Virus record (IMG/VR): IMGVR_UViG_3300027744_000116
Span: 1 to 24,554 of that record
Source of the DNA: a virus
Taxonomy: Duplodnaviria > Caudoviricetes
DNA length: 24,554 bases
Strand: one strand, 5' to 3'
How positions within the stretch are numbered: position 1 is the stretch's first letter; each line of letters begins with the position of its first letter. A program made the translations under genes and the position numbers. The notes beneath the pieces are model-generated. The model searched no databases. It saw nothing but the letters and a program-made list of their open reading frames with translations, and was not told the origin of the DNA. Below, piece by piece: positions 1 to 24,554 of the stretch.

Positions 1-1
1 G

Positions 2-1471
2 ATGGCATTACAGCCAGAATGTGACACGGCTATTGAAGACATTGTGAATGAAGCATTAGTCTTTGATGACAGCGACTATCCAGTTCAAGTTATTTTAGAT
101 AAACTAGAACAGCCAGAATCCATTAAAAATAAAATTCGTGATGAGTTCTATTATGTGATGAAACTATTAGACTTCAACAATCAAGGATATGATATCTTTC
201 GTAGATGGTACGTAGATGGTAGACTATACTATCACATGATGATTGACGATAAGAATCCTAGACAAGGATTAAAAGAAATTCGCTACATCGACCCACGTAA
301 AATTCGCAAAGTTCGTGAAGCTAAAAAAGCACAAAAGAATCTTGCAACAGGAACTGTAAATCCAACAACAAGTTATAATGAATACTTTATCTACTCTGAT
401 AAAGGCTTTGCAAATGATGGTAATCAAGGAATTAAGATTGCACCAGACGCAATCTCGTATACACACTCTGGACTAACAGACAAAGATGGTAAAGTTATCA
501 TCTCACACCTACACAAAGCAATCAAGCCACTCAATCAATTACGTATGCTGGAAGATGCAACAGTCATCTATCGTATTGCAAGGGCACCAGAACGTAGAAT
601 CTTTTACATTGACGTAGGTAACTTGCCTAAGATGAAGGCTGAACAGTACTTGCGTGAAATCATGCAGAAGTATAAAAACAAACTAGTGTATGATGCAAAC
701 ACTGGTGAGATTCGTGACGATAGACGATATCAAACAATGCTTGAAGACTTTTGGTTGCCACGTAGAGAAGGTGGTAAAGGTACAGAGATTACTACACTAC
801 AAGGTGGGCAGAATCTTGGTGAGATTGAAGACGTATTGTATTTCCAAAAGAAAATGTTTAAGTCCTTGAACGTTCCAGTTTCACGTTTAGAGTCTGATAG
901 TGGATTCTCTTTAGGACGTGCCTCTGAAATTACTAGAGATGAATTAAAGTTTGGTAAATTTATTGCTAGACTACGTTTGAGATTTTCACATTTGTTTGAT
1001 AAGATGCTTGAAACACAACTTCTTCTTAAAGGTGTTTGCACCCGTAAAGAATGGGAACAAATGAGAGAAGAAATCAGTTATGATTTCCAATCTGATGCAC
1101 ACTTCACAGAATTAAAGAACGTTGAGATTATGAAAGAACGTTTAGGTATTCTTTCTGACATTGACAATTACGTTGGCAAGTATTTTTCTATTGGATATGT
1201 TCGCAAGAATATTCTTCAGCAATCCGAAGATGACATTAAAGAGATTGATGAACAAATGGAAGAAGAAGCCGCAGAGGCCGAAGACGATCCAGTAGAAGAG
1301 CCTATTCCACCACCTTCACCTCCACCACAACAACTTGTTGTGAGTGTGAAGAAAGAAGAAACCGAGACTAGAATAATCGATGATGCAGATCAAAGAGAAT
1401 TAGCAAAATCGATGACAGCATTTTTTGGCACATTAGTTGAAGAGGCTAAAGTTGACAAAGAAGGAAATTAA
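2..1471 (+). CDS. gp20: T4-like portal vertex protein gp20 (5'-truncated at window edge)
   Basis: Hallmark gp20 motifs RRWYVDGR, YIDPRKI, HLHKAIKPLNQLRMLED, RAPERRIFYIDVGNLPK, MLEDFWLPRREGGKGTEITTL, GRASEITRDELKF; acidic/Pro-rich C-terminal tail. Confidence 0.98.
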   Translation: MALQPECDTAIEDIVNEALVFDDSDYPVQVILDKLEQPESIKNKIRDEFYYVMKLLDFNNQGYDIFRRWYVDGRLYYHMMIDDKNPRQGLKEIRYIDPRKIRKVREAKKAQKNLATGTVNPTTSYNEYFIYSDKGFANDGNQGIKIAPDAISYTHSGLTDKDGKVIISHLHKAIKPLNQLRMLEDATVIYRIARAPERRIFYIDVGNLPKMKAEQYLREIMQKYKNKLVYDANTGEIRDDRRYQTMLEDFWLPRREGGKGTEITTLQGGQNLGEIEDVLYFQKKMFKSLNVPVSRLESDSGFSLGRASEITRDELKFGKFIARLRLRFSHLFDKMLETQLLLKGVCTRKEWEQMREEISYDFQSDAHFTELKNVEIMKERLGILSDIDNYVGKYFSIGYVRKNILQQSEDDIKEIDEQMEEEAAEAEDDPVEEPIPPPSPPPQQLVVSVKKEETETRIIDDADQRELAKSMTAFFGTLVEEAKVDKEGN

Positions 1472-2825
1472 TACAACCCTAAACGATGCTGTTGCAATTG
1501 CAACCTCTGTTGCATATACTAAAAAAGAAGTACAGAAACTAAAAACAGAATTAGTATCTTTTTTAGAAGAAAAAACAAAACAGCCAATCGTTGAGTATAT
1601 ACAAGGACCCGCAGGCACACAAGGCTTGCGAGGTTCTATTGGTGCTACTGGCGCACAAGGCGAACGTGGACCACAAGGTTTAGCTGGTGAAACAGGACCA
1701 CAAGGCGACAAAGGCCAAAGCGGTCCACAAGGTAATATGGGGCTTGAAGGTCCACGTGGGCTTAAAGGAGACAAAGGCGATAAAGGCGAACAGGGCGAAG
1801 TTGGTCCTCAAGGCGAACAAGGAATACAAGGCGTTGCTGGTGAACGTGGTCCGGAAGGACTGAAAGGCGATAGGGGCGCAGATGGACAAAATGGTTTGGA
1901 CGGAAAAGATGGAGAAGCAGGCAGAATTGGTTCCGTTGGACCAATTGGCGCCCAAGGTATTCAAGGTGAGCGAGGTGCCAAAGGCGACAGAGGTGAGCGA
2001 GGCCAGAACGGCCGAGATGGAACACAAGGACCAGCAGGACCAACAGGTGAAATTGGACCGCAAGGCATTCAAGGTATTCCAGGTAAGGATGGTAAAGAAC
2101 CAGACTTAAAAGCTATTGAACAATCTGTCAATCAGTTTAAAGAAGTCTTACAAAAAGATGTAACTCAGTATAAAGCAAAAGTAAATACAATTTTATCGGA
2201 TCGTGGCGGTGGTGGCGGAGGTGGTGGTGGTGAAGTTAATCTACGCAGACTTGATGATGTTGATATCACTAATCTTACTGATGGATATGTTTTAGCATTT
2301 AATGAATCTACACAGAAATTTGAATTTGTAGCACAATCTGGTGGCGGTGGTGGTACAATAGATACATTTGCAAGAACAAGAGCAAACACGGCTTTTACCC
2401 AAGCAAACTCTGCTTTTGCACAAGCTAACACAGCAACAACATTAGCACAAGCCGCTTACAATCAAGCCAATACAGGTGGTGGTGCATCCGAATCTTTGAA
2501 TGTTATTTTCACTAATAGTAACGCAACTTCATATAAAATGGTTGCGTTAAATTCAAATGGCGAAACAATTCTTGCTTCTGCATTACAATTGACACAAGTT
2601 GATAAAATTCTTGGTGTTTTAAATAACTCTGGACAAACAATTACGTTTGGATCTATCACAAATGCATCTTGGACTTGGACTCCCGAACAGTCGTTATATC
2701 TTGGAGATAATGGCAATATAGTAACAACTTCTACTATCGATGGTGCGACATTTTCTTTAAAAATTGGATACGCAATTTCATCAACAAAAGCATTTATAAA
2801 AATCGGCACTCCGGTTGTTTTATAA
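1452..2825 (+). CDS. Collagen-like fibre protein (coiled coil - 55 Gly-X-Y - Gly linkers - ANxA heptads - C-terminal beta domain)
   Basis: Uninterrupted Gly-X-Y at 1605-2099; GGGGGGGGEVNLRRLDDVD motif; likely start is TTG 1452 with GAGG at 1442-1445 (track start 1437 is in the same frame). Confidence 0.85.
   Translation: MTKKEINTTLNDAVAIATSVAYTKKEVQKLKTELVSFLEEKTKQPIVEYIQGPAGTQGLRGSIGATGAQGERGPQGLAGETGPQGDKGQSGPQGNMGLEGPRGLKGDKGDKGEQGEVGPQGEQGIQGVAGERGPEGLKGDRGADGQNGLDGKDGEAGRIGSVGPIGAQGIQGERGAKGDRGERGQNGRDGTQGPAGPTGEIGPQGIQGIPGKDGKEPDLKAIEQSVNQFKEVLQKDVTQYKAKVNTILSDRGGGGGGGGGEVNLRRLDDVDITNLTDGYVLAFNESTQKFEFVAQSGGGGGTIDTFARTRANTAFTQANSAFAQANTATTLAQAAYNQANTGGGASESLNVIFTNSNATSYKMVALNSNGETILASALQLTQVDKILGVLNNSGQTITFGSITNASWTWTPEQSLYLGDNGNIVTTSTIDGATFSLKIGYAISSTKAFIKIGTPVVL
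1605..2099 (+). repeat. Collagen triple-helix repeat, 55 Gly-X-Y triplets
   Basis: Counted from GPA GTQ GLR to GIP GKD GKE with no interruption. Confidence 0.95.
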
Positions 2826-2828
2826 ATA
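2821..2828 (+). promoter_or_regulatory. T4-type late promoter TATAAATA
   Basis: Exact gp55 consensus overlapping the collagen stop codon, upstream of ORF 2860. Confidence 0.8.
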
Positions 2829-2859
2829 GGTAAATCATAAAATTTAATAGGGGAAACAT

Positions 2860-3261
2860 ATGGCAAACGCACTTTATTCTAAAGCAAAAGAAGCATTTTT
2901 AAATGCTTCAATAAACATGGTAGCAAATACCGTTACTATAGCACTTGTTGACACTGGTGTCTATACTTATAGCGCATCACATCAATATCGAAATGAGGTG
3001 TCAAATAGTGCTATAATATCAAGTACATCACTATCAAGTAAAACCGTTACCAATGGAGTTTTTGATGCCGATGATGCAACATTCACATCCGTTACTGGTG
3101 CAAATTGTGAAGCATTATTAATATTTCAAGATACGGGAGTACAATCTACTTCTAGGTTAATTGCATACATTGATAGCGCAACTGGTTTGCCAATTCTGCC
3201 TAATGGCGGTGATATCACAGTAGTCTTCTCTAGCGGATCAAGTAAAATTTTTGCTCTTTAA
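2860..3261 (+). CDS. Virion structural protein resembling siphovirus/actinophage minor tail proteins
   Basis: MANALYSKAKEAFL...GVFDADDATFTSVTG...LIAYIDSATGLPILPNGGDITVVFSSGSSKIFAL matches, from memory, a widespread ~130-aa phage family; RBS AGGGGA; late promoter upstream. Confidence 0.65.
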   Translation: MANALYSKAKEAFLNASINMVANTVTIALVDTGVYTYSASHQYRNEVSNSAIISSTSLSSKTVTNGVFDADDATFTSVTGANCEALLIFQDTGVQSTSRLIAYIDSATGLPILPNGGDITVVFSSGSSKIFAL

Positions 3262-3281
3262 TTTTTGATATAAATTAAATC

Positions 3282-4493
3282 ATGGCCAATACTACGTTTG
3301 ATAGTACAAATAAAACATTTGATAATCAAACTTTAACTTTCGGACTAGAACTACTTTCTCAAAAGATTGTTTTGGGCGTTGCATTATCGGAATTTGCTAA
3401 TACGCTTTTATCGGCACAACAAGATACATCGATAATACAATTCATAGACACCAACGATAAAGCAATTGACTCTACGGTAGAGATTCCGAACACGCATCAT
3501 GTATACATAAATGTTAGACAGAATTTATATCTTTCTGATAACTTATTTTGTGTTGAAAATGTAGCAATTCAAGCATATCAGTCAAATACTATTCAACAAG
3601 GTATTGATAGTCTTGACTCCTCTGTTGCAAGTGGACTTTCTTTTGGAGTAGGCAATTTATTTGTTCAGATACATCCAAATTCAGGTGAATCTACACTTGC
3701 ATTTGGTTCATCACAATTAAATTCAATAATTTATGCACAGTCTATAGAGTCTACTGTGTCATATGGTGAAGATGCATTAAAATTATATGTTACTCCTACT
3801 ACATTATCATCTACATTATTATTTGGCGATGCACAAATAAACAGTAAAATATATTCTAATTCTGTTTCATCTACACTTGAATTTGGTTCATCACAATTAA
3901 ATTCAATAATTTATGCAGAAAGTGCAGAATCAACAGTTTCATTTGGTTCTGTTGAAAACTTAAACTTCACAGTAAATGTAAATTCCGTAAATTCTGAATT
4001 AAGTTTTGGCACCCTTTCTGTTGTGCCATTGGTGGCGCCACAGTCAGTTACGACACAGAATAGTTTTGGAACGCCTAAATTAAATTCTATATTATATGCA
4101 AATTCATATGAATCTGCTATCGCATTTGGTGTTCCTCAGATCAATATGGAAATTGATGATGTTCCGTTTCCTTCAATTACTTCTACTGTAGTAATACCGA
4201 ATCCAAGCGTTAGATTTAATATTAATCCGCTAAGTATAGCAACGACTGCCAATTTTGGTACTGCTACGTTTATTGACAACATTCACAGAATGCTTGTTTT
4301 TAAAGATGACAACATTTCTAAGATTGGCGATAATGATGCTGGCGTTGTAGCTGGAGGAATAAGAATTAATCCATCAAGTGCTGTCGCAAACACCGCTATT
4401 GCAGGAGATTTCACGGTACCAAATAATGCGGCCGGTTTTGTGTCGATAAATATTGCAGGTAAAGATTACCTAATGCCGTTTTTCAATGCCTAA
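3282..4493 (+). CDS. Ser/Thr-rich structural protein with ~10 tandem 20-aa repeats (S-x-x-S-T-x-x-F-G)
   Basis: Repeats such as IYAQSIESTVSYGEDALKLY and IYSNSVSSTLEFGSSQLNSI; C-terminal fibre-like tip (AAGFVSINIAGKDYLMPFFNA). Confidence 0.65.
   Translation: MANTTFDSTNKTFDNQTLTFGLELLSQKIVLGVALSEFANTLLSAQQDTSIIQFIDTNDKAIDSTVEIPNTHHVYINVRQNLYLSDNLFCVENVAIQAYQSNTIQQGIDSLDSSVASGLSFGVGNLFVQIHPNSGESTLAFGSSQLNSIIYAQSIESTVSYGEDALKLYVTPTTLSSTLLFGDAQINSKIYSNSVSSTLEFGSSQLNSIIYAESAESTVSFGSVENLNFTVNVNSVNSELSFGTLSVVPLVAPQSVTTQNSFGTPKLNSILYANSYESAIAFGVPQINMEIDDVPFPSITSTVVIPNPSVRFNINPLSIATTANFGTATFIDNIHRMLVFKDDNISKIGDNDAGVVAGGIRINPSSAVANTAIAGDFTVPNNAAGFVSINIAGKDYLMPFFNA
3689..3917 (+). repeat. 49-bp direct repeat (3689-3737 and 3869-3917), 1 mismatch, 180-bp spacing
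   Basis: atctacacttg(c/a)atttggttcatcacaattaaattcaataatttatgca occurs twice. Confidence 0.9.
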
Positions 4494-4505
4494 AAAAATG
4501 GTAAT

Positions 4506-4513
4506 TATAAATA
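4506..4513 (+). promoter_or_regulatory. T4-type late promoter TATAAATA
   Basis: Exact consensus, intergenic, ahead of AGGAG RBS and ORF 4540. Confidence 0.85.
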
Positions 4514-4539
4514 ATACAGAAACCTAATAGGAGTATACT

Positions 4540-4773
4540 ATGGAAAATGTACAAACAGCAATTCAACATGCGTATGATGCAAAACCTTCAGAATTTAAAA
4601 GCGCAATTCTTGACGCATTAAATGATAAAATTGCGGATCATGTATCTGCAAGAAAAATGGAATTAGCTGGTTCAATTTTTAGAGATGATGATGACGAAGA
4701 ACAACAACAATCAAATGATTTAGAAACCGAGTTTCAATCAAGTTCAGAAGGAAATGTAGATGAAGACCTTTAA
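4540..4773 (+). CDS. Prohead core protein, gp67-like
   Basis: Small helical protein with acidic tail between portal and protease; RBS AGGAG; synteny with T4 gp67. Confidence 0.55.
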   Translation: MENVQTAIQHAYDAKPSEFKSAILDALNDKIADHVSARKMELAGSIFRDDDDEEQQQSNDLETEFQSSSEGNVDEDL

Positions 4774-5230
4774 ATCTTTCATTCAGTCGGATGAAATCAA
4801 CAAGCAAGCATTTGATGAAAGCGATGCATACGACAAAGACGTTAAGGCTAGTCCGAAACCGCATGACAAAGAAGCCGCAGCCCAACGTGCAAAGCTAGCC
4901 GCACTAGCCGCTAGAAAGAAAATGATGACGAACAAAATGAGTGAAGCTGAAAGTCATCAGTCTAAGACTACAATGAAGCACATTGATAAACCAAATGCCG
5001 CCGAAAAAGAAGCGGCCAAACGTATCAAACCCGGTATTAAAGGTATTAGAGATAGATTTGCAATGCTTCAAGCCGCAAAAAATCGTGGTGCTTTAAAGAA
5101 CGAAGATGTTGATTTACTTTCTAATCTTTACGATCAGTTAGACGAAAGCAATCAAGAAATCTTTTTGGCACAGTTAGAAGAAGATGTTGAAGTACTTTTA
5201 GCATTTGCAAAAACTATAGCGGAAGAATAA
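4760..5230 (+). CDS. Putative head internal/core protein
   Basis: N-terminus MKTFKSFIQSDE resembles T4 capsid-targeting sequences; charged helical protein in the head module. Confidence 0.5.
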   Translation: MKTFKSFIQSDEINKQAFDESDAYDKDVKASPKPHDKEAAAQRAKLAALAARKKMMTNKMSEAESHQSKTTMKHIDKPNAAEKEAAKRIKPGIKGIRDRFAMLQAAKNRGALKNEDVDLLSNLYDQLDESNQEIFLAQLEEDVEVLLAFAKTIAEE

Positions 5231-5231
5231 A

Positions 5232-5696
5232 ATGGCAGATACCGTAACATCACAAACGCTAAAAGATAGCGCATCAACATGGGCAGTTAAGTTAACTAAT
5301 GTGTCGGATGGCACTGGCGAAACAAACGTTGTTAAAGTTTCCGCAAACACATTAATTGCATCCACTGGTGATGCAAGTTCACAAAGACTTAGCATTAATA
5401 AAATTGCATGGTCTGTTGCATCAGGAACAAGCGCAACAATTTCTCCAAGAGTTACATTACTCTGGAGAGGAACATCAAACACTACAATTGTTACGTTAAC
5501 AGGTTCTGGTTTTTGGGATCTAACAACTGCTGGTCAATGCCCACTCACAAACAATGCTGGCGCTGGCGCCAATGGCGACATTCTATTGTCTACCGCTGGG
5601 TTTACTGCATCGGCTGCATATACAGTTATTATTGAAGGTAAGAAGACTGCTGGATATTCTAGCAGAGAAACTACTGATGATGGGGTAAGCCCATAA
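5232..5696 (+). CDS. Conserved hypothetical virion protein of aquatic T4-like phages
   Basis: MADTVTSQTL...KLTNVSDGTGE...NNAGAGANGDILLST family, recognised from memory; lies in the late head cluster. Confidence 0.6.
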   Translation: MADTVTSQTLKDSASTWAVKLTNVSDGTGETNVVKVSANTLIASTGDASSQRLSINKIAWSVASGTSATISPRVTLLWRGTSNTTIVTLTGSGFWDLTTAGQCPLTNNAGAGANGDILLSTAGFTASAAYTVIIEGKKTAGYSSRETTDDGVSP

Positions 5697-5697
5697 T

Positions 5698-5988
5698 ATG
5701 TTAAAATTTAAAGATTTTATATCTTTGTCAGAAGAAGAAATGGACGAAGCACGATTTGCAAAAATTAATCGTGTTCGGGCTGGTCAAGTACAAAGAAGAA
5801 AACTTGTCTCTTTGACTCCTGGATATAAAGTCATTGGGGGAAAACTTGTAAGAATGTCTTCACAAGAAAAAATGCATCGCAGAATTGCACAGCGCAAAGC
5901 GGCAAGAAAACGTGCCCCAAAAATGGCAATGATTCTCAGAAAGAGAACCAAATCAAATAAAAAAAGAACATCGGCGGGAATCAAATGA
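5698..5988 (+). CDS. Basic prohead core protein, gp68-like
   Basis: Highly Arg/Lys-rich (RRIAQRKAARKR), immediately upstream of gp21 with ATGA overlap, as gp68 is in T4. Confidence 0.6.
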   Translation: MLKFKDFISLSEEEMDEARFAKINRVRAGQVQRRKLVSLTPGYKVIGGKLVRMSSQEKMHRRIAQRKAARKRAPKMAMILRKRTKSNKKRTSAGIK

Positions 5989-6635
5989 AACTAATCACAG
6001 AAATTAATGAACAAGTAAATATTATCACCGAAGCTAATGAAGCTGGCGGCAGAAATTTCTATATCGAAGGCGTTTTCATGCAAGCAGAACAGAAGAATCG
6101 TAATGGAAGAATGTATCCATTAGACGTTTTGCAAAAAGAAACAGAGCGATATGTTACGGAGAATGTGATGAAGAATCGTGCTTATGGTGAGTTGGGACAT
6201 CCAGATGGTCCAGCAATCAACTTAGAGCGTGTATCACACATTACTAAGAGTTTGCGTCAAGAAGGAAACAACTTCATTGGCAAAGCAAAGATCATGGACA
6301 CTCCATACGGTAATATTGTAAAAAATTTGATGGCTGAAGGCGCAACATTAGGCGTATCTACAAGAGGATTAGGTAGTCTTGTAGAAGGAAAAGATGGAAC
6401 TAAAGTTGTTGGTAACGATTTTTATCTTGCAACATGTGCAGATATCGTAGCCGATCCTTCAGCACCAGATGCGTATGTACGTGGAATTATGGAAAACAAA
6501 GCATGGGTTTGGGATAACGGAATCATTAGGGAAGCTGATATCTCAACGCAAAAACAAGTTATCGAAAAGTCTTCTAAGAAAGATTTAGAAGAAAACATGA
6601 TAAAAGTTTTCAAAGATTTTCTCTCCAAACTATAA
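5985..6635 (+). CDS. gp21: Prohead core protease gp21
   Basis: MKLITE, YIEGVFMQAEQKNRNGRMYP, AYGELGHP, GVSTRGLGS, DIVADPSAPDAYV. Confidence 0.97.
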   Translation: MKLITEINEQVNIITEANEAGGRNFYIEGVFMQAEQKNRNGRMYPLDVLQKETERYVTENVMKNRAYGELGHPDGPAINLERVSHITKSLRQEGNNFIGKAKIMDTPYGNIVKNLMAEGATLGVSTRGLGSLVEGKDGTKVVGNDFYLATCADIVADPSAPDAYVRGIMENKAWVWDNGIIREADISTQKQVIEKSSKKDLEENMIKVFKDFLSKL

Positions 6636-6640
6636 TTTCT

Positions 6641-6648
6641 TATAAATA
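6641..6648 (+). promoter_or_regulatory. T4-type late promoter TATAAATA
   Basis: Exact consensus upstream of gp22. Confidence 0.85.
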
Positions 6649-6693
6649 CATGTACACCAAATAAATTTCAAATATCATACAAAGGAGACTGCT

Positions 6694-7467
6694 ATGACAG
6701 AACAAGTAAAAGAGGACGACAGCACTATTGAAGAAAAAAAGTTAGATGTTGATACAGACATTAACGCTATTTTTTCTGGAGAAAGTCTATCTGAAGAATT
6801 CAAAACTAATGCAAAAGTAATTTTCGAAGCGGCTATCACGGCTAAAGTAGAAGAAGCAAAGATTGCATTGGAAGAAGAATATGCAGAAAAATTAGAAACA
6901 GAAGTTGCTTCTATCAACGAAAACCTCGTTACAAAAGTAGATGAATACTTAGAGTACGTTGTCGGCGAGTGGATGGAAGAAAACAAACTTGCTGTTGAAA
7001 CAGGTATTAAAGCCGAATTGGTTGAAGACTTTATGATTGGTCTTAAGAACTTATTCACAGAACATTATGTTGATATTCCAGAAGATAAAATTAATGTTGT
7101 TGAGGAATTTGCAGAAAAAGTCGAAACTCTTGAATCTGAATTAGATAAAGTTGTTACGGAAAATGCAAACTTAAACGCACAAATTGGTATTTACAAGAAA
7201 GACCAAATCGTGTCTGAAGTTTCCGAAGGACTTAGCGAAATTCAATTTGCAAAATTAAAATCTTTAGCAGAAGGAATTGAATTTGTTTCTGAACAAGACT
7301 ACAAAGAAAAACTTCTTTTAACAAAAAAGAAATATTTTGATGATACGACAGAAGAGACAGTTAAAAAAGTGGCACCAATGGATGACGACATTTCTTCATT
7401 AGAAGAATCTTTTTCGCCAGTAATGTCTCACTATGTACAGAATATTTCTAGAACCCTCAAGAAATAA
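6694..7467 (+). CDS. gp22: Prohead core scaffolding protein gp22
   Basis: LSEEFKTNAKVIFEAA, VDEYLEYVVGEWMEENKLAVETGIKAE, LKNLFTEHYVDIP; acidic coiled coil; RBS AAGGAG. Confidence 0.95.
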   Translation: MTEQVKEDDSTIEEKKLDVDTDINAIFSGESLSEEFKTNAKVIFEAAITAKVEEAKIALEEEYAEKLETEVASINENLVTKVDEYLEYVVGEWMEENKLAVETGIKAELVEDFMIGLKNLFTEHYVDIPEDKINVVEEFAEKVETLESELDKVVTENANLNAQIGIYKKDQIVSEVSEGLSEIQFAKLKSLAEGIEFVSEQDYKEKLLLTKKKYFDDTTEETVKKVAPMDDDISSLEESFSPVMSHYVQNISRTLKK

Positions 7468-7472
7468 GTTTT

Positions 7473-7480
7473 TATAAATA
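7473..7480 (+). promoter_or_regulatory. T4-type late promoter TATAAATA
   Basis: Exact consensus upstream of gp23. Confidence 0.88.
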
Positions 7481-7508
7481 AATTAAACAATACTCAAAGG
7501 AGAAAAAC

Positions 7509-8837
7509 ATGAGCGTAGAAAATCTTTTAAAAAAATGGGCACCAGTTCTTGACCATTCAGAATTACCTGGAATTCAAGGCAGCCACAAGCGTTCCGTAAC
7601 AGCGCAACTTCTTGAGAATCAAGAAATTGCTTGTCGCCAAGATGCACATGGTTCTGGTGGTTATCGCAACCAAACATCATTGTTGTCTGAAGCATCCCCT
7701 GCCAATAACATGGGCGCATCTTCATCTACAGCAGGCGATGGCGCAGTAGACATTTATGATCCAGTTTTAATCAGCTTGGTTCGCCGTGCGGCACCTAACT
7801 TGATCGCTTACGACATTTGCGGTGTTCAGCCAATGACAGGTCCAACAGGCTTGATCTTTGCAATGCGTTCACGCTACAAAACACAAGGTGGTACAGAAGC
7901 CTTGTTCAACGAAGCCAACACAGCATTCCCTAACACAGCACAATCACAAACAGGTGCATCACCTGCTGATTTGTCTGCTGGTACAGAGTACACACGTGGT
8001 ACTGGTTTCACAACAGCAGAAGCTGAAGCATTAGGCGATGGCGCTGGTCAAGCATTCCAAGAGATGGCATTCTCTATTGAAAAAGTTGCTGTTACTGCAC
8101 GTAGCCGTGCTTTAAAAGCAGAATACACAATGGAATTAGCACAAGACTTGAAAGCAGTTCATGGTTTGGACGCTGAACAAGAATTGGCTAACATTCTTTC
8201 TACAGAAATCTTAGCTGAAATTAATCGTGAAGTTGTTCGTACAATTAACTTGTCTGCTACAGTTGGCGCACAAGAGAACGTTACAACTGCTGGTACTTTC
8301 AACCTTGACGTTGACTCTAACGGTCGTTGGTCTGTTGAGAAGTTCAAAGGTTTGATGTTCCAATTAGAACGTGAAGCTAATGCAATTGCTAAAGCAACTC
8401 GTAGAGGTAAAGGTAATGTGTTACTATGCTCTTCTGACGTAGCATCTGCATTGCAAATGGCTGGTGTATTAGATTATACTCCTGCTTTGAGCAATTCATT
8501 GAATGTTGACGATACAGGTAACACATTCGTTGGTGTATTGAATGGTCGTTTCAAAGTTTATATCGATCCATACTTTGCCGCAACATCTGGCACACACTAT
8601 GCAACAATCGGTTACAAAGGCACTTCAGCTTTTGACGCTGGTTTGTTCTACTGCCCATACGTTCCGTTGCAAATGGTTCGTGCAGTTGGTCAAGATTCTT
8701 TCCAACCAAAAATTGGATTCAAGACTCGTTACGGCATGGTCGCAAACCCATTCGCAACATCTGCCGCTGACGGTACAATCTCGTTCGCTAACAAGAACGT
8801 GTACTATCGTAGAATTAGCATCACTAACTTGATGTAA
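7509..8837 (+). CDS. gp23: Major capsid protein gp23
   Basis: KWAPVLD, LLENQE, DPVLISLVRR, GVQPMTGPTGLIFAMRSRY, SRALKAEYTMELAQDLKAVHGLDAE, FYCPYVPL, FQPKIGFKTRYG. Confidence 0.99.
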   Translation: MSVENLLKKWAPVLDHSELPGIQGSHKRSVTAQLLENQEIACRQDAHGSGGYRNQTSLLSEASPANNMGASSSTAGDGAVDIYDPVLISLVRRAAPNLIAYDICGVQPMTGPTGLIFAMRSRYKTQGGTEALFNEANTAFPNTAQSQTGASPADLSAGTEYTRGTGFTTAEAEALGDGAGQAFQEMAFSIEKVAVTARSRALKAEYTMELAQDLKAVHGLDAEQELANILSTEILAEINREVVRTINLSATVGAQENVTTAGTFNLDVDSNGRWSVEKFKGLMFQLEREANAIAKATRRGKGNVLLCSSDVASALQMAGVLDYTPALSNSLNVDDTGNTFVGVLNGRFKVYIDPYFAATSGTHYATIGYKGTSAFDAGLFYCPYVPLQMVRAVGQDSFQPKIGFKTRYGMVANPFATSAADGTISFANKNVYYRRISITNLM

Positions 8838-8869
8838 TTGATTAAGCCGAGACTACATCGGTATTTAAG

Positions 8870-8895
8870 AGAGGACCTTAGGGTCCTCTTTTTTT
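8870..8895 (+). terminator. Rho-independent terminator after gp23
   Basis: AGAGGACC-TTAG-GGTCCTCT hairpin followed by a T run. Confidence 0.9.
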
Positions 8896-8901
8896 GTCTA
8901 T

Positions 8902-8909
8902 CATAAATA
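8902..8909 (+). promoter_or_regulatory. Variant late promoter CATAAATA
   Basis: One mismatch to TATAAATA, just after the terminator and ahead of the GAGGAG RBS of gp3. Confidence 0.6.
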
Positions 8910-8929
8910 GATGACAAGAGGAGATAAAC

Positions 8930-9448
8930 ATGTCAACGTTACCAATAGTACCATTCAACAAAAGTTTTCTTTCTAATAACAAATTTGATTTTGTTCTTAA
9001 AAGAATTCCTAACTTTACATTTTTAGTTCAGAGCGTCAACTTGCCTGGACTCACACTTGCGTCTACAGCTATCAATACACCATTCTCTACAATTAGTGTT
9101 CCGGGAAACCAAATCACGTTTGGAACATTATCATTAACATTTTTAGTCGATGAAGATATGCAGGCGTGGTATGAATTGTATGATTGGATTGTTCAATTGG
9201 GTAATCCAACAGGGTATGATAAAATAGGTAGATTGACAGGTCCAGAAGGATCAACTATCAATCCATTATCCGATGCTACTCTATATGTAAAAACAAATTC
9301 AAATAATCCAAATTTTAAATTTAATTTTATTGATGTGTATCCTACCGAATTGGGAGAAATGACTTTTACCTCATCCGACAATTCACAAGAATTCATTACT
9401 GCAAGTGCAACGTTTAACTATGGATATTATGAAGCGGTTAGAATTTGA
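8930..9448 (+). CDS. gp3: Tail completion / tube terminator protein gp3-like
   Basis: FLSNNKFDF, QSVNLPG, L.FLVDEDMQAWYELYDWI, SDATL, F.DVYPTELG; usual position after gp23. Confidence 0.85.
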   Translation: MSTLPIVPFNKSFLSNNKFDFVLKRIPNFTFLVQSVNLPGLTLASTAINTPFSTISVPGNQITFGTLSLTFLVDEDMQAWYELYDWIVQLGNPTGYDKIGRLTGPEGSTINPLSDATLYVKTNSNNPNFKFNFIDVYPTELGEMTFTSSDNSQEFITASATFNYGYYEAVRI

Positions 9449-9473
9449 CATTTACCCATAAATGTGTTATTAT
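9445..9473 (+). promoter_or_regulatory. Sigma70-type promoter for uvsY-uvsW
   Basis: TTGACA (9445-9450, contains the gp3 TGA stop) -17 bp- TATTAT (9468-9473) with TGn extended -10. Confidence 0.75.
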
Positions 9474-9504
9474 GATATAGATTGAATTGACATGAGGATT
9501 GAAT

Positions 9505-9942
9505 ATGACGTTAGACCAAATGATGGAAGAGTGGCGAATAGACGCTACAGTTGACCCCACAGAGTTAGGTATCGCATCTTTAAAGATACCAGAACTACAC
9601 AGTAAATTTCTTAAAATTTATTTTGATGAAAGACGCAAACTCAAAGCACTTGAGTTTCAAAGCAAAGATTTATCTTTGAAGAAGTATGAGTATTACAATG
9701 GAAAACTTTCACAAGAAGAACTTGACGAACTCAATTGGGAGCCTTTCGTTAAACGTTTGATGAAGAATGAAGTTGATATGTATCTTGATTCTGATAAAGA
9801 TATTATACACAACAATGTTCGCATAATCAATCAAAAAGAAAAGTTAGCGTTTTTGGAAGAAGTTCTTAAGAACGTCAATCAACGCAATTTTCAGATTAAG
9901 AACGCTATAGAATGGAAGAAGTTTACGCAAGGTGTACAATAA
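9505..9942 (+). CDS. uvsY: Recombination mediator UvsY
   Basis: SLKIPELHSKFL, KYEYYNGK, YLDSDKDI, RNFQIKNAIEWKKF; ATG 9505 with GAGGA RBS. Confidence 0.93.
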   Translation: MTLDQMMEEWRIDATVDPTELGIASLKIPELHSKFLKIYFDERRKLKALEFQSKDLSLKKYEYYNGKLSQEELDELNWEPFVKRLMKNEVDMYLDSDKDIIHNNVRIINQKEKLAFLEEVLKNVNQRNFQIKNAIEWKKFTQGVQ

Positions 9943-11392
9943 ACTCTATATCTCAAAAGTAGATGAAGTCTACGCACACATCAAGTGTGAGAACTCCGAT
10001 GCAATGGAGTTGAATGAATACTTCACGTTCTACGTTCCCGGTTACAAATTCATGCCTGCATTTAGAAACAAGGTGTGGGATGGAAAGATACGTCTATTCA
10101 ATTCACAGAGTAGACAAATTTATTATGGTCTGATTCCATACTTAGAAAAGTTTGCTAAAGAACGTGAGTACACAATTGAATTTGATGAATCAGTAGAAAC
10201 ATATGATGAATTCTCTGTAGCAGAAGCAAAAGACTTTATTGATACTCTAGGTGTACCATTTGAAGTCAGAGACTATCAGATAGATGCATTCATTCATGCA
10301 GTACGCAGTAGAAGAAATCTATTGGTATCACCGACAGCATCAGGCAAGTCACTCATCATATATCTCATTGCGAGATATTTAAATTGCAAGACTCTTATCA
10401 TTGTTCCTACTATCTCACTTGTTGCACAGTTGTATAAAGACTTTGCAGACTATGGATTTGAGAGTGATAAATACATACACCAGATCATGTCAGGTGCAAG
10501 CAAAGAAACTGATTGCCCCATTGTCATATCTACATGGCAGTCAATTTACAAAATGCCAAAAGAATGGTTTGAAGAATTTGAATTAGTTGTTGGAGATGAA
10601 GCGCATTTGTTTAAAGCAAAGTCGCTGATATCTATTCTAACAAAACTAACAGAGTGCAAGTATAGATTTGGTCTGACAGGTACGCTAGATGGTACACAGA
10701 CACATAGATTAGTCTTAGAAGGATTGTTCGGTAAAGTCAAACAGATAACAACAACAAAAGAATTGATTGACTCTGGACGATTAGCGAAGTTTAGAATTAA
10801 AGCATTGGTGCTTAAGCATAACGAAGAATCATGCAAGCTAGGTAAGAATTTTAAATATCAAGATGAGATAAATTATATTATAGGTAAGCCGTCACGTAAT
10901 AGATTCATTAGAAATTTAACTATGAGTTTAGAAGGTAACACTTTGTTACTGTATCAATTTGTTGACAAGCACGGCAGAATACTGTATAATATGATTAAAG
11001 ACGCAGTAGAAGAAAATAGACCTGTATTCTTTATTCATGGTGCTGTTGGAGTAGATGAGCGAGAAGAAGTTCGTAGAATTACTGAAGAAGAAGAAAATGC
11101 AATTATCGTAGCATCATATGGAACATTCTCTACTGGTATTAATATTCGTAATTTACACAATGTTATTTTTGCTTCACCAAGCAAGAGTAAGATTAGAACA
11201 CTACAATCTATTGGGCGAGGATTGCGTTTGGGTGACAATAAAAAAGAAGCTATTCTATATGACATATCAGATGACATGACACATAAGAGTAGAAAGAATT
11301 TTACGTTAGAACATTTTATCGAAAGAATGAAAATTTATAATGAAGAAAAGTTTGAATATAAAATTTACACTTTAAACTTAAAGGAAGAATAA
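9932..11392 (+). CDS. uvsW: SF2 DNA helicase UvsW
   Basis: WDGKIRLF, RDYQ, SPTASGKS (Walker A), GDEAH, GLTGT, ASYGTFSTGINI, LQSIGRGLR. Confidence 0.97.
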   Translation: MYNKLYISKVDEVYAHIKCENSDAMELNEYFTFYVPGYKFMPAFRNKVWDGKIRLFNSQSRQIYYGLIPYLEKFAKEREYTIEFDESVETYDEFSVAEAKDFIDTLGVPFEVRDYQIDAFIHAVRSRRNLLVSPTASGKSLIIYLIARYLNCKTLIIVPTISLVAQLYKDFADYGFESDKYIHQIMSGASKETDCPIVISTWQSIYKMPKEWFEEFELVVGDEAHLFKAKSLISILTKLTECKYRFGLTGTLDGTQTHRLVLEGLFGKVKQITTTKELIDSGRLAKFRIKALVLKHNEESCKLGKNFKYQDEINYIIGKPSRNRFIRNLTMSLEGNTLLLYQFVDKHGRILYNMIKDAVEENRPVFFIHGAVGVDEREEVRRITEEEENAIIVASYGTFSTGINIRNLHNVIFASPSKSKIRTLQSIGRGLRLGDNKKEAILYDISDDMTHKSRKNFTLEHFIERMKIYNEEKFEYKIYTLNLKEE

Positions 11393-11823
11393 TGCTGTGC
11401 AAAATACTTAAATTAACAAGCGGTGATACTGTCATTGGAAATGTTGTCGAAGAAAGTAGAGGCTACATCGAAGTACATCGACCAATGAGAGTTGTTATTG
11501 TTCCTAAAGTATTAGAAGAAAATACATTTCACATGTCTATGATGAAATGGGATCCATTAATTAATTTTACTTTGAATTCAAGAATATTTAAACAAAGTAT
11601 TGTTTCGGTATCAGAAGCAACAGATGATGTATTGGAAGTATATACTGAATTGTACAATCAGTTTGAAGCTGGAGAACATGAAGAGAACATCGTTGTGCAA
11701 AATAGAAATGAAAAGTTCGACACTCTTAAAGAAGAGTTTGAATCTGAAGAAAAAGTAGAGAAGGAAATTGAGAGGATGAAAGGATTAGCTATTGTGTCTG
11801 CTAACACACAGACTATACATTAA
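11392..11823 (+). CDS. Conserved T4-like hypothetical protein, probable Sm-like fold
   Basis: KILKLTSGDTVIG...P.....W pattern; typical position between uvsW and gp55. Confidence 0.55.
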   Translation: MLCKILKLTSGDTVIGNVVEESRGYIEVHRPMRVVIVPKVLEENTFHMSMMKWDPLINFTLNSRIFKQSIVSVSEATDDVLEVYTELYNQFEAGEHEENIVVQNRNEKFDTLKEEFESEEKVEKEIERMKGLAIVSANTQTIH

Positions 11824-11851
11824 CTAAGTCTTTATCAAAGGGGACACAGTA

Positions 11852-11880
11852 ATAATACACTATTGTCAAGCGATTGTCAA
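11852..11880 (-). promoter_or_regulatory. Antisense sigma70-like promoter
   Basis: On the minus strand TTGACA (11880-11875) -17 bp- TATTAT (11857-11852); second TTGACA 11 bp away. Confidence 0.55.
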
Positions 11881-11896
11881 CACATTGAGGTAAATT

Positions 11897-12523
11897 ATGA
11901 ACACTACTGCCATACCAGTAACAAAAGTAAAACACTACGTAAACAACGAACATTTCCTACAAGAGATGGTTGTATTTCGTGCAGGCGTCAAAGAAGCAAA
12001 AGAATCAAATGGCGAACGCCCTAGAGTACCTGAGTACATTGGTGAATGTCTATTTAAGATTGCAACTCACTTGGCACGTAAACCAAACTTTGCAAATTAT
12101 ACATTCAAAGAAGATATGGTATCTGATGGTATCGAAAACTGTCTACTGTATATTGATAACTTTGATCCGGAGAAGTCTAAAAATCCATTTGCATACTTTA
12201 CCCAAATCATCTACTATGCATTCTTGCGAAGAATTCAAAAAGAAAAAAAACATTTGTACATCAAGTATAAGAGCATGGACAATTTAATCATTACCGCACT
12301 TGTTGAAAACAATGGCGAAGAATATGTGAATGCTGGACTCAATGGTGTACTTCACGATTCATATAGCGAAGAATTTATTAGCGACTTTATCAAAGCGTTC
12401 GAAGTGAATAAAGAGAAAAAGATTGCCAGTGCAAAGCCTAGAAAGAAAAAGGCCACAGGCAATACTGTGTTTGATGAATTTCTGGAGAAAGATGATGCAG
12501 ACACCCATTCCAGCCCAACTTGA
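11897..12523 (+). CDS. gp55: Late transcription sigma factor gp55
   Basis: HYVNNEHFL, YIGECLFKIATHLARKPNFANYTFKEDMVSDGIENC, NFDPEKSKNPFAYFTQIIYYAFLRRIQKEKK. Confidence 0.97.
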   Translation: MNTTAIPVTKVKHYVNNEHFLQEMVVFRAGVKEAKESNGERPRVPEYIGECLFKIATHLARKPNFANYTFKEDMVSDGIENCLLYIDNFDPEKSKNPFAYFTQIIYYAFLRRIQKEKKHLYIKYKSMDNLIITALVENNGEEYVNAGLNGVLHDSYSEEFISDFIKAFEVNKEKKIASAKPRKKKATGNTVFDEFLEKDDADTHSSPT

Positions 12524-12683
12524 AAATTGGCTAAAGATTGTTGAAAATAAACGTTCGCCGCAAGACTTAAGAACAAATGCCGTCTTGCATTTGACAGCGA
12601 TTCGTGATATAATCAACAAGTCTTTAGGCGCAACAACAAACAATCAAGGGCGAAAAAAGTATGAGAATATGTCTATTAGGTGA
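12492..12683 (+). CDS. Small hypothetical protein
   Basis: GGAG RBS at 12484-12487 before ATG 12492/12495; fills the gp55-gp47 gap, overlapping both genes. Confidence 0.55.
   Translation: MMQTPIPAQLENWLKIVENKRSPQDLRTNAVLHLTAIRDIINKSLGATTNNQGRKKYENMSIR
12585..12613 (+). promoter_or_regulatory. Sigma70-type promoter for the gp47/gp46 operon
   Basis: TTGCAT (12585-12590) -17 bp- TATAAT (12608-12613) with TGn extension; an extra TTGACA at 12591. Confidence 0.7.
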
Positions 12684-13743
12684 TACGCATTTTGGCGTTA
12701 GAAATGACTCCAAAGCGTTTCATGCTTACTATGAAAAATTTTATGATGAAACATTCTTTCCTCAATTAGCGGAGAAAGGAATTCGCACAATCATACAACT
12801 TGGTGATTTATTTGATAGACGTAAGTACATCAACTTTCATTCGCTAATGGAGAGTCGTAGATACTTCTTTGACAGATGTGTCGAAGAGGGCATCACACTT
12901 CACGCATTGATTGGCAATCACGATATCTTTTGGAAAGAAAGTCTTGAAGTTAATTCTCCAGACTTATTGTTGCGTGACTATCACAACGTTCGTCTATGGC
13001 AGACACATGGCACGTTAGAGATCGATGGAGTTAAAATCGATATGATACCATGGATATGTAAGGGCAATGAAACAGAAATCTTTGAGTTTATCAAGAACAG
13101 CACTTCAGCAATGTGCATGGGGCATTTTGAACTTTCAGGATTTCCATTGTCTAGAGGTGTAGATAGCCATGATGGGATTGACTATAAGTTTCTAAGCAAC
13201 TATAATAGAGTGTTCAGCGGACATTATCATACATTCTCCGAACATGATAGCATCACGTATGTAGGTACTCCATACGAACTCTTTTGGTCAGACTATCAAG
13301 ATCAAAAAAAATTTGCTATTCTAGATACGGAGAATATGAGAGTTGAATACGTAAACAATCCTCACAGAATGTTTTACAAAGTCAACTATGATGATAATGG
13401 TACCGACAAGTTGAAGATTGAAGATTTAAAGAATATGGATTTTTCTAAGTATGCAAATGCTTATGTGAAAGTTGTTGTCGTTAATAAACAAGACCCATAC
13501 CTATTTGAAAAACTTGTCGATGAAATATATAAAGTAGGTCCAGTCGATGTCACAATCGTTGAAGATTTTACAGAATTTAGTGAGACAGAAGATGAAGACA
13601 TTGTTAATCAAGCCGAAGACACCATGTCTATTCTATCCAAATTTATTGATGGACAGAGTTTGAGTATTAATGATCCAAATAAACTTAAAACATTGATGCG
13701 TGAACTTTATGTTGAGGCACTATCTACAGAAAACATTGAATGA
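12661..13743 (+). CDS. gp47: Recombination endonuclease subunit gp47 (Mre11/SbcD-like)
   Basis: Metallophosphoesterase motifs GDTHFG, LGDLFDRR, IGNHD, MGHFE, SGHYH. Confidence 0.97.
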   Translation: MRICLLGDTHFGVRNDSKAFHAYYEKFYDETFFPQLAEKGIRTIIQLGDLFDRRKYINFHSLMESRRYFFDRCVEEGITLHALIGNHDIFWKESLEVNSPDLLLRDYHNVRLWQTHGTLEIDGVKIDMIPWICKGNETEIFEFIKNSTSAMCMGHFELSGFPLSRGVDSHDGIDYKFLSNYNRVFSGHYHTFSEHDSITYVGTPYELFWSDYQDQKKFAILDTENMRVEYVNNPHRMFYKVNYDDNGTDKLKIEDLKNMDFSKYANAYVKVVVVNKQDPYLFEKLVDEIYKVGPVDVTIVEDFTEFSETEDEDIVNQAEDTMSILSKFIDGQSLSINDPNKLKTLMRELYVEALSTENIE

Positions 13744-15452
13744 TAATTTTTCGTAATTTGCGTTGGAAGAACTTCCTAAGCACTGGCAATTTTTTTACTG
13801 AACTCAAGTTAGACAATAACAATACTACATTGATTGTTGGTGCTAATGGTTCTGGTAAATCGACTATGCTTGATGCATTGACGTTTGTTTTATTTGGTAA
13901 GCCATTTCGTAGTATCAACAAAGGACAACTTGTAAATACTATCAATGGTAAAGATTCTGTTGTCGAAATTGAATTCGACACAGGCAACAAGTCATACAAA
14001 ATCGTTCGTGGCATCAAACCGAACGTGTTTGAAATTTACTGCAATGGCCATCTAGTCAATCAAGATGCCGCAGTCAAAGACTATCAAGAACATCTAGAGA
14101 AATTCATTCTCAAACTCAACTACAAATCATTTACTCAAATTGTTGTTTTGGGTTCAGCATCATTTACTCCATTCATGCAATTGTCTGCAAGCGATAGACG
14201 TTCTATCATTGAAGACTTGTTAGATATTCAAATCTTTTCTCGCATGAATGGTGTTCTTAAAGATAAGTTTCTTTTGTTGAAAGAAAAACATTCGCAGTCA
14301 AAGTATGCAGTAGACTTGAAGAGTGAGAAGATTCAATATCAAATTCAATTTATCGATTCACTAAACAAGAACAATGCAACGCAGATTTTATCTAAGCAAC
14401 AAGACATTGCCAATACTCAATTGTTAATTGCAGAGAGTGAAACTAGATGCACGACAATACAAACAAATTTGTCAGAAACGTGTATACAAATTTCAGACAA
14501 ATCTAAAGTTGATGCAAAGCTATCAAAATTTTCTACGTTAGAACATAACTTAAAAAAGACTCATAAAAAAATTAACACAGACATTGACTTCTATCATAAT
14601 AATGATGATTGCCCAACATGCAAACAAGCAATTGGTAATGATTATAAACTACATATTGTAGAAGAGAGAAATAAAAAACTTGTTGAAGTTGAAGATGCAT
14701 TGAATAAAGTTAAAGATGAACTCAATACCGTTAATGGTAGAATTTCTGAAATCGAAACGATTGCTGAAACGATTCAAACATTAAATTCGCAATTGACATT
14801 TGAACAGAGTGAGATCAGAGTAAATCAAAGACACATTGATAATATCAATAGAGAAATTGAAAGATTGAATTCTGTCAAGGATGATGTTACGATAGAACAA
14901 GAAAAACTTGCAACATTGACTACAGAACTAGCAGAACTAGAAGCTGAAATTAAAGTTATTGCTGAAGAGAGATTGTACTATGAAGTTGCAACGAACTTGC
15001 TGAAAGACACAGGTATCAAAACGAAAATCATTCGTCAATATATACCAGTGATTAACAAGTTAGTCAACAAGTATCTTGCATCATTAGATTTCTTTGTGAA
15101 CTTTAATCTTGATGATTCGTTTAAGGAAACAATTAAGTCACGCCATCGTGATGAGTTTACATATGCATCATTTAGTGAAGGTGAGAAACAACGGATTGAC
15201 ATGGCATTGATGTTGACATGGAGAGCAGTTGCCAAATTAAAGAACTCAGCAAGTACAAACATATTGATACTTGATGAAATCTTTGATTCATCATTAGATA
15301 CAAATGGTACAGAAGACTTAATGAAAATTTTAAACATGCTTGAAGGGTCTAATTTGTTTGTCATATCACACAAAGGTGATATTCTACAAGACAAGTTTGC
15401 GAACGTGATTAGATTTGAAAAGGTCAATAATTTTTCAAGGATAACAAAATGA
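13740..15452 (+). CDS. gp46: Recombination ATPase gp46 (Rad50/SbcC-like)
   Basis: WKNFLSTGN, GANGSGKS, CPTC zinc hook, FSEGEKQRID signature, LILDEIFDSSLD, VISH. Confidence 0.98.
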   Translation: MIIFRNLRWKNFLSTGNFFTELKLDNNNTTLIVGANGSGKSTMLDALTFVLFGKPFRSINKGQLVNTINGKDSVVEIEFDTGNKSYKIVRGIKPNVFEIYCNGHLVNQDAAVKDYQEHLEKFILKLNYKSFTQIVVLGSASFTPFMQLSASDRRSIIEDLLDIQIFSRMNGVLKDKFLLLKEKHSQSKYAVDLKSEKIQYQIQFIDSLNKNNATQILSKQQDIANTQLLIAESETRCTTIQTNLSETCIQISDKSKVDAKLSKFSTLEHNLKKTHKKINTDIDFYHNNDDCPTCKQAIGNDYKLHIVEERNKKLVEVEDALNKVKDELNTVNGRISEIETIAETIQTLNSQLTFEQSEIRVNQRHIDNINREIERLNSVKDDVTIEQEKLATLTTELAELEAEIKVIAEERLYYEVATNLLKDTGIKTKIIRQYIPVINKLVNKYLASLDFFVNFNLDDSFKETIKSRHRDEFTYASFSEGEKQRIDMALMLTWRAVAKLKNSASTNILILDEIFDSSLDTNGTEDLMKILNMLEGSNLFVISHKGDILQDKFANVIRFEKVNNFSRITK

Positions 15453-15637
15453 AAATCTTGAGTGAATATTTTGGAGATGAAATCGATAGACATGCTGAAA
15501 TATATTTTGATGAGAATTTTTACAAAGTAAGAGTTAGAAATGAACTTGGCTCATATTTTGTTGCATTTTTTAATAATATAGATGAAGCAGAAAATTTTGC
15601 AGAAAATTATGTAAGAGGAGAAACACATGAACCTTGA
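15449..15637 (+). CDS. Small hypothetical protein
   Basis: ATGA overlap with the gp46 stop; overlaps the def start. Confidence 0.6.
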   Translation: MKILSEYFGDEIDRHAEIYFDENFYKVRVRNELGSYFVAFFNNIDEAENFAENYVRGETHEP

Positions 15638-16130
15638 ATTGGTACCTGAATCTGCAACAGTATTGCATGAAGAATGTTTGGAGTTTGATTTTGCAAATCC
15701 TCCAATTGATCCAAAAGAACTTGCACAATCATTACACGACATTATGATTAAGAGTGATGGTTTAGGACTATCAGCCAATCAAGTTGGATTACCATATAAA
15801 GTTTTTGTAATGAGAACTGGCGATGAACCATTTGCAGTATTCAATCCTAAAATTGTAGATATCTCAGATAGAGAACTAGTAATGAAAGAAGGTTGCTTGA
15901 GTTTTCCATTGCTTTATTTGAATGTTAAACGTTCAGATGGCGTTCGTATTCGTTATCAGAAAGAAGACGGAAGCACTACAACCGAAAAGTTTATTGGCAT
16001 GACAGCAAGAATTGCGTTACATGAGTTTGACCACATGATTGGAAAAGTGTATACTCAGAAGGCGTCAACATTTGAAACACAACGTGCATTGCGTAAACGT
16101 ATGATTTTAAAACGTAAGGTAAAAAAATGA
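15627..16130 (+). CDS. def: Peptide deformylase
   Basis: All three PDF motifs: GLGLSANQVG, EGCLS, HEFDHMIG; RBS GAGGAG. Confidence 0.96.
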   Translation: MNLELVPESATVLHEECLEFDFANPPIDPKELAQSLHDIMIKSDGLGLSANQVGLPYKVFVMRTGDEPFAVFNPKIVDISDRELVMKEGCLSFPLLYLNVKRSDGVRIRYQKEDGSTTTEKFIGMTARIALHEFDHMIGKVYTQKASTFETQRALRKRMILKRKVKK

Positions 16131-17239
16131 AACCTTGGCAACATGGATATGACATAGACTATCTTAAGGGTCTAGAAGCACAATATGCAGACTACAATGC
16201 ATATACGTTATCTCCTTTTGCAAAGTATAAGAAAAATAACATTGCAGAGTCTTTGAAAAAAGGTAATCTTATTTTTAGTGAATTTGGTCTTGAACCTTCA
16301 ATGTTTGAAGTTACAAATAGTAAAGTTGCATCAGATATTACAATGCATGGAGACACAGTTATTGCAACAAAAGTAAAAGGTGATGTTTCAATTGGAAAAC
16401 TTTCGGGCAACATCAATACGATTAAGCATCAAATTTCTTTATTGTCAGGAAACAATTTTTGGTTAACTGTATGGGCAGAAAACAAAGCACATTGTGACTT
16501 GGCTGAAGAATTGGGTTTCTGCTATGTTGGTCCTAAGATTACAACATATGGAGAAGTACATGCAATTTACTTTAAGAGTAACAGTCCTATTCCACGTTCG
16601 TTTCCTAAAGTAGAATCAACAGAATATCTAAGCATCAAAAAGATTGGCGCAATCACATCAGAATTTATTGAATCTGTTTCTGCTAAGTTAGCAACGTTAC
16701 CTGCATTCACAAATCATTATAGTAACTACAACAAAGACAAAGCATGGTCTGCATTGTCACTACGTGGTTATCGTCCAGAATCAGATTTCATTACAAAGCC
16801 CTCAGAGATGAGTGATGACTGGAAAGAAAAAAACAAAGACGTAAAATTTGAATTGCAAGACACACCACTCTATGATATGTTTCCTGAGGTGCGTGAGTTG
16901 CTGAGTAAATATAGAGAAGTGCATCGTGTTCGTTTCATGCAATTGAAACCTGGTGGTGGAGAACTTGAACGGCATACCGATCAGGTTGATAAAGACTCTG
17001 GTGGCTCTAAAGGCAAACTTGCAAGACTACACATACCAATCATTACTAATCCAAACATGATTTTTACTGTATGGGATCCAAAAGGCAATCCACAAAAGGT
17101 ACATATGGATGTTGGAGACTTGTGGTTTTTAGATACACGTAAGCCACATCAAGCTATCAACAACGGAACAGATAATAGAATTCACTTAGTCATAGATGCA
17201 ATCTCGGAAGGAGACCTGTATGAGTCGCTTGTATCCTGA
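16127..17239 (+). CDS. Fusion: N-terminal GNAT-like domain plus C-terminal Asp/Asn beta-hydroxylase-like 2OG-Fe(II) dioxygenase
   Basis: C-terminal RVRFMQLKPGG..HTD...RLHIPIITNP...H(QAINNG)..RIHLVID gives HxD...H plus the 2OG-binding R; N-terminal WLTVWAENKAHCDLAEELGF resembles GNAT motif B (weaker call). Confidence 0.75.
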   Translation: MKPWQHGYDIDYLKGLEAQYADYNAYTLSPFAKYKKNNIAESLKKGNLIFSEFGLEPSMFEVTNSKVASDITMHGDTVIATKVKGDVSIGKLSGNINTIKHQISLLSGNNFWLTVWAENKAHCDLAEELGFCYVGPKITTYGEVHAIYFKSNSPIPRSFPKVESTEYLSIKKIGAITSEFIESVSAKLATLPAFTNHYSNYNKDKAWSALSLRGYRPESDFITKPSEMSDDWKEKNKDVKFELQDTPLYDMFPEVRELLSKYREVHRVRFMQLKPGGGELERHTDQVDKDSGGSKGKLARLHIPIITNPNMIFTVWDPKGNPQKVHMDVGDLWFLDTRKPHQAINNGTDNRIHLVIDAISEGDLYESLVS

Positions 17240-17984
17240 AGAAATTTCTGATATAATAGAAGGATGGAAAGATCCAAACCCTGCACCAATAGTTGAAATG
17301 CACCATGGCTTTCATGTTGTGCGTGATGACTTGTTAGAGTATGGAAGTAAAAGTAGATTCATTGACTATCTTGTGAAGACTACTAAATGTGATGAGTGGG
17401 TCTTTGGTGGTGCAAACAAAGTTGGTTGGGGTCCTATATCTTTAACGTATGTGTGTAATCTTTATGGAAAAAAAGCAACGTTCTTCATGGCTAAACGAAA
17501 AGAACCAACATGGCATCAGCAAAGAGTGCTTGACCTTGGCGGCACTATTCATTGGGTTGACAATGGTATGCTTACTGTGACAAAAGCAAGAGCAAGACGT
17601 TATCAAGAAGAAGATGCAAAGCGCAGACAATGCTTGCCTTTAGGATTAGAACATCCATCCGTGCTCGCATCGATTGTTAAAGTCGCAAGAGATTTAGAAA
17701 TCAAACCAACAGAGATTTGGACTGTTGCATCAAGCGGAACATTGAATCGTGGATTGCAATTAGCATTTCCTAATGTGCCTGCGTATGCAGTAGAGATTGG
17801 GCATAAGATGAGTGACTACGAAAAAGGCCGTGCTGTGACTATGCGTTCACCATATAAGTATGACCAAGTAGTAGAAGAAAGTCAAGCGCCACCTTATCCA
17901 TCTGAAAAATACTACGATGCTAAACTTTGGCAGTTTGTAGTGACTAGCGGGAAACCAGGCGCACTAATCTGGAATGTAGCATAA
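17220..17984 (+). CDS. PLP-dependent enzyme, PALP / fold-type II (ACC deaminase / D-cysteine desulfhydrase-like)
   Basis: VVRDDLLEYGSKSR (Schiff-base Lys), WTVASSGTL phosphate loop, YDAK, LIWNVA; ATG 17220 with GGAG RBS. Confidence 0.8.
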   Translation: MSRLYPEEISDIIEGWKDPNPAPIVEMHHGFHVVRDDLLEYGSKSRFIDYLVKTTKCDEWVFGGANKVGWGPISLTYVCNLYGKKATFFMAKRKEPTWHQQRVLDLGGTIHWVDNGMLTVTKARARRYQEEDAKRRQCLPLGLEHPSVLASIVKVARDLEIKPTEIWTVASSGTLNRGLQLAFPNVPAYAVEIGHKMSDYEKGRAVTMRSPYKYDQVVEESQAPPYPSEKYYDAKLWQFVVTSGKPGALIWNVA

Positions 17985-18006
17985 TTAATATTCAAAGGAG
18001 TCGAAC

Positions 18007-18258
18007 ATGAGCAACGAAGAAGACAAATTTAAAAAATCTAAACGAATCCTTAAAGATGAAAATGCAATACGAAAGCAAATGAAAATTGCAAAAGCATATA
18101 ATATACCAGTTGAGTCTCCTCATCAATTGGCTAAGCATCATGTATTAGATTGTGGAAATCCTAATTGTGTGATGTGTGCAAATCCTAGAAAAGTATGGAA
18201 AGAAAAAACGATTCAAGAAAAACGTTTTGAACAAACTGAAAAATTTGATAATGATTAA
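18007..18258 (+). CDS. Small basic protein with His/Cys cluster (possible Zn binder)
   Basis: HHVLDCGNPNCVMCANPRK; AAGGAG RBS. Confidence 0.65.
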   Translation: MSNEEDKFKKSKRILKDENAIRKQMKIAKAYNIPVESPHQLAKHHVLDCGNPNCVMCANPRKVWKEKTIQEKRFEQTEKFDND

Positions 18259-18688
18259 AGAGAAATATCTAAGTGCATATATGCAAACTGCAAAAATATT
18301 TGCAGAATTGAGTAGCGCAAAACGTAAGCATGTTGGTGCGGTTGTTGTTAAAGATGATAGAATCATTTCAATCGGTTACAATGGTATGCCAAGCGGATGG
18401 GATAATGATTGTGAAGTTATTGCACATACAGATTTTACTGGCACGATAGTAACAAAAACAAAACCAGAAGTACTCCATGCAGAGTCTAACGCAATTGCAA
18501 AACTTGCTAAGTCTACCGAGAGTGGTGATGGTGCAAGTATGTTTATCACTTGCGCTCCATGCATGGACTGTGCTAAAATGATATTTCAAAGTGGAATAAA
18601 AGAAGTCTTCTATGGTGAAGATTATCGTGATGATGCAGGAATCAGTTTCCTAAATAAATGCGGAATAACAGTAAAACAGATAACATGA
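18251..18688 (+). CDS. cd: dCMP deaminase
   Basis: VGAVVVKD.RIISIGYNG, HAESNAI, PCMDC zinc motif; likely start ATG 18251. Confidence 0.93.
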   Translation: MIKEKYLSAYMQTAKIFAELSSAKRKHVGAVVVKDDRIISIGYNGMPSGWDNDCEVIAHTDFTGTIVTKTKPEVLHAESNAIAKLAKSTESGDGASMFITCAPCMDCAKMIFQSGIKEVFYGEDYRDDAGISFLNKCGITVKQIT

Positions 18689-20259
18689 CAAAACATTTTT
18701 ATGAACGTAACGATTGGTTATTGAACCACGAAACAAACAAGACATTTGAAGAAGTACAATGGATGACTGAAGACGAATTTCGTCAATGGTTCATTGATCT
18801 ACGCAAAGCAGTTGTACACTCATGGGATACTATGGGTCAACCACCAAGAGTTGGTTGGGATGAAGGCGCAATCAAAAAACAATTCAAAGAGATGTATGGA
18901 TTCTCTGTGCATGAATTTGAACACGTTGATGAATTGACTGGTGAGAAAGATGTAATCAGAAACACTAGCGTAGTTGGTAATGCCGCTAATCAATGGTTTC
19001 CGACCATGATGAAGACACGCATTAACTATACAAAGAATGACGATGGGCTTTCAATCTATGACCACTTTCTCAAAGATGAATTGCTTGAGAAGACATTGAA
19101 GTATTCTAAACGACACTTCAAGCGTGATTCATTTTATGCATATTCAAATACAGTTAAAGTCAATGAGATTATTAACGTTGGTTCTTACAATGTAAAGTTT
19201 AAGAACGGCAATGATTTTGTTCGTTGGTTTGAAGAGAACAATATTCGTCAATATGGTTATGACTATTGGATAGAGAGTCGTGATGATGACGAAGAGTATA
19301 CTGGTTACAATGAACAACTTAAAGGTGTGAAGTATCTTGAAGTGACGCAAGAAATTCTAGAGACAATTCCAACTAAGTCTACAATGAACATAAAGTCACA
19401 CGACCAGAAGAAGTATCGTCTGCGTATGTACAAGTATGGGCAAAAGATTTTTCCTGTTGGCTTGAAAGCATTTCGTGTATCGTGGTGCCAATATGCTGTT
19501 AACTTTCCACCATTGACTGCGAAACTTCTCTATGAAAAATTTACTAGACACGTTAAGAACCAAGATAAAATTGTTGTTTACGATCCCTCTTCTGGTTGGG
19601 GTGGGCGTATCTTGGGTGCTATGGCTTCTCGCACTTCTCTTCCTTTACACTATGTGGGTACTGATCCTAATACCGATCACAGCATTAGTAGCGATAGCGG
19701 CAGTCCTAGTACTAAATATGCCGACTTGGCTGAGTTCTATAACTCCGCAAAGAACGAAGGTGTTTTGTTCGAACAGTCCAACACTTACGAAATTTTTCAA
19801 CTTGGTTCTGAAGTTGTCCGAGATGATAGTTCGTTCCAAAAGTACAAGGGTGAATTAGACATGGTGTTCACTAGTCCTCCTTACTTTGCTAAGGAAGCGT
19901 ATAGTGAAGACCCAACGCAATCGTATAAAAAGTTTACTGGCTATGATGCATGGCGTGAAGGCTTCTTACGCCCAACATTAGAAACTGCTGTTGAGTATTT
20001 GCGTAATGACAGATACTTACTTTGGAATATTGCTGATGCTAAGTTTGGTGCTGACATGTTGCCACTTGAAAAAGATAGCAAAGACATTTTGGAATCACTC
20101 GGTATGCAATTCAAAGGTGTAGTTAAAATGGCACTAGCACAAATGCCAGGTGGTAATCGTATTGATCCTGATACTGGTTTGCCAAAAGCAAAGAATTTTT
20201 GCAAAGTAAATGGAATGTGGCTGAAGTATGAACCGATTTTTGTTTTTTACAAACCATGA
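18685..20259 (+). CDS. Large DNA amino-methyltransferase (N4-C/N6-A type)
   Basis: Motif I YDPSSGWGGR, YVGTDPN, motif IV FTSPPYF, EAYS, YEPIFVF; ~270-aa N-terminal extension; ATGA overlap with dCMP deaminase. Confidence 0.85.
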   Translation: MTKHFYERNDWLLNHETNKTFEEVQWMTEDEFRQWFIDLRKAVVHSWDTMGQPPRVGWDEGAIKKQFKEMYGFSVHEFEHVDELTGEKDVIRNTSVVGNAANQWFPTMMKTRINYTKNDDGLSIYDHFLKDELLEKTLKYSKRHFKRDSFYAYSNTVKVNEIINVGSYNVKFKNGNDFVRWFEENNIRQYGYDYWIESRDDDEEYTGYNEQLKGVKYLEVTQEILETIPTKSTMNIKSHDQKKYRLRMYKYGQKIFPVGLKAFRVSWCQYAVNFPPLTAKLLYEKFTRHVKNQDKIVVYDPSSGWGGRILGAMASRTSLPLHYVGTDPNTDHSISSDSGSPSTKYADLAEFYNSAKNEGVLFEQSNTYEIFQLGSEVVRDDSSFQKYKGELDMVFTSPPYFAKEAYSEDPTQSYKKFTGYDAWREGFLRPTLETAVEYLRNDRYLLWNIADAKFGADMLPLEKDSKDILESLGMQFKGVVKMALAQMPGGNRIDPDTGLPKAKNFCKVNGMWLKYEPIFVFYKP

Positions 20260-20894
20260 AACATACTATCTCACATTTACCTAATGTAGGAATACTTAAT
20301 GCAAAATTTACTGACGATGAATTAAAACCAATGTTGGATGAAATTAATGACATTAAAAGAAAAAACTTCTCAGCAAAAAAATTCAATTCAAATTTAGCTG
20401 GAAATTTAGAAAAAGAATTTGAACTTATTGAATGCCATTCTTATATAAATTTACTATTACTACCTTTAACAAAAACATACGATAAACAATTTAAAATTGC
20501 TAATGAGATTGGTGGACCAATTTTTAAGAAACCAATCCCGGTAACCCTTAAACATCTATGGGTAAATTTTCAGAAGAAAAATGATTTCAATCCTATGCAT
20601 CGTCATGGTGGTGTTTTCAGTTTTGTTATTTGGATTGATATTCCATATGCAATCGATGATGAAAAATCGCATCCAACATCAAGAGAATCCACAGCAAATA
20701 TTCCCGGTCATTTTCAATTTGTATATACTAACATTTTAGGTGAAACGTCAAACTATAATATTCCCGCAGATTATACATTTAAAAATCAAATGGTAATGTT
20801 TCCGGCAAAATTATCGCATAGTGTATATCCATTTAGAACTTCCGATGAATATAGAATTAGTGTATCAGGAAATTTTGGATTTGATATACCATGA
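20256..20894 (+). CDS. 2OG-Fe(II) oxygenase (phage TIGR02466-like)
   Basis: WVNFQKKNDFNPMHRH, SFVIWI, MFPAKLSHSVYPF, RISVSGN. Confidence 0.85.
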   Translation: MKHTISHLPNVGILNAKFTDDELKPMLDEINDIKRKNFSAKKFNSNLAGNLEKEFELIECHSYINLLLLPLTKTYDKQFKIANEIGGPIFKKPIPVTLKHLWVNFQKKNDFNPMHRHGGVFSFVIWIDIPYAIDDEKSHPTSRESTANIPGHFQFVYTNILGETSNYNIPADYTFKNQMVMFPAKLSHSVYPFRTSDEYRISVSGNFGFDIP

Positions 20895-21481
20895 CTACAA
20901 TTAATGATGTGCTGAATCATTACTGGGATACTGTAGGTGTTGAGCAAGATACTTTTAAAATTAGAGGCGACAATCATTTTAGTAAATTGAATGATTATCT
21001 TAATGATAAAATACACGCTAAAGGTATTCCAGAATCATTTATATCATGTGCATACCGCAATCGAAAAAGTTGGGACATGCATTTTCCTGATATTAATGTT
21101 GCAATTGAATATAAAACATTTACTGCAAAAGGTATTTCTGGAAATAAAAATAATCGTATTGAAGAAGCACTAGGGTCATCTATAGACTTAAAAACAAAAC
21201 ATCCACATTATAAATTAGGATTTATTGCAGTATTTGCATTCAGAGAAAATTCAATGTCTGTAGTAAAGGCAAGAGAGATAGTGATTGAGGTGTTTGATAG
21301 AATGGTTGGTGACGGACACTATGATATGTTTTTACCTATTCAAACAATGGGTATTGACAATCACTTTGAATTATCAGAAAAATATTCATTAGACACTTTC
21401 ATAGAGTCTATTAATTATAATATCCAACAAAAAAATGGATCTTTGAGTACGAAGTCTAATCTAAATAATTTTTTTGTTTGA
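20891..21481 (+). CDS. PD-(D/E)xK endonuclease, XhoI/PaeR7I restriction-enzyme-like
   Basis: YRNRKSWD...AIEYK...GNKNNRIEEALGSSIDL...LGF parallels the XhoI-family pattern FRPTKKWD...EFK...GNNFNNRTEEAIG (recalled, not searched). Confidence 0.65.
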   Translation: MTTINDVLNHYWDTVGVEQDTFKIRGDNHFSKLNDYLNDKIHAKGIPESFISCAYRNRKSWDMHFPDINVAIEYKTFTAKGISGNKNNRIEEALGSSIDLKTKHPHYKLGFIAVFAFRENSMSVVKAREIVIEVFDRMVGDGHYDMFLPIQTMGIDNHFELSEKYSLDTFIESINYNIQQKNGSLSTKSNLNNFFV

Positions 21482-21591
21482 CTGCCCACGTAACTTGTTG
21501 ATCTATAAAGGTTTTTTGCTGTCTTTTTAAGGAAAAGCCCTTTATTTCACACAAATGTGTTGTTTTGACGCTACACTACATCAAATAATCG

Positions 21592-21619
21592 TTGACATTC
21601 ATTCCTACTGTGCTATACT
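21592..21619 (+). promoter_or_regulatory. Sigma70-type early promoter
   Basis: TTGACA (21592-21597) -16 bp- TATACT (21614-21619) with TGn extended -10. Confidence 0.75.
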
Positions 21620-21650
21620 GTATATATACATTGAGATTACAGAGGAATTT

Positions 21651-22253
21651 ATGTCATACATCGAACATCCTGCCGCATACGAAGCCGCTATCAAGCGCAA
21701 CATTCTAATGAATGCCAATAAGACATTCTATAAAACGTATCCCGATGCTAACGATATCGTTCAATTCCTTGTTGTGAATTCTGAAAAGAATTCGTTCTAC
21801 TTAAACCTTCTTGGTTCATTAAACACCTACGGCAAGTTGACAGAAAAACAAGTTCTTGCTGTACGTAAGTCTATTGCAACCTTTGCCGAACGCAAAGCAC
21901 AATGGACTGCACAAGCGGCAGAGAAAAACACAACCCGCACATTCATTGGCACCGAAAAGAAAAAGATTACTGTTACTCTTACAGTTAAAAAAGCAATTGT
22001 AGTTGATCGTCCTAAATTTTATTGGGCTGATAATGGTAGAAGTCTTCTCCGTATATGCGAAGATGCTGATGGCAACGTAATTGTATTCAGCGGCAATGCA
22101 GATTTTCCTGCTGAAGGCGAGACTGCAACAATTACCGCTACAGTAAAAATGCACCGCTACTATAAACAAAACGATATTGAAGTACCACAGACAGTTATCA
22201 TCCGTCCAAAGACCGTTGCCATGGTACAACAACCTGTCGCAGAAACAGCTTGA
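21651..22253 (+). CDS. Hypothetical early protein with probable C-terminal OB fold
   Basis: ATG 21651 with AGAGG RBS (track start 21555 lies upstream of the promoter); beta-rich C-terminus FIG...ITVTLTV...DADGNVIVF...EG...ITATVK.H...QTVIIRPK. Confidence 0.6.
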   Translation: MSYIEHPAAYEAAIKRNILMNANKTFYKTYPDANDIVQFLVVNSEKNSFYLNLLGSLNTYGKLTEKQVLAVRKSIATFAERKAQWTAQAAEKNTTRTFIGTEKKKITVTLTVKKAIVVDRPKFYWADNGRSLLRICEDADGNVIVFSGNADFPAEGETATITATVKMHRYYKQNDIEVPQTVIIRPKTVAMVQQPVAETA

Positions 22254-22278
22254 CATTCCAATCCACTTAAGTTAAGAT
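22250..22278 (+). promoter_or_regulatory. Sigma70 promoter giving a probable leaderless transcript
   Basis: TTGACA (22250-22255) -17 bp- TAAGAT (22273-22278); only 6 nt separate it from ATG 22285; no SD. Confidence 0.7.
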
Positions 22279-22284
22279 ACATAC

Positions 22285-24480
22285 ATGCTTAATACACAAC
22301 TTTCAAAATCCACTCTAGCAAAGTTACTTGCTACAGAGAATATTTCGGTAGAATATCGCAAGGTGCAAACTGCATCATTTGATATTGTGAATCGCCGTCT
22401 TACTCTTCCTATTTTAAATGACGTTACGTCTGAAATGACAGACCTTTTGGTCGGGCATGAAGTAGGTCACGCATTAGACACACCACAATCATACGTTGAA
22501 TCAGCTAAGGCTGGCGGTTCTGCATTTTCCACATTCTTGAATGTGATTGAAGATGCACGTATCGAACGTAAGATAAAAGACAGATATCCAGGTTTACGTA
22601 AACCAATGGCTATCGCTTATCGTCAATTTACTGAACGTGATTTCTTTGGCATCAAAGGTCAAGATGTAAATGAATTTATGTTGATTGATAGAATCAATTT
22701 GCATTTTAAACTTGGTGCTATTGCTGGCATTAAATTCAATGCTGAAGAAATGCTGTATGTTAAAGAAGTTGAAACGGCAGATTCGTTTGAGCAAGTGAAA
22801 GATATCACCGAACGTTTGTATGAATTTTGCAAAGCAGAGTTAGATCAAAAACGCCAAGAAGCTAAAGAAGAATTTCAAAAACGCAAAGAGAATGGCGAAT
22901 TTGATGATGAAGAGTTTGATAATGAAGATGGCTTTGGTGATGATACCGAAGACTATGAAGATCAAGATCCAAGTAGTTCTGGTTCTAATGGTGGCGAAGA
23001 TGATGACGATTATGAATCAGAAGATCGCTTTGACAATGGGTATTCTAACGAACGCACGTTTGAAGATACTATGCCTAATGAGTTGAAGGTGTATGGTGAC
23101 GAAGTTAAATCTGTAACGGATGAAAAATTTCAACAAGCATTAAAAGGTCTTGCAGAAACAAAAGAAATTAATGTTGGTAAGATTGCTAGTCAAAAGAAAA
23201 TCTATTTGAAAGATTATATTGTTCCTTTCAAAGAGTTACAATTCTTTGACGAATCATTTTATGATACTGAAGAATTAGAAGCACATGAGCGTTATAATGC
23301 TACTCTATTGACTAAGTTCGAATCCAAGAATAAGAATGCTATTGCATATCTTATAAAAGAATTTGAAATGAAAAAGAAAGCGGCTGAGTTGCGCCGTGTA
23401 ACAGTCTCCGATACTGGTACACTTGATACTAACAAATTGCATACTTACAAATTCAATGACGATATCTTCCGTAAGATTGGTGCCGTTGCTGATGGTAAGA
23501 ATCACGGCATTGTAATGTTCATTGACTGGTCTGGTTCAATGGCAGACAATATGTCTGGTACAATTGAACAGTTAATTACAATGGCAACGTTCTGCCGCAA
23601 AGTGAATATTCCGTTTGATGTTTATGCTTTCAGTACTCAGTATCCAAAGAAACTGAAAGATATACTAGATGATTCTCCTATTGTAGATACTAAAGACAAT
23701 GAATTGCAAATTGACTATTTTTCTTTGTTGAACATTTTGTCTAGCAGTATGAAAAATCAAACGTATCGCAAATTTGCAAATGATTTGTTGAATGTTGCAG
23801 AAGCATACGAGCCTTACTCGCATCATCGTAGACACAATAAATCAAGTTACATCAAAAATGGTATGGGTCTCGGCGGCACTCCGTTGAATGCAACAATTCA
23901 AGTAGCATCTAATGTTGTGAATGATTTCCGTAAACGTACTCGCTCTGAAATTGTGAATGTTATCTTTTTGACTGATGGCGAAGACAGTAGCACATTGTGG
24001 ACTACATCCGCCGATCATCGTGGTGCTAGAATCGGACCTTCTGACTATCGTTCAGTATCTTATATTGAAGATAAAGATTCCGCAAAAACTTATCGTGTAA
24101 GTGACAAAGGTGTAACACCAACGTTATTGCAAATTCTAAAAGATCGTACTGGTTGCAATTTGATTGGATTTTACATCCTGCCAAAAAGCAGACGTTACTT
24201 TCAAAATGCAATGTCACGTTTCAACATGATAATGACAGACGATGGTTACAAACAATTCCGTAACGAAAAGTTTTTCTCTGTCAACGGATATGGCTACTCA
24301 GAATACTTTCTGATTCCTGGTGGTGAAGACTTGTCTACCGAAGATGATTCACTATCAGACATTCTTGGCGAAAGCAAAGATGTTTCTGCACGTAAGTTGA
24401 AAGGTGCATTCTTAAAGATGAACCAAAACCGTTTGACTAATCGTGTTCTTCTCTCTAAGGTAATCAAGGAAATTGCTTGA
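22285..24480 (+). CDS. HExxH metallopeptidase-like domain plus acidic linker plus vWA/MIDAS domain (CobT-like T4-like phage protein)
   Basis: LAKLLATENI, GHEVGHAL, NVIEDARIE; vWA DWSGSM, GGTPLN, FLTDGE. Confidence 0.85.
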   Translation: MLNTQLSKSTLAKLLATENISVEYRKVQTASFDIVNRRLTLPILNDVTSEMTDLLVGHEVGHALDTPQSYVESAKAGGSAFSTFLNVIEDARIERKIKDRYPGLRKPMAIAYRQFTERDFFGIKGQDVNEFMLIDRINLHFKLGAIAGIKFNAEEMLYVKEVETADSFEQVKDITERLYEFCKAELDQKRQEAKEEFQKRKENGEFDDEEFDNEDGFGDDTEDYEDQDPSSSGSNGGEDDDDYESEDRFDNGYSNERTFEDTMPNELKVYGDEVKSVTDEKFQQALKGLAETKEINVGKIASQKKIYLKDYIVPFKELQFFDESFYDTEELEAHERYNATLLTKFESKNKNAIAYLIKEFEMKKKAAELRRVTVSDTGTLDTNKLHTYKFNDDIFRKIGAVADGKNHGIVMFIDWSGSMADNMSGTIEQLITMATFCRKVNIPFDVYAFSTQYPKKLKDILDDSPIVDTKDNELQIDYFSLLNILSSSMKNQTYRKFANDLLNVAEAYEPYSHHRRHNKSSYIKNGMGLGGTPLNATIQVASNVVNDFRKRTRSEIVNVIFLTDGEDSSTLWTTSADHRGARIGPSDYRSVSYIEDKDSAKTYRVSDKGVTPTLLQILKDRTGCNLIGFYILPKSRRYFQNAMSRFNMIMTDDGYKQFRNEKFFSVNGYGYSEYFLIPGGEDLSTEDDSLSDILGESKDVSARKLKGAFLKMNQNRLTNRVLLSKVIKEIA

Positions 24481-24511
24481 TGTTGTGTAAAAACAACAGT
24501 CAAAATAACCC

Positions 24512-24540
24512 TTGACTTGCCATAAATATTCTGTTATACT
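24512..24540 (+). promoter_or_regulatory. Sigma70-type early promoter for the next gene (outside window)
   Basis: TTGACT (24512-24517) -17 bp- TATACT (24535-24540) with TGn; preceded by the palindrome TGTTGT-N6-ACAACA. Confidence 0.75.
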
Positions 24541-24554
24541 AAGTATTGAAATTA

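Follow-up and report, generated by a model that had tools for sequence, protein, structure and literature searches.

Phages M6, ViI and PaMx11 hypermodify thymidine to 5-NedU, 5-NeOmdU and 5-AcNmdU, respectively, and M6 gp52 is a proven decarboxylase of amino-acid-DNA adducts that requires a primary amine (PMC8989533). Synechococcus phage S-B43 has a carboxymethylcytosine system, CmoX/CmoA/CmoY, in which the C5-cytosine enzyme CmoX draws on carboxy-SAM (PMC12783734), and orphan N4-C/N6-A methyltransferases and ParB-methyltransferases are found at phage ParB-terminase loci (PMC4738411). On tRNA, an aminocarboxypropyl group is transferred by TapT (PMC12630136). The literature searched contained no DNA counterpart of this tRNA reaction. 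In wybutosine synthesis, aminocarboxypropyl transfer by Tyw2 is followed by tailoring by Tyw5.

The locus described here occupies positions 16127-21481 of a window, by which we mean the whole 24.5-kb stretch analysed, a genome fragment of an uncultured, T4-like phage. It shares with M6, ViI and PaMx11 a homologous PLP enzyme with an aligned aldimine lysine and a modular set of tailoring enzymes, and with PaMx11 a GNAT-type domain; unlike those systems, its complete relatives have no 5-hmdU synthase, kinase match or amino-acid:DNA transferase, the constant partner has the amino-methyltransferase fold, and an AspH-type oxygenase is added. As in the case of CmoX, which provides a phage precedent, we propose that a DNA methyltransferase fold installs a larger group as a handle, although the window enzyme carries an SPPY motif. 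CmoA, searched for in five genomes with positive controls in E. coli and others, was found in none of them, and a carboxy-SAM route was rejected for that reason. Motif I preceding SPPY or CPPY and the phage location are common to the orphan and ParB-methyltransferases, whereas the repeated fusions with PLP and oxygenase domains and the large N-terminal part are not. The likeness to TapT and Tyw2, which act on RNA, is one of proposed chemical logic, with SAM as aminocarboxypropyl donor and subsequent tailoring of the chain, and not one of demonstrated homology. The literature searched contained no description of the module, an association that Iyer et al. 2013 may mention.

Gene layout

Seven ORFs, all open on the + strand, follow one another with ATGA overlaps at 16127 (where the partner is the peptide deformylase gene), 18685, 20256 and 20891, a 20-nt overlap at 17220 and an 8-nt overlap at 18251, and with a sole gap of 22 nt (17985-18006), an arrangement that agrees in every point with the first-pass annotation, whose domain calls are likewise borne out by Pfam and PHROG matches. 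Since 4-nt overlaps also occur elsewhere in the window (5988/5985 and 13743/13740), such tight packing does not in itself define a system. Scans of the window for promoters and terminators gave matches no more frequent than chance; one of them, a match to the sigma-70-type consensus only (11/12, extended -10; 21592..21619, + strand), probably opens the next transcription unit.

Co-occurrence and fusion of three core genes

Three of the seven genes, encoding the methyltransferase-fold enzyme, the PLP enzyme and the GNAT-like/oxygenase fusion, very probably constitute one coupled module, as the earlier reading had supposed and as both gene fusions and a neighbourhood check across loci now bear out. 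Among 57 related loci, which like the fusions are redundant and so do not provide independent counts, the oxygenase is present at 52 and the PLP gene at 33; the remaining 24 lack the PLP gene, as do the whole genomes of two relatives (G001 and G002), and the gene thus appears dispensable in some lineages. The methyltransferase stands without either core partner at 4/57. In the relative G003 (locus L114) the three genes lie side by side.

Longer relatives of the PLP enzyme (41-63% identical) are fused to a homologous methyltransferase domain in 21 of 22 cases, and 11 of the 22 also contain the oxygenase domain, with a match to the GNAT half at E<0.05 in 8 of these 11. In Erythrobacter phage ZS04 and Pseudanabaena phage Pam4 a PLP domain interrupts a ParB-methyltransferase, separating its motif I from motif IV, and in Microcystis phage Mae-JY30 the methyltransferase and PLP genes are adjacent. 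The window PLP enzyme falls inside a clade of methyltransferase fusions with a support of 0.98; a count of 12 fusion groups on the tree rests on weak branches and was set aside. At least nine PLP relatives are fused to YunG, and the family thus has other partners as well. Fourteen loci come from bacterial genomes, and at one of them (L136) a methyltransferase-PLP fusion lies just downstream of an Mrr-nuclease/helicase gene; the bacterial set is too small to reveal a pattern.

The first-pass annotation had taken all seven genes as a single hypermodification-restriction system. The three-gene core of that proposal stands, but a unit of seven was rejected, since co-occurrence across loci is limited to the core and the nuclease, the second oxygenase, the dCMP deaminase and a small 83-aa protein are variable. 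The last of these (18007..18258, + strand) has a Cys/His cluster, matches phrog_4499 (function unassigned) and is a lineage-specific neighbour, its gene being present at 21/57 loci and at none of 36 distant ones.

The PLP enzyme and the GNAT-like/oxygenase fusion

The PLP enzyme (17220..17984, + strand; 254 aa, PALP fold) matches PALP with an E of 0.003 and phrog_7093 with an E of 8.5e-29. Judged by alignment, it is distantly homologous to M6 gp52 (24% over 203 aa, pairwise E 2e-8), which upholds the suggested relation to the PLP enzymes of thymidine hypermodification. Its K44 aligns with the catalytic, aldimine-forming K36 of gp52, and 137 of 138 relatives have this lysine; with a similarity of only 24%, the type of reaction may differ.

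The neighbouring 370-aa ORF (16127-17239, + strand) is a fusion whose C-terminal domain (16601..17239) is an AspH-family Fe(II)/2-oxoglutarate oxygenase (PF05118 Asp_Arg_Hydrox, E 3.6e-12). The HxD...H triad and 2OG-binding Arg expected of an AspH-type cupin fold are present as H282-x-D284, H341 and R351, and are invariant in 75/75 homologues. The structures nearest to its model (pLDDT 92.5) are proline hydroxylases and AspH, and no AlkB-type enzyme ranks higher than 35th, so that the predicted fold resembles amino-acid hydroxylases and not TET/AlkB. Mycobacteriophage LilMcDreamy encodes a homologue (hhalign E 1.9e-30) whose gene is preceded by ParB and Tet_JBP genes and flanked by those for an amino-acid:DNA transferase and a P-loop protein; as the homologue adjoins the transferase there, the methyltransferase would take the transferase's role in the window module.

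The N-terminal domain (residues ~1-158; 16127..16600) is GNAT-like. It has no direct Pfam GNAT match, Atlas GNAT leads for it score under 0.9, and the Foldseek list for the whole fusion is filled by oxygenases. A profile of this half nevertheless matches stand-alone proteins encoded beside related methyltransferases (E 4e-6 to 3e-4), and two of the three stand-alone proteins tested pass the Pfam cut-off for Acetyltransf_1; homology to the GNAT fold is thus supported indirectly, through these relatives. The acetyl-CoA pyrophosphate loop of GNATs has the motif Q/R-x-x-G-x-G/A. This CoA loop (QGxG) is found in all three stand-alone homologues aligned and in 0/75 fused ones, which speaks against the earlier assignment of the fused domain as an acetyltransferase. 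With its degenerate loop, the domain may serve in binding.

The methyltransferase-fold enzyme and a possible pathway

The third core protein (18685..20259, + strand; 524 aa) has a Pfam match to PF01555 (N6_N4_Mtase, E 0.0013). It combines a class I fold with motif I (DPSSGWGGR, residues 300-308) and a (D/N/S)PPY motif IV (TSPPY, residues 396-400), as amino (N4/N6) DNA methyltransferases do, and both motifs are fully or almost fully conserved across 94 homologues. An N-terminal part of ~250 aa precedes them, for which the structure search with the full-length model (pLDDT 88.6) gave no fold match. Sequence searches of the methyltransferase and PLP profiles against solved structures returned nothing significant.

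Taken together, these observations make it likely that the module produces something larger than a methyl group. We tentatively favour a route in which the three enzymes build a SAM-derived aminocarboxypropyl chain on a DNA base that is then decarboxylated and hydroxylated. The phage's own replicated DNA would be the substrate. The methyltransferase fold would load the exocyclic amine of a base with the 3-amino-3-carboxypropyl group of SAM, the PLP enzyme would decarboxylate the adduct to an aminopropyl base, and the oxygenase would hydroxylate the chain; acylation of the amine by the GNAT-like domain would be confined to lineages with an intact CoA loop. The product might protect the DNA from host nucleases. 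The transfer step itself is perhaps somewhat less likely than not to be of this kind. On chemical grounds, an aminocarboxypropyl group would offer the amine handle for decarboxylation of the gp52 type, and a methyl group would offer none. Against this stand the methyltransferase motifs, which are those of an ordinary amino-methyltransferase. The best 50 fold matches of the model include no aminocarboxypropyl transferase, though the structures searched may lack that family.

Search for classical first-step genes

The usual initiating enzymes, noted earlier as missing from the window, are absent also from near-complete relatives (G003 is 100% and G002 98% complete; the window's own genome is incomplete). 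The amino-acid:DNA transferase ADDT was found neither in the window nor in G002, G003 or G004, with M6 and LilMcDreamy as positive controls, nor in ZS04, Mae-JY30 or Pam4. A 5-hmU source, either a ThyA-fold hydroxymethylase or Tet_JBP, was found in 0/4 relatives per search, with positive controls. The HMUDK_HMUD1 kinase model matched in 0/3 relatives; it detected M6 and missed the P-loop protein of LilMcDreamy. ThyX is present in four of five relatives, including G003.

The dCMP deaminase (18251..18688, + strand; 145 aa; PF00383 E 6e-22, phrog_174) was considered as a feeder of 5-hmdU synthesis, a role that was rejected in view of its presence at only 8/36 distant loci, ThyX in the relatives and the lack of a detected 5-hmU source. 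It is an ordinary nucleotide-pool gene, located ~6 kb downstream at four loci (L027, L033, L035 and L037).

Alternative explanations

It is possible, if unlikely, that the methyltransferase is an enzyme for simple m4C, m6A or m2G whose partners act on that methyl group, by oxidation or acylation, or have some other target. Its canonical motifs, the DNA methylase names of its database neighbours, and the loci at which it lacks the PLP gene or both partners would all fit, but the PLP enzyme would be left with no substrate despite being fused to, or inserted into, the methyltransferase, and the oxygenase is of the amino-acid type.

We consider it improbable that free SAM is the initial substrate, being altered (decarboxylated, for example) by the PLP enzyme before the methyltransferase fold transfers an aminopropyl or related group. 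Such a route could still end in the same aminopropyl base. A PLP domain inserted next to the SAM site would lend itself to channelling, and the fold search with the methyltransferase also retrieved a branched-chain polyamine synthase, with a Z of 12.6 that is not above those of other methyltransferases. G001, without the PLP gene, has an AdoMet decarboxylase-family gene, but G002 has neither. Moreover, the PLP homologues that have been tested act on DNA-bound adducts (PMC8989533).

Somewhat more improbable still is a genuine module directed at tRNA or other RNA, protein or a small molecule. The top folds for the methyltransferase model are Trm11 (the best match, with Z 15.1, rmsd 3.0 and 177 aligned residues), TrmN and Trm14, so that the best matches are tRNA m2G methyltransferases; some fusion proteins carry the JGI label TrmN6, and the oxygenase resembles hydroxylases of free amino acids. 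However, the lead of Trm11 over unrelated methyltransferases is less than 2 Z units, and homologues of each partner enzyme are found in DNA-hypermodification clusters.

A modification-restriction system made up of the whole seven-gene run, in which the XhoI-like PD-(D/E)xK nuclease (20891..21481, + strand; 196 aa; PF04555 E 3.3e-5, below cut-off) would be the cognate partner, is very unlikely. A nuclease-based scan found two loci, both with the nuclease directly after the methyltransferase, and at L010, L021 and L023 the same slot holds unrelated nuclease-like ORFs, so read from motifs, with no Pfam nuclease match. A type II system would have a fixed cognate nuclease beside its modifying enzyme, but this one occurs at 1/69 loci, and the second 2OG-Fe(II) oxygenase (20256..20894, + strand; 212 aa; phrog_81, 2OG-FeII_Oxy_5 E 5.5e-10), also previously counted as a member, at 3/69. 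In phages whose methyltransferase is 94-98% identical, the slot is empty or filled by other genes. Both genes are low-GC variable passengers (GC 0.30 for the nuclease; GC 0.29 and GC3 0.17 for the oxygenase, versus 0.39 and 0.35 for the methyltransferase).

Finally, the genes could belong, as its tailoring part, to a classical 5-hmdU thymidine pathway, with the initiating steps encoded elsewhere in the genome, beyond this 24.5-kb fragment, as PLP and oxygenase homologues in such clusters might suggest, but this is highly improbable given that the complete G003 has the three genes and ThyX without ADDT, a ThyA-fold enzyme or Tet_JBP, the kinase model being negative there but weak.

Implications

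The proposed aminocarboxypropyl route may extend well beyond this phage. It is quite possible, if somewhat less likely than not, that the members of this widespread 'DNA methylase' family are DNA aminocarboxypropyl transferases. Hypermodification in phages and some bacteria would then start, independently of 5-hmU, from the exocyclic amine of C, A or G, and the PLP, oxygenase and GNAT partners would convert the adduct into aminopropyl, hydroxylated and acylated bases. Three cultured phages with the methyltransferase-PLP pair, together with the single-gene fusions, make the module directly testable. The phage hypermodifications compared here start at pyrimidine C5; an amino-methyltransferase fold that loads an amino-acid arm would, if confirmed, be a new entry point and a new base chemistry. 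Many 'orphan methylases' (2,115 relatives) would then be misannotated, and the chemistry would provide sequence-directed amine handles on DNA as well as a new target for modification-dependent defence.

Results

The window, 24.5 kb long, is part of a T4-like phage genome. Genes for portal, prohead, gp23, UvsY/UvsW, late sigma, gp47/gp46 and peptide deformylase lie upstream of the flagged run; the stretch between the portal and prohead protease genes (1437-5696) encodes a collagen-repeat protein and contains several further ORFs without annotation. The seven plus-strand ORFs of the run (16127-21481), their overlaps and the single 22-nt gap are all borne out by the sequence. Because other genes of the contig overlap in a similar way, system membership must be judged from relatives.

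Of 269 viral loci matching the methyltransferase (18685-20259), the 80 best were used as relatives; the set is redundant, and 57 of its loci have a full upstream flank (36 of them distant, <70% identity) and 69 a downstream flank. The oxygenase of the first gene (16127-17239) is present in 52/57 loci and 31/36 distant ones, its GNAT-like domain in 53/57 and 32/36, and the PLP enzyme (17220-17984) in 33/57 and 12/36. The dCMP deaminase (18251-18688) follows with 29/57 and 8/36, the 83-aa ORF (18007-18258) with 21 of 57 and none of the distant 36, and the second oxygenase (20256-20894) and XhoI-like gene (20891-21481) with 3 and 1 of the 69. The first-pass annotation had read all seven genes as one system; these counts uphold the trio of methyltransferase, PLP enzyme and oxygenase and speak against the other four, which are incidental. 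A split form lacking the PLP gene occurs at L025, L028, L047 and L055, where a stand-alone oxygenase and a stand-alone GNAT with intact CoA loop, in that order, precede the methyltransferase.

The second oxygenase and XhoI-like gene have a GC content of 0.29-0.30, versus 0.37-0.41 for the core genes, and in close relatives their slot is empty or holds other oxygenases or nuclease-like ORFs, including unrelated ORFs with nuclease-like motifs at L010:3478-4212, L021:9593-10291 and L023:8811-9398. At 1/69 loci, the nuclease is rejected as a fixed methyltransferase partner; a loose preference for this slot is possible, as its only two further loci also adjoin the methyltransferase.

The PLP enzyme matches phrog_7093 (E 8.5e-29) and shares the label 'threonine dehydratase' with M6 gp52, the phage decarboxylase of amino-acid-DNA adducts, to which it is 24% identical over 203 residues. 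Its K44 aligns with gp52 K36, the probable aldimine lysine according to PMC8989533, and a lysine at this position is conserved in 137/138 family sequences.

Among the best 150 of 1,346 PLP-enzyme representatives, 34 are long proteins, with methyltransferase motifs flagged in 13 and, by Pfam, in two more. Methyltransferase, oxygenase and PLP enzyme are joined in 11/22 longer relatives of the PLP enzyme (eight with a detectable GNAT-like part) and methyltransferase and PLP enzyme only in 10/22; the one without a methyltransferase resembles a fragment. Every fusion domain was matched by profiles made from the window genes, and the window PLP enzyme falls within a clade of such fusions (support 0.98). 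In the cultured phages ZS04 and Pam4, of Erythrobacter and Pseudanabaena, a ParB-methyltransferase carries the PLP domain between motifs I and IV; in cultured Mae-JY30, of Microcystis, it is the gene next to the methyltransferase. YunG (PF24585) is fused to 9/36 scanned PLP-family proteins (P0265, P0267, P0268, P0278, P0283, P0289, P0297, P0339, P0354), one also including the oxygenase; YunG, too, may catalyse a first step or a tailoring step. In a bacterial MAG (L136:3435-11026) a methyltransferase-PLP fusion lies directly downstream of an Mrr-nuclease/helicase gene, possibly in a defence island; at L139:7380-9044 a glycosyltransferase-2 domain is fused to a member of the methyltransferase family.

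The oxygenase retains an intact HxD...H. The structures nearest to it belong to proline hydroxylases, a nucleoside-antibiotic hydroxylase and AspH; AlkB comes at rank 35. The GNAT-like domain is homologous to stand-alone GNATs found at the same position; the CoA-loop motif of GNATs is absent from 75/75 fused homologues. The mycobacteriophage LilMcDreamy (NC_051582; L083:1-4333) has an oxygenase homologue within genes 1-5, which encode ParB, Tet_JBP, ADDT (amino-acid:DNA transferase), GNAT-like/AspH and P-loop proteins and look like a thymidine hypermodification cluster, although their annotations read TGT and terminase small subunit.

The classical first-step genes, hmdU DNA kinase and ADDT, had been noted as missing from the window. 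Among relatives' genomes, G003 (100% complete) and G002 (98%) have ThyX and gave no match to ADDT, HMUDK_HMUD1, ThyA-fold, Tet_JBP or CmoA, although the HMUDK_HMUD1 model also missed the LilMcDreamy P-loop protein and is thus a weak probe for the kinase; ADDT was not found in ZS04, Mae-JY30 or Pam4. In G003 the three module genes are adjacent; no PLP gene was found anywhere in G002 or G001.

Discussion

The methyltransferase has a class I fold with invariant motifs and Trm11 as its best structural match, and its model gives no pointer to the transferred group. Plain methylation is one rival account of its activity. We favour instead transfer of the aminocarboxypropyl arm of SAM to an exocyclic amine, because a gp52-type decarboxylase requires a free alpha-amino acid on DNA, because the SAM-binding enzyme is the sole constant partner capable of loading a group, and because the amino-acid arm of SAM provides the amine, carboxyl and methylenes. 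Aminocarboxypropyl transfer has a parallel in wybutosine. The adduct would then be decarboxylated and hydroxylated, the latter in keeping with the oxygenase's resemblance to amino-acid hydroxylases; a second rival would have the PLP enzyme act on free SAM, and a third gives the module a target other than DNA. Each step after aminocarboxypropyl transfer would be optional by lineage, with which lineages lacking the PLP gene are consistent, since they would end at the carboxylated or hydroxylated form.

We found no description of the three-gene module or of aminocarboxypropyl-DNA in the portions of the literature available to us, which also included PMC12783734, PMC11955845 and PMC4738411. The main text of PMC8670742 does not mention the module's features; loci of this type may be tabulated in its supplement or in those of PMC8989533 and PMC13229309. 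In the accessible text of PMC5463345, R6L ORF1 is handled as an ordinary methylase and 'pyridoxal' does not appear. The three-gene module is real; its predicted function is probably DNA hypermodification, and its predicted first step is possibly new.
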